From Peptococcaceae bacterium BICA1-8 (GTDB lineage: Bacteria; Bacillota; Peptococcia; Peptococcales; BICA1-8): a stretch of DNA of 64,000 nt. Shown in pieces: positions 1 through 64,000 of this stretch; the stretch's first letter is position 1; the number at the start of each line of letters is the position of its first letter. Made by a program: the position numbers and the translations under genes. The stretch lies in assembly GCA_000802045.1 (NCBI GenBank), contig JUEF01000126.1, forward strand, positions 8,607 through 72,606, written 5' to 3'. Below the pieces are notes generated by a model that made no database searches, had not been told where the DNA came from, and was given only the letters and a program-made list of their open reading frames with translations.

Positions 1-1
1 A

Positions 2-1858
2 TTTGAAGAAGTTCTCCGGCTTCAGAATGCTGAGATAAAAGACTTTTTATGCAATACTGCAGTTTTAGGTCGGATGTGTGCTACTTTGTGTGATGAATTA
101 ACAGGAAGGAATGACAGTAAAAACATACTTATTAGCTTAGAGCAGACCAATCTTTTTTTAATACCTCTGGATGAGAACCGCCAATGGTATCGTTATCATC
201 ATCTTTTTGCTGATTTTCTACGTACAGAGTTAGAGAAAGACCAAGAAACAAGCTTGCATCAAAAAGCCTCTCAGTGGTTTGAGGTCAATGGTTATAAGGC
301 TGAAGCTATAGAACATTCACTGTCCGCAGGAGATGTTGATAATGCCGTTAGACAAATAAAAGAACAAACTAACAGCAGCCTGATAAATGGAGAATTATAT
401 ACCCTTATTGGGTGGCTGGATTCTTTACCTGAAAACTTGGTTCAAAATGACAGTGAGCTCTGTTCATATAAAGCCTGTGCTTATTTTTTGGTGGCTCAAA
501 TAGATAAAGCCCTATATTATATAAATGCTTTTCGGCAATTAAAGCAGGTAGATAGGCTAAATGACGGCAGGGTTAGAGCTCTGGAAGCATGGTTTGCTAA
601 TATTCGTGAGGAAAAGAAAACCATAGAATTAGCCGAGGAAGCCATTGCCTTAATGGCTGATAAGGACCTGGGCTTGAAGGTTTTCGGCCTTGTTGCTTTA
701 GCCCAAGCCCAAAGAAATATAGGTAATTTAGATGAATCCACCGAGGCCTTTAGGGAGGCTTTAAAAATTAGTATCAATGAGGGATACTCCCTGTCAGTTT
801 GTACTGTATCCATGGACTTGGTCTATAATTACTATTTTAAGGGCAATTTACAGGAGGCCATACAATTATGTTTGGATATTTTACAAGGGAAATCTACTGA
901 AAATAAACCTTTGCCGGAGGCAGGAATTCTTAATATTCCTCTTAGTCTTTTTTATTATGAGACTAACCGATTAAAACTGGCCGAGGAAACTGTTCATAAA
1001 GCAATAGATGCATGCCGGAGAATGGCCATGAGTAAAATTTTCGGCGGAGATGCAGAAAGAACCCTGGCCCGAATCCGATATTTACAGGGTTGTCCGGAGG
1101 AGGCTTTTACTATTTTGCAGGAGGGTAATGAGGGGGCCAAGGCTTCCGGCTTGCCCATAGCTGTCTTAAGGTTTGAAGCAACCCAGGCAGATTTAATGCT
1201 TAGATTGGGGAAAGTACACGGGGTTGAACAATGGATTAAGAAAAGCGGGTTATCCCTTGAGGGTGAGATAACTTCATTAAAGGAACAGCCTTATATTGTC
1301 TATGTAAGGTTCCTCCTCGCCCAAAAACTCTGGGCGGAAGCTCATGCACTTTTAGCAAAGCTTGAAGAGTTTTCACGGGGGCAGAGAAAAGGACGTTTGA
1401 TTAGTATCTTGGTTTTAAAAGCTATTTTAAATAATGCCCTTGGTGATGCTGATGAAGTAAAGAAGAACTTAGGGGAGGCTGTAAGCATTGCTGCCCCGCA
1501 AAATTTCCAGCGTTCATTTCTTGAAGAGGGAGAGCAGGTATTATATATGCTGCCTTTAGTACAAGATTCAGCTCTTCAATTTGTTGCCGGCCTGATTGAG
1601 GATTTCCATTTGGAGTTAAAATTAGGTCCTGAAGCATCAAAAAGACAGGTAGTTTCAGGGCTTATAGAGCCCCTAAGCACAAGGGAAATTGAAGTCTTGA
1701 GTTTAATTTCCCAAGGACTATCCAACGCAGACATTACCCGTAAGTTATATATTAGTCTGGGAACGGTTAAGTGGCATATTAACCATATCTTTGCCAAACT
1801 AGGGGTTAAAAACAGGACTCAAGCAATTAACAAAGCAAAAGAATTAGAAATAATCTGA
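2..1858 (+). CDS. MalT-like LuxR-family transcriptional regulator (5' part outside window)
   Basis: Frame open from position 2; WYRYHHLFADFL MalT-like motif, TPR-like middle, C-terminal LuxR HTH (LSTREIEVL...GLSNADI...TVKWHINHIFAKLGV). Confidence 0.9.
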   Translation, partial: FEEVLRLQNAEIKDFLCNTAVLGRMCATLCDELTGRNDSKNILISLEQTNLFLIPLDENRQWYRYHHLFADFLRTELEKDQETSLHQKASQWFEVNGYKAEAIEHSLSAGDVDNAVRQIKEQTNSSLINGELYTLIGWLDSLPENLVQNDSELCSYKACAYFLVAQIDKALYYINAFRQLKQVDRLNDGRVRALEAWFANIREEKKTIELAEEAIALMADKDLGLKVFGLVALAQAQRNIGNLDESTEAFREALKISINEGYSLSVCTVSMDLVYNYYFKGNLQEAIQLCLDILQGKSTENKPLPEAGILNIPLSLFYYETNRLKLAEETVHKAIDACRRMAMSKIFGGDAERTLARIRYLQGCPEEAFTILQEGNEGAKASGLPIAVLRFEATQADLMLRLGKVHGVEQWIKKSGLSLEGEITSLKEQPYIVYVRFLLAQKLWAEAHALLAKLEEFSRGQRKGRLISILVLKAILNNALGDADEVKKNLGEAVSIAAPQNFQRSFLEEGEQVLYMLPLVQDSALQFVAGLIEDFHLELKLGPEASKRQVVSGLIEPLSTREIEVLSLISQGLSNADITRKLYISLGTVKWHINHIFAKLGVKNRTQAINKAKELEII

Positions 1859-1888
1859 GAGCTGCTATATCTAGCAGTTCTTTTTATT
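1859..1888 (+). terminator. Intrinsic terminator
   Basis: GAGCTGCTA-tatc-TAGCAGTTC stem followed by T-run. Confidence 0.7.
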
Positions 1889-1982
1889 TACCTAACCTTA
1901 AAACTGAACTTTAGTTAGGCTTCAACCTAACCTATTGGCTGTTATAAATATAGTGTAAAGAGTTAACAAGGAGGCTGTTGAA

Positions 1983-2183
1983 ATGACTAATTACGAGATT
2001 GTAATACAAGGTCATATTGATACACGGAGATTTCGGGATATGGCTAAAATTGAGTTTGAGTACCTTCCCAATGGTGAAACCAAAATCACCTGTCTGCAGT
2101 TTGATCAGGCAGCTTTGCACGCTGTGTTAACAAAAATTTATGATTTGGGATTAAATTTGCAAAGCTTAAACGAATTGAGGTGA
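1983..2183 (+). CDS. Small conserved hypothetical protein (ACT-like; YEIxxxGH...DQAALH)
   Basis: AGGAGG RBS; motif typical of small proteins found beside MalT-like LuxR genes. Confidence 0.7.
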   Translation: MTNYEIVIQGHIDTRRFRDMAKIEFEYLPNGETKITCLQFDQAALHAVLTKIYDLGLNLQSLNELR

Positions 2184-2268
2184 AACATTAGGTGAAATAT
2201 GGCACTAGGCATAGGGTTTAAGTGGGGCAATAAATTAAAAATATAATTATAGGAGGAGAGTAAAGATA

Positions 2269-3228
2269 ATGAAGAATAGAATAATAGCTCTGGCAGTCAT
2301 AGTATTTATTGTATTAACAGTTATGGTATTAATCAAATATCAAAAAGATATGCAGGTATCCTATGAGCGGGTTCAAGGAAAGAGTAGAATTGTCTCTACG
2401 TCTTATGGAAATGTTGAATATACTGAGGTTGGAGCTGGTCCTGATGTTTTAGTAATCCATGGGGGTGGCGGCGGTTATGACCAGGGAGAGTTGCTTGCCC
2501 AAGCAGTTTTGGGTGATGAGTTTAGATGGATTGCACCTTCCCGTTTTGGTTATTTGGGGTCAAGTCTTCCTGAAGGGGCTACTTATGATGATCAGGCTCA
2601 TGCTTATGCAGAACTGCTAGATCATCTTAAAGTTGAAAAGGTTTCAGTTGTCGCCTTATCAGCTGGTGGGCCTTCAGCCCTTACTTTTGCCCTTCTTCAT
2701 CCTGAACGGATTTCTTCCCTCACTCTCATTTCAGCCGGGGCTACAAATGTATTAGAACAAGAGGGAAAACAGGGTGTAAAACAAGGCAAGATGTTATCAA
2801 ACATAATACAAAATGATTTTCTCTACTGGGGTACGACAAAGCTATTTAAGAATCAGTTTATGCAGTTAATGGGAGCCAACAAAGAAGTGATAGCAGATCT
2901 CAGCACCCAGCAATTGGAATTTATGGACCAATTCATTGATTATATGAATCCTGCTGCGCTGCGAAAGTCCGGTGCTGTTTTTGATCACTATGCTAAATTG
3001 CCTAATGAGCGAATTGCTGGAATCAGCACACCTACTTTGGTCGTGCATGCTCAAGATGACACTCTACAGCCGTATCAGAATGCTGTTTTTGCATCTTCTA
3101 CCATTCCAGGTGCACGCTTGCTTAGTTTTGAAAAAGGTGGGCATTTCGTTGTGGCCATAGAAGAGTCGATTATCCGCAAGGAGGTATGCAACCACATTTC
3201 TAATCCTGTACCCGTAACAAAGAATTAA
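2269..3228 (+). CDS. Alpha/beta-fold hydrolase with N-terminal membrane anchor
   Basis: HGGGGG oxyanion region, ALSAGG nucleophile elbow, C-terminal GGH. Confidence 0.85.
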   Translation: MKNRIIALAVIVFIVLTVMVLIKYQKDMQVSYERVQGKSRIVSTSYGNVEYTEVGAGPDVLVIHGGGGGYDQGELLAQAVLGDEFRWIAPSRFGYLGSSLPEGATYDDQAHAYAELLDHLKVEKVSVVALSAGGPSALTFALLHPERISSLTLISAGATNVLEQEGKQGVKQGKMLSNIIQNDFLYWGTTKLFKNQFMQLMGANKEVIADLSTQQLEFMDQFIDYMNPAALRKSGAVFDHYAKLPNERIAGISTPTLVVHAQDDTLQPYQNAVFASSTIPGARLLSFEKGGHFVVAIEESIIRKEVCNHISNPVPVTKN

Positions 3229-3334
3229 TAACTATAGGCGAGGATTGGTTTGCTAAATGGCCTATCACGGTTACTTTAGGAGGCTTGCTTATAGAATAAC
3301 AAGGGGATACAGGAAAATAGGAGAATAGGCATTT

Positions 3335-3362
3335 GACTGTTGACAAGGCTTTGTCGACAGTC
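3335..3362. repeat. Palindrome resembling fused IS1182-family terminal inverted repeats
   Basis: GACTGTTGACAA-ggct-TTGTCGACAGTC; no transposase nearby. Confidence 0.4.
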
Positions 3363-3405
3363 CTTTTGCGTGGTGGTAGTTAAATATGGTAAATTAAAAC
3401 AAGTT

Positions 3406-3422
3406 GGGGCGGTTCTTGACTT
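3406..3422 (+). repeat. Dispersed repeat GGG(A/G)CGGTTCTTGACTT, copy 1
   Basis: Matches copies at 3881 and 14013. Confidence 0.7.
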
Positions 3423-3523
3423 ACTCGGAAATGAAGGGTAGATCAAATTTTTTGCAATGGTTGATATAGATGGAACCTTTTTAAGTTATTTAAGTCAAAT
3501 AAAGAAGAGTGAGGAGGTTATTT

Positions 3524-3889
3524 ATGAATAGAAAAAAAATAATTGTTTATGTTACTTTTTTGTTACTCATACTTCTATTAGTCGGTTGTGGTAAAAGGGA
3601 AATCCATATTAGAGGTAATATTACTCAAATTGAAACAATTCAAAAGGGAATGACTTCAATACTTGTGGAAGGTGAAATAGAGCCAGATACATCCTTTGAT
3701 AAGGCCAGTATCGCGATAACAGAAAAAACAAAAATCTACCGGGGCAAAGAAAGGATATCGCTAGGGTCATTAGAGGGCGGCATAAAAGTAGAAGTGGAAA
3801 TTACAGGACCTGTCCGTGAATCTTATCCTGTTCAGGCTACAGCAAAAGCAGTATGGGTAATAGAGTGTGAATGTGAAGGGACAATTTAG
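3524..3889 (+). CDS. Lipoprotein, YobA/DUF3221-like
   Basis: GAGGAGG RBS before ATG 3524; lipobox LVGC; GPVRESYPVQATA motif. Confidence 0.75.
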   Translation: MNRKKIIVYVTFLLLILLLVGCGKREIHIRGNITQIETIQKGMTSILVEGEIEPDTSFDKASIAITEKTKIYRGKERISLGSLEGGIKVEVEITGPVRESYPVQATAKAVWVIECECEGTI

Positions 3890-3919
3890 GGACGGTTCTT
3901 GACTTGCGAAAAAAAACTA
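3881..3919 (+). repeat. Dispersed repeat, copy 2
   Basis: ACAATTTAGGGACGGTTCTTGACTTGCGAAAAA, overlaps the stop codon of the lipoprotein gene. Confidence 0.75.
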
Positions 3920-4016
3920 CATAAATTACCGATTGGAGGAGTGGTACAGGGGGAGAGGGCCTTTGTTCCATTCATGTGGAAGGTGATATAATGGGGATTA
4001 GAGGACTAGTATTAAC

Positions 4017-4038
4017 TAAGCATAAGCATAAGCATAAG
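4017..4038 (+). repeat. (TAAGCA)x3 microsatellite just upstream of RBS
   Basis: taagcataagcataagcataag. Confidence 0.7.
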
Positions 4039-4048
4039 GAGGAAGAGG

Positions 4049-4411
4049 ATGAATTTTATTGGTAATATTATTTGGTTAGTATTCGGTGGTATTATTGCTT
4101 TTATCTTATGGTCTATCGCAGGTCTGATTTTATGTGTAACAATTATTGGAATACCGTTTGGTATTCAATGTTTTAAAATTGCAAAATTTGTATTATGGCC
4201 ATTTGGAAAAGAAATAGAACTCGGTCATTTTGGAGCAGGAGGATTACTTTTCAATATTATTTGGCTTATCTTTTTTGGATGGGAGTTTGCTATAGCCCAT
4301 CTCGTAATAGGTGTAATATTTTGTATAACAATTATAGGTATACCATTTGGGCTACAGCATTTTAAATTTGCTCAGCTGGGTTTGATACCATTTGGTGCGA
4401 AAATACGCTAA
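4049..4411 (+). CDS. yccF: YccF domain inner-membrane protein
   Basis: Duplicated NIIWL.FGG...ITIIGIPFG...PFG motif. Confidence 0.9.
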   Translation: MNFIGNIIWLVFGGIIAFILWSIAGLILCVTIIGIPFGIQCFKIAKFVLWPFGKEIELGHFGAGGLLFNIIWLIFFGWEFAIAHLVIGVIFCITIIGIPFGLQHFKFAQLGLIPFGAKIR

Positions 4412-4654
4412 CATCATTTATCTAAAATCATCCATATTACGATGCTTCACAAAAAAAACAAGCAAAAATAACCGTGCCCGTTGCTTACCAGTACAAACTA
4501 GAATTGTTTCAAAAGCGGTTAATGAAACCTGGTTGGGGGAAAATGCTAAAACTTTTACTTATATTTTTTCTCATACTTTTTCCACAATTTCCTTACAGTT
4601 GTACCAAATTCTCTTCTTATACTAGGGACGTAAACCAAAAACAAAAAAGGAGAG

Positions 4655-5191
4655 ATGAAAATGAAAAAAGTATTCACAGTCTTATTAATGGGTTTATTGC
4701 TTGTTAATTTTGGAGGAAGTGTCTTTGCAGAGGAGGGCGAACTCATAAATCCGGAAGATCGGAGAGCCCAAAAAATGGAACAGCGTATGGAAAGAAGACA
4801 GATAAAATTAGATATAATGAAGGAATTCGTAGATGAATTACATACAATTAACGCTCTAAAAATGGAGAGCAATACCTTAAGAAATCAGGTTATTGGAAAG
4901 CATGATATTCTAATTGATTTATATATTGCAGCTCGAGAAGCCGATAACCAGGATGCCCTGCAAGAAGCAAAAGCTTTTAGAGAACAGATCAAGGAATTAA
5001 ATGACGAAATAAGGGATATTCAAAAACAAATTAATGATGCCAGAAACGCATTTAGAGATGAAGTTCAAAATGGGAATATTGCGGGGGCACAAGGGCACAT
5101 AAATTCAGTTATTGACTTATTAACTTTGCAAAATGGGAAAATAATAGGGAAGATAGAACTGTTAGCTCATATAATAGAAATATTATCATAG
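4655..5191 (+). CDS. Secreted coiled-coil hypothetical protein
   Basis: Signal peptide ending VFA; heptad-rich body; precedes a two-component system. Confidence 0.7.
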   Translation: MKMKKVFTVLLMGLLLVNFGGSVFAEEGELINPEDRRAQKMEQRMERRQIKLDIMKEFVDELHTINALKMESNTLRNQVIGKHDILIDLYIAAREADNQDALQEAKAFREQIKELNDEIRDIQKQINDARNAFRDEVQNGNIAGAQGHINSVIDLLTLQNGKIIGKIELLAHIIEILS

Positions 5192-5394
5192 TAAATCTTG
5201 AAAATTAGAACTGCCTCTATTTAGAGTTTAAATTGCTAATAATAATGGTTCCTAAATTCAGTAAGGGCATGATTTCATTCAGGAATCCTGCCCTTTAACA
5301 TATCCCGGCAATTATTGTTTAGGATTAATAAACTGAAAAGGGTTATTTATAAAGTTGAGAGAATATTGTAGAAAACACTATAGTGGGAGGAACC

Positions 5395-6072
5395 ATGAAG
5401 CATATTTTTGTTGTTGACGATGAACACAATATCAGAGACCTGATTAGAAAGTACTTAGAAATAGAGGGGTATAAGGTAACCTGTTTTTCCAGCGGACAAA
5501 ATGTTGCCCATGAAATAGAACGATTAAGGCCTGCTCTGATAATTATGGATATTATGATGCCGGGAATAGATGGCTTGGAGGTATGTCGGCAAATTCGCGC
5601 CAAAAGTGAGGTACCTATAATTTTTGTTTCCGCTAGGGATGAGGAGCTTGACAGAATACTTGGTTTAGAGATAGGTGCCGATGATTATCTAACTAAACCC
5701 TTTAGTCCCCGAGAGCTTCTAGTACGGATAAAAAATATTTTCCGCAGACTTGATAAGAGTGTTAATAAACAAAATGAGTTTCTGGAAATTAAGGATATCA
5801 TAATATACCCAGCGAGAAGATACATTGCCAAGGATAATCAGGAGCTAAAGTTGACCGCTAAAGAATACGAGTTGTTTGAATTCTTGGTAAAAAATAAAAA
5901 GATGGCCTTTAGTAGAGAACAACTACTGGAAAAAGTATGGGGATATGATTTTTTAGGCGATGATAGGATTATTGATGACTTAATAAAAAGGATTAGAAAG
6001 AAATTAAAGGATCTAAACTCCTTGCTGGAGGTCACTACAGTTTGGGGCTATGGGTACAGAATAGATGATTAA
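5395..6072 (+). CDS. OmpR-family response regulator
   Basis: VVDDE, MDIMMP, GADDYLTKPF, TVWGYGY; ATG 5395 after GGAGG. Confidence 0.95.
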   Translation: MKHIFVVDDEHNIRDLIRKYLEIEGYKVTCFSSGQNVAHEIERLRPALIIMDIMMPGIDGLEVCRQIRAKSEVPIIFVSARDEELDRILGLEIGADDYLTKPFSPRELLVRIKNIFRRLDKSVNKQNEFLEIKDIIIYPARRYIAKDNQELKLTAKEYELFEFLVKNKKMAFSREQLLEKVWGYDFLGDDRIIDDLIKRIRKKLKDLNSLLEVTTVWGYGYRIDD

Positions 6073-7432
6073 GATAAATATTAAATCAAAGATATTTATT
6101 ACCTATCTACTAATCTTGATAATCACCTTTTTTGTTACTACAGTTTTATTTAATTTATTATCCCAGAGGTATTTAATAAGGGAGGCTAGACAGCAGCTCC
6201 GTCAGGAAGGCTTATTAATTGCCAAGACTTTAGAAAAAATCCCGTTAAAGGATGTAAATATTAGAGAAATCGTCACTGCCCGTAGAGAGCTTAAGTTAGT
6301 CGGCAGATTTTTGGAATCAAAGGTTTTAGTTTTAAATAATGAGCGCAGGGTGCTTTATACTAACCTGGAAGCGGGTGATAGAAGAGTTGTTGCTAATTTG
6401 ATAAGAGATGATAAAAATAGTATCATGGAAGGATTTGTTGTAGAAAGAATTCCTATTATGAAAAATAAGGAAGGAATAAATGGCCATGTGGTACTTCTAT
6501 CACAGGTGAAGGAAATTAAAAATATTAGTGAAATTTTCCGACGCACCCAGTTGTTAAGCATATTTATTGCGGGTTTGATTGCCCTAATAATCGGGTCAAT
6601 TTTGGGGCGAAGCTTAACAAAACCATTGGAGAATTTAATGAAATACATGATAGAGTTTTCCTTTAATAAACCTCAAAAACAGCTTTTAATCAAAACCGGT
6701 GATGAAATTGAAAAGTTGGCACTATGTTTTCATAAATTAGCTGAGAAGCTGAGAAATTACGATGAGTACCAGAAGAAATTCCTGCAAAACACCTCCCACG
6801 AGCTAAAAACCCCATTAATGTCCATTCAAGGCTACGCGGAAGCCATTAAAGACGGGGTAGTAGAGGGGAAGGAGGCAGAGGAAAGCTTGGATATTATTAT
6901 TGAAGAAAGTCAGCGTTTAAAAAAGGTGGTTGAAGAAATAATATACTTGACCAAGCTGGAAAATGCAGATGATACCTTTGAGTTAACTTATTTTAAAATT
7001 GGGCTTCTAGCAGAAGGAGTTGTTAAAAGCTTGAAAGCTTTGGCAGCGGAAAAACAAATTGATGTTGAAATCAAGGGTGACCTGGAGACAGGAGGATACT
7101 TTGACGAGGGAAAATTGCGAAGAGCCTTAATAAATATTATCGCCAACTGTTTAAGATATGCTAAAAGAAAAGTAATAATTGATTTGCTTAATAACGGATC
7201 TTATCTGAAAATTAAAATATTTGATGACGGACCCGGTCTTAAAGACGGAGAGGAAGAAAAGGTCTTTCACAGGTTTTATAAGGGTGAACAGGGAGGAACC
7301 GGCCTGGGTTTAGCCATAACCAGAGCCATCATTGAGGGACATGGTGGCAGTATAGAAGCATTTAAGAGAGAACCTACCGGGGCAGTTTTTGTTATTACTC
7401 TTCCCTTAAAGAGTAAAGAGGTTTGTAACTAA
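6065..7432 (+). CDS. HAMP-domain sensor histidine kinase
   Basis: Two TM segments, SHELKTP H-box, DDGPG and GTGLGL. Confidence 0.95.
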   Translation: MIKINIKSKIFITYLLILIITFFVTTVLFNLLSQRYLIREARQQLRQEGLLIAKTLEKIPLKDVNIREIVTARRELKLVGRFLESKVLVLNNERRVLYTNLEAGDRRVVANLIRDDKNSIMEGFVVERIPIMKNKEGINGHVVLLSQVKEIKNISEIFRRTQLLSIFIAGLIALIIGSILGRSLTKPLENLMKYMIEFSFNKPQKQLLIKTGDEIEKLALCFHKLAEKLRNYDEYQKKFLQNTSHELKTPLMSIQGYAEAIKDGVVEGKEAEESLDIIIEESQRLKKVVEEIIYLTKLENADDTFELTYFKIGLLAEGVVKSLKALAAEKQIDVEIKGDLETGGYFDEGKLRRALINIIANCLRYAKRKVIIDLLNNGSYLKIKIFDDGPGLKDGEEEKVFHRFYKGEQGGTGLGLAITRAIIEGHGGSIEAFKREPTGAVFVITLPLKSKEVCN

Positions 7433-7508
7433 CTATTAAAAAAGTCATGATATAATAGAAAGCAAAATACGCTATTTTTCAAAATTAGCTGGAAGGACCT
7501 TTCATAAA

Positions 7509-8873
7509 ATGAATAGAAAACATCTCGTTCAAATAACCATTTTTACTTTTGCCATATTTCAGGTTGTTTACTACTTCTATCCCTCTGAGTTTATTTTTTA
7601 TTTAAGTATTATAGTTTTACTTTATGTATTGTCCCAAGCTATGATTAATATGCCGAAAATTAATAAAAGTGTATGCATCGGTTTGTTTATACTAGGTTCT
7701 GCCTTAATGATTTATGCAGATGCTGCGCCAGCAGTCTGGATCAAAGGTCTTGGGAAAAATGGTTTGCTTATTGCACTTTTTGTTTGTGCACCTATGCTTA
7801 ATATACCTTTTACCTATGAAGACTATCAATCAGAGCTAAAAAATATAGCCAAAGTTTATTTACATACTATGATACCCTTCTATTTATTGATCTCAATTCC
7901 AACCCATATCTTTGCTGCACTAACTGGTTTTGCAGCATTTGTAATTATGTATAATCTATTCCAGGAAACCAGCAAGCTTTATAATTCTGAAGATATTTTT
8001 ATTGCCACCTTAGGGCGTAGCTACGCGTCCTCCGGTTTCTGGGGGAGTTCTTGGGTTTCCGTGCTTCTGGTTGTTTCAGAATTAGGAATTCCCTGGTATC
8101 GGATTATTCCCATTGGTATGATTTTCACGGTTGTATCCATATCCATCAACCTTATCAGTATTAAAATAAAGATGTTTAAGGAGCCAAAACGTTACCCCCG
8201 GTTGCAACCAGACAAAGAAGCTGTGGTGGATTGGAGTAAAATTTTTACGGCGCTTAGCTTGGCTATTCTGATCGTGTTCATTACTCTTACTATTAATATT
8301 TATACTGGCTGGAAACTTTTATCTATCATTCCGCTGGTAGCATGCGCATTTCCCCTAGCAGTAGCCTTGGTTCAAAAGAAAATGCCAGAATATACAAATG
8401 GTCTTAAAAGCTATTATGAGAATTCCCTTTATAAAAGCCAAACGGAGGTTACACTTTTCACTGCAGCTGGATTTCTTGCAACTGCTCTCGAAATATCCGG
8501 GGTTAGCGCTTTAATCCCTAAGATAATTCCTGATTTTTTGATTAATTATCCGCCACTGCTTATTGGCTCCCTCATGCTGCTAGTAATTATTCCCGGTCAG
8601 ATGGGAATTCATCCGGTGGCAACAGGAACAGCTATGGTAGTAGCAATCGTGCCAGCTTCAATTGGTTTAGCTGTACCGACCTTCGCCTGGACGATCATCT
8701 GCGCATGGTTGCTTTCAAATATGCTTTCTCCCTTTTCTGCTCTAAATCTGACTCTTTCCGGGCTGGCAGGTCGTCCTTCTTGGGAAGTGGGTTTGGGGTT
8801 AAGCTGGCGTTATGGTCTGGTCTGCTTAATTGTTTATAGCCTAATGGTTAGCGTAATTGGACCTATGTTATAA
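7509..8873 (+). CDS. Multi-pass membrane protein, possible transporter
   Basis: About 11-12 hydrophobic segments; family not recognised. Confidence 0.6.
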   Translation: MNRKHLVQITIFTFAIFQVVYYFYPSEFIFYLSIIVLLYVLSQAMINMPKINKSVCIGLFILGSALMIYADAAPAVWIKGLGKNGLLIALFVCAPMLNIPFTYEDYQSELKNIAKVYLHTMIPFYLLISIPTHIFAALTGFAAFVIMYNLFQETSKLYNSEDIFIATLGRSYASSGFWGSSWVSVLLVVSELGIPWYRIIPIGMIFTVVSISINLISIKIKMFKEPKRYPRLQPDKEAVVDWSKIFTALSLAILIVFITLTINIYTGWKLLSIIPLVACAFPLAVALVQKKMPEYTNGLKSYYENSLYKSQTEVTLFTAAGFLATALEISGVSALIPKIIPDFLINYPPLLIGSLMLLVIIPGQMGIHPVATGTAMVVAIVPASIGLAVPTFAWTIICAWLLSNMLSPFSALNLTLSGLAGRPSWEVGLGLSWRYGLVCLIVYSLMVSVIGPML

Positions 8874-9008
8874 AGATGATTACCTGAAGATATCAATGAA
8901 GGCTTAACAACTATCAATATTTTGGGGAAGTATTAATGACTATCAGGGATGGAGAGATTAAGTACTCAGCTAAGTAAAATTAATTTTGAGTTTTATAGGA
9001 GGGTAATT

Positions 9009-9929
9009 ATGAAGGCTATTTCCATTTTAGGTTGGATTTTGCGTTTTATTGTACTTGTCGTGTTGTTCAACGTTTTTTTCATCGGTGGGTCACAGGCTGT
9101 TTCTGGACTAATACCAAATATTAATTCAGAGCCAGGGCTTGTATCGGCTGTAACTGGTATTTTAGTTATTGGTATTTTCAACACACTACTTGTGATGGGG
9201 CTGGTTTTAAGCTCCCGCTGGAGAGGCTGGAAACTAGCCTTAGGATTGTCCTTTGCCTATTATGGTGCAGTGACATTCATAATGCAGATTGAAACATGGT
9301 ATTTCCTGACTAATATTACGGTTGGAGCGCAACTCTTACCGCGTTTGTTTATTATGGGTATTCCGACCGCGTTCCTCTTTGTTCCACTGGGGGTATGGGT
9401 TTTGGGTAAAAGCCGTGGAAAGGACGACGATATAGCGTCTAATCCAGCACTTATCATGCCTGTGAAACAGTGGGCATTAAAGTTGGTCTTTATCGCTATG
9501 GCCTATCTTGCCCTGTATTGGAGTGCTGGATATTTCATTGCCTGGCAAAACCCGGAATTGCGTTCTTTTTATGGGAGCCCGGGAGAAATTCTGCCTTTTT
9601 GGACGCATACTATCAATACCTTGCAGATAGATCCTTGGTTATTCCCCTTCCAGATTCTTCGCGCCTTAGTTTGGACGTTGTGCGCTTTGCCGGTTATTCG
9701 TGGTTCAAAGATCAATGCATGGTGGACTGCCATCCTTGTAGGTCTACTCTTCAGTATTCCGCAGAATATTGGACACATTATGGAAAACCCACTTATTCCA
9801 ATTGCAAGCATACGCATGAGTCACATGATAGAGACTTTTTCCTCCACATTTATTTTTGGTCTGATCGTAGTATGGATGCTACATCGTGAGCACAAGTCGG
9901 TAAGTGATTTGTTGGGAATAGACCATTAA
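9009..9929 (+). CDS. Hypothetical integral membrane protein
   Basis: AGGAGG before ATG 9009; about 8 TM segments. Confidence 0.65.
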   Translation: MKAISILGWILRFIVLVVLFNVFFIGGSQAVSGLIPNINSEPGLVSAVTGILVIGIFNTLLVMGLVLSSRWRGWKLALGLSFAYYGAVTFIMQIETWYFLTNITVGAQLLPRLFIMGIPTAFLFVPLGVWVLGKSRGKDDDIASNPALIMPVKQWALKLVFIAMAYLALYWSAGYFIAWQNPELRSFYGSPGEILPFWTHTINTLQIDPWLFPFQILRALVWTLCALPVIRGSKINAWWTAILVGLLFSIPQNIGHIMENPLIPIASIRMSHMIETFSSTFIFGLIVVWMLHREHKSVSDLLGIDH

Positions 9930-10009
9930 ATTCTTTAATAATGAACATTAGCAGGAAAAAGAATAACAGCAGCAAGGAATATTTATTGTGGGATTGTGAG
10001 GTGATGGAT

Positions 10010-10912
10010 ATGGAATATCCATATGAGAATAAGGGGAACCAGATAGCCAAGGATCACGAATATTTAGTACCTTTCCCTGATAAGAGTCGCCGCAATCTGC
10101 GAGCTGACTGCAAAAATTGTTTCGGTTTGTGTTGTGTCGCACTGTACTTTTCAGCTTCAGAAGGGTTCCCAGTCGACAAAGACGCAGGTCAACCTTGCCT
10201 CAACCTGCAACCAGACTTTAGCTGTTGTGTTCACGAAAGCCTCATGGACCTGGGACTTAAAGGTTGCATCTCTTTTGATTGCTTTGGCGCAGGGCCAAAG
10301 GTTGCTCAAGTAAACTTCAGTGGACACGATTGGCGGAAAACCCCTGAATCCGCGGAGAAAATGTTCAAGATATTTCTAATCATGGGGCAGCTTCATGAGT
10401 TACTCTGGTATTTGACAGAAGCACTGACGTTAAAACCAGCTCGTCCTATCCATGTTGCCTTGAAACTCATGCTCGACGAGACGGAACGCCTAACTCATCT
10501 CAGCCCCGATTCTCTCATGGAACTGGACGTAGCAGCCCACAGAGCAAATGTTAATACTCTATTCCTAAAGACCAGTGAACTTGTCCGAGCCGAAGCTCGT
10601 AGCGGGCAGAAGACCCCTTCGAGGCATAAAAAGATTCTTGGCCGAGGATTAGACCTTAGTGGGGCAGACCTCAGACGAACCGATATGAGAGGGAAAAATT
10701 TGAGAGGAGCCTACCTTATTGCGGCTGATCTTAGCGGAGTCGATTTGTGTGGAGCTGATCTTATCGGGGCTGATTTGCGAGATGCTAACCTCAGAGGAGC
10801 GAATCTAACTGATAGTATCTTTCTAACCCAAGCCCAGATTAACACGGCGAAGGGGGATACTGGGACAAAATTACCCCCATCACTATCTCACCCAAAACAC
10901 TGGGGACTTTAA
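10010..10912 (+). CDS. Pentapeptide-repeat protein with Cys-rich N-terminus (YybG-like)
   Basis: ADCKNCFGLCCVAL; C-terminal A(D/N)LxG repeats; start uncertain (10004 or 10010). Confidence 0.85.
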   Translation: MEYPYENKGNQIAKDHEYLVPFPDKSRRNLRADCKNCFGLCCVALYFSASEGFPVDKDAGQPCLNLQPDFSCCVHESLMDLGLKGCISFDCFGAGPKVAQVNFSGHDWRKTPESAEKMFKIFLIMGQLHELLWYLTEALTLKPARPIHVALKLMLDETERLTHLSPDSLMELDVAAHRANVNTLFLKTSELVRAEARSGQKTPSRHKKILGRGLDLSGADLRRTDMRGKNLRGAYLIAADLSGVDLCGADLIGADLRDANLRGANLTDSIFLTQAQINTAKGDTGTKLPPSLSHPKHWGL

Positions 10913-11086
10913 CACAAGGGGGTATTGACGCCCATTGGCTTATACAACTTAATATGCTATTGTGGAAAGGCCCTTAGAGGCCTTATTTTTGTCGAAATTA
11001 AGGGAAATTTTGGGGAAGGAAAGTAAAGAGTAGGAACGGAATACTTAGCATTATGTAATGATTTTGTTATTGATGGGAAGGAAGGG

Positions 11087-11995
11087 ATGAAATTTATGAG
11101 AAAATTTGATTTTAAGAAAATTGATGCCTTTGCTACTAGTAAATCCGATGGAAATCCTGCAGGATATATAAAGCTAAGTTCAAAAGATAGTATTAATAAG
11201 GATGAAATGCAAAGGATAGCAAAAGAGTTAAAAGGGTTTGTAAATGAAGTTGGTTATATTTATAGGGAAAGTGATAACACGTTTTCATTAAAATACTATT
11301 CATCGGAACGCGAAGTTGAATTTTGTGGGCATGCAACAATTGCAATAATGTATGATCTAATAAAAAATAGTAAGGAATTGATGGATAGGCAAGTAATTAA
11401 TATTATAACAAATAAAGGAAATTTGATTGTAGAAAATAAAATTTTAAGTGATGATGCTGTCTTTATAATGTCTCCAACTCCAGAGTTTAGGACAGTAAAA
11501 ATTCAGAGCAAAGAAGTTGCAGACGCATTAAATATTAATATTAATGCTATTGGTAATAAGTTTGATTCATCAATTGTAAATGCTGGATTAGAGACCTTAA
11601 TAATTCCCATCAACTCTTTGAAATCAATATTAAGTATTAATCCTGAAATTGATACACTTAGGAATTTTTGTATAAAAGTGGGTATAGATATAATCGAAGT
11701 TTTTTGTGAAGAAACATATGACAAAAAAAGTAATTTTAGATCAAGAGTATTTGCACCAACATTTGGTTACTTGGAAGACCCTGCTACAGGGTCTGGGAAT
11801 TCTGCATTTGGGTACTATCTTATAAAAAACAACTTATGGAAGGGAGATTCCCTAATAATAGAACAAAATGGAATCAAAGAGAGATACAATATTGTAAAAT
11901 TAAGAAAAGGATTAGATGATGATGGAAATACTCGAGTTCTTTTCGGGGGTGGAGCAATTACAAGAATAGAAGGTAAGTATAATCTATGGACCTGA
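11087..11995 (+). CDS. PhzF-family isomerase/epimerase
   Basis: IDAF...GNPAG, EVEFCGHAT, EDPATGS. Confidence 0.92.
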   Translation: MKFMRKFDFKKIDAFATSKSDGNPAGYIKLSSKDSINKDEMQRIAKELKGFVNEVGYIYRESDNTFSLKYYSSEREVEFCGHATIAIMYDLIKNSKELMDRQVINIITNKGNLIVENKILSDDAVFIMSPTPEFRTVKIQSKEVADALNININAIGNKFDSSIVNAGLETLIIPINSLKSILSINPEIDTLRNFCIKVGIDIIEVFCEETYDKKSNFRSRVFAPTFGYLEDPATGSGNSAFGYYLIKNNLWKGDSLIIEQNGIKERYNIVKLRKGLDDDGNTRVLFGGGAITRIEGKYNLWT

Positions 11996-12186
11996 TCAAA
12001 GAACTCGAATTACAGAAAATACAAAAAGAGTAGTGCTCACCGTAGATGAATCATGGAAGGTAGCCTATAAGTGATTAGAAATTTAAGGTTGGATCCAATA
12101 AAATAAATTTAATAGAAACTGAGGATAATGATAAACTATGATTTTAGAAGAGGATTTATTAAATAAAAACAAAGCTGGTGGGATAA

Positions 12187-12843
12187 TTGAAGATATGTAC
12201 CTTTAATATACAGCACTGTGTGAGAACAGCCCCAGGTTTAATTGGAAAGTACATAAAGGAGTTAAATATAGATATAGCTGTCTTGCAGGAAGTTGATAAA
12301 TACGCAGCTAGGTCAAATTATATTGATCAGGTTGAGGTAATCAAGGAAAATGCGGGGATGGGATTTGCGGCCTTTTATAGTTGCTTAAAATTTAAAGATG
12401 GCGGCGAATATGGGATTGCGTTATTAACAAAAAACACGCCTATTAGTATAGAGGTATTAAATTTATCAGTTAAAGGGGATAGGGAACCTAGGGGAGCGAT
12501 ATTATTGAAAACTGCTGACCAGAATAAGGAGTTTTATTGTTGCGGTACCCATCTATCTACTATATCTAAATATGCTAAAATGCAGCTGGAAAAAACACTT
12601 TATTCTTTAGAGAATAGAAAATTGCCCTGGATATTAGCCGGAGATTTTAATATAGAGGATACCAAGGAGCTTCGCCCAGATGCTAGTTTTGAAGCCAACA
12701 GTTTACCTACTTGGCCGGTAGACAATCCCCAAAAAAAGATTGACCACGTACTTTGTTCAGAAACATTTAAAAATAGGGTGAAAAGCCAGGTAGTATGTAA
12801 TGAGGCACTTTCGGACCATTGTATTCTTGTTGCTAATTTTTAA
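12187..12843 (+). CDS. Endonuclease/exonuclease/phosphatase family protein
   Basis: TFNI, LQEVD, THL, AGDFN, IDH, SDH motifs. Confidence 0.9.
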   Translation: MKICTFNIQHCVRTAPGLIGKYIKELNIDIAVLQEVDKYAARSNYIDQVEVIKENAGMGFAAFYSCLKFKDGGEYGIALLTKNTPISIEVLNLSVKGDREPRGAILLKTADQNKEFYCCGTHLSTISKYAKMQLEKTLYSLENRKLPWILAGDFNIEDTKELRPDASFEANSLPTWPVDNPQKKIDHVLCSETFKNRVKSQVVCNEALSDHCILVANF

Positions 12844-13021
12844 TAATTGAGGAAAGGTAGGGGTGCTAGTTGTTGTGAGCCAATTACCTGCAAATTTAAA
12901 AGAGAGCAGAATTAGTCATCAACCAACATGCTGATGGTATAAAAGAGGAATACACGTACCATTGGTTAACTGATCATGGAAAGTCCCAAAGGTAGGAAAT
13001 GATAGTAAAGGGCGTTTTAGC

Positions 13022-13927
13022 TTATTTTGGCTTACTTATAAACATCTGGGTAAATAAATATCCATACCTATCACTTTTCCTCATTCCTATTCCAATATGA
13101 GTAAACTGAGAATGCAGAATATTTTTCCTATGGCCCGATGAATTCATTAATGCGTCGTGGGCTTTTTGGACGGTTGAATTTCCAGCGAGGTTTTCTCCTG
13201 CATATATATACTTAACTCCAAACTCATCCAGCATGTCAAAAGGACTACCATAGGTTGGTGAATTATGGCTAAAGTAATTGTTATCAACCATATCCTGAGA
13301 TTTAATTCTTGCTACTTGTCTAACTTGACTGTCCATAGCTAATGGAGATAAATTATTTTTAGCCCTTTCGGAATTTACCAAAGAGAGCATTTGGTCTTCC
13401 AGAGATGGCAAGTTATTGTCTGTATCTTGTCTTGGTTCATTAGCATCAGGTCCAGGAACTACTCTATCTGGTGTTTCATCAGCATTTGGTTCACCTGCAA
13501 TGTCCCTGTCAACTGGTGGTTCTGGTTCTAATGGTGACTCATTTTCGGTACGGTCATTTTCAGGAAGGTTAGGTTGCTTTTCTTCTACAACTATAGGTGT
13601 AACATCTTCTACTGAAATAGCACCGACATAATTATTAACTAATTGAACTGTATACCAATCTCTAAATTTACCAACTACATCTACAACATCACCTTTGTTT
13701 AAGGTTGCTACAATTGGAAAATCCGAAGAATAGCCTGCTCTTACCTTTGAATTATTATTCACTACTCTTACTTTTTCAATAACACCTTTATCAAATATTG
13801 ATGACTCCTTTGTTTCAAGATCTATTTGCTTATTATCTTCGGGAATAATTTTTTTCTGAGGAGTTTGAGTACAAGCAAATGAGGCAAGGATGCTAGCTAT
13901 TAACAAAATAATAAATGCTCTTTTCAA
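13022..13927 (-). CDS. Lipoprotein with SH3b and CAP/SCP (YkwD-like) domains
   Basis: Lipobox FAC; LVNSERAK...KSQDM...YFSHNSPTYGSPF...GENLA...SSGHRKNIL. Confidence 0.88.
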   Translation of the reverse strand: MKRAFIILLIASILASFACTQTPQKKIIPEDNKQIDLETKESSIFDKGVIEKVRVVNNNSKVRAGYSSDFPIVATLNKGDVVDVVGKFRDWYTVQLVNNYVGAISVEDVTPIVVEEKQPNLPENDRTENESPLEPEPPVDRDIAGEPNADETPDRVVPGPDANEPRQDTDNNLPSLEDQMLSLVNSERAKNNLSPLAMDSQVRQVARIKSQDMVDNNYFSHNSPTYGSPFDMLDEFGVKYIYAGENLAGNSTVQKAHDALMNSSGHRKNILHSQFTHIGIGMRKSDRYGYLFTQMFISKPK

Positions 13928-14012
13928 TTAAAATTCCTCCTAAGATTAAATTTTCTTATTTAGTCTCTGCTATTCCGCCCACGAGCATTCCTGCTGGTCG
14001 TGTTTTTTTGGA

Positions 14013-14049
14013 ACAATTCGGGGACGGTTCTTGACTTGCGCAAAAATTA
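14013..14049 (+). repeat. Dispersed repeat, copy 3
   Basis: ACAATTCGGGGACGGTTCTTGACTTGCGCAAAAA. Confidence 0.75.
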
Positions 14050-14204
14050 AAGGGTATATAAACTGATTAATAGAGTAATTTGCAGAAAGTTAATTTATTG
14101 CCTAGAATAACTAAGAGGTTAATACAACTACTACGTGGTAATAGATAACATAAGAATTGCTGTCTATACGTGACGAAGAAATGGGTTTAATTAGGAGGAC
14201 TATT

Positions 14205-14780
14205 ATGCAAGTTTTGCTTTTAAATGGTTCAAGTAAAGATGATGCCTTTTCTCAACAGTTATGTGATATTTTTGTCAATGAGCTTGAGAAACATGATAAC
14301 AAAGTTGAAGTCATAGAGCTTTGCGATACTAAAATTGAAAGTTGCCTCGGGTGCTTTGGTTGCTGGGTAAAAACACCTGGTATTTGCGTAATAAATGATG
14401 CAGGACGAGACTTAGCCAAGTCTGTCGTACAGAGTGATCTGGTTATTTCTGTTTCGTTAGTTACTTTTGGGGGATATTCTTACGAACTAAAAAAAGCACT
14501 TGACCGCCTAATACCAATTATTTCACCATTTTTTAAAAAGATTAATGGTGAGGTGCATCATAAACCACGATATAAACGTTACCCAAAGGCCATAAGTATA
14601 GGTACCCTAACCGAAAACAAACAAGAGTTAATTGATACTTTTCAGTATCTTGTTAAGAGGAATGCAATTAATATGCATAGCCCAGTTTACTTAAGTAGGG
14701 TATTTTTGAATAGCGAAGCGGTCCAAGGTTTAAGACAAGAGGTTTTTGAAGTTCTTAAGGAAGCGGGGGCAGTTAAATGA
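14205..14780 (+). CDS. Iron-sulfur flavodoxin-like protein (NADPH-dependent FMN reductase family)
   Basis: LLNGS, CLGCFGCWVKTPGIC. Confidence 0.85.
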   Translation: MQVLLLNGSSKDDAFSQQLCDIFVNELEKHDNKVEVIELCDTKIESCLGCFGCWVKTPGICVINDAGRDLAKSVVQSDLVISVSLVTFGGYSYELKKALDRLIPIISPFFKKINGEVHHKPRYKRYPKAISIGTLTENKQELIDTFQYLVKRNAINMHSPVYLSRVFLNSEAVQGLRQEVFEVLKEAGAVK

Positions 14781-15453
14781 ATAAAAGAGCATTGTTATTA
14801 ATAGGCAGCCTGAAACCAGCCTCAAGTACTTCTGAAGCAGTCGGAAATTATCTATTGGATAAATTGCGTCAATATGATATTAAAGGAGAGAAGATTAAAC
14901 TCATTCAAATACTAAAACATGAAGATGGAATTAATGAACTGATTTCGGCTATAAACAATTGTGATATTTTGATTCTATCATCCCCTCTATATTTGGACAG
15001 TGCTCCAGCAATAGTCACTAAAGCAATGGAGTTGATAAGTAACGAAAGAAAAAGTCGCGAACATATAAAAAGACCGAGAATGATAGCTATTTGTAATTCC
15101 GGCTTTCCTGAGGCCCACCAAAATAACACAGCTCTAAGTATATATCGCCACTTTGCAAACGCGTCGAGTTTTGAATGGGCTGGGGGGCTTGCTTTGGGTG
15201 GTGGAGGTTCGATTGACAGTCGCCCCATAGATAGTCTAGGAGGAATGGTAAGGAATGTAGTAAAGTCGTTGGATCTTACAGCGGCAGCTATTGCAGGCGG
15301 TGAGCATATTCCGGAGGAAGCAATAAATTAATGGCTAAACCATTTGTTCCTCATTGGTTATATTTTATATTTGGTCAGTTTGGCTGGCGAATTCAAGCAA
15401 AAAAATATGGGGTTCAAAAAAACCTTAATGACCGGCCGTATGAAGTAAATTAA
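14777..15453 (+). pseudogene. Flavodoxin-like NAD(P)H oxidoreductase, apparently frameshifted near the C-terminus
   Basis: ORF stops at 15331; adjacent frame continues MAKPFVPHWLY...DRPYEVN* to 15453. Confidence 0.65.
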
Positions 15454-15489
15454 ATTAAATTAAATTAACTTAAGTTAAATTAAATTATG

Positions 15490-16014
15490 TTAATATAACT
15501 TAAGTTCCCAACGTTCTTCTGTTAAATCTTTTCCCCACAAGAAATGTGACTTGCTTTCTGTTAATTCAAATCCAAAATTTTGATATAGATAACGGGCAGC
15601 TTTTAAAAAGTCAATAGTCAATAGAAATACTGTTTTATAATTTTGAGATTTACAGAAGCTAACTGCAGTAGTCATTAAATTTCTACCTAGACCAAAACCT
15701 CTAAATTTCGGATCAATTATAAACCATCTGAGTTGTGCACTATTATGGTCAACTTTAATAATTGCAATAGCACCAACAATATGATTACCATATTCCGCTA
15801 CCCAAATCATACTTCCTTGTTTATCCTTAGTATCTAAAAAAGTTGCCATGCTAGGCAAAACATATTGCTCAAATGATTCAGCATCAAAAGCGTACTCGCT
15901 TTCATAAAGCCTACAATGCATAAAATCAATATAGCCTAGATCCCCAGGTTTATAATTGCGAATATGAATATTATTAATGTCATGAACTCTTGAAATTTTA
16001 TCCATTAAGTACAC
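15490..16014 (-). CDS. GNAT acetyltransferase
   Basis: AQLRWF, RGFGLGR, ARYLYQNFGF. Confidence 0.9.
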   Translation of the reverse strand: MYLMDKISRVHDINNIHIRNYKPGDLGYIDFMHCRLYESEYAFDAESFEQYVLPSMATFLDTKDKQGSMIWVAEYGNHIVGAIAIIKVDHNSAQLRWFIIDPKFRGFGLGRNLMTTAVSFCKSQNYKTVFLLTIDFLKAARYLYQNFGFELTESKSHFLWGKDLTEERWELKLY

Positions 16015-16303
16015 CCTTTTAAAGTCCTTTTGTTATATAATACCAATTAGACATGACTAAAGTAAACTAAAATATTGGTATTAAAATCAACTGAGTTTTT
16101 AATTGTCTATGTTGAAGACTCAATGGGAGAATAAAAACAGATTAATCTTATGGAATTGAAGTAACGGGTACATACATTTATCGGTGCAAGATGAGAGAAT
16201 TCTATGGTTCATTGATGAAGATGAGGCTGAGGAAAAATATACCTCGATAGAAAAGGTCTTGACGTGATGCTTTGAAATTTTCAATACTGGAGGAAAATAA
16301 TTT

Positions 16304-16633
16304 ATGGCAATGGAAGCAGAAACTATCACAATGCTTACAATGGGATTCTCTATCACTATAGTAATAAGTTTAATCATAGTATTATGGCTCTGGTATAAGC
16401 GAAAGAATTCAGTAAACGTTTGGTTTTTAGTCCAGGGTGCTTTCTTAGCGTTAAGTTTTTATTATATTTTAGAAATTTTAAAAGGAAGACCAGAAATCTC
16501 AGCAGGTATGTTATCTGAAGAAAATTCCTTATCAATAGGAAAAGCGGGAGTTTTATGGGCAATTAGTATGGTAAGTATGCTTTGTGGCATATGGCAATTG
16601 AATACAGCCCGTCACAAAGGTAGGAAAGGATAA
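16304..16633 (+). CDS. Small membrane protein
   Basis: GGAGG RBS; three TM segments. Confidence 0.65.
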   Translation: MAMEAETITMLTMGFSITIVISLIIVLWLWYKRKNSVNVWFLVQGAFLALSFYYILEILKGRPEISAGMLSEENSLSIGKAGVLWAISMVSMLCGIWQLNTARHKGRKG

Positions 16634-16850
16634 CAAGAGCAAGATAAGGGCTTAAAGAGGAAGTAGAAAGAAATTTTGAGGCTACTATGTTGCGGATTAT
16701 TCGTCCCGCATTGAAGGATAGGTAATAATTTAATATTATTGTACATATATGGTATATACATTAAAATAATTTTAAGTGGAGTATTATTAAGTCAACATGG
16801 TTACATCTTAAGTAAAATAATTAAACATTGGGAGTAAGGGGTGGGGTTGT

Positions 16851-17159
16851 TTGAGTTCATCGACATTTATAGCAATATATATGCCTTTATTTATATTGTT
16901 TTTTATTATTATCCCCCGACAACGTGAAATACAAAAAGCAATAACTTTAAAAATAAAGAAGAGGAAGGACGTAATAATAATGACAAACGAGGTAATTAAA
17001 AAATATATAGGAGAAAATTGTAAGATATCCTCAGGATCATTAGGGATAAATGTAGTAGGAGTAATAACTGATGTAAATGAAAATTGGATTGAAGTTGAAA
17101 CTAAAAAAGGTAAAGAGCTAATAAATGCGGATTATATTCAAAGTATTAAAATAAAGTAA
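16851..17159 (+). CDS. Small hypothetical protein (N-terminal TM plus beta-rich domain)
   Basis: TTG start after GGGGTGG; coherent ORF. Confidence 0.6.
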   Translation: MSSSTFIAIYMPLFILFFIIIPRQREIQKAITLKIKKRKDVIIMTNEVIKKYIGENCKISSGSLGINVVGVITDVNENWIEVETKKGKELINADYIQSIKIK

Positions 17160-17208
17160 GCTTGAGGAAGGTTAAAAGAAAGTTCAAATTAAGAAAAGAG
17201 GGAAATGT

Positions 17209-18576
17209 GTGGAGAATCTTCTTACGGGAACCACAAGGCATGCTATTAAGTTTTTAGAATCCTTAGAGCAAAGAAAAGTTTTTCCAACACCAGAAGCCAT
17301 TGAGCAGTTAAATTCTTTTTATGAGCCATTGCCCTCCCAATCAATGAAGCCAGAAGAGGTCATAAATATATTAAACAATCTGGGAACACCTGCTTTAGTT
17401 GCCAATGCAGGCGGGCGGTATTTTGGTTTTGTCATAGGAGGTTCTTTACCGGCGGCCCTTGCGGCCAATTGGCTTGCCGGTGCATGGGATCAGAATGCTT
17501 TTAGTAACAGTAGTTCGCCCCTTGCTGCAGCACTTGAAGAGATATCCTTAAAATGGATCGCGGAAGCGCTAGTATTGCCTTCAGATTGCGGAGGGGCTTT
17601 TGTAACAGGGGCAACCATGGCAAATTTTAGCGGATTAGCGGCAGCTCGCCATAAGGTGTTAGAGGACATGGGCTGGGATGTAGAAAATGATGGATTATTT
17701 GGCGCTCCTCCTATTAAGGTGGTAGTTGGAGAAGAGGCCCATTCAACTTTATTTAAAGCTCTTGGTTTATTAGGTTTAGGGCGTAAACGTGTCTTAACTG
17801 TTCCTGTTGACGGTCAGGGGAGGATGAAAGCAGAAGCACTTCCTCCTTTAGATAAATCTACTATTGTTTGTATCCAGGCTGGCAATGTCAATACAGGTGC
17901 CTTTGACCCGGCGGAGGAGATTTGTGCTATAGCCCATGCTGCTGGAGCTTGGGTTCATGTAGACGGAGCCTTTGGTTTATGGGCACTAGCGACACCAAAT
18001 AAAGCCCATTTGGCAGCTGGCTTTAAAAACGCGGATTCCTGGGCTACAGATGCCCATAAATGGTTAAATGTGCCCTATGACAGTGGAGTAGTTTTAGTAC
18101 GGAACCCAAAACATCTCTACAAAGCAATGTCTATTAGTGCCACCTATTTACCGGAAGGGATGAAAAAGGAACCCTTCCACTATACCCCGGAAACATCTAG
18201 ACGGGCTCGCGGGATTGAAAGCTGGGCTGCTTTAAAGTCTCTTGGTCGATTAGGTCTAATTGAGCTCATTGAGAGGAACTGTCGTTTTGCCCGCTTATTT
18301 GCTGAAAGGCTAAGAGCCGAAGGTTATGAAATTCTCAATGAAGTACAATTAAATCAAGTGCTTGTTTCTTTTGGTAGTGCAGAAATAACTGGCAAAGTAA
18401 TCGCTGCAATACAGGCTGATGGGACTTGTTGGTGTGGAGGAACTACCTGGCAGGGTCATGTGGCTATGCGCATTAGCGTATCCTCATGGTGTACCACAGA
18501 AGAAGATGTAGAGCAAAGTTTAGCAGCAATGCTTCGTATAGCTACTGAGATTGTTGATAAAGAAGCTAAGGAATAA
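17209..18576 (+). CDS. Group II PLP-dependent decarboxylase
   Basis: GATMAN, HVDGAFG, DSWATDAHKWLNVPYDSG. Confidence 0.92.
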   Translation: MENLLTGTTRHAIKFLESLEQRKVFPTPEAIEQLNSFYEPLPSQSMKPEEVINILNNLGTPALVANAGGRYFGFVIGGSLPAALAANWLAGAWDQNAFSNSSSPLAAALEEISLKWIAEALVLPSDCGGAFVTGATMANFSGLAAARHKVLEDMGWDVENDGLFGAPPIKVVVGEEAHSTLFKALGLLGLGRKRVLTVPVDGQGRMKAEALPPLDKSTIVCIQAGNVNTGAFDPAEEICAIAHAAGAWVHVDGAFGLWALATPNKAHLAAGFKNADSWATDAHKWLNVPYDSGVVLVRNPKHLYKAMSISATYLPEGMKKEPFHYTPETSRRARGIESWAALKSLGRLGLIELIERNCRFARLFAERLRAEGYEILNEVQLNQVLVSFGSAEITGKVIAAIQADGTCWCGGTTWQGHVAMRISVSSWCTTEEDVEQSLAAMLRIATEIVDKEAKE

Positions 18577-18588
18577 GGAAATGGCTCA

Positions 18589-18631
18589 CAAAGAAGTAAG
18601 GAAACGGCATAACCGTATCCTTACTTCTTTT
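18589..18631 (+). terminator. Intrinsic terminator
   Basis: AAAGAAGTAAGGA...TCCTTACTTCTTTT stem. Confidence 0.75.
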
Positions 18632-18843
18632 TCGATATTAACTATTATTGGATAACTAATACTGTGTCAGATGGATATTATAATATAATGTTAAATAAAA
18701 TTAGAAAAGGATATAAACAAGCTAGTTTAAGACCATATAATGTTTCTGATCTCGGATTATTACCTTAATAACTAGTTCACTCTAGTATATAATGTTTAGT
18801 AAGAGAGAAATGGTTTTATAAAGACTAGGACTTGGGAGGCTTC

Positions 18844-20484
18844 ATGAAGAAATTATCATATAAAAAAGTACTATTAATTCTGTTACTAGCAGCTGTAGGC
18901 ATCTTTGCTTATTTATATTTCAGCAGTACATTTAATGAACAAAATCTAAAAGCAATCGATATCAAACTCATTTCCGGTAATAGTATTTCAGAGACTAATA
19001 CCCAAGACTATTTTTTGCTCTCACCCAAGGAGAAAGAACACATTGTTCAAGCTCTAGCCTCTATTACAAAGGAGGATTTTAAGCCACAGCAGATTACTGA
19101 TCAGTATAATATGCATCTACATAATCGCTGGGGATTCTCCAGAGAATACACAGTACTTTTTACTGAGAACACAACTGTATTCTTACAGGATCCTCAAGCA
19201 AATTTATACAAGGTGGGGGAGCCAGATTTTTTCTACAGTCATCCTGGATTTTATCACATTTACTCTGATCGTCTTAAGCCCGTAGTACAGATGACCCTTA
19301 ACGAAGACAAGGTATTATTTAATAGAATTGACAAACACTGGAGTTATCTAAAGCATGATGGACAGTGGAGTATACAAAAATTTGATCGTAATAACGATGC
19401 AGTAATAAACGAAAAGGTGACTATTCTCTCAAGGGATGACAAGCTAGAAGTCCGAGCGGAAAAGGCACCTGATTATTCTCATTTGAAAATTGTAAACTCA
19501 ACTACAGAAAGAGTCGTTTTTGAGGAACAGGTGGATTTAAATCAACTGCCTTTTCCACATATGAACGGTAGCTTTTCTTATGAAATAATAATGGATTGGA
19601 CTGATGAAACTAAGTTTTATCGAGGGGAATCTGAAATTAACATCCCAGTATTATTAGATGTTCCGGAGGAATTTGTATTTTCTAAACAGCGGGTTACTCA
19701 GGGGGATATGATTGAGGTTTCAGTTTACAACGTGGAAAATCTTGAGGATATTTTCTTTGAACAATCCATATATAAGGAGTTTCGCTGGTATAAACAGGAT
19801 GGCCTTATTAGAGGGTATATTCCTACAAATTACAGTATTAAGCCTGGACAATATCAGGTAAAATATGGCAATCGGAAAAAAGGTACTGAGTTTTCTCAAG
19901 AGATTGAGGTAGTTGCCCATAATTACAATATTCAACATCTAGTTATCAATGAGCAGATAGAGCAAGAGACGAGAAATGATGCTGCATATGATGAATTTGC
20001 CAAATATTTTACCCCTGTTCGAAAACAATCTGGACTAGAAAGATATTATACGGAACCTTTCATTTTGCCAACTAAAGGGCGTTTAAGCACGGAGTTTGGA
20101 CAAACACGCTATGTGAATGGTGCGCCAACTTCGTCTAGACATTCTGGATTGGATATAGCTGCACCTACAGGAACGGAAATTAAAGCCATAAATGGTGGCA
20201 AAATAGTATTGGCTATGCCTCTAATTCTCACGGGTAATACCATCGTAATTGATCATGGGCAAGGATTATTTAGCGTGTATTATCATATGCATGAAAGCTT
20301 TGTGACTGTTGGTGAAATGGTTGAGCAGGGGCAGAGGATTGGAACTGTTGGAACAACTGGCTTTTCAACAGGTCCTCATCTGCACTTTACCGTGTCCTAT
20401 TATACTATGAATATTGAACCTGGTTTTCTTATCGTAGGACAACCAATTACATATGCTAATTATCTAGAGTTTATGCAAAATTAA
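18844..20484 (+). CDS. M23-family metallopeptidase with N-terminal anchor
   Basis: HSGLD, IDHG, YYHM, STGPHLH. Confidence 0.92.
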   Translation: MKKLSYKKVLLILLLAAVGIFAYLYFSSTFNEQNLKAIDIKLISGNSISETNTQDYFLLSPKEKEHIVQALASITKEDFKPQQITDQYNMHLHNRWGFSREYTVLFTENTTVFLQDPQANLYKVGEPDFFYSHPGFYHIYSDRLKPVVQMTLNEDKVLFNRIDKHWSYLKHDGQWSIQKFDRNNDAVINEKVTILSRDDKLEVRAEKAPDYSHLKIVNSTTERVVFEEQVDLNQLPFPHMNGSFSYEIIMDWTDETKFYRGESEINIPVLLDVPEEFVFSKQRVTQGDMIEVSVYNVENLEDIFFEQSIYKEFRWYKQDGLIRGYIPTNYSIKPGQYQVKYGNRKKGTEFSQEIEVVAHNYNIQHLVINEQIEQETRNDAAYDEFAKYFTPVRKQSGLERYYTEPFILPTKGRLSTEFGQTRYVNGAPTSSRHSGLDIAAPTGTEIKAINGGKIVLAMPLILTGNTIVIDHGQGLFSVYYHMHESFVTVGEMVEQGQRIGTVGTTGFSTGPHLHFTVSYYTMNIEPGFLIVGQPITYANYLEFMQN

Positions 20485-20527
20485 AATTAAGCAAAATGAT
20501 AAGGATTAGTAAATTTAGAATAGAGAA

Positions 20528-21082
20528 TTAGTCATTATTTCTTAGGGATTTAATATAAGCCTCCCTGCCGGAACCAATTTTATAGCTTTGATAATGGAGG
20601 GGATTTTTTAAATAATAGTCTTGATGGTAATCCTCCGCAGGGTAGAATTCCAGGGCCTCTATAATTTCTGTCACAATGGGAGTGGAGTAATAGCTAGCTT
20701 TCTCCAGTTCTTCCTTGGATTTTTCCGCTGCCTGTCTTTGCTGGGGAGAGTGATAAAAAATAGCGGTTCGATATTGGCTGCCCCGGTCAGCGAACTGTCC
20801 TCCGAAATCGGTAGGGTCTATTTGCCGCCAGAAAATGTCTAGCAGTTCTTTATAACTAACCTGTTGGGGATCAAAAGTCATCTGGACCACTTCATAATGT
20901 CCAGTTTGTCCTGTACAAACCTCCTCGTAGGTGGGACACGGGGTTCTGCCACCGATATAACCTGTCTTAATATCTACGACTCCCTCCAAATTTTGAAAGG
21001 GTGGAACCAGGCACCAAAAACAACCTCCGGCAAAGGTTGCTTTTTCATTTGTCAGGGATAAGTTATCCATATGATTTTGCAT
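20528..21082 (-). CDS. msrA: Peptide-methionine (S)-S-oxide reductase
   Basis: FAGGCFWC, PTYEEVC, AEDYHQDYY; ATG at 21082 after GGAGG. Confidence 0.95.
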   Translation of the reverse strand: MQNHMDNLSLTNEKATFAGGCFWCLVPPFQNLEGVVDIKTGYIGGRTPCPTYEEVCTGQTGHYEVVQMTFDPQQVSYKELLDIFWRQIDPTDFGGQFADRGSQYRTAIFYHSPQQRQAAEKSKEELEKASYYSTPIVTEIIEALEFYPAEDYHQDYYLKNPLHYQSYKIGSGREAYIKSLRNND

Positions 21083-21198
21083 TGATTTAGACCTCCTGTA
21101 ATTATTATGAAGCAAAAGGCTAACAGTAATATTAATATTTTTACCTGAGAGATGGTGGGGTATACATAGAACAGGTGGGGTCATTAATTCCCAAAAAG

Positions 21199-21260
21199 TT
21201 ATATGAGAAACTAGTTGCACATGCAACTAGTTTCTCATATAATAGTTGCATGTGCAATAA
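21199..21260. promoter_or_regulatory. Perfect 21-bp inverted repeat plus second MarR-type operator
   Basis: TTATATGAGAAACTAGTTGCA-ca-TGCAACTAGTTTCTCATATAA, then TAGTTGCATGTGCAATAA; TATAAT at 21238-21243. Confidence 0.7.
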
Positions 21261-21292
21261 TTGCATATTGTATATATAGGGAGGCAGAATTT

Positions 21293-22669
21293 ATGGATCG
21301 CTCAAAACAGCTAGGAGAAGAAAAGGTATCAAAGTTATTACTAAAATTTTCTATACCAGCTATTATCGGAATGCTGGTAAATGCGCTATATAATGTTGTA
21401 GACCGGATTTTTATCGGTAATGGAGTAGGTTCATTAGGTATAGCGGGGATAACAATAGGTTTCCCTGTTATGCTGATGGGAATGGCCTTTGCCATGTTAA
21501 TAGCATTTGGGGCTAATGCTCTAGTTTCTATTAGGTTAGGCGAAAAGAAAAATGAAGAGGCAGAACTAATTATGGGTAATGCAGCAACCCTATTAGTTGT
21601 AGTGTCTTTAGTAATTTCTGTATTAGGTCTAATATTTATTGATTCCTTATTAATACTTTTCGGGGCAACGGAAACCATACTACCCTATGCTAAAGACTAT
21701 ATGCACATTATTTTATGGGGTAATGTTTTTATGGCCATCGGTTTTGGGATGAATAACTTCATCCGAGCTGAAGGGAATCCTAAGATTGCTATGTATACTA
21801 TGCTTATCGGTGCCATTACCAATATTATATTAGATTATGTATTTATTTTTATTTTTGATTGGGGGATGAAAGGTGCAGCCTTTGCAACAATAATCTCCCA
21901 GATGATAACTGCTAGCTGGGTGCTTTACTACTTTTTAAGCGGCAACAGTACTTTAAAGCTACGCCGGGCTAATCTCAGGCTCAAACTGTATATTGTGGGG
22001 AAAATTATAGCCATCGGCTCTGCCCCATTTGCTATGCAAATGGCTGCTAGCTTACTAAATGTAATTTTAAATAATTCCTTAAGTAATTATGGCGGTGATA
22101 CTGCAATAGCGGGCATGGGGATAATTAATAGTGCTATGATGCTTATTTTAATGCCAGTTTTTGGAATCAATCAGGGAGCACAGCCTATTATTGGTTATAA
22201 TTATGGGGCTAAAAACTTTGATCGTGTGAAAGAGGCGTTAAAATTAGCGATTCTAGGTGCTACGGTAGTGGTGAGTTTTGGATTTATAATTACTAGAATA
22301 TTTCCGGCGGAAATTATTGCCTTCTTTAACAAAGAGGATCAAGAGCTTATCAAGCTAGGGTCCCATGCTCTAACAATTTTTCTAATGTTTTTGCCAATGA
22401 TCGGATTTCAGGTAGTAGGAGCAAATTATTTCCAAGCAGTAGGTAAGCCTAAGCAGGCTATGTTTTTGACTTTATCCAGACAGGTATTGCTATTAATCCC
22501 GTTAATCATAATTTTACCTAAATTTTATGGTTTTAACGGCATATTATATGCCGGCCCCCTTGCTGATTTAGGTTCAGCATTATTGACCGGGACATGGCTT
22601 TTAATGGAATTAAAAAGTTTAGATACCAAGCATTCAGAGAGAAGCCTGGTACCTGAACCAGTTAAGTAA
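21293..22669 (+). CDS. MATE efflux transporter (MepA-like)
   Basis: ALYNVVDRIFIG, NIILD, GAQPIIGYNYGA; ATG 21293 after GGAGG. Confidence 0.93.
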   Translation: MDRSKQLGEEKVSKLLLKFSIPAIIGMLVNALYNVVDRIFIGNGVGSLGIAGITIGFPVMLMGMAFAMLIAFGANALVSIRLGEKKNEEAELIMGNAATLLVVVSLVISVLGLIFIDSLLILFGATETILPYAKDYMHIILWGNVFMAIGFGMNNFIRAEGNPKIAMYTMLIGAITNIILDYVFIFIFDWGMKGAAFATIISQMITASWVLYYFLSGNSTLKLRRANLRLKLYIVGKIIAIGSAPFAMQMAASLLNVILNNSLSNYGGDTAIAGMGIINSAMMLILMPVFGINQGAQPIIGYNYGAKNFDRVKEALKLAILGATVVVSFGFIITRIFPAEIIAFFNKEDQELIKLGSHALTIFLMFLPMIGFQVVGANYFQAVGKPKQAMFLTLSRQVLLLIPLIIILPKFYGFNGILYAGPLADLGSALLTGTWLLMELKSLDTKHSERSLVPEPVK

Positions 22670-22682
22670 CGGGGGGATAACT

Positions 22683-23129
22683 ATGGATGCTAAAGATAAA
22701 GCAATTGGCCGCTGGCTTTCTATCCTGTACAGAACTGGTCAATCCTATCTGGATAAGGAATTGAAGCCCTATAATCTAGGCAGCGGGCAAGGGATTTTTC
22801 TCGCCGTCTTGCTCCACCAAGATGGAATTAGCCAAGAAAACTTAGCTGCTTTATTACGAATTGATAAAGGTACTACTGCCCGGGCTATAAAAAAGCTAGA
22901 AGAAGAAGGGTATATAATCAGAAGAGCCGACCCCAATGATAAAAGAGCTAATATTATTAGAGTTACTGAGAAATCATTAGCTATAGGACCAGTCATAAAA
23001 AGGGTGGGAGAAAACTGGACGGATATGCTTACTAAAGATTTTTCCAAGGAGGAAAAGGAATTAGTGGTCAGACTTTTAAAAAGAATGGCTGTTAATACTG
23101 ATTACTGTGTCGGGGAGATGAAACAGTAG
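22683..23129 (+). CDS. MarR-family regulator
   Basis: GISQ...IDKGTTARAIKKLE...DKR. Confidence 0.92.
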   Translation: MDAKDKAIGRWLSILYRTGQSYLDKELKPYNLGSGQGIFLAVLLHQDGISQENLAALLRIDKGTTARAIKKLEEEGYIIRRADPNDKRANIIRVTEKSLAIGPVIKRVGENWTDMLTKDFSKEEKELVVRLLKRMAVNTDYCVGEMKQ

Positions 23130-23151
23130 GGGGCGGTTTCCATGCCGCCCC
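23126..23151 (+). repeat. GTAG-headed REP-like palindrome
   Basis: GTAG-GGGGCGG-tttccatg-CCGCCCC. Confidence 0.45.
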
Positions 23152-23171
23152 GCTCTCTACAATTTGCCATA

Positions 23172-23209
23172 AAGAAGAAGTCCGGGGGGAATCCCCGGAC
23201 TTCTTCTTT
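23172..23209. terminator. Bidirectional terminator
   Basis: AAGAAGAAGTCCGGGG...CCCCGGACTTCTTCTT between convergent genes. Confidence 0.8.
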
Positions 23210-23789
23210 ATGGCAAATTAATAACCTGACCAACCATCAGTTTATTGGGGTCGGCACTAGGATTAGCCTTAATTAATTCATTTAGCGGGATATCAAGTTT
23301 TTTTGAAATAGACCATAGTGTGTCTCCGGACTTAATTTGATAAGTCCTTTGGGATGGCTGGTAGTTTGGATTCGATGGCGGATTCTCGGGTGTTATCGTA
23401 TAGTCATTATCCTCATAATTGAACCCAGGATTAATACCTTTATGAATTATGACTCGGGTTCCAATACTTACTTTGCTAAAAAGTGGCTCAACATCATGAT
23501 TATACATCCGTATACAGCCGTTAGAGACTGCATTACCTATAGAACTAGGGTTATTAGTTCCGTGAACTCCATAGCCGGGATTACTAAGACCCATCCAACG
23601 GGTGCCAAAGACGCTTTCATAGTTCAATATTTTTTTATTAATAACGGACCATTCTCCGATAGGGCTTGGTGTAGCTGGTTTACCTATGGCAATAGGGTAT
23701 GTTCCAGCCAGCAAGCTACCCTGATAAAAGCTTAGCTGACGTCGTAAAAGGTCAATTTCAATATGACCGCTTCGTGCTAGATTAAACAT
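23208..23789 (-). CDS. L,D-transpeptidase (YkuD domain) with C-terminal LysM
   Basis: YGVHGT...SNGCIRM; YQIKSGDTLWSIS LysM. Confidence 0.92.
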   Translation of the reverse strand: MFNLARSGHIEIDLLRRQLSFYQGSLLAGTYPIAIGKPATPSPIGEWSVINKKILNYESVFGTRWMGLSNPGYGVHGTNNPSSIGNAVSNGCIRMYNHDVEPLFSKVSIGTRVIIHKGINPGFNYEDNDYTITPENPPSNPNYQPSQRTYQIKSGDTLWSISKKLDIPLNELIKANPSADPNKLMVGQVINLP

Positions 23790-23818
23790 ACTCTCACCTC
23801 TAGATTTTTTTACTGCAA

Positions 23819-23848
23819 TATACTATGCGAGCTAAGAGAAAAAAGTGA
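23819..23848 (-). promoter_or_regulatory. Possible sigmaK/sigmaE-type sporulation promoter
   Basis: Minus strand TCAC-N17-CATAGTATA upstream of the ykuD-like gene. Confidence 0.35.
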
Positions 23849-23852
23849 AAAA

Positions 23853-23881
23853 TTAGCCGAGCCATTAATAGGCTCGGCTAA
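23853..23881 (-). terminator. Terminator of met operon
   Basis: TTAGCCGAGCC-attaata-GGCTCGGCTAA flanked by A/T runs. Confidence 0.75.
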
Positions 23882-23924
23882 AGAACTATATAAATATTGA
23901 TGGTCAATTATTGACGTTTTTTTC

Positions 23925-24611
23925 TCACTTTTTCAGTTTTTTAGCGATTGAGTTGCCTAAATTTTGCATACCCATAACCATAATAATCAGAACTGCTAGA
24001 GTTACAACCATTACATCGCCTTCATATCTTTGATAGCCATAACGGATAGCAAGGTCCCCTAAGCCGCCACCGCCAACAACACCAGCCATGGCCGAAGCAC
24101 CAATCAAGCTGATCGCGGAAATAGTCATGCCCAGGACCATGGTTGAGCGGGTTTCCTTTAAAAGCACCTTGGAAATTATCTGCCAGGGGGAAGCACCCAT
24201 AGCTAAAAAGGCTTCAATAATACCTTTGTTTACTTCTAAGAGAGCTGACTCTGTGACCCTGGCTATAAAGGGTGCTGTAAAAACAACTAGAGGTACAATA
24301 GCTCCTTTTAGCTGAATCGTTGTCCCGACGATTAGTCTAGTAAAAGGTGTAATAGCAAACATTAAGATAATAAAGGGAATTGCCCGAATTATATTAATAA
24401 TAAGATTGGCTATTTTATAGAACCATTTCTGCTCCCAGATGTGCCCCGGTCTTGTGATAACAAGGAGAACTCCCAAGGGAATGCCAATAACAGCTGCTAT
24501 GCTTAAGGCAATCAGGACCATTAGCAAAGTTTCATAGGTTGCTTTTGTTAATTGAGGTGTTATTTCTAAAACTCTCAGCCAGATGGGCTCTAATAAATTA
24601 GTTTCAGTCAT
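23925..24611 (-). CDS. metI: Methionine ABC transporter permease
   Basis: IRAIPFIILM, SAMAGVVGGGGLGDLAIRYGYQR. Confidence 0.95.
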   Translation of the reverse strand: MTETNLLEPIWLRVLEITPQLTKATYETLLMVLIALSIAAVIGIPLGVLLVITRPGHIWEQKWFYKIANLIINIIRAIPFIILMFAITPFTRLIVGTTIQLKGAIVPLVVFTAPFIARVTESALLEVNKGIIEAFLAMGASPWQIISKVLLKETRSTMVLGMTISAISLIGASAMAGVVGGGGLGDLAIRYGYQRYEGDVMVVTLAVLIIMVMGMQNLGNSIAKKLKK

Positions 24612-25629
24612 AATTTAACACCTCCGTGATAACATTATGGTCCTTCAAAATTTTAATTCCTTCATCAATAGATTGGCAGTCCCCCGTAAGCTCAATTATT
24701 AAACGACCCAAGGTCTGATTCTTAATTTGGATTATATTACCGCACAGGATATTAGGCCAGAGCGGTAATTCTTTTGCTATTATGGCTAGAACTGGTTGGG
24801 AGGCGGAACCACCTATAAAGGTTAGTCTGAGAATTTTGTTGTTCTCCTTTTTAGTTCTAAGCTTTTTTAAAACAGACTCAGAGAGCTCATCCTCCATAAT
24901 GCTTTTGATAAAGTTTCTTGTAGTCTGAGTCTTGGGCTTTGTAAAAGTATTTAAGACGGTATCCTCTTCAATAATTACCCCGTCTTCTATTACGGCTACT
25001 TTATCGCAGATTTTTTTGATAACATGCATTTCATGGGTTATTAAAAGGATAGTAATTTTGAATTTCCGATTAATATCTAATAATAATTCTAAAATAGCTT
25101 CAGTAGTCTGAGGATCAAGGGCAGATGTAGCTTCATCACAGAGTAGGATGTCAATATCGTTAGCCAAGGCTCGAGCAATAGCTACCCGTTGTTTCTGACC
25201 GCCTGATAACTGGCTGGGAAAGTTATTTTTTTTATCCTCTAGTCCTACAATATTTAAAAGGTTATTTACCTTTTCATTTATACTTGCTTTGGGAATATGG
25301 GAAAGCTCTAAAGCCACTGCTATATTTTCAAAGACTGTACAGGTTTCCAGGAGGTTAAAGTGCTGGAAAATCATACCAATTTTTTTCCTAGCCTCCCGCA
25401 GCTTATGCTTTGTTAGTTTAGTCATTTCCAGCTCGTTAACCCGGACGCTGCCTTCTGTTGGCTTTTCCAGCATATTTACGCAACGGATTAAAGAACTTTT
25501 GCCGGCGCCGCTAAAACCAATTACTCCAAAAATCTCGCCCTTTTCTACTTTCAAGTTAACACCTTTAAGTGCCTCTACATTACCCTCATTGCTCTGGTAG
25601 GTTTTATATAGATTTGTGATTTCAATCAT
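24604..25629 (-). CDS. metN: Methionine ABC transporter ATPase
   Basis: GFSGAGKS, LSGGQKQR, LLCDEATSALDP, C-terminal NIL domain. Confidence 0.95.
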   Translation of the reverse strand: MIEITNLYKTYQSNEGNVEALKGVNLKVEKGEIFGVIGFSGAGKSSLIRCVNMLEKPTEGSVRVNELEMTKLTKHKLREARKKIGMIFQHFNLLETCTVFENIAVALELSHIPKASINEKVNNLLNIVGLEDKKNNFPSQLSGGQKQRVAIARALANDIDILLCDEATSALDPQTTEAILELLLDINRKFKITILLITHEMHVIKKICDKVAVIEDGVIIEEDTVLNTFTKPKTQTTRNFIKSIMEDELSESVLKKLRTKKENNKILRLTFIGGSASQPVLAIIAKELPLWPNILCGNIIQIKNQTLGRLIIELTGDCQSIDEGIKILKDHNVITEVLNYD

Positions 25630-25664
25630 ACAAATTACTCCTCATTTAGTTACTAGTAGTTTTA

Positions 25665-25908
25665 GGCATGACGTCTTCCTAGATAATTCATGACGTCGGC
25701 ATGACAGCTAAAATGCAAGTCTGCATGTCAGCATGACGGCTTAAGAGTTTACTGCACGTCGGCATGATTAGATAAATTATGCTTGACAAGGCAACCAAAA
25801 GCAATAATGCCGATCCAAAGAAGTATGTGTAAGACGTTATGCCGTCCCAAAAACTTTCCCGTAAGTCGTCATGCCGACATAAAACTCTAACCCCAAAGAC
25901 GTCACGCC
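25665..25908. repeat. Palindromic array: 4 direct plus 4 inverted copies of a GTCGGCATGAC-like core at ~32-bp period
   Basis: GCATGA at 25666, 25699, 25731, 25762; A(T/C)GCC at 25807, 25839, 25871, 25904. Confidence 0.85.
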
Positions 25909-25940
25909 CACCGACCCCATAGCTTAGCCCCTAAGATAAT

Positions 25941-26756
25941 TTACCAGGCGGCAACAACAGAATCTTGGAAGTCTTTATTTATAAAATCTTTAATTTCCTG
26001 GGATTGGTAAAGCTCTACAAATTTCTTGAATAAAGGATTATCTTCCTCTCCCTCGCGGACAACAATAATATTTACCCAAGGAGAGTCTTTAGGCTCGATG
26101 AAAATTGATTCTTTAACAGGTGACATTCCAGCCTGCACAATAAAATTAGTGTTTATTGCAGCCGCTGCTAAATCAGGCAAAGTGCGTAAAATCATGGGTG
26201 CCTCTAGCTCGACGAACTCTAAGTTTTTAGGATTTTCTACAATGTCTTTTACTGTAGCACTTGAGCCAACGCCTTCCTTGAGTTTTATTAGCCCTGCCGC
26301 TTCAAATAGCTGTAATGCTCTGGCTCCATTAGTGGGATCATTTGGCAGGCCTACCTTATCTTTTGCCTTTAGTTCATTAACATCTTTAACTTTTTGCGAA
26401 TAAATACCCATAGGGAAGTTTACAGAATTAGCAATATTGGAAAGCTTTAGTTTGCGGTCTGCTTTAAATTTATCTAAATAAGGTTCGTGTTGAAAGCTGT
26501 TTAAATCAATGTTTCCATCGGCCAGCTGAATATTTGGCTGGACATAGTCATTAAAGGTAACAACTTCAATTATTAAATCTTCTTTAGCTGCCAGCTCCTT
26601 TACCTTTTCCAAAATAGCTTCATGGGGACCAGCGGTAACCCCTACCTTTAGCTTTTGTTCTTCTTTCTTGGCAGAGCCACTGCCTCCGCAGCCTGCAACA
26701 AAAAATGTAATAATTAAAATTAAAGATAAAATACTAAATAATTTTTTCATGTACAT
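25941..26756 (-). CDS. metQ: Methionine ABC substrate-binding lipoprotein
   Basis: Lipobox VAGC; FNDYVQPN, FQHEPYL, PNDPTNGARAL. Confidence 0.95.
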   Translation of the reverse strand: MYMKKLFSILSLILIITFFVAGCGGSGSAKKEEQKLKVGVTAGPHEAILEKVKELAAKEDLIIEVVTFNDYVQPNIQLADGNIDLNSFQHEPYLDKFKADRKLKLSNIANSVNFPMGIYSQKVKDVNELKAKDKVGLPNDPTNGARALQLFEAAGLIKLKEGVGSSATVKDIVENPKNLEFVELEAPMILRTLPDLAAAAINTNFIVQAGMSPVKESIFIEPKDSPWVNIIVVREGEEDNPLFKKFVELYQSQEIKDFINKDFQDSVVAAW

Positions 26757-26810
26757 TTCCTCCTATGATTTTAGTAATTGGATACTACTAAGTGGCTTGA
26801 ATATTATCCA

Positions 26811-26850
26811 AAAATAAAGCCCTCTTCTATCTGGTCAGATAAAAGAGGGC
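26811..26850 (-). terminator. Riboswitch expression-platform terminator
   Basis: Minus strand GCCCTCTT...AAGAGGGC followed by T-rich tract. Confidence 0.75.
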
Positions 26851-26872
26851 ATACTCTCAAAAAGTACGTCCG

Positions 26873-26980
26873 CTCTTATCTGTCAGACATTACTGTCTGC
26901 AGGAATTGGCACAGCACCTAAATAAATAGGCCAGTTGCCGGGCTTCATCGGGCCAGTCCCTCCACCTCTCTGAATAAGAG
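26873..26980 (-). ncRNA. SAM-I (S-box) riboswitch
   Basis: Minus strand CTCTTATTCAGAGAGGTGGAGGGACTGGCCCGATGAAGCCCGGCAAC...GTGCCAATTCCTGCAG...CTGACAGATAAGAG upstream of metQ. Confidence 0.95.
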
Positions 26981-27034
26981 TTCGCTATTTTGTTTTATAA
27001 CAGATTTACAAAGCTATATCTGTTATTGAATAAA

Positions 27035-27063
27035 AATATATCATGCTGGCCGTAAGCTGTCAA
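27035..27063 (-). promoter_or_regulatory. SigmaA promoter for the met operon
   Basis: TTGACA-N17-TATATT with extended TG. Confidence 0.65.
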
Positions 27064-27163
27064 CAGGTATTTGTTGGTCGTATAATCATATTTATGCTTA
27101 TAATTACCGAATAGTGGAAATAATATTACTAATAAGTATTTTAGAAAAATTTGGAGGTTTAAG

Positions 27164-27238
27164 ATGAAAAGACTGGTTTTATTAAGTATAATGCTCCTCG
27201 TTGTTTTATTCATTATTGCAGAGCCTTTAATAGCCTAG
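27164..27238 (+). other. 24-aa sORF or signal-peptide remnant
   Basis: GGAGG RBS; MKRLVLLSIMLLVVLFIIAEPLIA*. Confidence 0.4.
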
Positions 27239-27419
27239 GAGACCGGACAAGTGTATCCATAGGCACAGAGCATAAGTTTTATTTTTTGGGGGATTGATTT
27301 TTTAAAAAAAGTTTATTCTAATATGAATAAACTTTTTTTAAATATGATAGAATTAATTGGAACTTTCTTGGAAATAAATGCGTCTGTTTAGTGATAGAGT
27401 AGGGGGGTGAGAGCGTAAT

Positions 27420-28136
27420 ATGACACCGATTATTGAGGTGAAAAACCTTATAAAAAAGTACCGAGTTGGTACGGAAATTATCACAGCTCTAGATGGGGTC
27501 GATCTGAAGATACAAAAGGGTGAATTTATTGCTATTGTTGGAACTTCAGGTAGCGGAAAATCGACCCTATTAAACATGATGTCTGGATTAGAGAGGCCTA
27601 CTAAAGGAGAAATTTGGATTAACAATATTTCGATTAATAAGGTTAAAGAAAAGGATATGGCCGCTTTTCGGCGTAATTATATGGGTTTTGTCTTTCAGTC
27701 TTTTAACCTTTTGTCATCGCTTACTGCTTTAGAAAATTCCGTACTTCCTTTAATATTACAGGGGATGGGGAGTAAAGAACGGAGTAAACGAGGCCGGGAT
27801 ATGCTGAAAGTACTTGGCTTGGAAAACAGGATGTTGAATAAGCCTAGTCAGATGAGTGGTGGTCAGCAGCAGAGGGTTAGTATTGCTAGAGCCCTAATTA
27901 ATAACCCTAAAATTATCTTTTGTGATGAGCCTACCGGAAATCTGGATACAAAGACAACCAAGGAAATAATGGAACTTTTAACAACTACTATTAAGGAAAA
28001 AGGGCAGACGTTAGTCATGGTTACCCATGACCGAGATGTGGCAGGATATGCTGACAGAATCATCCACATGGTGGACGGAATTATTACCAGTGAAGAAAAC
28101 AAAGGAGGAGTACTAGTAAATGAAAAAGTTAACTAG
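27420..28136 (+). CDS. ABC ATPase, LolD/MacB family
   Basis: GTSGSGKST, SGGQQQR, DEPTGNLD. Confidence 0.95.
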   Translation: MTPIIEVKNLIKKYRVGTEIITALDGVDLKIQKGEFIAIVGTSGSGKSTLLNMMSGLERPTKGEIWINNISINKVKEKDMAAFRRNYMGFVFQSFNLLSSLTALENSVLPLILQGMGSKERSKRGRDMLKVLGLENRMLNKPSQMSGGQQQRVSIARALINNPKIIFCDEPTGNLDTKTTKEIMELLTTTIKEKGQTLVMVTHDRDVAGYADRIIHMVDGIITSEENKGGVLVNEKVN

Positions 28137-29868
28137 CCTGATTTTAGTAGTATTTTTAATGTTCGGACTTATAGCCTCAGTTGGGGCAGAAGAAATTGAA
28201 ACAATTGATACAGGATTAGATCCCTTATTGATAATTGAAAACGTAGAAGTAGATAAAGTTGTTGCGGGAACAGATTTTTATATATCCTTTGTTATTAGAA
28301 ATATTGGTACAGGACCTGCTTTTAACCTGAATTTCAACTTTGAATTAGAGGATGATAAAAACAAGCTGGCCCCGTTTTCTGTTGTTGAAGCACCTGAAGT
28401 GAAACAGGTTGATAGTAAAGCTGTCCAAAGCGTAGCTATTAAAATTAATGTTGATGAAAGTGCTGCAAATAGAGATTATAAGCTCAAGGTAAACGTGGAC
28501 TATAAAAACGCATTACAGGCTACTTCCACTATTTACTCCAAAATAACTGTGCCTGTTACTTATGGAATAACAAAGCCTCAATTTGTTGTGAAGACTGTAC
28601 AGTTTGAGCCTAAAGAGCCTGATTTGAGTCAAGCCTTTACAGCTAATGTGTTTTTTGAGAATATAAGTGAATCTGATGCTGGCAATGTTAGTATAGCTTT
28701 AGATGGCAAAGTCAATGATGATAAAAATTTCAGTGTAGTGGATTTATCCAACACCAAGCACCTTTTTGATGTTAAAGGGAAACAGACCCGGATGGTTTCC
28801 TTTCAGCTAGAGGCAGAGGATCCTCGGGCTGGCAATGAGGTTAAGCTTACCTTTACATATGATTACAAAGGGACACAAACCAAGCAGGAAGAGGTTTTAA
28901 ACCTTCCTTTACCCAAAGCCAGTGTAGGTGCTAGTGGGAAAACACCCTGGGTAATAATCAATAAATATACGCTATCTGATGAACAGGTCTTAGCAGGTAA
29001 TACTGTTATTTTGAAATTATTTGTGGAAAATACCAATATCAAGGATGTACATAATGCTAAAGTATCTATTGTTGATGTTCAATTAGAAGATAATCAAAAG
29101 GGAGATACGGTGTTCTCTCCTGTAGACAGCAGTAATACCTTTTATATAGAGAAGATTCCAGGTAAAACCACAGTAGTCAGAGATGTAGCTCTCTATGTTG
29201 ATCCAAATGCTCAGGCCAAGACCTACAATGTTCCAATAGAGATCATCTATGAATATGATAATGGGCAGTCCAATACAGTAAAAGAACGGGTCAATGTTCC
29301 TGTTACTCAAGAATGTCGCCTGGAAATCCTATCTGTTGATACTCCACCGATGGCTTTTGTCGGTCAGCCTACGCCAATTTCTGCAGAGTTTGTCAATGTT
29401 GGCAAGGTGGCTTTAACTAACTTTATGGTAAATATGGATGGGGATTTTCAAAAAGAAAATGCAGTGTACTATATTGGCAATCTTGAAACAGGTATGAGCG
29501 ATTACTATCAGGCTATGGCTATTCCTCAAAATGAAGGAGAGTTAGAAGGCATGGTGGTATTTACCTATATCGATAACAATAATAAAGAAGTTCGGGTCGA
29601 AAAACCCTTTAACTTACAGGTCCAAGGTCAATCTGAACCACCTATGGGAGGCGAGATGGGGCCAGGGGGCAAGCCGGGCATTATTGACGGCAGACCAGGT
29701 ATGCCAGGCTCACCTATGGGTCCTGACGGGTCACAGGAAAGTCTTGCAGTAAAACTAAAAAATAACTGGAAGGCGATATTGCTTCTGATTATTGTCTTTA
29801 TCCAGGCTGTCTTTATCTGGCGTTTAAGACGTAAGGTTAAAGCGAATGGGGAATTCTTCGATGTATAA
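28120..29868 (+). CDS. COG1361-like multi-Ig-domain surface protein with C-terminal TM
   Basis: Signal peptide, repeated beta-sandwich segments, Gly/Pro/Met linker, TM anchor. Confidence 0.75.
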   Translation: MKKLTSLILVVFLMFGLIASVGAEEIETIDTGLDPLLIIENVEVDKVVAGTDFYISFVIRNIGTGPAFNLNFNFELEDDKNKLAPFSVVEAPEVKQVDSKAVQSVAIKINVDESAANRDYKLKVNVDYKNALQATSTIYSKITVPVTYGITKPQFVVKTVQFEPKEPDLSQAFTANVFFENISESDAGNVSIALDGKVNDDKNFSVVDLSNTKHLFDVKGKQTRMVSFQLEAEDPRAGNEVKLTFTYDYKGTQTKQEEVLNLPLPKASVGASGKTPWVIINKYTLSDEQVLAGNTVILKLFVENTNIKDVHNAKVSIVDVQLEDNQKGDTVFSPVDSSNTFYIEKIPGKTTVVRDVALYVDPNAQAKTYNVPIEIIYEYDNGQSNTVKERVNVPVTQECRLEILSVDTPPMAFVGQPTPISAEFVNVGKVALTNFMVNMDGDFQKENAVYYIGNLETGMSDYYQAMAIPQNEGELEGMVVFTYIDNNNKEVRVEKPFNLQVQGQSEPPMGGEMGPGGKPGIIDGRPGMPGSPMGPDGSQESLAVKLKNNWKAILLLIIVFIQAVFIWRLRRKVKANGEFFDV

Positions 29869-31282
29869 GATTGATATTTTTAGAATGGCCTATAAAAATT
29901 TATGGCGCCGCAAAGTGAGAACATTTTTAACTGTATTAGGGGTGCTTATTGGTACCACCTCTATAGTAGTTATGCTTTCTTTAGGGATAGGTCTTAATGA
30001 ATCAAGTAAGCGGGACATGGAACGCTGGGGAAGCTTAAACCAGATTGATGTGATGGCTGGCATGAACTTTGATGAACAGGGGAATCCAATTGGTCAAGCT
30101 AATCCTTTAAATGATGATGCAGTAAATGAAATCAAGGCAATTCCTGGCGTAATAGCCGTCTCTCCCGGGTTTAACATGGGTGGGAGGGCACTATGGGGAC
30201 GCAAGGAGGGACATCTGCAGTTGGTTGGCCTTGAACCTGATCAAATGTCTCAGTTTGAGTTTGAAATAGCGGAAGGTCGGTTCTTGGAAGGTGATGACCG
30301 CTTTAACATTGTTGTGGGTTGGGAAGTAGGTAGAAACTTCCGGGACCGCAGGGAAATGGACATGATGCGCAATATGTCTGAGCGGGGCGGGGCAATGATG
30401 CGCCAACAGCAGATGCAGCAGGAAACTAGCACCATAGAAATGATGAATCAAAGGATTTCCATGGAAGTCAATAACCGCAACGGGCAGAAAAAGATCTATA
30501 ACTTTACAGTAGTGGGTGTTTTAAGTGAAAAAAATATGAATAAGGCTTGGCAGGCTTACGCACCAATTGAAGAGATTAAAAGAATAAGGGATTATGTTAT
30601 GGGGGGAGCCCGTAATACTGGTGAAGATCCTAGGATGGCTATGGAAATGGCGATTAAAGGTGGAGGACGTGTAACTACTTCAGTCCGTTCCTCAAGGGAG
30701 CCTCAGGGCCCCTCGCCTAATGATTATGAATTTATCTGGGTTAGAACTGATAATGTTGATGCTACCAAACAGGTTTCTAAAGCTCTGAAGGAAAAAGGTT
30801 ATCAGGCCTATTCTATGGCTGATAATTTGGAAGGAATAGAAAAGACGTCCAAAACGATCCAGGCTATACTAGGGGGTATTGGCAGTATTACTTTATTGGT
30901 AGCAGCTCTGGGCATCATAAATACTATGATTATGTCAATTTATGAGCGGACTAGGGAAATTGGCATCATGAAAGTAATCGGTGCTTCCTTTTTTGATGTC
31001 CGGATGCTGTTCTTAACAGAAGCAGGACTTATTGGATTGATGGGTGGGATTTTTGGGCTAGGTTTAAGCTATGGGGCATCAAGTGTGATAAATCATTTCG
31101 GGTCCGGCTTTATTAATCGTGGGATGCCCCCCGGTGAGGTGGCCAATTCCCTTTCGGTTATACCACCATGGCTAACGCTATTTGCTTTAGGTTTCTCCAT
31201 TCTCATTGGAGTTGTTGCCGGGCTTTATCCTGCTGATCGGGCTGTGCGTCTAAGTCCAATCTCGGCAATTCGGAATGAGTAA
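29861..31282 (+). CDS. ABC permease, MacB/FtsX family
   Basis: RTFLTVLGVLIG, IYERTREIGIMKVIGA, GLYPA. Confidence 0.93.
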   Translation: MYKIDIFRMAYKNLWRRKVRTFLTVLGVLIGTTSIVVMLSLGIGLNESSKRDMERWGSLNQIDVMAGMNFDEQGNPIGQANPLNDDAVNEIKAIPGVIAVSPGFNMGGRALWGRKEGHLQLVGLEPDQMSQFEFEIAEGRFLEGDDRFNIVVGWEVGRNFRDRREMDMMRNMSERGGAMMRQQQMQQETSTIEMMNQRISMEVNNRNGQKKIYNFTVVGVLSEKNMNKAWQAYAPIEEIKRIRDYVMGGARNTGEDPRMAMEMAIKGGGRVTTSVRSSREPQGPSPNDYEFIWVRTDNVDATKQVSKALKEKGYQAYSMADNLEGIEKTSKTIQAILGGIGSITLLVAALGIINTMIMSIYERTREIGIMKVIGASFFDVRMLFLTEAGLIGLMGGIFGLGLSYGASSVINHFGSGFINRGMPPGEVANSLSVIPPWLTLFALGFSILIGVVAGLYPADRAVRLSPISAIRNE

Positions 31283-31288
31283 TAATTG

Positions 31289-31426
31289 AGGTTAAGGTTT
31301 CGCTTCGCTAGATTAAGATTTCGCTACGCTAGAATTAAAAAACTATGACATCGTGACATGTCATAAGTAACTAGCCACTATGAAATATAGGCGTGTAGAC
31401 GAATTGACTAATAGACGCATTAGACG
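31289..31426. repeat. Cluster of short degenerate tandem repeats
   Basis: 21-bp unit x2 (AGGTTAAGGTTTCGCTTCGCT / AGATTAAGATTTCGCTACGCT), TGACAT repeats, TAGACG octamer-period run. Confidence 0.7.
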
Positions 31427-31451
31427 AAAAGGGGCTGAAGTCGTAGGCGGC

Positions 31452-32342
31452 TCAGCCTTTTAATGTAATAACCACCACACCTAAGAAAATCATCCCGATA
31501 TATGCGAGCATTTTCTTACTTAGTTTCTCTTCCTTCAGCTTGTAGACGTATTTACCTAGAAACATGACAAAAATAGGTTCGGTGTTAGCTATGGTTACAG
31601 CAATAGCTACGGGAATAGTCTTCAAAGCGAAAAAATAGCAAACGGTACCTATAGTCGTAAATAGGCCGCCGATAATAAAATTTTTCTTAGCAGTCGGGGG
31701 TGTTTCTTTGAATTCCTTGAAGCGTCCTTTTATAGTAAAGTAAATAAGATAAAATATTAAGGAACCTAAAGTGCTTATAGCTAGACCCAGAACTGCCGAA
31801 TCTATATATTGTAAGCTAAATTTTCTAAAGACATTGCCACCCGCAAAAGACAAGGCAGAAAGAAGGGCGAAAAGAATACCTAGCTTTAATGAGCCTTTTG
31901 CTGATTTCTCGCTAGTGCCATTTTGTAATTGGGAAAGCTGATAAAGACCAAACATGACAACAAACATGCCTATTAAAGCCGTTGTGCTCAATGTTTCCCC
32001 TAAAGCTAAGAAAGCGATAATAGCCGCAAAAACCGGGGCAGTAATTTTTATTGATGACGCTAAGGTAATAGAAACGTGGTTGATGGCGGTGTAAAATGTT
32101 AGCCTACCTAGGATCGGTCCCATAATACCCGAAAGAACAAAAAATATAATGCCTGGAAAATTAAGGATCCCCGGGTTTTTTATGAAAACATAAATAGCGA
32201 AAAATAGGGCTAATGAAAAATTTACTATTATGGTATAAAAAACGCCGATATCCTTAGCACCATTTTCCATGCCTTTCTTCATATAAAAATTACTGCTTGC
32301 ATAACCATAAGCTACTAATACTGCATAAAATACTCCAATCAT
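31452..32342 (-). CDS. EamA/DMT-family transporter
   Basis: Ten TM segments in two repeats; LGETL motif. Confidence 0.88.
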   Translation of the reverse strand: MIGVFYAVLVAYGYASSNFYMKKGMENGAKDIGVFYTIIVNFSLALFFAIYVFIKNPGILNFPGIIFFVLSGIMGPILGRLTFYTAINHVSITLASSIKITAPVFAAIIAFLALGETLSTTALIGMFVVMFGLYQLSQLQNGTSEKSAKGSLKLGILFALLSALSFAGGNVFRKFSLQYIDSAVLGLAISTLGSLIFYLIYFTIKGRFKEFKETPPTAKKNFIIGGLFTTIGTVCYFFALKTIPVAIAVTIANTEPIFVMFLGKYVYKLKEEKLSKKMLAYIGMIFLGVVVITLKG

Positions 32343-32524
32343 TTTTGTGGCCCCTTTATGTGAAAGATACAGTAATTATATTGGAAATGAATTTTATAAA
32401 CAATAGGCTGAAAAGTGGAATTTTTTGCATTTTAAATAGTCTAAGTATTAAAACAATAATGTTACAGAGGGAAAAAGAAAAAAATACCCTGTTAATGACC
32501 CCAACATATAAGTAGGAGGAAATT

Positions 32525-33704
32525 ATGCTAAAAGGAAAAATGAGCTTAATATTATGTGTAGTGCTAATAATTAGCTTGTCAGCTATTGGTTGTACTGGAT
32601 TAGGCCAAAAGAAAGACCAAGCTAATGATAAAGCAGGATTACAAATTTATAGTATGTCGACAGGTTTAGGATCTGTTAGTAATAATAATATAGATCTGCA
32701 CCGCTTGACTTATACAATAAATTTAAGTAATGAAAATACTGAAGATCATTGGCAGGTACTATATCGAGCAGGATTTTATCGTGGTGGACCAATATTAATG
32801 AGTGCAATTGCCGGCATAGACCAGGCCCTATGGGATATAAAAGGGAAGTATTATAATGCACCTATATACCAACTAATAGGTGGTGCCTGTAGAGATAAGA
32901 TACGGGTCTATTGCTGGATTGGAGGAGATCGTCCTCAGGATGTTGGTGCCCAAGCTAAAGAAAAGCAAGAACAAGGATACACTGCAATAAAAATGAATGG
33001 TACGGAAGAATTGCATTATATAGATTCCTATAGCAAAATTGATGAGGCTGTGGCAAGAGTGGCAGCAATTAGGGAAACCTGTGGAAAGGATTTTGGTATC
33101 GCTGTAGATTTTCATGGCCGTGTTCATAAGGCTATGGCAAAAATTCTGGTCAAGGAGCTGGAGTCTTATCGGCTGATGTTTATTGAAGAACCCGTTCTCG
33201 CCGAAAATATTGAGGCCTTAAAGGAGAACCAAGCACTCAGCCACTCCTATAGCAACGGGCGAAAGGATGTTTTCGCGGTGGGATTTTAAAAAAATATTTA
33301 CGGATGGATATGTAGATATCATTCAACCCGATTTATCACATGCGGGCGGCATAACCGAATGCAAAATTTGTACCATGGCCGAAGCTTATGATGTAGCTGT
33401 TGCACCACATTGCCCCTTAGGACCTATAGCCTTGGCTGCCTCCTTACAGCTTGATGCTTGCACACCCAATGCATTTATTCAAGAACAGAGTTTAGGCATT
33501 CATTATAACCAGGGCGGGGACCTTCTTGACTATCTAAAGGATACTGGTGCCTTTAAACATGAACAAGGTTTTGTAAATATATTGGAAAAGCCTGGTTTAG
33601 GTATATAAATTGATGAAGAAAAGGTTCGCGAAGCAGCTCTTAAAGGCAATAATTGGAAAAACCCCGTTTGGCGTAATCAGGATGGAACTATTGCTGAATG
33701 GTAA
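32525..33704 (+). pseudogene. dgoD: Galactonate dehydratase pseudogene fused to a lipoprotein N-terminus
   Basis: [46 protein letters not shown]; native N-terminus replaced; frameshift near 33225; in-frame TAA 33606-33608; original stop 33702-33704. Confidence 0.9.
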
Positions 33705-33743
33705 AACCGCTAAACAAATTTCATATAAATGATTATCATGATT

Positions 33744-33772
33744 AAGGCCTCTCGCTGCAGAGGCCTTTTTTA
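33744..33772 (+). terminator. Intrinsic terminator
   Basis: AAGGCCTCT-cgctgc-AGAGGCCTT plus T-run. Confidence 0.8.
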
Positions 33773-33929
33773 TTGAGAAGTATTTATTAAAAAGGGCAAA
33801 TTTACATGGTGTGTGCAGGTATATTTTCCTTAGTGATTAAGTTATCGTAAATAATTTAAAAAACTTTAAATTATTTAGCAGGATATTCTGCAAATAGGTA
33901 GAAATATTTAAGTGAAAATTATAAAATGA

Positions 33930-33948
33930 CGTTTCATAATGCGATACG
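33930..33948. promoter_or_regulatory. Putative IclR/KdgR-type operator
   Basis: CGTTTCATAATGCGATACG imperfect palindrome; second copy at 37549. Confidence 0.6.
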
Positions 33949-34028
33949 TATATATTGGAGAATAGTTTAGCTCAATATAATTTTATGGTTTACTATTAAG
34001 GTAAATAGAAGTTTAGGGAGTTGATAAA

Positions 34029-35747
34029 GTGGGCAGATCCGAAGAAATAAGGAAAATTGGTCCTGAGATTGATGCATTAAGACAGGGGATGGATTGGCAT
34101 GTCAATGACCTTGATCGGGTTCAAATCCTTATTGAAAGCACACAAGGCTCCAGTCATCCTGGTAGCTTTGGTTTAAAAGACCTTGTAGAGGAAGTAGAAA
34201 AGGGTGTCATCTATGCCCAGGGTAAACCGGGTCAATACACAGTGACTGATATTTGCGATGGTATTGCTCAAGGCCATGAAGGAATGAGTTACTCCCTTTT
34301 ATCCAGAGAAATAATTGCCGGAATGGTAGAAATCCATGCTAAAGCAAATCCTGTTGACGGGCTGGTCTTGATTTCCTCCTGTGATAAAGCTTTACCCGCT
34401 CATTTAATGGCTGCAGCAAGATTAAATATGCCTACCATTCATGTGCCCGGCGGAGTTATGTTAGCAGGGCCGGATGGGCTGACATTAGAACAGGTAGGGA
34501 CTTATAGTGTTTGGCATCGTAAAGGTGAAATTAACGATGAACAGTTTTGCCGCTTGAAGACTGCATCTTGTCCGACTTGTGGTGCATGTCAGTTTATGGG
34601 TACTGCCGGCACAATGCAGGTAATGTCAGAAGCATTGGGGCTCTCTTTGCCGGGTACTGCAACTATTCCTTACGCACTTAAAACTATCAGGACTTTAGCC
34701 CGGGATGCTGGTGTACAAATTATTAGGCTTGTAGAAAAAGAAATAAAAGCTAGGGATATTCTAACCTACGAAGCTTTCTATAATGCGGTTGTGATACATG
34801 CCGCTATTTCCGGATCAACAAATGCTTTGCTACACTTGCCTGCCATAGCCAGAGAAGTGGGAATTGATTTAGAACCTAGTCTTTTTGATGAAGTAAATAA
34901 AAAAGTTCCTTTTATAGTAAATACGAGACCTGCAGGGAAATATGCGACTGAATTATTTTGGTATGCAGGGGGAGTACCGGCAGTAATGCTGGCCTTAAAG
35001 GAATTTTTAAACCTAGACGTACTAACCTGTACAGGAATGACATTAGGAGATAATTTGCAATTTATCAAAGATTCTGGTTGGATACAAGCTAATAACGGTT
35101 ATTTAAATAATTACCGGTTAAAACCGGAGGATATAATTTCTCCCCCAAATAGACCGCTCCAGTCTCAGGGCTCCATTGCCGTGCTAAAAGGCAATTTAGC
35201 CCCTGAGGGGTCTGTAGTTAAACATTCGGCAATAAATCCCGAAATGCATGTCCATGTTGGGCCAGCCAAGGTATTTGGTGATGAATTATCGGCTAGAGAG
35301 GCTGTTCTAACTGGGGAAATTAAGCCAGGAGATGTTATTGTAGTAAGTTATGCAGGTCCTAAGGGAAGTGGAATGCCTGAAATGTTTTATACTACAGAAG
35401 CAATCGCCGCTGACCCTCAGCTAATATCGACGACGGCATTAGTTACTGACGGTAGATTTTCCGGAGCCACAAGAGGACCCGCTATTGGTCACGTTTCTCC
35501 AGAGGCTCAGGAAGGCGGACCTATTGCTTTAGTAGAAGATGGGGACTTAATAAAAATAGATATTCCAGGTCGAACTATAAACATTGTAGGTATAAATAAT
35601 AAACATTTAAACCCTGAAGAAATTTCTGAAGTTCTCAAAGAACGGCAAAAATACTGGCAGCCTAAAAATAATTCTTCGGAAAAAGGAATTTTGAGTATAT
35701 ATAAAAAATTGGCGGTCTCTGCCATGGCTGGCGGTTATATGAGATAG
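34029..35747 (+). CDS. IlvD/Edd-family dehydratase (probably sugar-acid)
   Basis: DICDGIAQGH, SCDKALP, CGACQFMGTAGTM, TDGRFSG, GHVSPEA; next to eda and kdgK. Confidence 0.9.
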   Translation: MGRSEEIRKIGPEIDALRQGMDWHVNDLDRVQILIESTQGSSHPGSFGLKDLVEEVEKGVIYAQGKPGQYTVTDICDGIAQGHEGMSYSLLSREIIAGMVEIHAKANPVDGLVLISSCDKALPAHLMAAARLNMPTIHVPGGVMLAGPDGLTLEQVGTYSVWHRKGEINDEQFCRLKTASCPTCGACQFMGTAGTMQVMSEALGLSLPGTATIPYALKTIRTLARDAGVQIIRLVEKEIKARDILTYEAFYNAVVIHAAISGSTNALLHLPAIAREVGIDLEPSLFDEVNKKVPFIVNTRPAGKYATELFWYAGGVPAVMLALKEFLNLDVLTCTGMTLGDNLQFIKDSGWIQANNGYLNNYRLKPEDIISPPNRPLQSQGSIAVLKGNLAPEGSVVKHSAINPEMHVHVGPAKVFGDELSAREAVLTGEIKPGDVIVVSYAGPKGSGMPEMFYTTEAIAADPQLISTTALVTDGRFSGATRGPAIGHVSPEAQEGGPIALVEDGDLIKIDIPGRTINIVGINNKHLNPEEISEVLKERQKYWQPKNNSSEKGILSIYKKLAVSAMAGGYMR

Positions 35748-35757
35748 GAGGCATTTT

Positions 35758-36420
35758 ATGAGAAGGCTTGAGATTTTACAGAGTATTCTAGACAGCGGTA
35801 TCGTAGCTGTTGTGAGAACAGAATCTGCTGAAAAGGCAAAAAGAATTATTGATGCTGTAATGGCCGGGGGTATCAATACCATTGAGGTTACTATGACCGT
35901 ACCAGGAGCCATTGATGTTATCAAAGAGATAGTGAGTTTAAAAAGTGATAATATGATTCTCGGTGTGGGAACCGTCCTTGATTCCGAAACTGCCAGGGCA
36001 GCAATCCTTGCCGGTGCGGAATATGTTGTCTCTCCCCATCTTAACCCTGAGGTAATCAAACTATGTAACCGTTATCAAGTCCCATGTATGCCGGGGGCCA
36101 TGACCATTAAGGAAATAGTGGAAGCCCTGGAGCTAGGCGCAGATATTGTAAAGATATTTCCAGGGGAGATTCTAGGTCCTCAGGCTATTAAAGCCATTAT
36201 GGGCCCTCTGCCTCAGGCGCCTTTAATGCCAACTGGTGGAGTTTCTTTGGAAAATGTTGAGGAATGGATAAAAGCAGGTGCTGTTGCTGTGGGGGTAGGA
36301 GGGTCTTTAACTAAAGGGGCTAAAACAGAAAATTATGAATTAGTAACCGAAACAGCCCGGAGGTTCGTGGAAAAAATAAGAAAAACTAGAGACAAAAAAG
36401 CGCAAATTACACCGACATGA
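35758..36420 (+). CDS. eda: KDPG/KHG aldolase
   Basis: IEVTMT, GVGTVL, VSPH, VKIFPG, PTGGV. Confidence 0.93.
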   Translation: MRRLEILQSILDSGIVAVVRTESAEKAKRIIDAVMAGGINTIEVTMTVPGAIDVIKEIVSLKSDNMILGVGTVLDSETARAAILAGAEYVVSPHLNPEVIKLCNRYQVPCMPGAMTIKEIVEALELGADIVKIFPGEILGPQAIKAIMGPLPQAPLMPTGGVSLENVEEWIKAGAVAVGVGGSLTKGAKTENYELVTETARRFVEKIRKTRDKKAQITPT

Positions 36421-36478
36421 TCAATTGAAAAAACAGATAATTTTTGATAAGAAATCAATATCAGTTATGGAGGAAAAT

Positions 36479-37504
36479 ATGGGCAAAAAAGTTGTAACCT
36501 TTGGGGAAATAATGCTTAGGCTGGTAGCTCCAGGTTATCAAAGAATAACTCAGGCTAGTTGTTTTGAAGCTACTTATGCTGGTGGAGAGGCTAATGTTGC
36601 CGTTTCTTTGGCAAATTATGGACTTGATGCTTATTTTATTACTAAACTGCCTAAGCATGAAGTAGGGCAGGCCTGTAGGGGTTTTCTGAGGAAATATGGC
36701 GTCAAAGCGGACTATATAAAAATGGAAGGTGATCGGTTGGGTGTTTATTACCTAGAGACAGGGGCTTCCCAAAGAGCTTCCAAGGTAATATATGATCGGG
36801 CTAACTCGTCAATAGCTATGATTAAGCTTGGTGAAATGGATTGGGATGAGATTTTTAAAGGGGCAGAGTTATTCCATTTTACAGGTATTACTCCAGCTAT
36901 CAGTGATTCGACAGCAGAGGTAACCTTAGAAGCGTTGAAGGCTGCCAAGAAAGCGGGCATAATGGTAAGCTGTGATTTAAACTTTCGCAAAAAACTATGG
37001 ACTTCCGAAAAAGCTAATAGAGTAATGAGTGGATTAATGGAATATGTGGATATTGCTGTGGGAAATGAAGAAGATGCTGAAAATGTATTTGGTATCAAAG
37101 CTGATAAAACCGACATTACTATAGGCGAATTGGATGATGTTGGTTATCATCAGGTGGCTAAAAGATTAGTGGAAAGATTTGGTTTCAAGAAGGTAGCTAT
37201 AACTTTAAGAGAAAGTTATTCAGCTTCAGATAATGGCTGGTCTGCCCTTCTCTATGACGGTCAAGAATTTTATAAGTCTAGGAAATACCATATTCACATA
37301 GTTGATCGGGTCGGAGGTGGAGATTCATTCTGTGGAGGACTGCTTTATGGCCTTTTAAGCGGAATGGATAATCAGAGAGCCTTAGAATTTGCAGTGGCGG
37401 CCTCCTGCTTAAAGCACAGCATTCCTGGTGACTTTAACCTTGTATCGGTTGAAGAGGTAGAAAATTTAATGAAGGGTGACGGCTCTGGTAGGGTTCAACG
37501 GTAA
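36479..37504 (+). CDS. kdgK: 2-keto-3-deoxygluconate kinase (PfkB family)
   Basis: FGEIMLRL, GGEANVA, DLNFR, DRVGGGDSF. Confidence 0.9.
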   Translation: MGKKVVTFGEIMLRLVAPGYQRITQASCFEATYAGGEANVAVSLANYGLDAYFITKLPKHEVGQACRGFLRKYGVKADYIKMEGDRLGVYYLETGASQRASKVIYDRANSSIAMIKLGEMDWDEIFKGAELFHFTGITPAISDSTAEVTLEALKAAKKAGIMVSCDLNFRKKLWTSEKANRVMSGLMEYVDIAVGNEEDAENVFGIKADKTDITIGELDDVGYHQVAKRLVERFGFKKVAITLRESYSASDNGWSALLYDGQEFYKSRKYHIHIVDRVGGGDSFCGGLLYGLLSGMDNQRALEFAVAASCLKHSIPGDFNLVSVEEVENLMKGDGSGRVQR

Positions 37505-37548
37505 AAAGAGGTTTTTTCCCAAATGGATATTCTTAATCTAATCACCAT

Positions 37549-37565
37549 ATTTCATAATGCGAAAC
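37549..37565. promoter_or_regulatory. Putative IclR/KdgR-type operator, copy 2
   Basis: ATTTCATAATGCGAAAC. Confidence 0.6.
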
Positions 37566-37630
37566 GGAGTTTTTTAACTAGAAATTTTTAAAGGATTTTT
37601 GTCCTTCTTATAGAATATCATTTTCATATT

Positions 37631-37644
37631 TGAAAACGATTGCA
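37631..37644. promoter_or_regulatory. LacI-family (cre-like) operator
   Basis: TGAAAACGATTGCA; near-identical site at 42324. Confidence 0.65.
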
Positions 37645-37742
37645 ACTAAATTTAAAGGAGAGTGGTAGATGGATCCAAGATTTCTGATTATTGTTTATTT
37701 AACCAATTTTCTAATTAATAAAATTACTAGGGGGTAAAAGAG

Positions 37743-38786
37743 ATGAGAAAAAGTGGATTAATTTTATTGGTGTTATTATTAAGCTTAAGTTTAGTATTAA
37801 CAGGCTGTGGTGGTACTAAGAAAGAGGAACCTAAAGCAGAAACACCTAAAGTGGAAGCGCCAAAAGAAGAGGTAAAACCAGTTAAACTTATTGCTGCACA
37901 CGTTACACCAGAAGAAGGTTCTTACCAGGTAGGTATGCTAAAGTTTAAAGAAGTAGTTGAGAAGGAAAGTAATGGTTCTATAACAGTTGAAATTCATCCA
38001 AATGGTCAGCTTGGTGGTAATGAGGATGAATTAGTACAAAAAATGGCTACAGGAACTGTAGATGTTATAGTGGCTTCTCCCGGTTTTATGACTCAGACTG
38101 TTAAAGAAATTGATTTATTAGCTTTACCATACTTGTTTGCGAGTTATGACCATTGGAAAAGTGTATTAGATGGTGAAGTAGGTCAGAAGATGGCAGGCTT
38201 AGTTGAAGAAAAAACTGATTTCAAATTCTTAGGTTGGTGGAAATGTGGTGTAAGAGTTTATTTTGGAAATAAGCCGGTAAATACACCCGCAGATTTGAAA
38301 GATGTTAAAATTCGCATCCAAGTTAGCCCTGTTACAAGTGAAGTATGGTCGACTTTTGGTGCTCAACCAAGTTCTGTTGCATTTAACGAGCTATATCAAG
38401 CATTGCAAAATAAAGTTGTTGATGCAGCAGAAAATGATTTTGCTAATATTTTACAAATGAAGTTCCATGAAGCAGCTCCAAATATTTCTTTAACAAACCA
38501 TGATATAGCTACTCGTTTATTATTAATGAGTGATAAAAAATATCAAAGTTTATCTCCGGAGCAGAAGGCTGCTGTAGATAAAGCTGTAGTAGCAGCTACA
38601 GAAGCCGAACGTGTGGCTGATAATGACTTGGCTGGTGTAGCCCTAGAACAATTAATAGCTGAAGGTGCAATTGTAAATGAAGTGGATGTAGCACCATTCA
38701 TTGAAATGACTCAGCCTATTAGAGATAAAGTAGCTAAGAGTCTGGGTTTAGAAGATATACTTAAAAAAATTGCTGAGATGAAGTAG
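37743..38786 (+). CDS. dctP: TRAP substrate-binding lipoprotein (DctP family)
   Basis: Lipobox LTGC; PNGQLG, KIR, ELYQALQNKVVDAAEN. Confidence 0.92.
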   Translation: MRKSGLILLVLLLSLSLVLTGCGGTKKEEPKAETPKVEAPKEEVKPVKLIAAHVTPEEGSYQVGMLKFKEVVEKESNGSITVEIHPNGQLGGNEDELVQKMATGTVDVIVASPGFMTQTVKEIDLLALPYLFASYDHWKSVLDGEVGQKMAGLVEEKTDFKFLGWWKCGVRVYFGNKPVNTPADLKDVKIRIQVSPVTSEVWSTFGAQPSSVAFNELYQALQNKVVDAAENDFANILQMKFHEAAPNISLTNHDIATRLLLMSDKKYQSLSPEQKAAVDKAVVAATEAERVADNDLAGVALEQLIAEGAIVNEVDVAPFIEMTQPIRDKVAKSLGLEDILKKIAEMK

Positions 38787-38796
38787 TAATTTAGGG

Positions 38797-38830
38797 AAAG
38801 GTGGTCTTCTCTAAGAAGGCCACCTTTTTT
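38797..38830 (+). terminator. Intercistronic hairpin/terminator after dctP
   Basis: AAAGGTGGTCTTCT...AGAAGGCCACCTTTTTT. Confidence 0.65.
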
Positions 38831-38853
38831 ACTAAAAAGGGATGGAGGGCTAT

Positions 38854-39339
38854 ATGAGAAGGTTTATTAACGCCATTGAGTACATACAATTACGAATAGC
38901 GGCATTATTTTTACTTATGTTTATTATTTTTGTTATTCTTCAGGTTACGACACGTTATGTACCCGGATTTTCAGCTCTTTGGACAGAGGAAGCAGCTAAA
39001 TACTCCTTTATTTGGTCAGTTATGTTAGGTGCTGCAGTAATGGTAAGGCATAAAGGCCATTTTAGTATGGGTGTAATTGCAGAAAAATTACAGGGTAAGT
39101 GGGCTATTTTAAATCAGCTTTTTATCCACCTATTGATAGCTTCTTTTGGCTTAATTATGGCGTATTACGGCTATAAGCTTACCAAACAGTTCTGGAATTG
39201 GAATGTTAGTTCATTACCAAGCTTAAGTCAAAGATATGTATGGGTGTGTTTACCGATAAGTGGTTTTACAATGTTTTTATATTCTATTGAAAATTTGATT
39301 GAGTTGTTTACGGAAAGAGCAGATAGGGGTGATGCCTGA
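38854..39339 (+). CDS. dctQ: TRAP small permease
   Basis: QV.TRY, WTEE, four TM segments. Confidence 0.9.
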   Translation: MRRFINAIEYIQLRIAALFLLMFIIFVILQVTTRYVPGFSALWTEEAAKYSFIWSVMLGAAVMVRHKGHFSMGVIAEKLQGKWAILNQLFIHLLIASFGLIMAYYGYKLTKQFWNWNVSSLPSLSQRYVWVCLPISGFTMFLYSIENLIELFTERADRGDA

Positions 39340-40628
39340 TGGTTGGAATAATGTCGGTAGCAATATTTTTAGTGCTACTTGTACTTGGTGTACCCATATC
39401 TTTTGTAATAGGGATTGTTGCTTTTTTTGGAATTACTTTGCTTCCTGGCGTACCCGCAATTACTGTCGTTCAAAAAATGTTCAGCGGCCTTAATTCTTTC
39501 GTATTACTTGCTGTCCCCTTATTTATATTGGCTGCTAATTTGATGAACTCAGGCAAAATAACAGATAAGCTAATTGATTTTTCTACTGCTATGGTAGGTC
39601 ATATACGAGGTGGCTTAGCCCATTCTAATGTTGTTGTATCGATGTTTTTCGCAGGCATTTCCGGATCTTCACAGGCAGATACTGCCGGAATAGGTAGTGT
39701 ATTAATACCAAGCATGGTTAAAGAAGGTTATAGTAAAGAAACGGCTCTAGCAGTAACTGCGGCTTCTTCAACAATTGGTGTTATTATCCCACCAAGCATT
39801 CCAATGGTCATTTATGGGAGTCTAGCTGGTGCCTCAGTTGGTGCACTTTTCTTAGCAGGCTTTATACCAGGGATATTAATTGGATTAGGGCAGATGCTTT
39901 TAATCTATTATTATTCAATAAAGTATGGCTATCCTAAATATGAGCGAGTACCTTTAGGAGTTCTCTTAAAGAAGTTCATAGAAAACATTCCACCTTTAAT
40001 GACACCGGCAATAATACTCGGTGGTATTGTGGGAGGTATTGTTACACCTACTGAAGCTGCTGCATTAGCTTGTGTCTATGCATTTATTATTAGTATGTTT
40101 ATTTATAGAAGCATTAAGTGGAGTGAATTACCGGATATATTGATAGAGACTTTAAAGTTAAGTTCGATGTCTTTATTTGCACTATCAACAGCTAGTGCCT
40201 TAGGTGAATTGTTAAGTTACTATCAGGTCTCACAATCTATTTCACAGGTGTTTGCTACCCAATTACCTTATGCACCAGCTTTTATGCTAGCTGTTATTCT
40301 CCTATTCCTCTTTTTAGGCACATTTATGGATGCAATTCCGGCTATGATTTTATTTGTCCCGGTTATATTGCCAGCAGCTGAAAATTTAGGAATTAGTGAC
40401 ATACATTTAGGTTTAGTTATTATTGTATGCTTAGCCATTGGTTTAATAACTCCGCCATATGGACTTTGTTTACTATTAGCTTCTTCAATCGCTGAAGTAC
40501 CTGTGGTACGTGCTTTTAAGACTGTATTTCCCTACATTATAGTTATTTTATTAGTATTAATTTTCATCGCCTTATTCCCTCAAGCAGTTTTTTGGTTACC
40601 CAAAATGATAAAACCAGAATGGTTTTAA
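39339..40628 (+). CDS. dctM: TRAP large permease
   Basis: LLAVPLFIL, GISGSSQAD, IIPPSIP, TPTEA, ITPPYG. Confidence 0.93.
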   Translation: MVGIMSVAIFLVLLVLGVPISFVIGIVAFFGITLLPGVPAITVVQKMFSGLNSFVLLAVPLFILAANLMNSGKITDKLIDFSTAMVGHIRGGLAHSNVVVSMFFAGISGSSQADTAGIGSVLIPSMVKEGYSKETALAVTAASSTIGVIIPPSIPMVIYGSLAGASVGALFLAGFIPGILIGLGQMLLIYYYSIKYGYPKYERVPLGVLLKKFIENIPPLMTPAIILGGIVGGIVTPTEAAALACVYAFIISMFIYRSIKWSELPDILIETLKLSSMSLFALSTASALGELLSYYQVSQSISQVFATQLPYAPAFMLAVILLFLFLGTFMDAIPAMILFVPVILPAAENLGISDIHLGLVIIVCLAIGLITPPYGLCLLLASSIAEVPVVRAFKTVFPYIIVILLVLIFIALFPQAVFWLPKMIKPEWF

Positions 40629-40689
40629 TAAAATGAAGTTTTTTAAAAATTAAACAGAGAATAAGGCATATTTATTGAGGTGTTAAAAA

Positions 40690-41463
40690 ATGTATGAACA
40701 TATAAAAGTGATTAATAATAATCATGGTTTAGCTTGGATATTTTTAGATCGCCCTCAAATTTACAATGCTTTTAATGATGAAATGATGGACGAAATATCC
40801 TCTGCTTTAAAGTATTTGGAAAATAATACTGAGGTGAAGGTATTAGCTATAACAGGAAATGGCAAGGCATTTGCCTCAGGTGCCGATATCGAAAGCCTAC
40901 AAAAAATGACTCAATTTGATGCCCTTTTTCCTAAAATGCAGGACTTATATAACCAAATTTATAAATTTACCAAGCCAACCATAGCCGCAGTCAATGGTTA
41001 TGCTCTTGGAGGCGGCCTAGAATTAGCAATCGCATGTGATATAAGAGTATGTAGTACTAATTCAAAATTTAGTTTGCCTGAGTGCAAATTGGGTGTTATA
41101 CCAGGGGCAGGAGGAACACAACGGTTAGTTAAAATATTAGGGGAAGCAAAGGTAAAGGAACTAGTGTTTTTAGGTAGAGTCATCATTGCAGAAGAGGCAT
41201 TGAGGCTAGGTTTAGTTACAGATGTTGTTGAGTTAGAAAGACTTGAGGAGAAGGTGCAGGAACTTTTTGAAGTTATTATACAAAGAGGACCTTTGGCCCT
41301 AAGGTTGGCAAAAACAGCTATTAATTTAAGCGATGACATAAGCTTGGAAGTAGGTTTAATGATAGAAAATTTATCTCAAGCTTATTTATTTGGAACAGAA
41401 GATAAAAAGGAAGGCGTAAATGCTTATCTAGAAAAACGCAAACCAAACTTCCAAGGAAAATAG
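40690..41463 (+). CDS. Enoyl-CoA hydratase (crotonase family)
   Basis: FASGADI, GYALGGGLEL, LPE..LGVIPGAGGTQRL. Confidence 0.92.
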   Translation: MYEHIKVINNNHGLAWIFLDRPQIYNAFNDEMMDEISSALKYLENNTEVKVLAITGNGKAFASGADIESLQKMTQFDALFPKMQDLYNQIYKFTKPTIAAVNGYALGGGLELAIACDIRVCSTNSKFSLPECKLGVIPGAGGTQRLVKILGEAKVKELVFLGRVIIAEEALRLGLVTDVVELERLEEKVQELFEVIIQRGPLALRLAKTAINLSDDISLEVGLMIENLSQAYLFGTEDKKEGVNAYLEKRKPNFQGK

Positions 41464-41505
41464 TTTTTAATACTGAGTATATTGCTTTAAAAGGAGGAGA
41501 TATGT

Positions 41506-42273
41506 ATGCATAAGTTTGATCTAAAGGGCAAGAATGTTTTAGTCACAGGAGGTGGTACAGGAATAGGTAGAGCAATAGCAATTGAGTTTGCTAAGCTTGG
41601 TGCACAAATTGTTGTTAATTATAATTCCAGTAAAGAGGCCGCTGAAGAGGTGGTTGATGAGGTAGAAAAGCTAAGCTCTATAGCTATAGCTGTACAAGCA
41701 GATGTTACTAAGGAAGACCAAGTTATGAAACTTGTTAAGGAGGCAGAGGTATTTGGTCAAGGGAAAATTGATATATTAGTTAATAATGCAGGTACATTAG
41801 TAGAACGATGTAAGCTTGATGAAATGGAACTTAGTCTATGGCAAAAAGTAATGGATGTTAATTTAACTTCTACTTTTTTAGTTAGTAAACACGTTATCCC
41901 CGTTATGAAGCGTCAAAACCAAGGGAAAATAATCAATTTGGGATCATTAGCAGCCCATGATGGTGGAGGGGCGAGTGCAATCCCTTACGCAGCTTCTAAA
42001 GCAGCAACACAAGCGTTTACTAAAGGCTTAGCTAAAGAGTTGGCTCCATACAATATTTTAGTTAATTGTTTATCTCCTGGCTTAATAACTACTCGTTTCC
42101 ATGACCAATATAATACCATGGAAAACAGGGTCAAAACCTGTGGAAATATACCACTTAAGAGAGAAGGGTTACCCGAAGAGGTTGCAGGAGCAGCTGTTCT
42201 CTTTGCTACAGAATACGGTAGCTATATTACTGGGGAAACAATTGAAATTAATGGCGGTTTGTTAATGGTTTAA
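41506..42273 (+). CDS. Short-chain dehydrogenase/reductase
   Basis: TGGGTGIG, NNAG, YAASK. Confidence 0.92.
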   Translation: MHKFDLKGKNVLVTGGGTGIGRAIAIEFAKLGAQIVVNYNSSKEAAEEVVDEVEKLSSIAIAVQADVTKEDQVMKLVKEAEVFGQGKIDILVNNAGTLVERCKLDEMELSLWQKVMDVNLTSTFLVSKHVIPVMKRQNQGKIINLGSLAAHDGGGASAIPYAASKAATQAFTKGLAKELAPYNILVNCLSPGLITTRFHDQYNTMENRVKTCGNIPLKREGLPEEVAGAAVLFATEYGSYITGETIEINGGLLMV

Positions 42274-42277
42274 GCAG

Positions 42278-42314
42278 CTTAAGTAGTCCCAAATATTATT
42301 TGGGACTACTTAAG
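42278..42314. repeat. Perfect 18-bp inverted repeat
   Basis: CTTAAGTAGTCCCAAATA-t-TATTTGGGACTACTTAAG. Confidence 0.8.
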
Positions 42315-42323
42315 AACCACTTT

Positions 42324-42337
42324 TGAAATCGATTGCA
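42324..42337. promoter_or_regulatory. LacI-family operator (autoregulatory)
   Basis: TGAAATCGATTGCA directly upstream of the lacI-like gene. Confidence 0.65.
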
Positions 42338-42358
42338 AAAAAAGAAAGCGAGAATATA

Positions 42359-43357
42359 ATGGTAACATTAAGAGATGTGGCAAACAAATGTGGCGTTTCT
42401 ATTAGTACAGTATCGAGAACACTATCGAATCCCAAAAGTGTACGGGAAGATAAGCGAATTAAAGTATTACAAACGGTTAATGAATTAAATTATCAAACTA
42501 ATGATATCGCAAAAAGCCTTCGAAAGGGAAAAACAAATACTATTGCCTTAATTATTCCAAATATCATTTTACCCGTTTTCCCGGTGGTAACTACCGGTGT
42601 CCAAGCATTCGCCAAAGAGCATGGTTTTACTGTTATTTTATCGAATACTGATGATGATGCAGAACAGCAAAAAGAAATTATTGAGAAGCTCCGAAAGAGA
42701 ATGGTTGACGGTTTTATTATAATTCCTGCAGAAAATTCGGGAACTCATTTAAAACAGCTAAAGAAGCAAAATGTCCCGATTGTTCAGGTGTTACGAAGAA
42801 TGGACCCATCAATTGACGCAGTTATAGTTGATAACTTTAAAGGTGGTTATAATGCTACGCAATATTTGATAGATAAAGGACATAAAGAAATTGCCCTCCT
42901 AAATGGAGCAAAGATGTATTTTTATAAAGGTCGCTTTGAAGGATATTTACAAGCATTAAAAGATAATAATCTTTTAATCAATAATCCATTAATAAAGCAT
43001 GATGCTAATGGTGTTGATGGTGGTTATCACAAAATGCAGCAGCTATTGCGAGAAGGATATCATTTTACTGCAGTTTTCGCTACCAGTGACTTATGTGCAA
43101 TTGGAGCTATCAAGGCGATTACTCAAGCAGGCTTAAGGGTACCAGAGGATATATCAATTTTGGGGTTTGACAATCTTGATATTGGTTCCATGTTTATTCC
43201 AGGATTAACTACCATTGCTCATCCTGCTTTAGAAATGGGATATTCGGCTTCTCAAAGGCTTATTAAGATAATTCAAGAAGGAAGAATTTTAGAGCCTGAG
43301 ACAATAGTAATGAAAACAAAAATTTTGGAGCGGGAGACTGTTGCCAATAAAATATGA
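42359..43357 (+). CDS. LacI-family regulator
   Basis: TLRDVA..CGVSISTVSR; VPEDISILGFD. Confidence 0.95.
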   Translation: MVTLRDVANKCGVSISTVSRTLSNPKSVREDKRIKVLQTVNELNYQTNDIAKSLRKGKTNTIALIIPNIILPVFPVVTTGVQAFAKEHGFTVILSNTDDDAEQQKEIIEKLRKRMVDGFIIIPAENSGTHLKQLKKQNVPIVQVLRRMDPSIDAVIVDNFKGGYNATQYLIDKGHKEIALLNGAKMYFYKGRFEGYLQALKDNNLLINNPLIKHDANGVDGGYHKMQQLLREGYHFTAVFATSDLCAIGAIKAITQAGLRVPEDISILGFDNLDIGSMFIPGLTTIAHPALEMGYSASQRLIKIIQEGRILEPETIVMKTKILERETVANKI

Positions 43358-43378
43358 CTTAAAGGGAGGTAATTTGAA

Positions 43379-44521
43379 ATGGATTTTTCTCTAAATGAAA
43401 GCCAACAAATGATTAAAGATATGGTGAGGGATTTTGCTAGAAATGAAGTTGCACCTTTAACTTCAGATTTAGATAAGACAGGGGATTTCCCTTGGGCTAA
43501 TTATCGTAAGGCTGCGGAGCTGGGGATTATGGGAATGTCATTACCAGAGGAAATTGGTGGTGTTGGTGCGGATATGGTTAGTTATGCTATTGCCATTGAG
43601 GAATTAGCATGGGCAAGTGCTTCCTTGGCAGATAGCTGTATGCTGGTTGATATGCTGGTACATCTTTTAAATAAGCATGGTAATGACATGATAAAGGATA
43701 AATATATTGAACCTTTGATAAGCGGTGACAGTATGGGTTGTTTTGCAGTAACTGAACCTGAAGCCGGCAGTGATTTAGCTAATATACAAACAGTAGCTGT
43801 TAAAGCCGGCAGCCACTGGGTATTAAACGGGTCTAAAATATTTATTAATAATGCTCCCATAGCTGATATGGCTATAGTATTTGCAGTAACAGATAAAGAA
43901 AAGGGCAGTAGTGGTGGAATGACGGCATTCATAGTAGAAAAGGATATGCCTGGATTTATAAGGGGTAAAGCTGAAGATTTAATGGGACAGAGGTCTTTAA
44001 AAATTGGACAGCTATTTTTTGAAGATGTTAAGGTACCGGAGGAAAATATCCTTGGCAATATTGGTGAAGGATTTAAGATGGCAATGAGTGTTTTAGATAG
44101 CGGTAGGATTGAAATAGCTGCTTTAGCTTTAGGAATTGCTCAGGCTGCATTAGATGAATCTTTGAAGTACTCAAAGGAAAGAAAACAATTTGGAAGGCCT
44201 ATTGCGAAGTTTCAGGCAACTCAATGGAAACTGGCTAATATGGCTACCGAAATTGATGCGGCAAGGCTTTTAATCCATAGAGCAGCTTATTTAAAAGACC
44301 AAGGCAAAAATTATTCAAAAGAAGCAGCTATGGCCAAGCTTTTTACTTCTGATATAGCAGTAAAAGCAGTAAATGAGGCAGTGCAGATACACGGAGGTTA
44401 TGGGTATACCAAGGAATATGTTGTTGAAAGACTTTATCGGGATGCTAAAGTTACACAAATTTATGAAGGTACAAATGAGATACAACGGTTAGTTATTTCG
44501 AGAATTCTGCTTAAAGACTAA
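43379..44521 (+). CDS. Acyl-CoA dehydrogenase
   Basis: TEPEAGSD, NGSKIFI, RKQFGRPI, QIHGGYGY, IYEGTNEIQR. Confidence 0.95.
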   Translation: MDFSLNESQQMIKDMVRDFARNEVAPLTSDLDKTGDFPWANYRKAAELGIMGMSLPEEIGGVGADMVSYAIAIEELAWASASLADSCMLVDMLVHLLNKHGNDMIKDKYIEPLISGDSMGCFAVTEPEAGSDLANIQTVAVKAGSHWVLNGSKIFINNAPIADMAIVFAVTDKEKGSSGGMTAFIVEKDMPGFIRGKAEDLMGQRSLKIGQLFFEDVKVPEENILGNIGEGFKMAMSVLDSGRIEIAALALGIAQAALDESLKYSKERKQFGRPIAKFQATQWKLANMATEIDAARLLIHRAAYLKDQGKNYSKEAAMAKLFTSDIAVKAVNEAVQIHGGYGYTKEYVVERLYRDAKVTQIYEGTNEIQRLVISRILLKD

Positions 44522-44535
44522 GAGGAGGTAAGAAA

Positions 44536-46092
44536 ATGGCACCAAAATTTTTAAGCGCGGTTGATGCAGTTAAACTAGTAAAGGATGAAGATCTAGTTAT
44601 CTTAGAAGGTGCAGGAGGAGGATCATTAGAGGCAGGTGATTTAATTTCAGCCCTCGCCAAAAGGTATGAAAAGACAGGAGAACCTAAAAATTTAACATTA
44701 GTTCATGTGTCGGGTTTGGGTAATAACCATGAACTGGGCTTAAGTCAATTGGCTTTACCAGGCTTGGCTAAAAGGGTCATTGGTGGACATTGGGGAATGT
44801 CCCCTAAAATGTGTCAGATGGCTGCTGATGAAGAATTGGAAGCTTTTAACCTGCCACAAGGTGTATTATCGCAGTTAATGCGGGAAATTGCAGGGGGTAG
44901 ATTAGGGCTCATTACACATGTAGGAATGGGTACTTTTGTTGATCCTCGTATTGAAGGTGGAAAACTAAATCAAAAAGCAAAGGATTCCGATTTTGAGGTT
45001 GTTGAGTTGATAGATATAAAAGGTCAGCAACGCTTATTTTATCCTGTTTTTTCACCTAACATTGCTTTTATTAAAGGCTCAACTGCAGACACCAAGGGTA
45101 ATATTAGCTTTGAAAAAGAACCTACTTTTCTTGAGGCACTTTCTATGGCGCAAGCAACAAAAAATAAAGGCGGTAAGGTAGTTGTTCAGGTGCAAAGATT
45201 AGCAGAAGCGGGTAGCCTAAACCCTAAGCTTGTTAAGATACCTGGAAATCTTGTTGATGTTGTCGTAGTTGAGCCTGAACAGTGGCAGACTGTTGATCGT
45301 CAGTATAATCCTGGTTTATCAGGGGAAACCAGGTTACCTTTAAGCGAGATTAAGCCCTTAAGTTTAAATGAACGAAAGATAATTGCTAGGCGCGCGGCAA
45401 TGGAGGTAGAACCGGGAATTATTAATATTGGGATGGGTATACCTGATGGAATTGCTAATGTTGCTGCTGAAGAGGGTTTTCTTGATCGAATAACATTTTG
45501 TATCGAACATGGAATCTATGGCGGGGTACCAGCAGGAGGTGTACTCTTTGGGGTAACCTATAATCCGGAGGTAATGATTGATGCGCCTTACCAATTTGAT
45601 TTTTTTGATGGTGGTGGCTTAAATCTTGCTTGTTTAGGAATGGCTCAAGTAGATATGAGAGGTAATGTCAATGTAAGTAAAATAGGTAAAAAGGTTATTG
45701 GCACCGGCGGTTTTGTTAACATATCCCAAAATGCTAAGAAAATGGTATTCTGTGGAACTTTTACAGGTGGAGGCTTAGAAAATAGCATTTCAAATGGCGA
45801 ATTACAAATCACAAACGAAGGCAAATATCCTAAATTTGTGTATAGAGTCGACCAAATAACCTTTAGTGGTGAATATGCGTCCGCTAGCGATCAACAGGTG
45901 TTATATGTTACTGAAAGAGCAGTTTTCCAATTAACAACTCAGGGAGTAGAACTAATTGAGATTGCACCTGGTATAGATCTAATTAAAGATGTTTTAGAAA
46001 AACTACCTTTTAAACCATTAATCTCCGAGAATTTAAAACTTATGGATAAGCGAATATTTAGAGAAGAACCGATGGGATTAAAGATAGATTAA
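44536..46092 (+). CDS. Acyl-CoA:acetate CoA-transferase (Pct/YdiF type, fused subunits)
   Basis: LPQG, GTFVDPR, NIGMGIPD, EHG, GNVNVSK, GGFVNISQ, YVTERAVF. Confidence 0.9.
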   Translation: MAPKFLSAVDAVKLVKDEDLVILEGAGGGSLEAGDLISALAKRYEKTGEPKNLTLVHVSGLGNNHELGLSQLALPGLAKRVIGGHWGMSPKMCQMAADEELEAFNLPQGVLSQLMREIAGGRLGLITHVGMGTFVDPRIEGGKLNQKAKDSDFEVVELIDIKGQQRLFYPVFSPNIAFIKGSTADTKGNISFEKEPTFLEALSMAQATKNKGGKVVVQVQRLAEAGSLNPKLVKIPGNLVDVVVVEPEQWQTVDRQYNPGLSGETRLPLSEIKPLSLNERKIIARRAAMEVEPGIINIGMGIPDGIANVAAEEGFLDRITFCIEHGIYGGVPAGGVLFGVTYNPEVMIDAPYQFDFFDGGGLNLACLGMAQVDMRGNVNVSKIGKKVIGTGGFVNISQNAKKMVFCGTFTGGGLENSISNGELQITNEGKYPKFVYRVDQITFSGEYASASDQQVLYVTERAVFQLTTQGVELIEIAPGIDLIKDVLEKLPFKPLISENLKLMDKRIFREEPMGLKID

Positions 46093-46110
46093 TTAAATGG
46101 AGTGGTTTTT

Positions 46111-47106
46111 TTGAAAGCATTAGTTTTAGAGGCAAAATTTAAAGCTGTTATAAATGAAAATTTCCCTATGCCGGAGATAGGCGATAATGAGGTATTAGTA
46201 AAAATAAAAGCAGTTGGAGTATGTGGCACGGATTTTAAATTATATAGAGGAGAATATGGGGATGGATATCCTCTTATTCCTGGCCATGAGTTTGCAGGTG
46301 TTATTGAAAAGGTAGGTAATAAAGTACCAGGTATAACAACTGGTGAAAAAGTTACAGCAGTTCCACCGGTACCATGTGGTCACTGTAGTTATTGCATAGA
46401 AGGTCAACATAACCATTGTATAAATAGGATGGCAATCGGAGTATTAAATGATGGAGCTTTTGCAGAGTATGTAAAAGTACCTGTTACAAATATTGTTTCT
46501 ATTAATGAGTTATCTTTTGCAAAGGCCACTTTTGTTGAACCTTTAGCTTGTGTAATAAGAGCAGTCGAAAGATCTAAAGTTAAGCTAGGGGAAAAGGTTT
46601 TGGTATTAGGGACTGGAACCACCGGCCAATTATTTGCACAGGTTTTTAGAAGTATGGGCTGTGAGGTTTATATGCTAGGTCGAAATGCTATCAAGCTAAA
46701 GGTGGCTGAGCAAGAAGGAGTAAATATTTTAAGTTCTAAAGAAAAGTCAGAAGCAGACATAATAAAAGTAAATATAGAACGAATAGATATTTTGGTTGAC
46801 GCTATTGGCCAGCCTCAATTAACCGAGAAGTTTATGCCTGTTTTAAGAAAGGGTGGCAGACTCGTAGTTTTTGGAGTAAGCCAAGGAACTTTACACCTGA
46901 ATTATTTTGATATCTATAGGAAAGAACTGCAGATTATTGGCAGTTTTGCCCAACAGGAAAAGTTTTCTCAAGCGATTATGTTATTAAAAAACAATGTAGT
47001 GAATGTAGATGCCTTAATTAGCCATCAAGGTAGTCTAGAGGATGTAAAAGAACTATTTGATAAAGGGAAGCCTGCTGATTTAATAAAATTTATCGCCTTT
47101 ATTTGA
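46111..47106 (+). CDS. Zn-dependent alcohol dehydrogenase (sorbitol/threonine DH-like)
   Basis: CGTD, GHE, CxxCxxC...C, EPLAC. Confidence 0.9.
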   Translation: MKALVLEAKFKAVINENFPMPEIGDNEVLVKIKAVGVCGTDFKLYRGEYGDGYPLIPGHEFAGVIEKVGNKVPGITTGEKVTAVPPVPCGHCSYCIEGQHNHCINRMAIGVLNDGAFAEYVKVPVTNIVSINELSFAKATFVEPLACVIRAVERSKVKLGEKVLVLGTGTTGQLFAQVFRSMGCEVYMLGRNAIKLKVAEQEGVNILSSKEKSEADIIKVNIERIDILVDAIGQPQLTEKFMPVLRKGGRLVVFGVSQGTLHLNYFDIYRKELQIIGSFAQQEKFSQAIMLLKNNVVNVDALISHQGSLEDVKELFDKGKPADLIKFIAFI

Positions 47107-47149
47107 TTAGTAATTTTGAATTCTTATAAAATTACGAGGAGTGTATTAT

Positions 47150-47596
47150 ATGAAGATTAAAACTATAGATGATGTATTCGTCAGTCAAAAGGAGGAATTT
47201 ACCAAGACTATAAGCGAGAGTGATGTATATTTGTTTGCTGGTCTTACTGCCGACTTTGCACCCCATCATATAAATGAAGAATTTGCTAAAACAACTGTAT
47301 TTGGGAGGAGATTAGTTCATGGAATGTTAACTGCTGCCTTACCTTCTGCTTGTACATCTAGAATTGTTTCTCCAGGAGCAGTTTCCCTAGGTCATGAATT
47401 TAAGTTTTTAAAGCCTGTTTATATTGGAGATACAATCACTGCCATAGCTGAAGTTATTGAAATAAATAAAGAAAAGAAAAGGGTTAACATAAGAACCTAT
47501 TGTCTCAACCAGAGTAATGAGTTGGTTTTAGATGGTACTACATTACAATACATGAAGGTTAAGGAGGATTTGCATGAAGGTACTAGTTCTTGTTAA
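47150..47596 (+). CDS. MaoC-like (R)-specific enoyl-CoA hydratase
   Basis: FAGLTADFAPHH, VHGML, FLKPVYIGDT. Confidence 0.88.
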   Translation: MKIKTIDDVFVSQKEEFTKTISESDVYLFAGLTADFAPHHINEEFAKTTVFGRRLVHGMLTAALPSACTSRIVSPGAVSLGHEFKFLKPVYIGDTITAIAEVIEINKEKKRVNIRTYCLNQSNELVLDGTTLQYMKVKEDLHEGTSSC

Positions 47597-48317
47597 AGAA
47601 ACTTTTGATACAGAGGTCAAAATTGTTTTGGAAAATGAAATAATTTCAGAAAAGGATGTTAAATACATTATAAATCCTTATGATGAATTTGCTATTGAAG
47701 AAGCAATAAAAATTAAAGAAAAATTAGGCGGAGAAGTAATTCTCTACTCGGTAGGAAGAGAAGAAGCTTCGGCGACTTTAAAGACTGGTTTGGCTATGGG
47801 AGCAGACCAAGCCAATATAATTAAATCGAATGTTAAAAATAGCATGACGGTCAGTCAGTTGTTAAGTGAGGCTATAAATAAACATGATAATGAATTTGAT
47901 TTAATTCTCGCGGGCTGGGTTAGTATAGATGATAATAATGCACAAGTACCAGGTCGATTAAGTCAATTATTAAATATACCTTTTGTAAACGTAGTGACTA
48001 AGGTAGATGTTACTGGTGAAATAGTCCTTTGTGAGCGGGAAGGAGAAGGATGTCAAGAAATAGTCGAAGTTAGAATACCTGCAATTATAGCGGTGCAAAG
48101 AGGTATTAATGAACCAAGATATCCTACAATGAAAAACATAATGCAGGCTAAAAGAAAGAATGTAAATCTATTGGAATTAACAGCTCCTATAGATAAGGTT
48201 AAGGTATCCTATCAGTTCCCCGAGCAAAAAAATAAAGGAGAAATTATAGATGGCTCTAACCCTGAGCAGGCAGCGAAGGTACTTGTAGATAGATTAAAGG
48301 AAAGCAAGATTCTATAA
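47574..48317 (+). CDS. etfB: Electron transfer flavoprotein beta subunit
   Basis: INPYDEFAIEEA, LAMGAD, INEPRY. Confidence 0.93.
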   Translation: MKVLVLVKETFDTEVKIVLENEIISEKDVKYIINPYDEFAIEEAIKIKEKLGGEVILYSVGREEASATLKTGLAMGADQANIIKSNVKNSMTVSQLLSEAINKHDNEFDLILAGWVSIDDNNAQVPGRLSQLLNIPFVNVVTKVDVTGEIVLCEREGEGCQEIVEVRIPAIIAVQRGINEPRYPTMKNIMQAKRKNVNLLELTAPIDKVKVSYQFPEQKNKGEIIDGSNPEQAAKVLVDRLKESKIL

Positions 48318-48333
48318 GAGAGGTGTAATAATT

Positions 48334-49323
48334 ATGATGCAAAATATTTTAATAGTTGTTGAAGAGAAAGATGGTTCTCTCAGAAAAGTTTGTGAAGAGA
48401 TGTTAAGTTTTTGCAGTCAATATTCTAATAAATTAGGATTTAAGGTCACTGCATTAACATATGGAAATTGTCTAAACCAAGAATTGTTTAACCAAATTGC
48501 AAGCTTTGGTGTAGGGAATATCTTAGTAATAGAAGATCATCAATTTGCAAGATATAATCCAGAGCTATTAATAAATATACTAAAAAACATCATTAATGAA
48601 TATAATCCTAATTTAATTCTATTTGGTAATACAGCAGTGGGCAAAGACTTAGCTCCCAGGTTGGCTCAAGCATTAAAAGTTCAGATGTTTAGTGATGTTA
48701 CAAAAATTGAGTTTGCTAATGACTCTATTAAGTTTACTAGGCCTATATATGGTGGTAAGGCTATTGAAACAGATGAATTAAATTTAGAAAATAAGCTAGT
48801 ACTTGCCACCGTTAGACCCAATAACTTGCCTAAATATGAAAATAACCCAGCAAAGCCTGGAATTAAGAAATTGAATGATAAAGTAATTGATAATTTAACC
48901 TATACAGTAAAAGAGGTTATTGAGAAACTAAAACTAACAAAGTCCATTAATGAAGCTGAAATAATTGTTAGTGGAGGCAGAGGATTAAAGAATGCAGAGA
49001 ATTTTGCTATATTAGAAGATCTGGCTAACACTTTAGGCGCGGCGGTAGGTGCTTCTAGAGCAGCAGTAGATGCAGGTTGGAAGTCTCATTCTGTCCAGGT
49101 AGGTCAAACAGGAAAGACAGTTTCTCCAAAGTTATACATAGCTTGCGGGATATCTGGTGCCATTCAGCATTTAGCAGGAATGTCAACTGCTAAATGTATC
49201 ATTGCAATTAATAAAGATCCTGATGCACCAATATTAAAGGTTGCAGATTTTGGTATAGTAGGTGACTTATTTGATATAGTCCCCTTATTAACTAAAGCAT
49301 TTAAGGCAGTTACAAAAGGCTAA
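48334..49323 (+). CDS. etfA: Electron transfer flavoprotein alpha subunit
   Basis: SGGRG, QVGQTGKTV, GISGAIQH, AINKD. Confidence 0.95.
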   Translation: MMQNILIVVEEKDGSLRKVCEEMLSFCSQYSNKLGFKVTALTYGNCLNQELFNQIASFGVGNILVIEDHQFARYNPELLINILKNIINEYNPNLILFGNTAVGKDLAPRLAQALKVQMFSDVTKIEFANDSIKFTRPIYGGKAIETDELNLENKLVLATVRPNNLPKYENNPAKPGIKKLNDKVIDNLTYTVKEVIEKLKLTKSINEAEIIVSGGRGLKNAENFAILEDLANTLGAAVGASRAAVDAGWKSHSVQVGQTGKTVSPKLYIACGISGAIQHLAGMSTAKCIIAINKDPDAPILKVADFGIVGDLFDIVPLLTKAFKAVTKG

Positions 49324-49346
49324 TTTACAAAAAAGGGGGTTATTAA

Positions 49347-51320
49347 ATGCCTACTAGAGAAATTTATTGGAATATATCGGGGCATTTTTTAATGTATATC
49401 TTATTTTTGATTGCCTTAGGAGTTTTTGCTTATGGTATATATAAACGTGTTAAGCTATGGAATCAAGGGGAAAAGGAAAATAGATCTTTTAATATAACAT
49501 ATGCTCTAAGACAAATATTTCTTCACCAAGGTCTTTTAAAAAAGAGTTTACCCGGGTTTATGCATTTAACAATTTTTTTTGGTTTTTTAGTCTTAACTAT
49601 TGCAACTATATTAGTAGCAATTCAAGCTGATTTTGGCTTAATAATACTTAAAGGAAACTTTTATTTAATATTTTCTTTACTAACTGATTTAGCGGGATTC
49701 CTAATATTAATTGGCATAATAATTGCTCTGTCAAGGCGCATTTTTTTCACGGATACCGGTCTGGATAACAAATGGGATGATTATATAGTGTTAGGGATAA
49801 TTGGTGCTATTGTTATTACCGGCTTTATTATTGAGGGTTTACGACTAGATATTACCCAAGTAGCTTGGGCAGGTTGGTCGCCTATTGGAGTATTGTTTAG
49901 TATTCCTTTTAGAAATGTATCAATTACGAACCAGCAATCCTTACACCAAATTTTATGGTGGATACATTTATTGCTAGCGATGTTTTTCATAGCCTATATT
50001 CCATATTCAAAGCTATTTCATATTATAGTGTCCTTTTTAAATCAAGCTTATTATCAAAAGGATGCAGGTAGAGTTTTAACGAGATTAGATCTGGAGAATG
50101 AAGAAGCGGAAACCTTTGGTGTGGGAGCCTCAGCTCAATTTACATGGAAACAGAGGATGGATCTAGATGCTTGTACACGATGTGGCCGCTGTCAAACTAA
50201 TTGCCCAGCATACAACTCACAAAAGCCATTAAATCCGAAAGAACTTACTCAAAATTTAAAGTCAATTATGTATAAAGAGGAATTAAGTAATTTGCCTTCT
50301 AGTGCTCAATTTGCTGAAGTAGCTGCGACAGTTAAAGCCAAAGGCCTAAATAACGAAATTTCAGAAGATGTAATTTGGTCATGTACAACATGTTTAGCTT
50401 GCCAGGAAGGCTGTCCGGTTAATGTTGAGCATATTCAGAAAATAGTAGATATTCGCAGGTATAATGTACTTACCGAAGGTGATTTTCCAGGGGAACTACA
50501 GTCAACCTTTAGAAACATTGAAACAAACGGGAATCCATGGGGTATTAGTTGGTCTTCAAGAGAAAATTGGGCAAAGGAAACAAATATACCAATTGGCAAA
50601 AGTTTAGAAGAAAATACAATATTGTACTGGCCTGGTTGCTTTGGGGCTTATGATGAACGAATTAAAAAGGTTTCTCAGGCATTTGCCCAAATTCTCCAAA
50701 AAGCAAATATTAGCTTTACTATACTAGGAAACTCGGAAAAGTGTTGTGGTGACTCGGTAAGAAGGTTGGGTAATGAGTATCTGTACCAAATGTTAGTCAT
50801 GGAAAATATAGAAACTCTACAGGAAAGAGGAATTACGAAAATAGTAACTCAGTGTCCCCACTGTTATAACAGTCTAAAAAATGAATATCCGAAATTTGGA
50901 GGAAACTTTGAAGTTTCCCACCATACTGAGTTTATTAATCTACTAATTAAGGGTGGTAGCTTTAAGCAAAATATTGAGAAATTGGCAACTATAACTTATC
51001 ATGATCCATGCTATTTAGGTAGGTATAATGAGCTCTATGAAGCCCCGAGAGATATTTTACGGACTGTAAAAGGCCTAAAGTTAATCGAAATGCCAAGAAA
51101 CAAAGAGAATAGCTTTTGCTGTGGAGCAGGTGGTGGAAGAATGTGGTTGGAGGAAAACATTGGTAATAGAATTTCTTCTTTAAGGGCACAGGAAGCAGCA
51201 AACCTAAACGCTGAATTACTTTGTACAGCATGTCCTTTCTGTTTAACTATGTTTAGTGATGAAGGTGAAAAAGGACTTCCGGTTAAGGATATCGCAGAAA
51301 TCATCTTAGGGGATAAATAA
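49347..51320 (+). CDS. Membrane Fe-S oxidoreductase (FadF/EMO-like: NarI-like TM region, 4Fe-4S dicluster, two CCG domains)
   Basis: CTRCGRCQTNCP, CTTCLACQEGCP, CCGD, HDPCYLGR, CCGAGGG. Confidence 0.88.
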   Translation: MPTREIYWNISGHFLMYILFLIALGVFAYGIYKRVKLWNQGEKENRSFNITYALRQIFLHQGLLKKSLPGFMHLTIFFGFLVLTIATILVAIQADFGLIILKGNFYLIFSLLTDLAGFLILIGIIIALSRRIFFTDTGLDNKWDDYIVLGIIGAIVITGFIIEGLRLDITQVAWAGWSPIGVLFSIPFRNVSITNQQSLHQILWWIHLLLAMFFIAYIPYSKLFHIIVSFLNQAYYQKDAGRVLTRLDLENEEAETFGVGASAQFTWKQRMDLDACTRCGRCQTNCPAYNSQKPLNPKELTQNLKSIMYKEELSNLPSSAQFAEVAATVKAKGLNNEISEDVIWSCTTCLACQEGCPVNVEHIQKIVDIRRYNVLTEGDFPGELQSTFRNIETNGNPWGISWSSRENWAKETNIPIGKSLEENTILYWPGCFGAYDERIKKVSQAFAQILQKANISFTILGNSEKCCGDSVRRLGNEYLYQMLVMENIETLQERGITKIVTQCPHCYNSLKNEYPKFGGNFEVSHHTEFINLLIKGGSFKQNIEKLATITYHDPCYLGRYNELYEAPRDILRTVKGLKLIEMPRNKENSFCCGAGGGRMWLEENIGNRISSLRAQEAANLNAELLCTACPFCLTMFSDEGEKGLPVKDIAEIILGDK

Positions 51321-51413
51321 ATAGGGATATGCAAGAGTTTATTCTGGAAAATATATTTGAATTTCGTTACATGAGTATCTTGAAATTAAAAGTTGAGAGA
51401 GGAGATGATTTTG

Positions 51414-52157
51414 ATGTTAGTGGAGCGAAAAGTTGCTTTGATAACTGGCTCAGCCACAGGAATAGGTAGAGCGGTAGCCTTGAATTTGGACAAACAAGGT
51501 ATCAATATAATTATTAATTATTCCCGTTCCGAAGAAGATGCAGTAATGACAGAGAAAGATGTAAAAGACCTTGGTGTTGAATGTTTATTATATAAGGCAG
51601 ATGTTTCAAATGATATACAAATTAAGGAAATGATTGAAAGTACTCTAGAGAAATTTAATCGCTTAGATTATTTAGTAAACTGTGCTGGTACAACAGATTT
51701 TGTAGATTTAAAGGATTTAGATGGCTTAAGGGAAGAACATTGGGATAAAGTTATGAACGTTAATGTAAAGGGATTGTTTTTTACATGCAGAGCGGTCGCA
51801 AATGCTTTAAAAGAAACCCACGGAAGTATAGTTAATATAACCTCTGTAGATGGCATTACAGGAATTGGAAGTTCAATCGCATATGCTGCATCTAAAGCTG
51901 CTGCAATAAGTGCAACAAAGTCCTTAGCTTGTGTTCTTGCTCCGGAAGTTAGAGTTAATAGTGTTGCTCCCGGCATAGTATTAACCCGTTGGGTTGAAGG
52001 TTGGGATGACTATAAAACTGATGCTCAAAGTACTACTCCTTTACAAAAATTGTGTAGACCAGAAGATGTGGCAGAAGTTGTGGTAGGATTACTAAATGCA
52101 GCTTCAATGGTAACGGGGCAAACAATAGTGGTTGATGGAGGTAAAATTAATAAATAA
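51414..52157 (+). CDS. Short-chain dehydrogenase/reductase
   Basis: TGSATGIG, NCAG, YAASK. Confidence 0.92.
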   Translation: MLVERKVALITGSATGIGRAVALNLDKQGINIIINYSRSEEDAVMTEKDVKDLGVECLLYKADVSNDIQIKEMIESTLEKFNRLDYLVNCAGTTDFVDLKDLDGLREEHWDKVMNVNVKGLFFTCRAVANALKETHGSIVNITSVDGITGIGSSIAYAASKAAAISATKSLACVLAPEVRVNSVAPGIVLTRWVEGWDDYKTDAQSTTPLQKLCRPEDVAEVVVGLLNAASMVTGQTIVVDGGKINK

Positions 52158-52226
52158 TAAACTTAAAAAAACCAATTGGCTTATTTCTGGAAGACAGATA
52201 CTATTATGGGAAAAAGAGGTGAAATA

Positions 52227-54056
52227 ATGGAGAGAATTATCTGTGATATCTTAGTTGTTGGTGGTGGCGGTGGAGGGTTAAGGGCTGCTTTAGCTGTTAA
52301 AGAGAAAAACCCACAATTAAAAGTTGTTTTAGCCACAAAAGGTGCGCTGGGTAAAAGTGGTGTTACTGCATTAGCTTGCTCGGATAGGATGGCTTTTCAT
52401 GCAACTTTAGCACATACAGAGCCTCAAGAACCTCATTCTTGGAAGTACCATGCTCAGGATATTTATGAGATAGGGGGAAAGGTTTCTGATGGGATTTTAG
52501 CAGAAATACTTGCCCAGAATGGTGAAAAGGCATTTAATTATTTAGATGAAATAGGAGTACCCTTTGTAAGGAAAGAAGGACTAGTTGATCAGTTTATTAC
52601 TGATGGATCTGATTATCCAAGAGCTTGTTATACAGGTCCTAAGACAGCTGTTCATATCGAAGAAGCCTTAGTGAGAGAAATTTTAAAAAATAATATCCAA
52701 ATTGTTGAATACTGTATGTTGGTAAAGATATTGCTTGAAAGAAACCAAGTAAAAGGTACAATTGCAGTTGATACAAGACAGGATAATCTAGACAAAGGAT
52801 TAATGGTTTTTGAAACAAAAGCTATTATCTTGGCAACTGGCGGCGGTGGTAAGGCTTTTAAGTATAATGTGTTTCCTGAAGGGGGAACTGGTGATGCTTA
52901 CGCCTTAGCCTATTCAGTGGGAGCACAATTGGTTAACATGGAGTTTATACAAATTGGCATTGCTTCCACAAAAACAAAGCTTAACTGTTCAGGTAGTGCT
53001 ATGAGGGCGATACCTAGGTTTGTTAATGATAAGGGTGAAGAGTTTTTATATTCGTACTTCCCTGAAGGAACAAGTCTAAAAGAAATGTATAATTACGTAT
53101 TTCAAAAAGGTGCAAGTTGGCCTGTTTCCTATGAGCATAAAACCCATATAATTGATATTGCCGTGTATAAGGAAATAAATAAGGGAAATAAAGTTTTTTT
53201 AGATTATTCTACAAATCCAACTGGTTTTAGTTTTGCAGATTTAGACCCAATCTGGCAGGAAAGATACAACACTGAAATTAGTAATAACCTTGGTAAAGAA
53301 GCAAGGAAGGCTTCACCTTTAAACCGCCTGAAGGAAATTAACAGTCCATCAATAAGATGGCTAAAAGGGCATAGCTTAGATGTAGAAGTAGGAGAAATGG
53401 TCCAAATTGCTACATGCGCTCAGCATTTTCAAGGTGGAGTTAAGATTGACGAAAAAGGTGAAACTAATATAAAAGGGTTATATGCTGTTGGGGAATGTGC
53501 CGGGGGACAACATGGTGCCAATAGGCCTGGCGGGAATGCTTTATTGGATTGTCAGGTGTTTGGTCAAATAACTGGTGAGGATGCAGCAAATAAATGTCCC
53601 GTAATTCAACAAGCTGCTATAAGTGGAAATGAAATTGAGGAGTTTAAGACAGAAGTAAAAAAAATGATTGGTACTGTCGGGATTGAGGCCCTAAAAGCTA
53701 GAAGTGAGCTACAAGAAGTTATGAATCAATTTGCAAGTATTGTCCGGACAGAAAAAGGCCTGTTAGAAGCAGCTAAGAGAATAAAGGTACTAAGGGATAA
53801 ACAAATTAAGCTAGACTCTCATGGTATTGATTTTGCACTAGAGACTCAAAACCTGATTATTATTTCGGAAATTATTGTTAAGTCAGCCTTAATGAGAGAT
53901 GAAAGTAGAGGACCACATTTAAGGTTTAGTGAATACACGGATAATGTACCAATAAGGCGTAAAGACCCAGATTGGCAAAAATATATTGTAATAAAAAAGG
54001 TAAATAATGAGCCGGAATTGTTTGTACATAATCCCCTAGGCTTCAGTTTTAAGTAG
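52227..54056 (+). CDS. FAD-dependent oxidoreductase, SdhA/FrdA/NadB family
   Basis: GGGGGG, LATGG, NMEFIQ, HFQGG, HGANRPGGNAL, ESRGPH. Confidence 0.85.
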   Translation: MERIICDILVVGGGGGGLRAALAVKEKNPQLKVVLATKGALGKSGVTALACSDRMAFHATLAHTEPQEPHSWKYHAQDIYEIGGKVSDGILAEILAQNGEKAFNYLDEIGVPFVRKEGLVDQFITDGSDYPRACYTGPKTAVHIEEALVREILKNNIQIVEYCMLVKILLERNQVKGTIAVDTRQDNLDKGLMVFETKAIILATGGGGKAFKYNVFPEGGTGDAYALAYSVGAQLVNMEFIQIGIASTKTKLNCSGSAMRAIPRFVNDKGEEFLYSYFPEGTSLKEMYNYVFQKGASWPVSYEHKTHIIDIAVYKEINKGNKVFLDYSTNPTGFSFADLDPIWQERYNTEISNNLGKEARKASPLNRLKEINSPSIRWLKGHSLDVEVGEMVQIATCAQHFQGGVKIDEKGETNIKGLYAVGECAGGQHGANRPGGNALLDCQVFGQITGEDAANKCPVIQQAAISGNEIEEFKTEVKKMIGTVGIEALKARSELQEVMNQFASIVRTEKGLLEAAKRIKVLRDKQIKLDSHGIDFALETQNLIIISEIIVKSALMRDESRGPHLRFSEYTDNVPIRRKDPDWQKYIVIKKVNNEPELFVHNPLGFSFK

Positions 54057-54228
54057 TTATGTGCTATATGATGTCAATGCAGCGCTTGGTATTGGAAAAA
54101 AGGTATTTTCAACTCTGTTAAAATGTTGCAATAATAACTTTTTGTATAAACTGTGATATAATTATTTAATGTTTTGCATTATTTTTTGTTTTTTACATTT
54201 TTTCTCGAGAAAAGGGGGAATACCAAAG

Positions 54229-54999
54229 GTGGACAATCCTCAAAGTCAAATACAATCCTTAGACAGAGCTTTTACATTAATAGAAATAATAGCTAATGCC
54301 AATGAGCCAATGAGTCTAAAAACTATTACAGGGCTTGCTGATTTACCTAAACCTACCGTTTATAGATTATTATCTAGTCTGGAAGCTTGGGGTTATGTTG
54401 ACCATGATGACCATAAGGGTTATAAGCTGGGAACAAAGTTTCTCTTTTTAGGGATTAAGGTTCAAGAGAGTCAGGAAATAAAAAAGATTGCTCGGCCGTT
54501 CTTGAAGGAATTAAATGCGATCACTAATGAGACGGTTTTTCTGGGTGTTCTCGATAAGGGGCGTAGCCTCTATGTTGATAAACTGGATAGTAATCACTCG
54601 GTAAGATTAGTTTCGCGGATTGGTTCTAGGAACTATCTGCATAGTACCGGGTTAGGAAAATGCCTTTTGTCTGGTTTAGATGAGAAAGAGGTCATAAACC
54701 TTTTAGATAAACAGGGAATGCCGGCGATGACAGAGAATACAATAATAGAAAAAGATATTCTACTACAGAAACTAAGGATAGTTAGAGAAAAAGGTTTTGT
54801 AACTGACAACATCGAAAACGAAGAAGGTGTTCGCTGTATTGCTGCTCCGGTTAAAGACCACAAAGGAAAAGTAGTTTCAGCAGTGAGTATTTCTGGCCCT
54901 ATGCAGCGGATTACTGATGAGGCTATTGAGACGAAGTTAAAACCAGCACTCTTAAATACAGTCGCAAAAATTTCCCAGGCGTTAGGATATAAAGAATAA
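54229..54999 (+). CDS. IclR-family regulator
   Basis: IQSLDRA, LPKPTVYRLL, HSTGLGK, GVRCIAAPV; GTG start after GGGGG. Confidence 0.93.
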   Translation: MDNPQSQIQSLDRAFTLIEIIANANEPMSLKTITGLADLPKPTVYRLLSSLEAWGYVDHDDHKGYKLGTKFLFLGIKVQESQEIKKIARPFLKELNAITNETVFLGVLDKGRSLYVDKLDSNHSVRLVSRIGSRNYLHSTGLGKCLLSGLDEKEVINLLDKQGMPAMTENTIIEKDILLQKLRIVREKGFVTDNIENEEGVRCIAAPVKDHKGKVVSAVSISGPMQRITDEAIETKLKPALLNTVAKISQALGYKE

Positions 55000-55098
55000 A
55001 TAAACAATAACCGGTCCTTGATGGGCCGGTTTGTATTTTCTGTTTTCCTTTTTGAACAATAGTGTGATTATTATCTACCGAGGTGGGTGGAAAAACTC

Positions 55099-55142
55099 TT
55101 CTTAATTATTTCTTGATATTTTCTTTAACTTTTCCTCAAAAG
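55099..55142 (+). promoter_or_regulatory. Four 11-bp tandem repeats, possible OmpR-family binding sites
   Basis: TTCTTAATTAT TTCTTGATATT TTCTTTAACTT TTCCTCAAAAG. Confidence 0.45.
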
Positions 55143-55215
55143 TTTTATTATAAATAATGTAAACTATATATATAGGCAGCATTGTGTTGCTATTTGGATA
55201 AGGTGGTGAATTTTC

Positions 55216-55914
55216 ATGGAGAACCCCTTGATTTTAGTTGTTGATGATGAGAGCAAGATTAGAGAAACAATTGCTCAATTTTTAAGGGAGCAGGGCTATC
55301 CTGTGGAGATGGCTGCTAATGGCAAGGAAGCTCTGGAAATGCTCAAGAGCAAAAAACCGGATTTAATTCTTCTGGATTTAATGCTTCCAGGAATTAGCGG
55401 AATAGAAGTTTGCAAGCAAATAAGAAAAGATTCCCAGGTACCAATTATTATGTTAACTGCCAAGGGTGAGGAGATTGATAAACTAATCGGCCTAGAATTA
55501 GGAGCAGACGATTATATTACAAAGCCCTTCAGCCTCAGGGAAGTAGAAGCAAGGATGAAGGCGGTTTTACGGCGAACTAATAGCAGCTTGACGGAAATAG
55601 AAAAAGAAGAAATACTAATATTTAAATACCTAGAGATCCATCCTGAAATTAGAGAAGTGCTTGTCAACGGGAAACTAATAGAACTGACACCATCGGAATA
55701 CGCCATATTATTAACCTTGGCCCGTAGTCCAGGTCGTCCCTTTAGCAGGCTGCAGCTATTAAATTCTACCTGGGGGGAAAGCTATGCAGGCTATGAGCGA
55801 GCTATTGATACCCATGTTAGCAACTTAAGGAAAAAAATTGAAACAGATCCCCATGAACCTACTTTTATCCAAACAGTTTATGGAATTGGGTATAAATTTG
55901 GAGTCAACTTATGA
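55216..55914 (+). CDS. OmpR-family response regulator
   Basis: VVDDE, LDLMLP, GADDYITKPF, TVYGIGY. Confidence 0.95.
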   Translation: MENPLILVVDDESKIRETIAQFLREQGYPVEMAANGKEALEMLKSKKPDLILLDLMLPGISGIEVCKQIRKDSQVPIIMLTAKGEEIDKLIGLELGADDYITKPFSLREVEARMKAVLRRTNSSLTEIEKEEILIFKYLEIHPEIREVLVNGKLIELTPSEYAILLTLARSPGRPFSRLQLLNSTWGESYAGYERAIDTHVSNLRKKIETDPHEPTFIQTVYGIGYKFGVNL

Positions 55915-57281
55915 AGCTTTCAAGAAAATTGAGCATAGTATTAATTATTGCTGTTTTAACTGCCGGCATCCTAATCAGCGTTTTTTCCTTAGAAGCTACA
56001 AAAAGCTCTTTTAATCAGTATGTTTTTAAGGTTAGGGAAGCCCAGCTTGATCAGTGGCAAGAAGTCTATACCCAGTATTATTTATACCAGGGTAGCTGGC
56101 AGGATATAGAAAATCTAAGAATGGGTGGTTCTATGATGCGCGGTCAAGGGCAAGGCATGGGCTGGGGTGCAAATCGGCAGGATGTTGTTTTAGCTGATTT
56201 GCACGGGAAAATCCTTAGCCATCCTTATCCGGACCAAGTAGGGAAAGTATTAGAGGATAGCCTTATTAATAAAGGAAGACCTATTAAAATAGCTGGTAAA
56301 GTAGAAGGCTATATTTTTCCCCAAGAAATCTTCATCCCGGAAGCCCGAGAATTGGAACGAAAATTTATTACATCTGTGCTAAATGCTGTTGTTTTGGGTA
56401 CCCTGTTAGCCAGCTTAATTGCTATTGTTTTTGGACTATGGTTATCTAGGAAAATGACTAGGCCGTTAGAAGAGCTGGCTAATGTTTCACAGAAAGTGGC
56501 TAAAGGTGATTTTGGGCATTTTATATCATTGAATACTAGGGATGAGTTGGGAAGTGTCGCCCAAGCTTTTAATAAGATGTCTCGGGAACTAGAACAAGCA
56601 CAATTTACAAGAAAACAAATGTTTGCTGATATCAGCCATGAGTTACGAACACCTTTAACAATATTAGGAAGTAGGATTGAGGCTGCGTTAGAATCTAAGG
56701 GTATATTAGATGCACCTCAGTTATCCTCCCTTTATGATGAAGTTATCCGTTTGCAGGGCTTAGTTAAAGAACTGCAGGATTTGAGTAATTTAGAAGCAGG
56801 GCAAATTAAGCTGAATATTCAAGAGATTGACCCTAGACAATTTACACTGGACTTAAGTTTTTTGTTTGAAGCTGAGGCAAATGCCAGGGATATTAAGTTT
56901 GAGATCTTTGTTGATGAAAAATTGGAATTAATTCAAGCTGATATGCAAAAGTTAAAGCAAATTATCTTAAACCTATTAAGTAACGCTTTTCATTATACCC
57001 AGCCCGGTGGCTTTGTCCAGCTGAGGATGGAAAAAATCGGAGTTAATGCAGTTATTAAGGTTTTAGATAGTGGACCAGGAATTGATAAAGAGGATTTGCA
57101 AAACATTTTTCAGAGGTTTTATCGAGCTGATAAGTCAAGAAATCGAGCTACGGGAGGTACAGGCTTAGGTCTTGCTATTGCAAAAGGATATGTGGAAGCC
57201 CATAATGGGCAAATATCCGTAGAAAGCATCGTCGGTAAAGGCACCATGTTTATTATAACTTTACCGTTGGGTGATATATAG
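55911..57281 (+). CDS. Sensor histidine kinase (BaeS-like)
   Basis: HAMP, SHELRTPL, DSGPG, GGTGLGL. Confidence 0.95.
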   Translation: MKLSRKLSIVLIIAVLTAGILISVFSLEATKSSFNQYVFKVREAQLDQWQEVYTQYYLYQGSWQDIENLRMGGSMMRGQGQGMGWGANRQDVVLADLHGKILSHPYPDQVGKVLEDSLINKGRPIKIAGKVEGYIFPQEIFIPEARELERKFITSVLNAVVLGTLLASLIAIVFGLWLSRKMTRPLEELANVSQKVAKGDFGHFISLNTRDELGSVAQAFNKMSRELEQAQFTRKQMFADISHELRTPLTILGSRIEAALESKGILDAPQLSSLYDEVIRLQGLVKELQDLSNLEAGQIKLNIQEIDPRQFTLDLSFLFEAEANARDIKFEIFVDEKLELIQADMQKLKQIILNLLSNAFHYTQPGGFVQLRMEKIGVNAVIKVLDSGPGIDKEDLQNIFQRFYRADKSRNRATGGTGLGLAIAKGYVEAHNGQISVESIVGKGTMFIITLPLGDI

Positions 57282-57287
57282 TCGATA

Positions 57288-57313
57288 AGTGGGCGAGTGA
57301 GCGAGTGGGCGAG
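57288..57313 (+). repeat. (AGTGRGCG)x3 octamer repeat
   Basis: agtgggcg agtgagcg agtgggcg ag. Confidence 0.7.
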
Positions 57314-57417
57314 AAAAGAGTATGGATCATTGTTCTTTTTTAGGAACTTTGACTATAGTCTTTTTTCTTTTTCCTGGGAACGAAGCTTAAAAAGTTGTCT
57401 AAATAATCTATTGTTTG

Positions 57418-57542
57418 TGTCAGACGGAAAATATTCACTTAGAAGTATTGTCAGACGCAAAAGAATGACCTCAAAGTAATGTCAGACGCGTAATCTTCAC
57501 CCGGTAGCAATTGTCAGACGCAATATTTAACCAAATAGTGAT
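57418..57542 (+). repeat. Four-unit array, period 31/31/32 bp, invariant TGTCAGACG core
   Basis: Cores at 57418, 57449, 57480, 57512. Confidence 0.88.
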
Positions 57543-57603
57543 TTATATTTTTACAAGAAATTTGAAAGACTAATGTTAAGTACTGACGAAAGGAGAAAAA
57601 AAT

Positions 57604-57969
57604 ATGATAGGGGAAAAATTAAACACACCGGAAACTAATAAAAAAGTTAAAGGAAATGCATTTGTGCCAACGGAAGAAGGTTCTGCTACATTAGAGAGTC
57701 TAGATGCTGAGGGTGTAACAGTAAAATATGAACAGGGGCCTACCGAATATACTCAGGGTTTTCGTGGTGCACCCTGGAGCAGAGAGCCCAGCTTAAAGTT
57801 TATGTGTGAAGAGGTGGGCGTAAATATGGATAACTTAATTTCGGGAATTGAAAAAGACAAATCTTACACTGAAATGGCTAAGGAATTAGGAGTATCTAAA
57901 AAAACAGTACAAGCTTTAAAAGATCGTTTTATGACCCATGGTTTGCAGTCAATCGAAGGGCAGGACTAA
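57604..57969 (+). CDS. Conserved hypothetical protein with C-terminal helix-turn-helix
   Basis: AAGGAG RBS; QGFRGAPWSREPSL motif; YTEMAKELGVSKKTV HTH. Confidence 0.75.
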   Translation: MIGEKLNTPETNKKVKGNAFVPTEEGSATLESLDAEGVTVKYEQGPTEYTQGFRGAPWSREPSLKFMCEEVGVNMDNLISGIEKDKSYTEMAKELGVSKKTVQALKDRFMTHGLQSIEGQD

Positions 57970-57972
57970 ACA

Positions 57973-58012
57973 AATAAAAAATGTGTGACTATATTGTCAC
58001 ACATTTTTTATT
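57973..58012. terminator. Bidirectional terminator
   Basis: AATAAAAAATGTGTGAC-tatatt-GTCACACATTTTTTATT. Confidence 0.8.
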
Positions 58013-58026
58013 GATAATCGTTATCA

Positions 58027-58152
58027 CTATTTCTTGAAACTTTTGACTAATTCCAGCTTAGTAAAATGTTGGGTAGGTTTGCTTAGTATTTCAAAGTCCT
58101 TGCGTGCTTTATCAATCCGGACTACAGCTACCTTGTCATTAAAAATATTCAT
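58027..58152 (-). CDS. 41-aa small protein (not in ORF track)
   Basis: AGGAGGTG RBS; MNIFNDKVAVVRIDKARKDFEILSKPTQHFTKLELVKSFKK then TAG TGA TAA; terminator downstream. Confidence 0.65.
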   Translation of the reverse strand: MNIFNDKVAVVRIDKARKDFEILSKPTQHFTKLELVKSFKK

Positions 58153-58169
58153 TCTTGCCACCTCCTAAA

Positions 58170-58184
58170 TGATAATTATTGTCA
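58170..58184. promoter_or_regulatory. Fur-box-like site
   Basis: TGATAATTATTGTCA, 14/15 match to TGATAATnATTATCA. Confidence 0.55.
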
Positions 58185-58410
58185 TTTGCTTATATTTTAC
58201 AGCTATTTGTGATTTTGTGCAAATAGCTGTAAGCAGTACCAAATGTTCAAATAATGTCAAATACAGTAATTATTACGAAATAGATATTGTTTCCTTACAA
58301 AAACACCATAATACTAAAAATTACTAGATAACATATTTAAAATTAGGATTTAATATTTTAAATAAGCTAGGTCCGTGGTAGAATAGCAGATAAAGAGCTC
58401 TAATGGGGGA

Positions 58411-58617
58411 ATGTTTATGAACCAGGAGCAGTTATGGGTTGTAGAAAAAATTGCTGATGGCTTGGTTTATTTTACAAATGGTCCGGAAAAAGCAATAGTT
58501 CCATTGGGTTTAATACCTGGCAAAGCTATTCCCGGTGATATTGTTAGGATTGATTATGATGAAAAGGGTAATTTGCTTTCCTTGAAGGTTGTTTTAAAAA
58601 ATATTGCTGAACGATAA
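58411..58617 (+). CDS. Small hypothetical protein (DUF3006-like)
   Basis: VPLGLIPGKAIPGDIV pattern; GGGGGA RBS. Confidence 0.55.
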   Translation: MFMNQEQLWVVEKIADGLVYFTNGPEKAIVPLGLIPGKAIPGDIVRIDYDEKGNLLSLKVVLKNIAER

Positions 58618-58690
58618 TGAATATAAAAATTTTTAATATTAGATAAGTTGGGTATATATAATAAACTAATCAATTTAAGGTGGGGGAATT

Positions 58691-59338
58691 ATGCGACAGA
58701 AGTTCCATAATTTTATCAATATATTTGATCCAGAAGAGAGTTTATCTTTAAGTTTATTTAACTCTGAGGGTTTTTACTGGCTAACATCTGCAACTGCAAT
58801 TGCTTTTGCAGCAGAAGAATTGCTAAAATACCAAGAAAAATTCCCTAATGCTTTTCTAAAACCCGTTAAACCTATGAGTAGTGAGCCCTTAATCAAGTTT
58901 TTTCAAGAAAGTGTAAAGTCAGGAGAGACTACTGACCAGGTAAAAAAGGAAGCTCAAGAGGCAACCTTATACAATCTTGGAATTTTGGTATCTTTTGCGA
59001 AAAATTCCCTAACCTTTAATCCTGTAGCAGGCTTAATATTAGGCAAAACATTCGCAACATATTGGCTTATATATAAGCTGATAGAGTTAGAATGGCAGCA
59101 GATTCTAAATCTTGAGGAAACTAATGAAACCTACCTTTTACTGGATGCAGTTATTCTTGATCACGAAGAGTTAGACAATCTGGAAAGGCACTGTTTAGAT
59201 GGAAATATCAGTCGGGACGACAGGGTTTATTTAAGTAGTCATTGGGAGAGAGTTAAATATTTCTGGGCAAATCTCCATGAGGACCTTCAGTTATTAACAG
59301 CGGGATATATAAAATTCGATCCACCCAATAAAAGATAA
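58691..59338 (+). CDS. Hypothetical protein
   Basis: 215-aa ORF with RBS; no recognised motif. Confidence 0.65.
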   Translation: MRQKFHNFINIFDPEESLSLSLFNSEGFYWLTSATAIAFAAEELLKYQEKFPNAFLKPVKPMSSEPLIKFFQESVKSGETTDQVKKEAQEATLYNLGILVSFAKNSLTFNPVAGLILGKTFATYWLIYKLIELEWQQILNLEETNETYLLLDAVILDHEELDNLERHCLDGNISRDDRVYLSSHWERVKYFWANLHEDLQLLTAGYIKFDPPNKR

Positions 59339-59353
59339 AAAGAATTAAATATT

Positions 59354-59450
59354 AACTAGGGGAGCTTATAAGAGTATAGGCTGAGAAAAAACCACACTGA
59401 AGGTTTTTGACCCTTTGGACCTGATCTGGTTAATACCAGCGTGGGGAAGT
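59354..59450 (+). ncRNA. TPP riboswitch
   Basis: AGGGGAGC...GCTGAGA...GACCCTT.GGACCTGATCTGGTTAATACCAGCGTGGGGAA. Confidence 0.95.
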
Positions 59451-59466
59451 GAGTGAGATATTGATA

Positions 59467-59500
59467 AAAACCTCCTTCTTTCTATGTAAGGAGGTTTTTT
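59467..59500 (+). terminator. TPP riboswitch terminator
   Basis: AAAACCTCCTT...AAGGAGGTTTTTT. Confidence 0.8.
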
Positions 59501-59527
59501 GTATACTTGTTTATTATTTGAGAGGGG

Positions 59528-60292
59528 ATGATGATAACGGAAGTAAAATTAAAGGATATTTTTTATAGGTACCAGGAAATGGAGCATCCGATCTTTGACG
59601 GACTGTCCCTTATTGTGCAAAGTGGAGAATTTGTTACTTTAGTTGGACCTAGCGGATGCGGGAAAACAACACTGTTGGAAATCATAGCGGGATTAATCGC
59701 GGATTTTTCAGGAGATATTTACCTAGATGGAGCCAAGAAAATGCCTTTAGGACAGGTCAGCTTGATGCCCCAGGAAGATTTGCTCTTACCTTGGCGGACC
59801 GTACTGGAAAATGGCTCCCTACCTTTAGAGCTAAAAGGACAAAGACAAAGTGATGCAAACCAGCAGGTTCGAAATTTGCTTAGAGAGTTTGGATTGGATG
59901 GTTTTGAGAATTACTATCCCCATCAGCTATCCGGCGGCATGCGTCAGAGAGTTGCCTTTTTACGAAGTATTTTAACTGGTCATAGAGTATTGCTCCTTGA
60001 TGAACCTTTCAGTGCATTAGATGCATTAACTAGGCTAAAAATGCAGGAATGGCTGATAACTATGTGGCAGAAATTCCAACCGACCATAATTTTTATAACC
60101 CATGATGTGGAAGAAGCAATATTTTTAGGGCAAAGCATATATATATTCTCGATGGTTCCTAATAGAAAGCTAAAGCATTATCCAGTTTCCTTTGCTTATC
60201 CTAGAAATCGCTCTCTTTTAGGCAACCCGGATTTTGTCCAGTTAAGGCAGCAAATTTTGGCTGACATGGTCTGGGGAGGTGCTCATGAATAA
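59528..60292 (+). CDS. ABC ATPase, thiamine-precursor (HMP) uptake, ThiZ-like
   Basis: GPSGCGKTT, LLPWRT, LSGGMRQR; downstream of TPP riboswitch. Confidence 0.88.
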   Translation: MMITEVKLKDIFYRYQEMEHPIFDGLSLIVQSGEFVTLVGPSGCGKTTLLEIIAGLIADFSGDIYLDGAKKMPLGQVSLMPQEDLLLPWRTVLENGSLPLELKGQRQSDANQQVRNLLREFGLDGFENYYPHQLSGGMRQRVAFLRSILTGHRVLLLDEPFSALDALTRLKMQEWLITMWQKFQPTIIFITHDVEEAIFLGQSIYIFSMVPNRKLKHYPVSFAYPRNRSLLGNPDFVQLRQQILADMVWGGAHE

Positions 60293-61070
60293 CTTAAAAA
60301 AAACAATAATAAATAAAATCGGTATAGTGTCTGGTTTCCTTTTTCTAGCTGTCTGGGAATTGCTGGTGGTCCTCTTAAAAATACCTATATTTATTTTGCC
60401 GCCTCCTAGTAGAGTTTTTGCAGCTTTATGGTCCCTTAAAAAAGTGCTTTTTATAACCCATTTACCAGTTACATTAGTGGAGGTTATTACCGGCTTAGTA
60501 ATTTCGATAATTATTTCTATTATTTTATCTTTACTTATGCTCAAGGCGCCCATCTTAGAAAGGAGTATTTATCCCTTTTTGGTAGCCTCTCAGACTATAC
60601 CTATTATAGTTTTATCGCCTGTGGTTATTATGTGGTTTGGTTATGGCTTGCCAGGGAAAGTTGCTATAACAATTTTGATCACTTTTTTCCCGATAGTGGT
60701 AAATACTTATGACGGTTTGAAGAATGTGGACTATCGCTATATAAATCTTCTAAAGACTATGGGGGCAAATGCTCAGCAGATTTTCTGGAAGGTAAGGGTT
60801 CCTGCGGCGTTACCCGGGTTTTTCACAGGCTTGAAGGTAGGTGCTGCGGTAAGTGTTATTGGGGCTGTAATTGGCGAATGGTTAGGGGGGAACACTGGCT
60901 TAGGGGTTTTCAGCAGACGGATGGCCAGCAATCTCCAGGCTGATGCAGTATTTGCTGCAGTCTTAATTCTTGCCATGTTAGGCATGGGTCTTTTTCAATT
61001 CGTAAAGGTTTTGGAGCGGCGCTTAATGCCCTGGTATTTTCAAACTAAAGAAAATAGGAGTGAAAGATGA
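60285..61070 (+). CDS. ABC permease, ThiX-like
   Basis: ILPPPS, FFPI, AVIGEW. Confidence 0.88.
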   Translation: MNNLKKTIINKIGIVSGFLFLAVWELLVVLLKIPIFILPPPSRVFAALWSLKKVLFITHLPVTLVEVITGLVISIIISIILSLLMLKAPILERSIYPFLVASQTIPIIVLSPVVIMWFGYGLPGKVAITILITFFPIVVNTYDGLKNVDYRYINLLKTMGANAQQIFWKVRVPAALPGFFTGLKVGAAVSVIGAVIGEWLGGNTGLGVFSRRMASNLQADAVFAAVLILAMLGMGLFQFVKVLERRLMPWYFQTKENRSER

Positions 61071-62038
61071 TGAAAAAAGTGTTGATTATTTTTATTGTGA
61101 TAGTTTTAATATTTGGCTTAGCAGCTTGTACTCAGAAGGAAGAACAAAAAGGGCTGCAGGAAGTAACGGTTATGTTGGATTGGTATCCTAATGCTGTCCA
61201 TTCTTTTCTCTATGCTGCCTTAAATAAAGGATATTTTGCTGAAGAAGGTCTTAGTGTCAAGATTCTTATGCCTGCTGATACTAGTGACCCCTTGAAATTA
61301 GTTGCTGCAGGACAAACAGATTTTGCTATCAGCTATCAACCCCAGCTTGTTATGGCGCGGGCTCAAGATATCCCTGTAGTTTCAGTAGCGTCTATAGTAA
61401 ATCATCCTTTGAATACTATAATGGTTGGGGCTTCCGATAATATAAAAAGGCCTAAGGACTTAGAGGGTAAAACTGTAGGCTATTCTTTACCTGTATATGA
61501 GGCTATAGTAAAAACTGCAGTTAAAAATGATGGCGGGGATATTTCTAAGCTAAGTCTAATTGATATAGGATGGGATTTAATACCAGCAATGGTAACTAAG
61601 AAGGTCAATGCCATTAGTGGTGGATTTATCAACCACGAAAAGATACTTATTGAGAAGGAAGGGTATAATGTTAACATAATTGACCCTGTTCAGTATGGTG
61701 TTCCTGATTATTATGAATTGATTTTAATTACCAGTGAGAAATTATTCCAGGAGAATAAGGAACTGGCTAATAAGTTTTGGCAAGCAGTCAAGAAAGGGCA
61801 GTCATATGTCCGGGATAATCCTAGCGAAGGACTTCAATTACTCCTTGATAACCAAAACGATCAGTTTCCCTTGGATGCTGAGGTAGAAAAAGAGAGTCTA
61901 GAGATATTGCTGCCATTAATGCAGGATTTTGGCAAGCAGGAGCTTAAAGGGTGGCAAGAGGTAATCGAATGGATGTATGAGTTAGAACTTATTGATAAAA
62001 AACCAGAAGCGGAGAAAGCATTTATTGACCTAAAGTAG
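61067..62038 (+). CDS. NMT1/THI5-like substrate-binding lipoprotein, ThiY-like
   Basis: Lipobox LAAC; LDWYPNAVH, SYQP, YGVPDYYE. Confidence 0.88.
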   Translation: MMKKVLIIFIVIVLIFGLAACTQKEEQKGLQEVTVMLDWYPNAVHSFLYAALNKGYFAEEGLSVKILMPADTSDPLKLVAAGQTDFAISYQPQLVMARAQDIPVVSVASIVNHPLNTIMVGASDNIKRPKDLEGKTVGYSLPVYEAIVKTAVKNDGGDISKLSLIDIGWDLIPAMVTKKVNAISGGFINHEKILIEKEGYNVNIIDPVQYGVPDYYELILITSEKLFQENKELANKFWQAVKKGQSYVRDNPSEGLQLLLDNQNDQFPLDAEVEKESLEILLPLMQDFGKQELKGWQEVIEWMYELELIDKKPEAEKAFIDLK

Positions 62039-62042
62039 GTAC

Positions 62043-62152
62043 GGGACACACCTTTAATGTGGAATAGCTTTGTAGTGAAGGAATGTCCCGAATTAATGGG
62101 ACACACCTCCGATGTGGAACTGCTTTATGGTAAAGGAATGGCCCGAACTAAT
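62043..62152. repeat. Two tandem 55-bp units, each an imperfect hairpin
   Basis: GGGACACACCT...AAGGAATG(T/G)CCCGAA(T/C)TAAT at 62043 and 62098. Confidence 0.85.
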
Positions 62153-62244
62153 ACTAAAATATGGCAACAACTAGTACCCAAAGAAAAGTTGGGGCGGTGC
62201 GAATATCTATAATGTACAAAAAACGTCAGGAGGTAAGATGCATT

Positions 62245-63207
62245 ATGAAAAGGTTGTTGTCTATATTTTGTTTTAGGGCGTTTGATATTCGGATAAGCAA
62301 AGTGTTTTTGCTTGCGGTGCTAGTATTAGCTGTTTGGACAAGCACTAGTATGGCGGCAGTTTCCGGCGAGGTGGATTTAGAAAAGCAAATGCTGGATTTA
62401 GTAAATAAAGAAAGAGTAGAGGTAGGCTTGGCGCCACTCAAAATGGATGCCAAACTGGTTGATGTAGCAAGGTTAAAGTCCCAGGATATGATTGATAAAA
62501 ACTATTTCTCCCATACCTCCCCTACCTATGGTGATCCTTTTGCGATGATGAAGGATTATGGTGTGGAGTACTCGATGGCAGGGGAAAATCTAGCAGGTAA
62601 TTCCAGCTTGCCGGGGGCTCATGAGGCATTGATGAACTCGCCGGGGCATAGAGCAAATATTCTCAAGCCGGAATTTACCCATGTGGGAATAGGTGTTGTT
62701 AAGGGTGGCCCTTATGGCATGATGATTACGCAAATGTTTATTAAATCCCGGAGTGAAGGTTCTGCTTCTTTGCCAGTAAAAGTTCAAGAAATCCCAAGTC
62801 CAGCACCAATTATTAATGAGAAAATCAATAACACACAGATTCAACCGAAAAACGATGATTTGCAGATTTTCTATAATGGTAAAAAAATTAGTTTTCCCGA
62901 TATAGAGCCCTACATAAATGAAAACCAAAGAATAATGGTGCCTTTAAGATTTATATCCCAAGAATTAGGTTATCGGGTAGATTGGGAAGTAGTCGATCAA
63001 AAAATTATTATTAAAAAGAACGAAGATAGCATGAATTTATGGATAGGTAAAAAGCTTGTTTTAAAAAATAACCAACTCTTAATGGGTGATTCTTCGCCAG
63101 AAATATACAAAAATCGTACAATGGTACCATTGAGATTAGTATCAGGGCTTTTAGGGTGCGAGGTCGTTTGGTATCCTACCCTTAATAAGGCTGAAATTAA
63201 CTTATAA
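62245..63207 (+). CDS. CAP/SCP domain protein with copper-amine-oxidase N-terminal-like (stalk) domain
   Basis: KSQDM...YFSHTSPTYG...GENLA...SPGHRANIL; two R(I/T)MVPLR motifs. Confidence 0.88.
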   Translation: MKRLLSIFCFRAFDIRISKVFLLAVLVLAVWTSTSMAAVSGEVDLEKQMLDLVNKERVEVGLAPLKMDAKLVDVARLKSQDMIDKNYFSHTSPTYGDPFAMMKDYGVEYSMAGENLAGNSSLPGAHEALMNSPGHRANILKPEFTHVGIGVVKGGPYGMMITQMFIKSRSEGSASLPVKVQEIPSPAPIINEKINNTQIQPKNDDLQIFYNGKKISFPDIEPYINENQRIMVPLRFISQELGYRVDWEVVDQKIIIKKNEDSMNLWIGKKLVLKNNQLLMGDSSPEIYKNRTMVPLRLVSGLLGCEVVWYPTLNKAEINL

Positions 63208-63213
63208 TAATTT

Positions 63214-63253
63214 AAAAAGCGTTCCTCTCAAAAACGGGGGGAGTGCTTTTTTA
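63214..63253 (+). terminator. Intrinsic terminator
   Basis: AAAAAGCGTTCCTCTC...GGGGGGAGTGCTTTTTT. Confidence 0.6.
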
Positions 63254-63364
63254 TAATTTGACTAGAGTAGCCTATGGCCTATAGCTGTTAAAATATTGCA
63301 TCAGATACAGGCAGGATATTTCATAGTCCACTGGCATAATACTAATTCCAGCTGTATTATCGAT

Positions 63365-63387
63365 TAGACGAATTAGACTAATAGACG
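63365..63387 (+). repeat. TAGAC octamer-period repeat, near-identical to 31396-31417
   Basis: TAGACGAATTAGACTAATAGACG. Confidence 0.65.
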
Positions 63388-63510
63388 TGAAAAAACTATG
63401 TACGGGTTTGGGGAATTTGTGATAAGCTATTTAAAAAAGAATATATAAACTTACTATAATAATTTTAGATACAAAAGGGTGAAGACGTTTTTTAAAGGAG
63501 GACTTTAAAA

Positions 63511-63744
63511 GTGAAAAAACTTTATCGTTCAGTTAATGACAAAAAACTCTTTGGAGTCTGTGGGGGATTGGCCAAATATTTTAACATAGACACAACTATT
63601 TTAAGGCTTGCTTGGGTTGTATTATCTTTAATACCTGTTGTTGGGCCCTTTTTGGGTATTTTAACATATATTATCTGCGGTATAGTAATTCCTACCGAGC
63701 CCGACTATATAGATATTACCGATATAAAGGATATGGACGAATAG
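63511..63744 (+). CDS. pspC: PspC domain protein
   Basis: KKLYRS.NDKKLFGVCGGLAKYF. Confidence 0.9.
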   Translation: MKKLYRSVNDKKLFGVCGGLAKYFNIDTTILRLAWVVLSLIPVVGPFLGILTYIICGIVIPTEPDYIDITDIKDMDE

Positions 63745-63759
63745 TAGGAGGTGTTTTAG

Positions 63760-64000
63760 TTGCTTGGCAAATTATACGGTATCGGAGTGGGTCCGGGAGA
63801 CCCTGAATTATTAACCTTAAAAGCTGTAAGAATATTAGAAAATATTGATTATTTGTGTTACCCTATTTCTCAGCCGGGCAAACCAAGTATTGCGCTGGAA
63901 ATTGCCGCAGGGGCGGTAAGAAAGCATTGGTTTGTTACCGAACTTTATTTACCTATGACTAGGGATGAATCTGTGTTGGAAGAACACTGGCAGGAAGCCG
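63760..64000 (+). CDS. cobI: Precorrin-2 C20-methyltransferase (runs off window end)
   Basis: AGGAGGTG RBS, TTG start; LGKLYGIGVGPGDPELLTLKA...PMTRD. Confidence 0.9.
   Translation, partial: MLGKLYGIGVGPGDPELLTLKAVRILENIDYLCYPISQPGKPSIALEIAAGAVRKHWFVTELYLPMTRDESVLEEHWQEA

Follow-up and report, generated by a model that had tools for sequence, protein, structure and literature searches.

The metQ-metN spacer of Peptococcaceae bacterium BICA1-8 carries a copy of a lineage-restricted family of modular foldback repeats

The spacer between metQ and metN in the window, a stretch of 64,000 nucleotides from Peptococcaceae bacterium BICA1-8, was found to hold one member of a family of modular foldback repeats (family A) that is restricted to the lineage, has not been described before and is built of phased 32-nt units. 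In behaviour the family resembles BOX, REP/BIME and MITE elements, and in architecture foldback transposons or transposon ends with multiple sites. With a probability of about 0.62, the met array is a lineage-specific foldback repeat copy of MITE/BOX/BIME-like kind, co-transcribed with the S-box-controlled metQNI genes and derived from a family that would have spread in trans in the past. Most likely, it is a tolerated passenger on this transcript, and by analogy its hairpin may also favour metQ, acting as a processing site or as a barrier between the cistrons. The genome to which the window belongs (G000) comprised 3.98 Mb in 162 contigs, with 37% GC.

The met operon and the element in its spacer

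The met genes were arranged on the minus strand in the order metQ-metN-metI, with the binding protein leading. According to Pfam, metQ (25941..26756) encoded an NlpA/Lipoprotein_9 substrate-binding lipoprotein, metN (24604..25629) an ATPase with ABC_tran and NIL domains, and the third gene (23925..24611) a metI-type permease (BPD_transp_1). The S-box leader was complete, consisting of a promoter-like site TTGACA-17-TATATT (27035..27063, minus strand, 11/12 matches) upstream of a SAM-I riboswitch (26873..26980, minus strand; Rfam, 87.2 bits, E 2.5e-20), and of a terminator-like hairpin with a T-run (26819..26850, minus strand), presumed to be the riboswitch expression platform.

Between the metQ stop at 25941 and the metN start at 25629 the spacer measured 311 nt (25630-25940), in which neither promoter-like nor terminator-like signals were detected by scanning. 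Because no promoter-like site was present in the spacer, expression of metN and metI requires transcription to run through the foldback element, and it would be carried as part of an S-box-controlled metQ-metN-metI mRNA. No ORF of at least 60 aa was identified inside the spacer, and Rfam covariance models run against 25630-25940 gave no match at E values up to 1, the only real match nearby being the SAM riboswitch at 26873-26980. The element lay about 5-30 nt past the stop of metQ, its upstream neighbour, and 36 nt short of the start of metN, its downstream neighbour, whose ribosome-binding site was intact.

The element occupied 25662..25915, perhaps reaching to about 25935 via a degenerate outer linker and unit, and thus probably extends slightly past the end at 25908 given in the initial annotation. 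It was composed of eight 15-nt cores resembling GTCGGCATGACGGCT, four of them direct and four inverted, which could pair in nested order. The terminal plus-strand core TTAGGCATGACGTCT (25662..25676) constituted the A-end, with the left terminus (TTA)GCATGACGTCT, where homology to other copies began. It was followed on the same strand by GTCGGCATGACAGCT (25695..25709), GTCAGCATGACGGCT (25727..25741, overlapped by a partial copy at 25719-25733) and the innermost core GTCGGCATGATTAGA (25758..25772), all placed by repeat finding. A central loop (25773..25799), located by folding both strands, separated the two arms. The minus-strand arm, also from repeat finding, was made up of the reverse complements of ATCGGCATTATTGCT (25800..25814, innermost), GACGGCATAACGTCT (25832..25846), GTCGGCATGACGACT (25864..25878) and GTGGGCGTGACGTCT (25897..25911, outermost), and the last of these bore the right terminus AGACGTCACGCCCAC, which was placed with the help of the copy alignment as well. 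The cores were spaced at 33/32/31 nt in the plus arm and at 32/32/33 nt in the minus arm, so that the phased four-plus-four array in a spacer of about 310 bp, as given in the initial annotation, was fully recovered.

The nested arm pairs of that annotation also reappeared, both with a repeat finder and in the minimum free energy (MFE) folds. The repeat finder returned the pair 25665-77 / 25896-908 (13 nt, 92%) and the pair 25759-69 / 25803-13 (11 nt, 91%), and both outer stems were present in the MFE folds of the plus and minus strands. Folding of the minus (sense) strand gave -95.7 kcal/mol (z -3.3) and that of the plus strand -83.4 kcal/mol (z -4.9), with 0/100 shuffles as stable in either case. 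The core GTCGGCATGACGGCT contained no internal stem, and pairing took place solely between distant units.

A decayed coding repeat, already considered in the initial annotation, or a chance pattern could be proposed for such an array, as a period near 33 nt would correspond to 11 codons. This explanation was effectively refuted, since the alternation of 31, 32 and 33 nt keeps no reading frame, the units occurred in both orientations, no ORF ran across the spacer, and the core was enriched about 8-fold in the genome.

Copies, unit structure and positions of the family

When G000 was searched for the 11-mer core with at most one mismatch, 88+85 sites were obtained versus 9+14 in the reversed control (173 versus 23, about 8-fold). 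A profile search with the 32-nt unit revealed 269 units in 42 clusters, among which 39 contained at least three units, so the genome-wide search proposed at the outset did yield other copies of the array. The '+' block was followed by the '-' block in 37 of these 39 arrays; the reverse order was found in none, and two were single-arm. The arms consisted of 2-8 units, with means of 4.0 and 3.9, at a period of 31-33 nt, they differed by no more than one unit in 29/37 arrays, and the 39 arrays were 86-525 nt in length, with the foldback repeats of the family put at about 190-525 nt.

Each unit was composed of the strongly conserved 15-nt core GTCGGCATGACGGCT and 17 weakly conserved nucleotides, which were G/T-rich with an A/T tract. 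In this weakly conserved part, G was preferred at +20, A at +23 and T at +27, with a tract roughly like GGGTTAAATTTT. BLAST with the met copy retrieved other copies that were 72-83% identical over about 100-250 nt, linkers included (for example C150:1114-1368 at 80%), and in the subfamily alignments, which contained 9-12 copies, the linkers were conserved position by position. The linkers had at first been described as unrelated; this was right for those within the met copy, but between copies of the family they were homologous position for position. They are therefore not unique spacers, and the suggestion of a guide-RNA-like precursor found no support.

The A-end was recognized in the subfamily alignment as an abrupt start of similarity at (TTA)GCATGACGTCT. 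The approximately 125 nt nearest to it were far better conserved than the opposite arm, which terminated in AGACGTCACGCC(C/G)AC. The sequence GCRTGACGTCT occurred at 62 sites in G000, 61 of which lay within arrays. The outer units, GCATGACGTCT and GGCGTGACGTCT, were inverted relative to each other, and so were the entire arms. Copies of family A were short, non-coding, dispersed in many places and furnished with terminal inverted repeats, which are among the properties by which MITEs are recognized, and the presence of modules together with polarity makes the element BOX-like in its sequence organization.

Contigs of the assembly tended to break at or beside arrays, as at C66:22394-22750 (contig end 22774) and C78:224-317 (near the contig start), and a contig of the congener G001 broke at the site orthologous to C152:29500. 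Copy numbers taken from these draft genomes are therefore lower bounds, and for these metagenome-assembled genomes the arrays are, in practical terms, one source of fragmented assemblies.

Where ORFs were called to the left and right of a copy, the two flanking genes were co-directional in 32/35 cases, convergent in 2/35 and divergent in 1/35. The co-directional share was thus 91%. Across all pairs of neighbours it stood at 82.7% (p=0.12), and among pairs at least 150 nt apart at 71.6% (p=0.004), hence the bias is modest and consists mainly in avoidance of divergent promoter regions. According to Pfam, the neighbours were classical operon partners, including ilvN-ilvC, gpmI-eno, uvrB-uvrA, uvrA-uvrC, carA-carB, hisD-hisB, clpC-radA, valS-folC, sdaB-sdaA, ybeY-dgkA, fba-pfk, hpt-guaA, upp-cdd and metQ-metN. 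The median distances were 27.5 nt from the upstream stop and 53.5 nt to the downstream start, both approximate as they depend on unit-match boundaries and longest-ORF starts. With respect to transcription, the A-end lay 3' in 8/11 copies, so orientation was not fixed.

A sister family (family B) with the core GCGTCTGACA and a period of 30-32 nt was found through 8-mers recurring at 31-34 nt. It was as abundant as family A and formed 24 clusters of at least three units in G000, which were either '+' then '-' or single-arm, with only one orientation in 13/24. With the rotated unit consensuses of both families placed in register as GGTTAAATTTT.G.GTC[GGCA]TGAC, the units of A and B look related, as judged by reading the consensuses without a statistical test. 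One half-array of family B was located in the window itself at 57418-57527, with four '-' units at 31-32-nt spacing, between the '+' ORFs 55911-57281 and 57604-57969. The other 8-mers phased at 31-34 nt in G000 were set aside as 8- or 16-nt tandem repeats.

Heptamer tandem repeats were also plentiful in G000, where TRF identified 527 arrays of period 7 (ACTAGTC 71, ACTAGCC 66, ACCAGTC 43), for instance at C103:14034-14079 and C150:1078-1095. We take these heptamers to resemble the STRR repeats of cyanobacteria. In the relatives G001, G004, G006 and G008 they occupied the same intercistronic spacers, in many cases immediately upstream of the ribosome-binding site. In the TRF results, a heptamer repeat lay within 80 nt of a family A element in only 2/39 cases. 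Tandem 33-nt units containing the 11-mer GTCGGCATGAC were observed in high-GC Acetobacteraceae/Rhodopila MAG records (L062:3990-4140, L088:945-1045 and L024:225-345). They were rejected as kin of family A, as each unit formed a hairpin of its own (GATGCCGAC..GTCGGCATGAC), and they probably belong to an unrelated REP-type family, with the common string and period being coincidental.

Distribution, conservation and level of recognition

A two-unit pattern was present in 5/88 species genomes from the class of G000, all of them in the window's own family (f1), with 43 matches in G000, 6 in G001 and 3 each in G007, G003 and G002; the count for G002 is doubtful, as its control gave 6, and this genome was matched in DNA BLAST as well. 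In a wider scan of contigs, real arrays were found, among the matches listed, only in low-GC Clostridia-type records (L046, L050, L084 and L034). The low-GC records bearing arrays included, again among the matches listed, Clostridiaceae bacterium BRH_c20a and Peptococcaceae bacterium UBA3933, and most of the 80 loci inspected from these matches were chance matches in high-GC genomes. BLAST of the met element against phages and plasmids gave no match. The single match in the viral contig scan was a chance one in DNA of 67% GC, and the single match of the A-end motif in the metagenome contig scan had no units; both were discarded.

Among the elements of G001, 8/9 that were inspected occupied a site orthologous to one with an element in G000. 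Between the two genomes identity amounted to 89.7% in cores (652/727), 83.3% in linkers (1208/1451) and 77.8% at flanking third codon positions (3253/4182). Both cores (p=7e-15) and linkers (p=8e-6) exceeded the third codon positions, and cores exceeded linkers (p=5e-5). Orthologous copies differed by indels of exactly one or several whole units, and the single-arm array C74:24542-24627 was conserved in G001. Orthologs were more alike than paralogs, so simple concerted evolution does not account for the extra conservation. That conservation exceeds the synonymous rate points to some constraint, for which a purely selfish passenger would have no need. For the fba-pfk spacer, L155:1320-1700 and C133:31540-31900 of G000 were about 96% identical in cores and linkers, with 86% in the surrounding 2.9 kb, which is unusually strong for non-coding DNA.

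Replacement was also observed. At 4/4 compared C152 sites of G000, G001 had no family A and possessed heptamer repeats or, in one case, a family-B element instead. In G001 the metQ-metN spacer contained heptamers together with a half-array of family-B-like kind, in G008 it had a small diverged element, and in G004 and G006 it was only about 86-98 nt long. The comparison of this spacer across relatives, as first proposed, thus showed differing content and no empty site. These intercistronic spacers are therefore repeat hot spots, in which both long persistence and replacement occur.

Evidence for selection on the RNA was sought in several ways. RNAalifold on nine homologous copies gave a covariation term of +1.46 and 1/37 compensatory pairs, with paired columns near-invariant and power accordingly low. 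In 31 copies of known transcription direction, stem mismatches comprised 37 sense G:U, 23 antisense G:U (p=0.09) and 86 transversions; the excess of four wobble pairs over two noticed earlier in the met copy was thus not borne out as a significant bias genome-wide. Core variants did not follow a mirrored order in the two arms. Together with the A-end orientation, four tests of RNA-level selection came out empty, and an RNA effect with both arms seems possible. As for the rod-like RNA first suggested, it can form in silico and has to be transcribed for metN and metI, but it was accompanied neither by covariation nor by a significant G:U bias.

The same results bear on the idea that the met operon has an RNA of its own for cis-regulation or processing, whether as a stability element, as a target of RNase III or as a source of small RNAs of about 32 nt. 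The element is on the metQNI transcript with a sense fold of -95.7 kcal/mol, and the position behind a binding-protein gene is the classic arrangement for differential expression. Such a role is nevertheless very unlikely, since the same element was found in about 38 unrelated operons, the met spacer of G001 and other genera had different repeats or only about 90-100 nt, and neither covariation, nor a significant strand bias of wobble pairs, nor a fixed A-end orientation (8/11), nor an Rfam match was obtained.

Cores were kept without a partner arm at C74:24542 and in the single arms of family B, so the evidence leans toward recognition at the level of DNA or of the unit. It could be imagined that the host selects a phased protein-binding array, in which a core of GTC-N5-GAC type would return every 32 bp (about three helical turns) on the same face and be bound cooperatively, for example by a nucleoid-organising, gyrase/IHF-like or domesticated transposase protein, with the hairpin being incidental. 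Indirectly in favour of this, the cores were conserved above the linkers within the genome and between species (89.7% versus 83.3%), both above third-codon identity. The period was strictly 31-33 nt, the single-arm array C74:24542-24627 was retained in G001, and 13/24 family-B clusters had one orientation. RNA covariation was absent, and the sister families differed mainly in the core, as expected of co-evolving protein-site pairs. Against this, no candidate protein was found, the common linkers and the specific terminal unit point to descent from a master copy instead of independent selection of sites, and the replacement of G000 sites by unrelated repeats in G001 means that no single site is indispensable. 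We consider such an array possible but rather unlikely, and a foldback repeat copy with past spread is preferred.

Under the preferred reading, the family would have dispersed at an earlier time as a non-autonomous element, with a putative enzyme that recognises the phased cores moving it in trans, and the arrays would later lose or gain units by slippage or unequal recombination. Recognition of several phased subterminal sites is familiar from the ends of Tn7 and Mu and from eukaryotic foldback elements. If the long imperfect RNA hairpin of the met copy acts at all, it would most plausibly shield the upstream metQ segment, as a processing site or a barrier between the cistrons, and the level of the binding protein would be uncoupled from those of the ATPase and the permease. 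The REP sequence between malE and malF in E. coli is an analogue for such protection on the metQ side.

Search for a mover, and comparison with known systems

Of the options first listed, a non-autonomous mobile element fitted best, with 39 copies, common linkers, a defined terminus and sister families, but an empty site, a target duplication or an autonomous partner was not found. In the sequencing runs and at the orthologous sites of G001, no empty site, skipping joint or insertion polymorphism was detected, the G001 sites being filled with other repeats. No consistent flanking direct repeat was visible at the aligned ends of the copies. In the fragmented assembly of 162 contigs, no autonomous IS or element with matching ends was identified, nor did the viral and metagenome contig scans reveal one, no transposase lay beside the terminal-motif sites, and no IS-like gene adjoined the solo arrays and contig ends of G000. 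Mobility and a mobilising enzyme are thus inferred from copy number, common ends and lineage-specific expansion.

Genes for Y1 (HUH) proteins were searched as candidate partners, and PF01797 gave 9 matches in G000 and 19 in G001, which were diverse single genes and not identical IS copies. In G000 they included C30:9927-10787, C125:3358-4227, C49:74978-75865, C117:39043-39843 and C67:247-960. The ORFs measured about 240-295 aa, several of them about 280 aa, with a C-terminal part that appeared HTH-like from the translations alone. The genes were bracketed by short inverted repeats of their own (GGGGACGGTTC.., GGGGACGGTTCTTG.. and GGGGTCAGGC..), and copies of the GGGGACGGTTCTTG motif were scattered over G000, including the window at about 14012-14050. 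These genes and their inverted repeats look like a separate RAYT/REP-like system. Arrays flanked 0/5 complete Y1 genes in G000 and none of 4 loci in G001, G002, G004 and G008, and no unit matches were present in 6/6 of the Y1 loci inspected from G000, G001, G002, G004 and G008. The link of RAYT proteins to family A was rejected accordingly, as the Y1 flanks contained their own inverted repeats instead of units, and the search for a co-occurring protein family, as first proposed, ended with no partner transposase.

It follows that a system of REP/BIME type is improbable, in which a RAYT-like Y1 (HUH) protein (about 280 aa, HTH at the C-terminus) would keep and spread the arrays by acting on hairpins of single-stranded DNA. 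The Y1 genes exist in both congeners (9 and 19 PF01797 matches, diverse single genes), and the intergenic operon positions with species-specific replacement at the same sites in relatives are REP-like. However, these genes were not flanked by arrays and had their own inverted repeats instead, the unit core formed no hairpin, and in the arrays the direct units all preceded the inverted ones with no alternation.

A more far-reaching proposal can be offered tentatively, and we rate it as rather doubtful. The arrays would be the ends of a bacterial foldback transposon of a new type, or else would serve a domesticated derivative as operators, and a putative protein would read a GTC-Nx-GAC core every three helical turns. 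Families A (GTCGGCATGAC) and B (GCGTCTGAC) would represent co-evolving protein-site pairs, and in about 40 housekeeping operons the elements would be conserved beyond the neutral rate because the array, bound or folded, tunes intercistronic expression.

With the copy of a dispersed family retained as the preferred reading, the odd met spacer turns out to be ordinary genome furniture of the lineage rather than a met-specific device, which guards against over-interpretation. A repeat architecture was documented in which arms of 32-nt phased units possess a short invariant core, and sister families differ in that core. Because the arrays are found in dozens of essential operons and change more slowly than synonymous positions do, family A offers a good natural system for studying how long intercistronic hairpins are put up with or put to use in Firmicute-type bacteria, and for asking which protein reads the cores.

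The defining features of REP/RAYT systems, CRISPR and Rfam families were not found in family A, and those of MITEs were found in part. The initial statement that no CRISPR, riboswitch or IS type could be recognised was correct as far as tested. In the searchable literature, the core strings of the family occurred solely as unrelated primers, and the portion of the literature on MITEs and subterminal repeats that was available contained nothing relevant.

CRISPR arrays share with family A a regular period of about 32 nt, in which conserved segments alternate with variable ones. In contrast to CRISPR direct repeats of at least 23 nt, the conserved part of family A was 15 nt and occurred in both orientations, the linkers were homologous between copies, and the arrays comprised 2-8 units per arm within operons, with no cas context at the examined sites.

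Eukaryotic Foldback (FB) transposons and the ends of Tn7 and Mu also have long inverted arms of tandem sub-repeats, which are direct or inverted according to the end and vary in number. Family A differs in that no evidence of common descent and no transposase were found, and its outermost bases did not have the usual TG...CA.

With REP/BIME (REPIN) elements, family A shares the extragenic position in operons close behind stops, the clustering of units, species-specific replacement at conserved sites and a possible effect on mRNA stability. The REP unit, however, is a palindrome of 20-40 nt that alternates in BIMEs, whereas the core of family A is not a hairpin, the direct block precedes the inverted block, and the Y1 genes were not array-flanked.

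In the parts of the sources available, the MITE Chunjie from Geobacter uraniireducens is described as lying within an operon without disturbing it, and as having 21-bp terminal inverted repeats and 9-bp direct repeats (PMC10969869, PMC3184786). Like this and other MITEs, the elements of family A are small, non-coding, multi-copy and located inside operons, with a stable fold and terminal inverted repeats. Unlike Chunjie as so described, they have arms built of phased sub-repeats, and no target duplication or parent IS was found for them. Chunjie was rejected as the same element, being a Geobacter MITE with a different structure in the description available.

The BOX elements of Streptococcus pneumoniae are organised as boxA-boxB(n)-boxC, with two different end modules and one middle module of 45 nt. 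In family A, by contrast, one 32-nt unit is repeated in tandem along each arm, with the two arms in opposite orientation, the host lineage is another one, and the two were compared by architecture alone. What the two have in common is a modular, non-coding build in which the number of internal tandem modules varies, ends that can pair into a long stable hairpin, and tens to hundreds of intergenic copies, often within operons, with no known transposase. BOX elements are presented as MITE-like, with lengths of 67-637 bp, in the part of the source available (PMC3184786).
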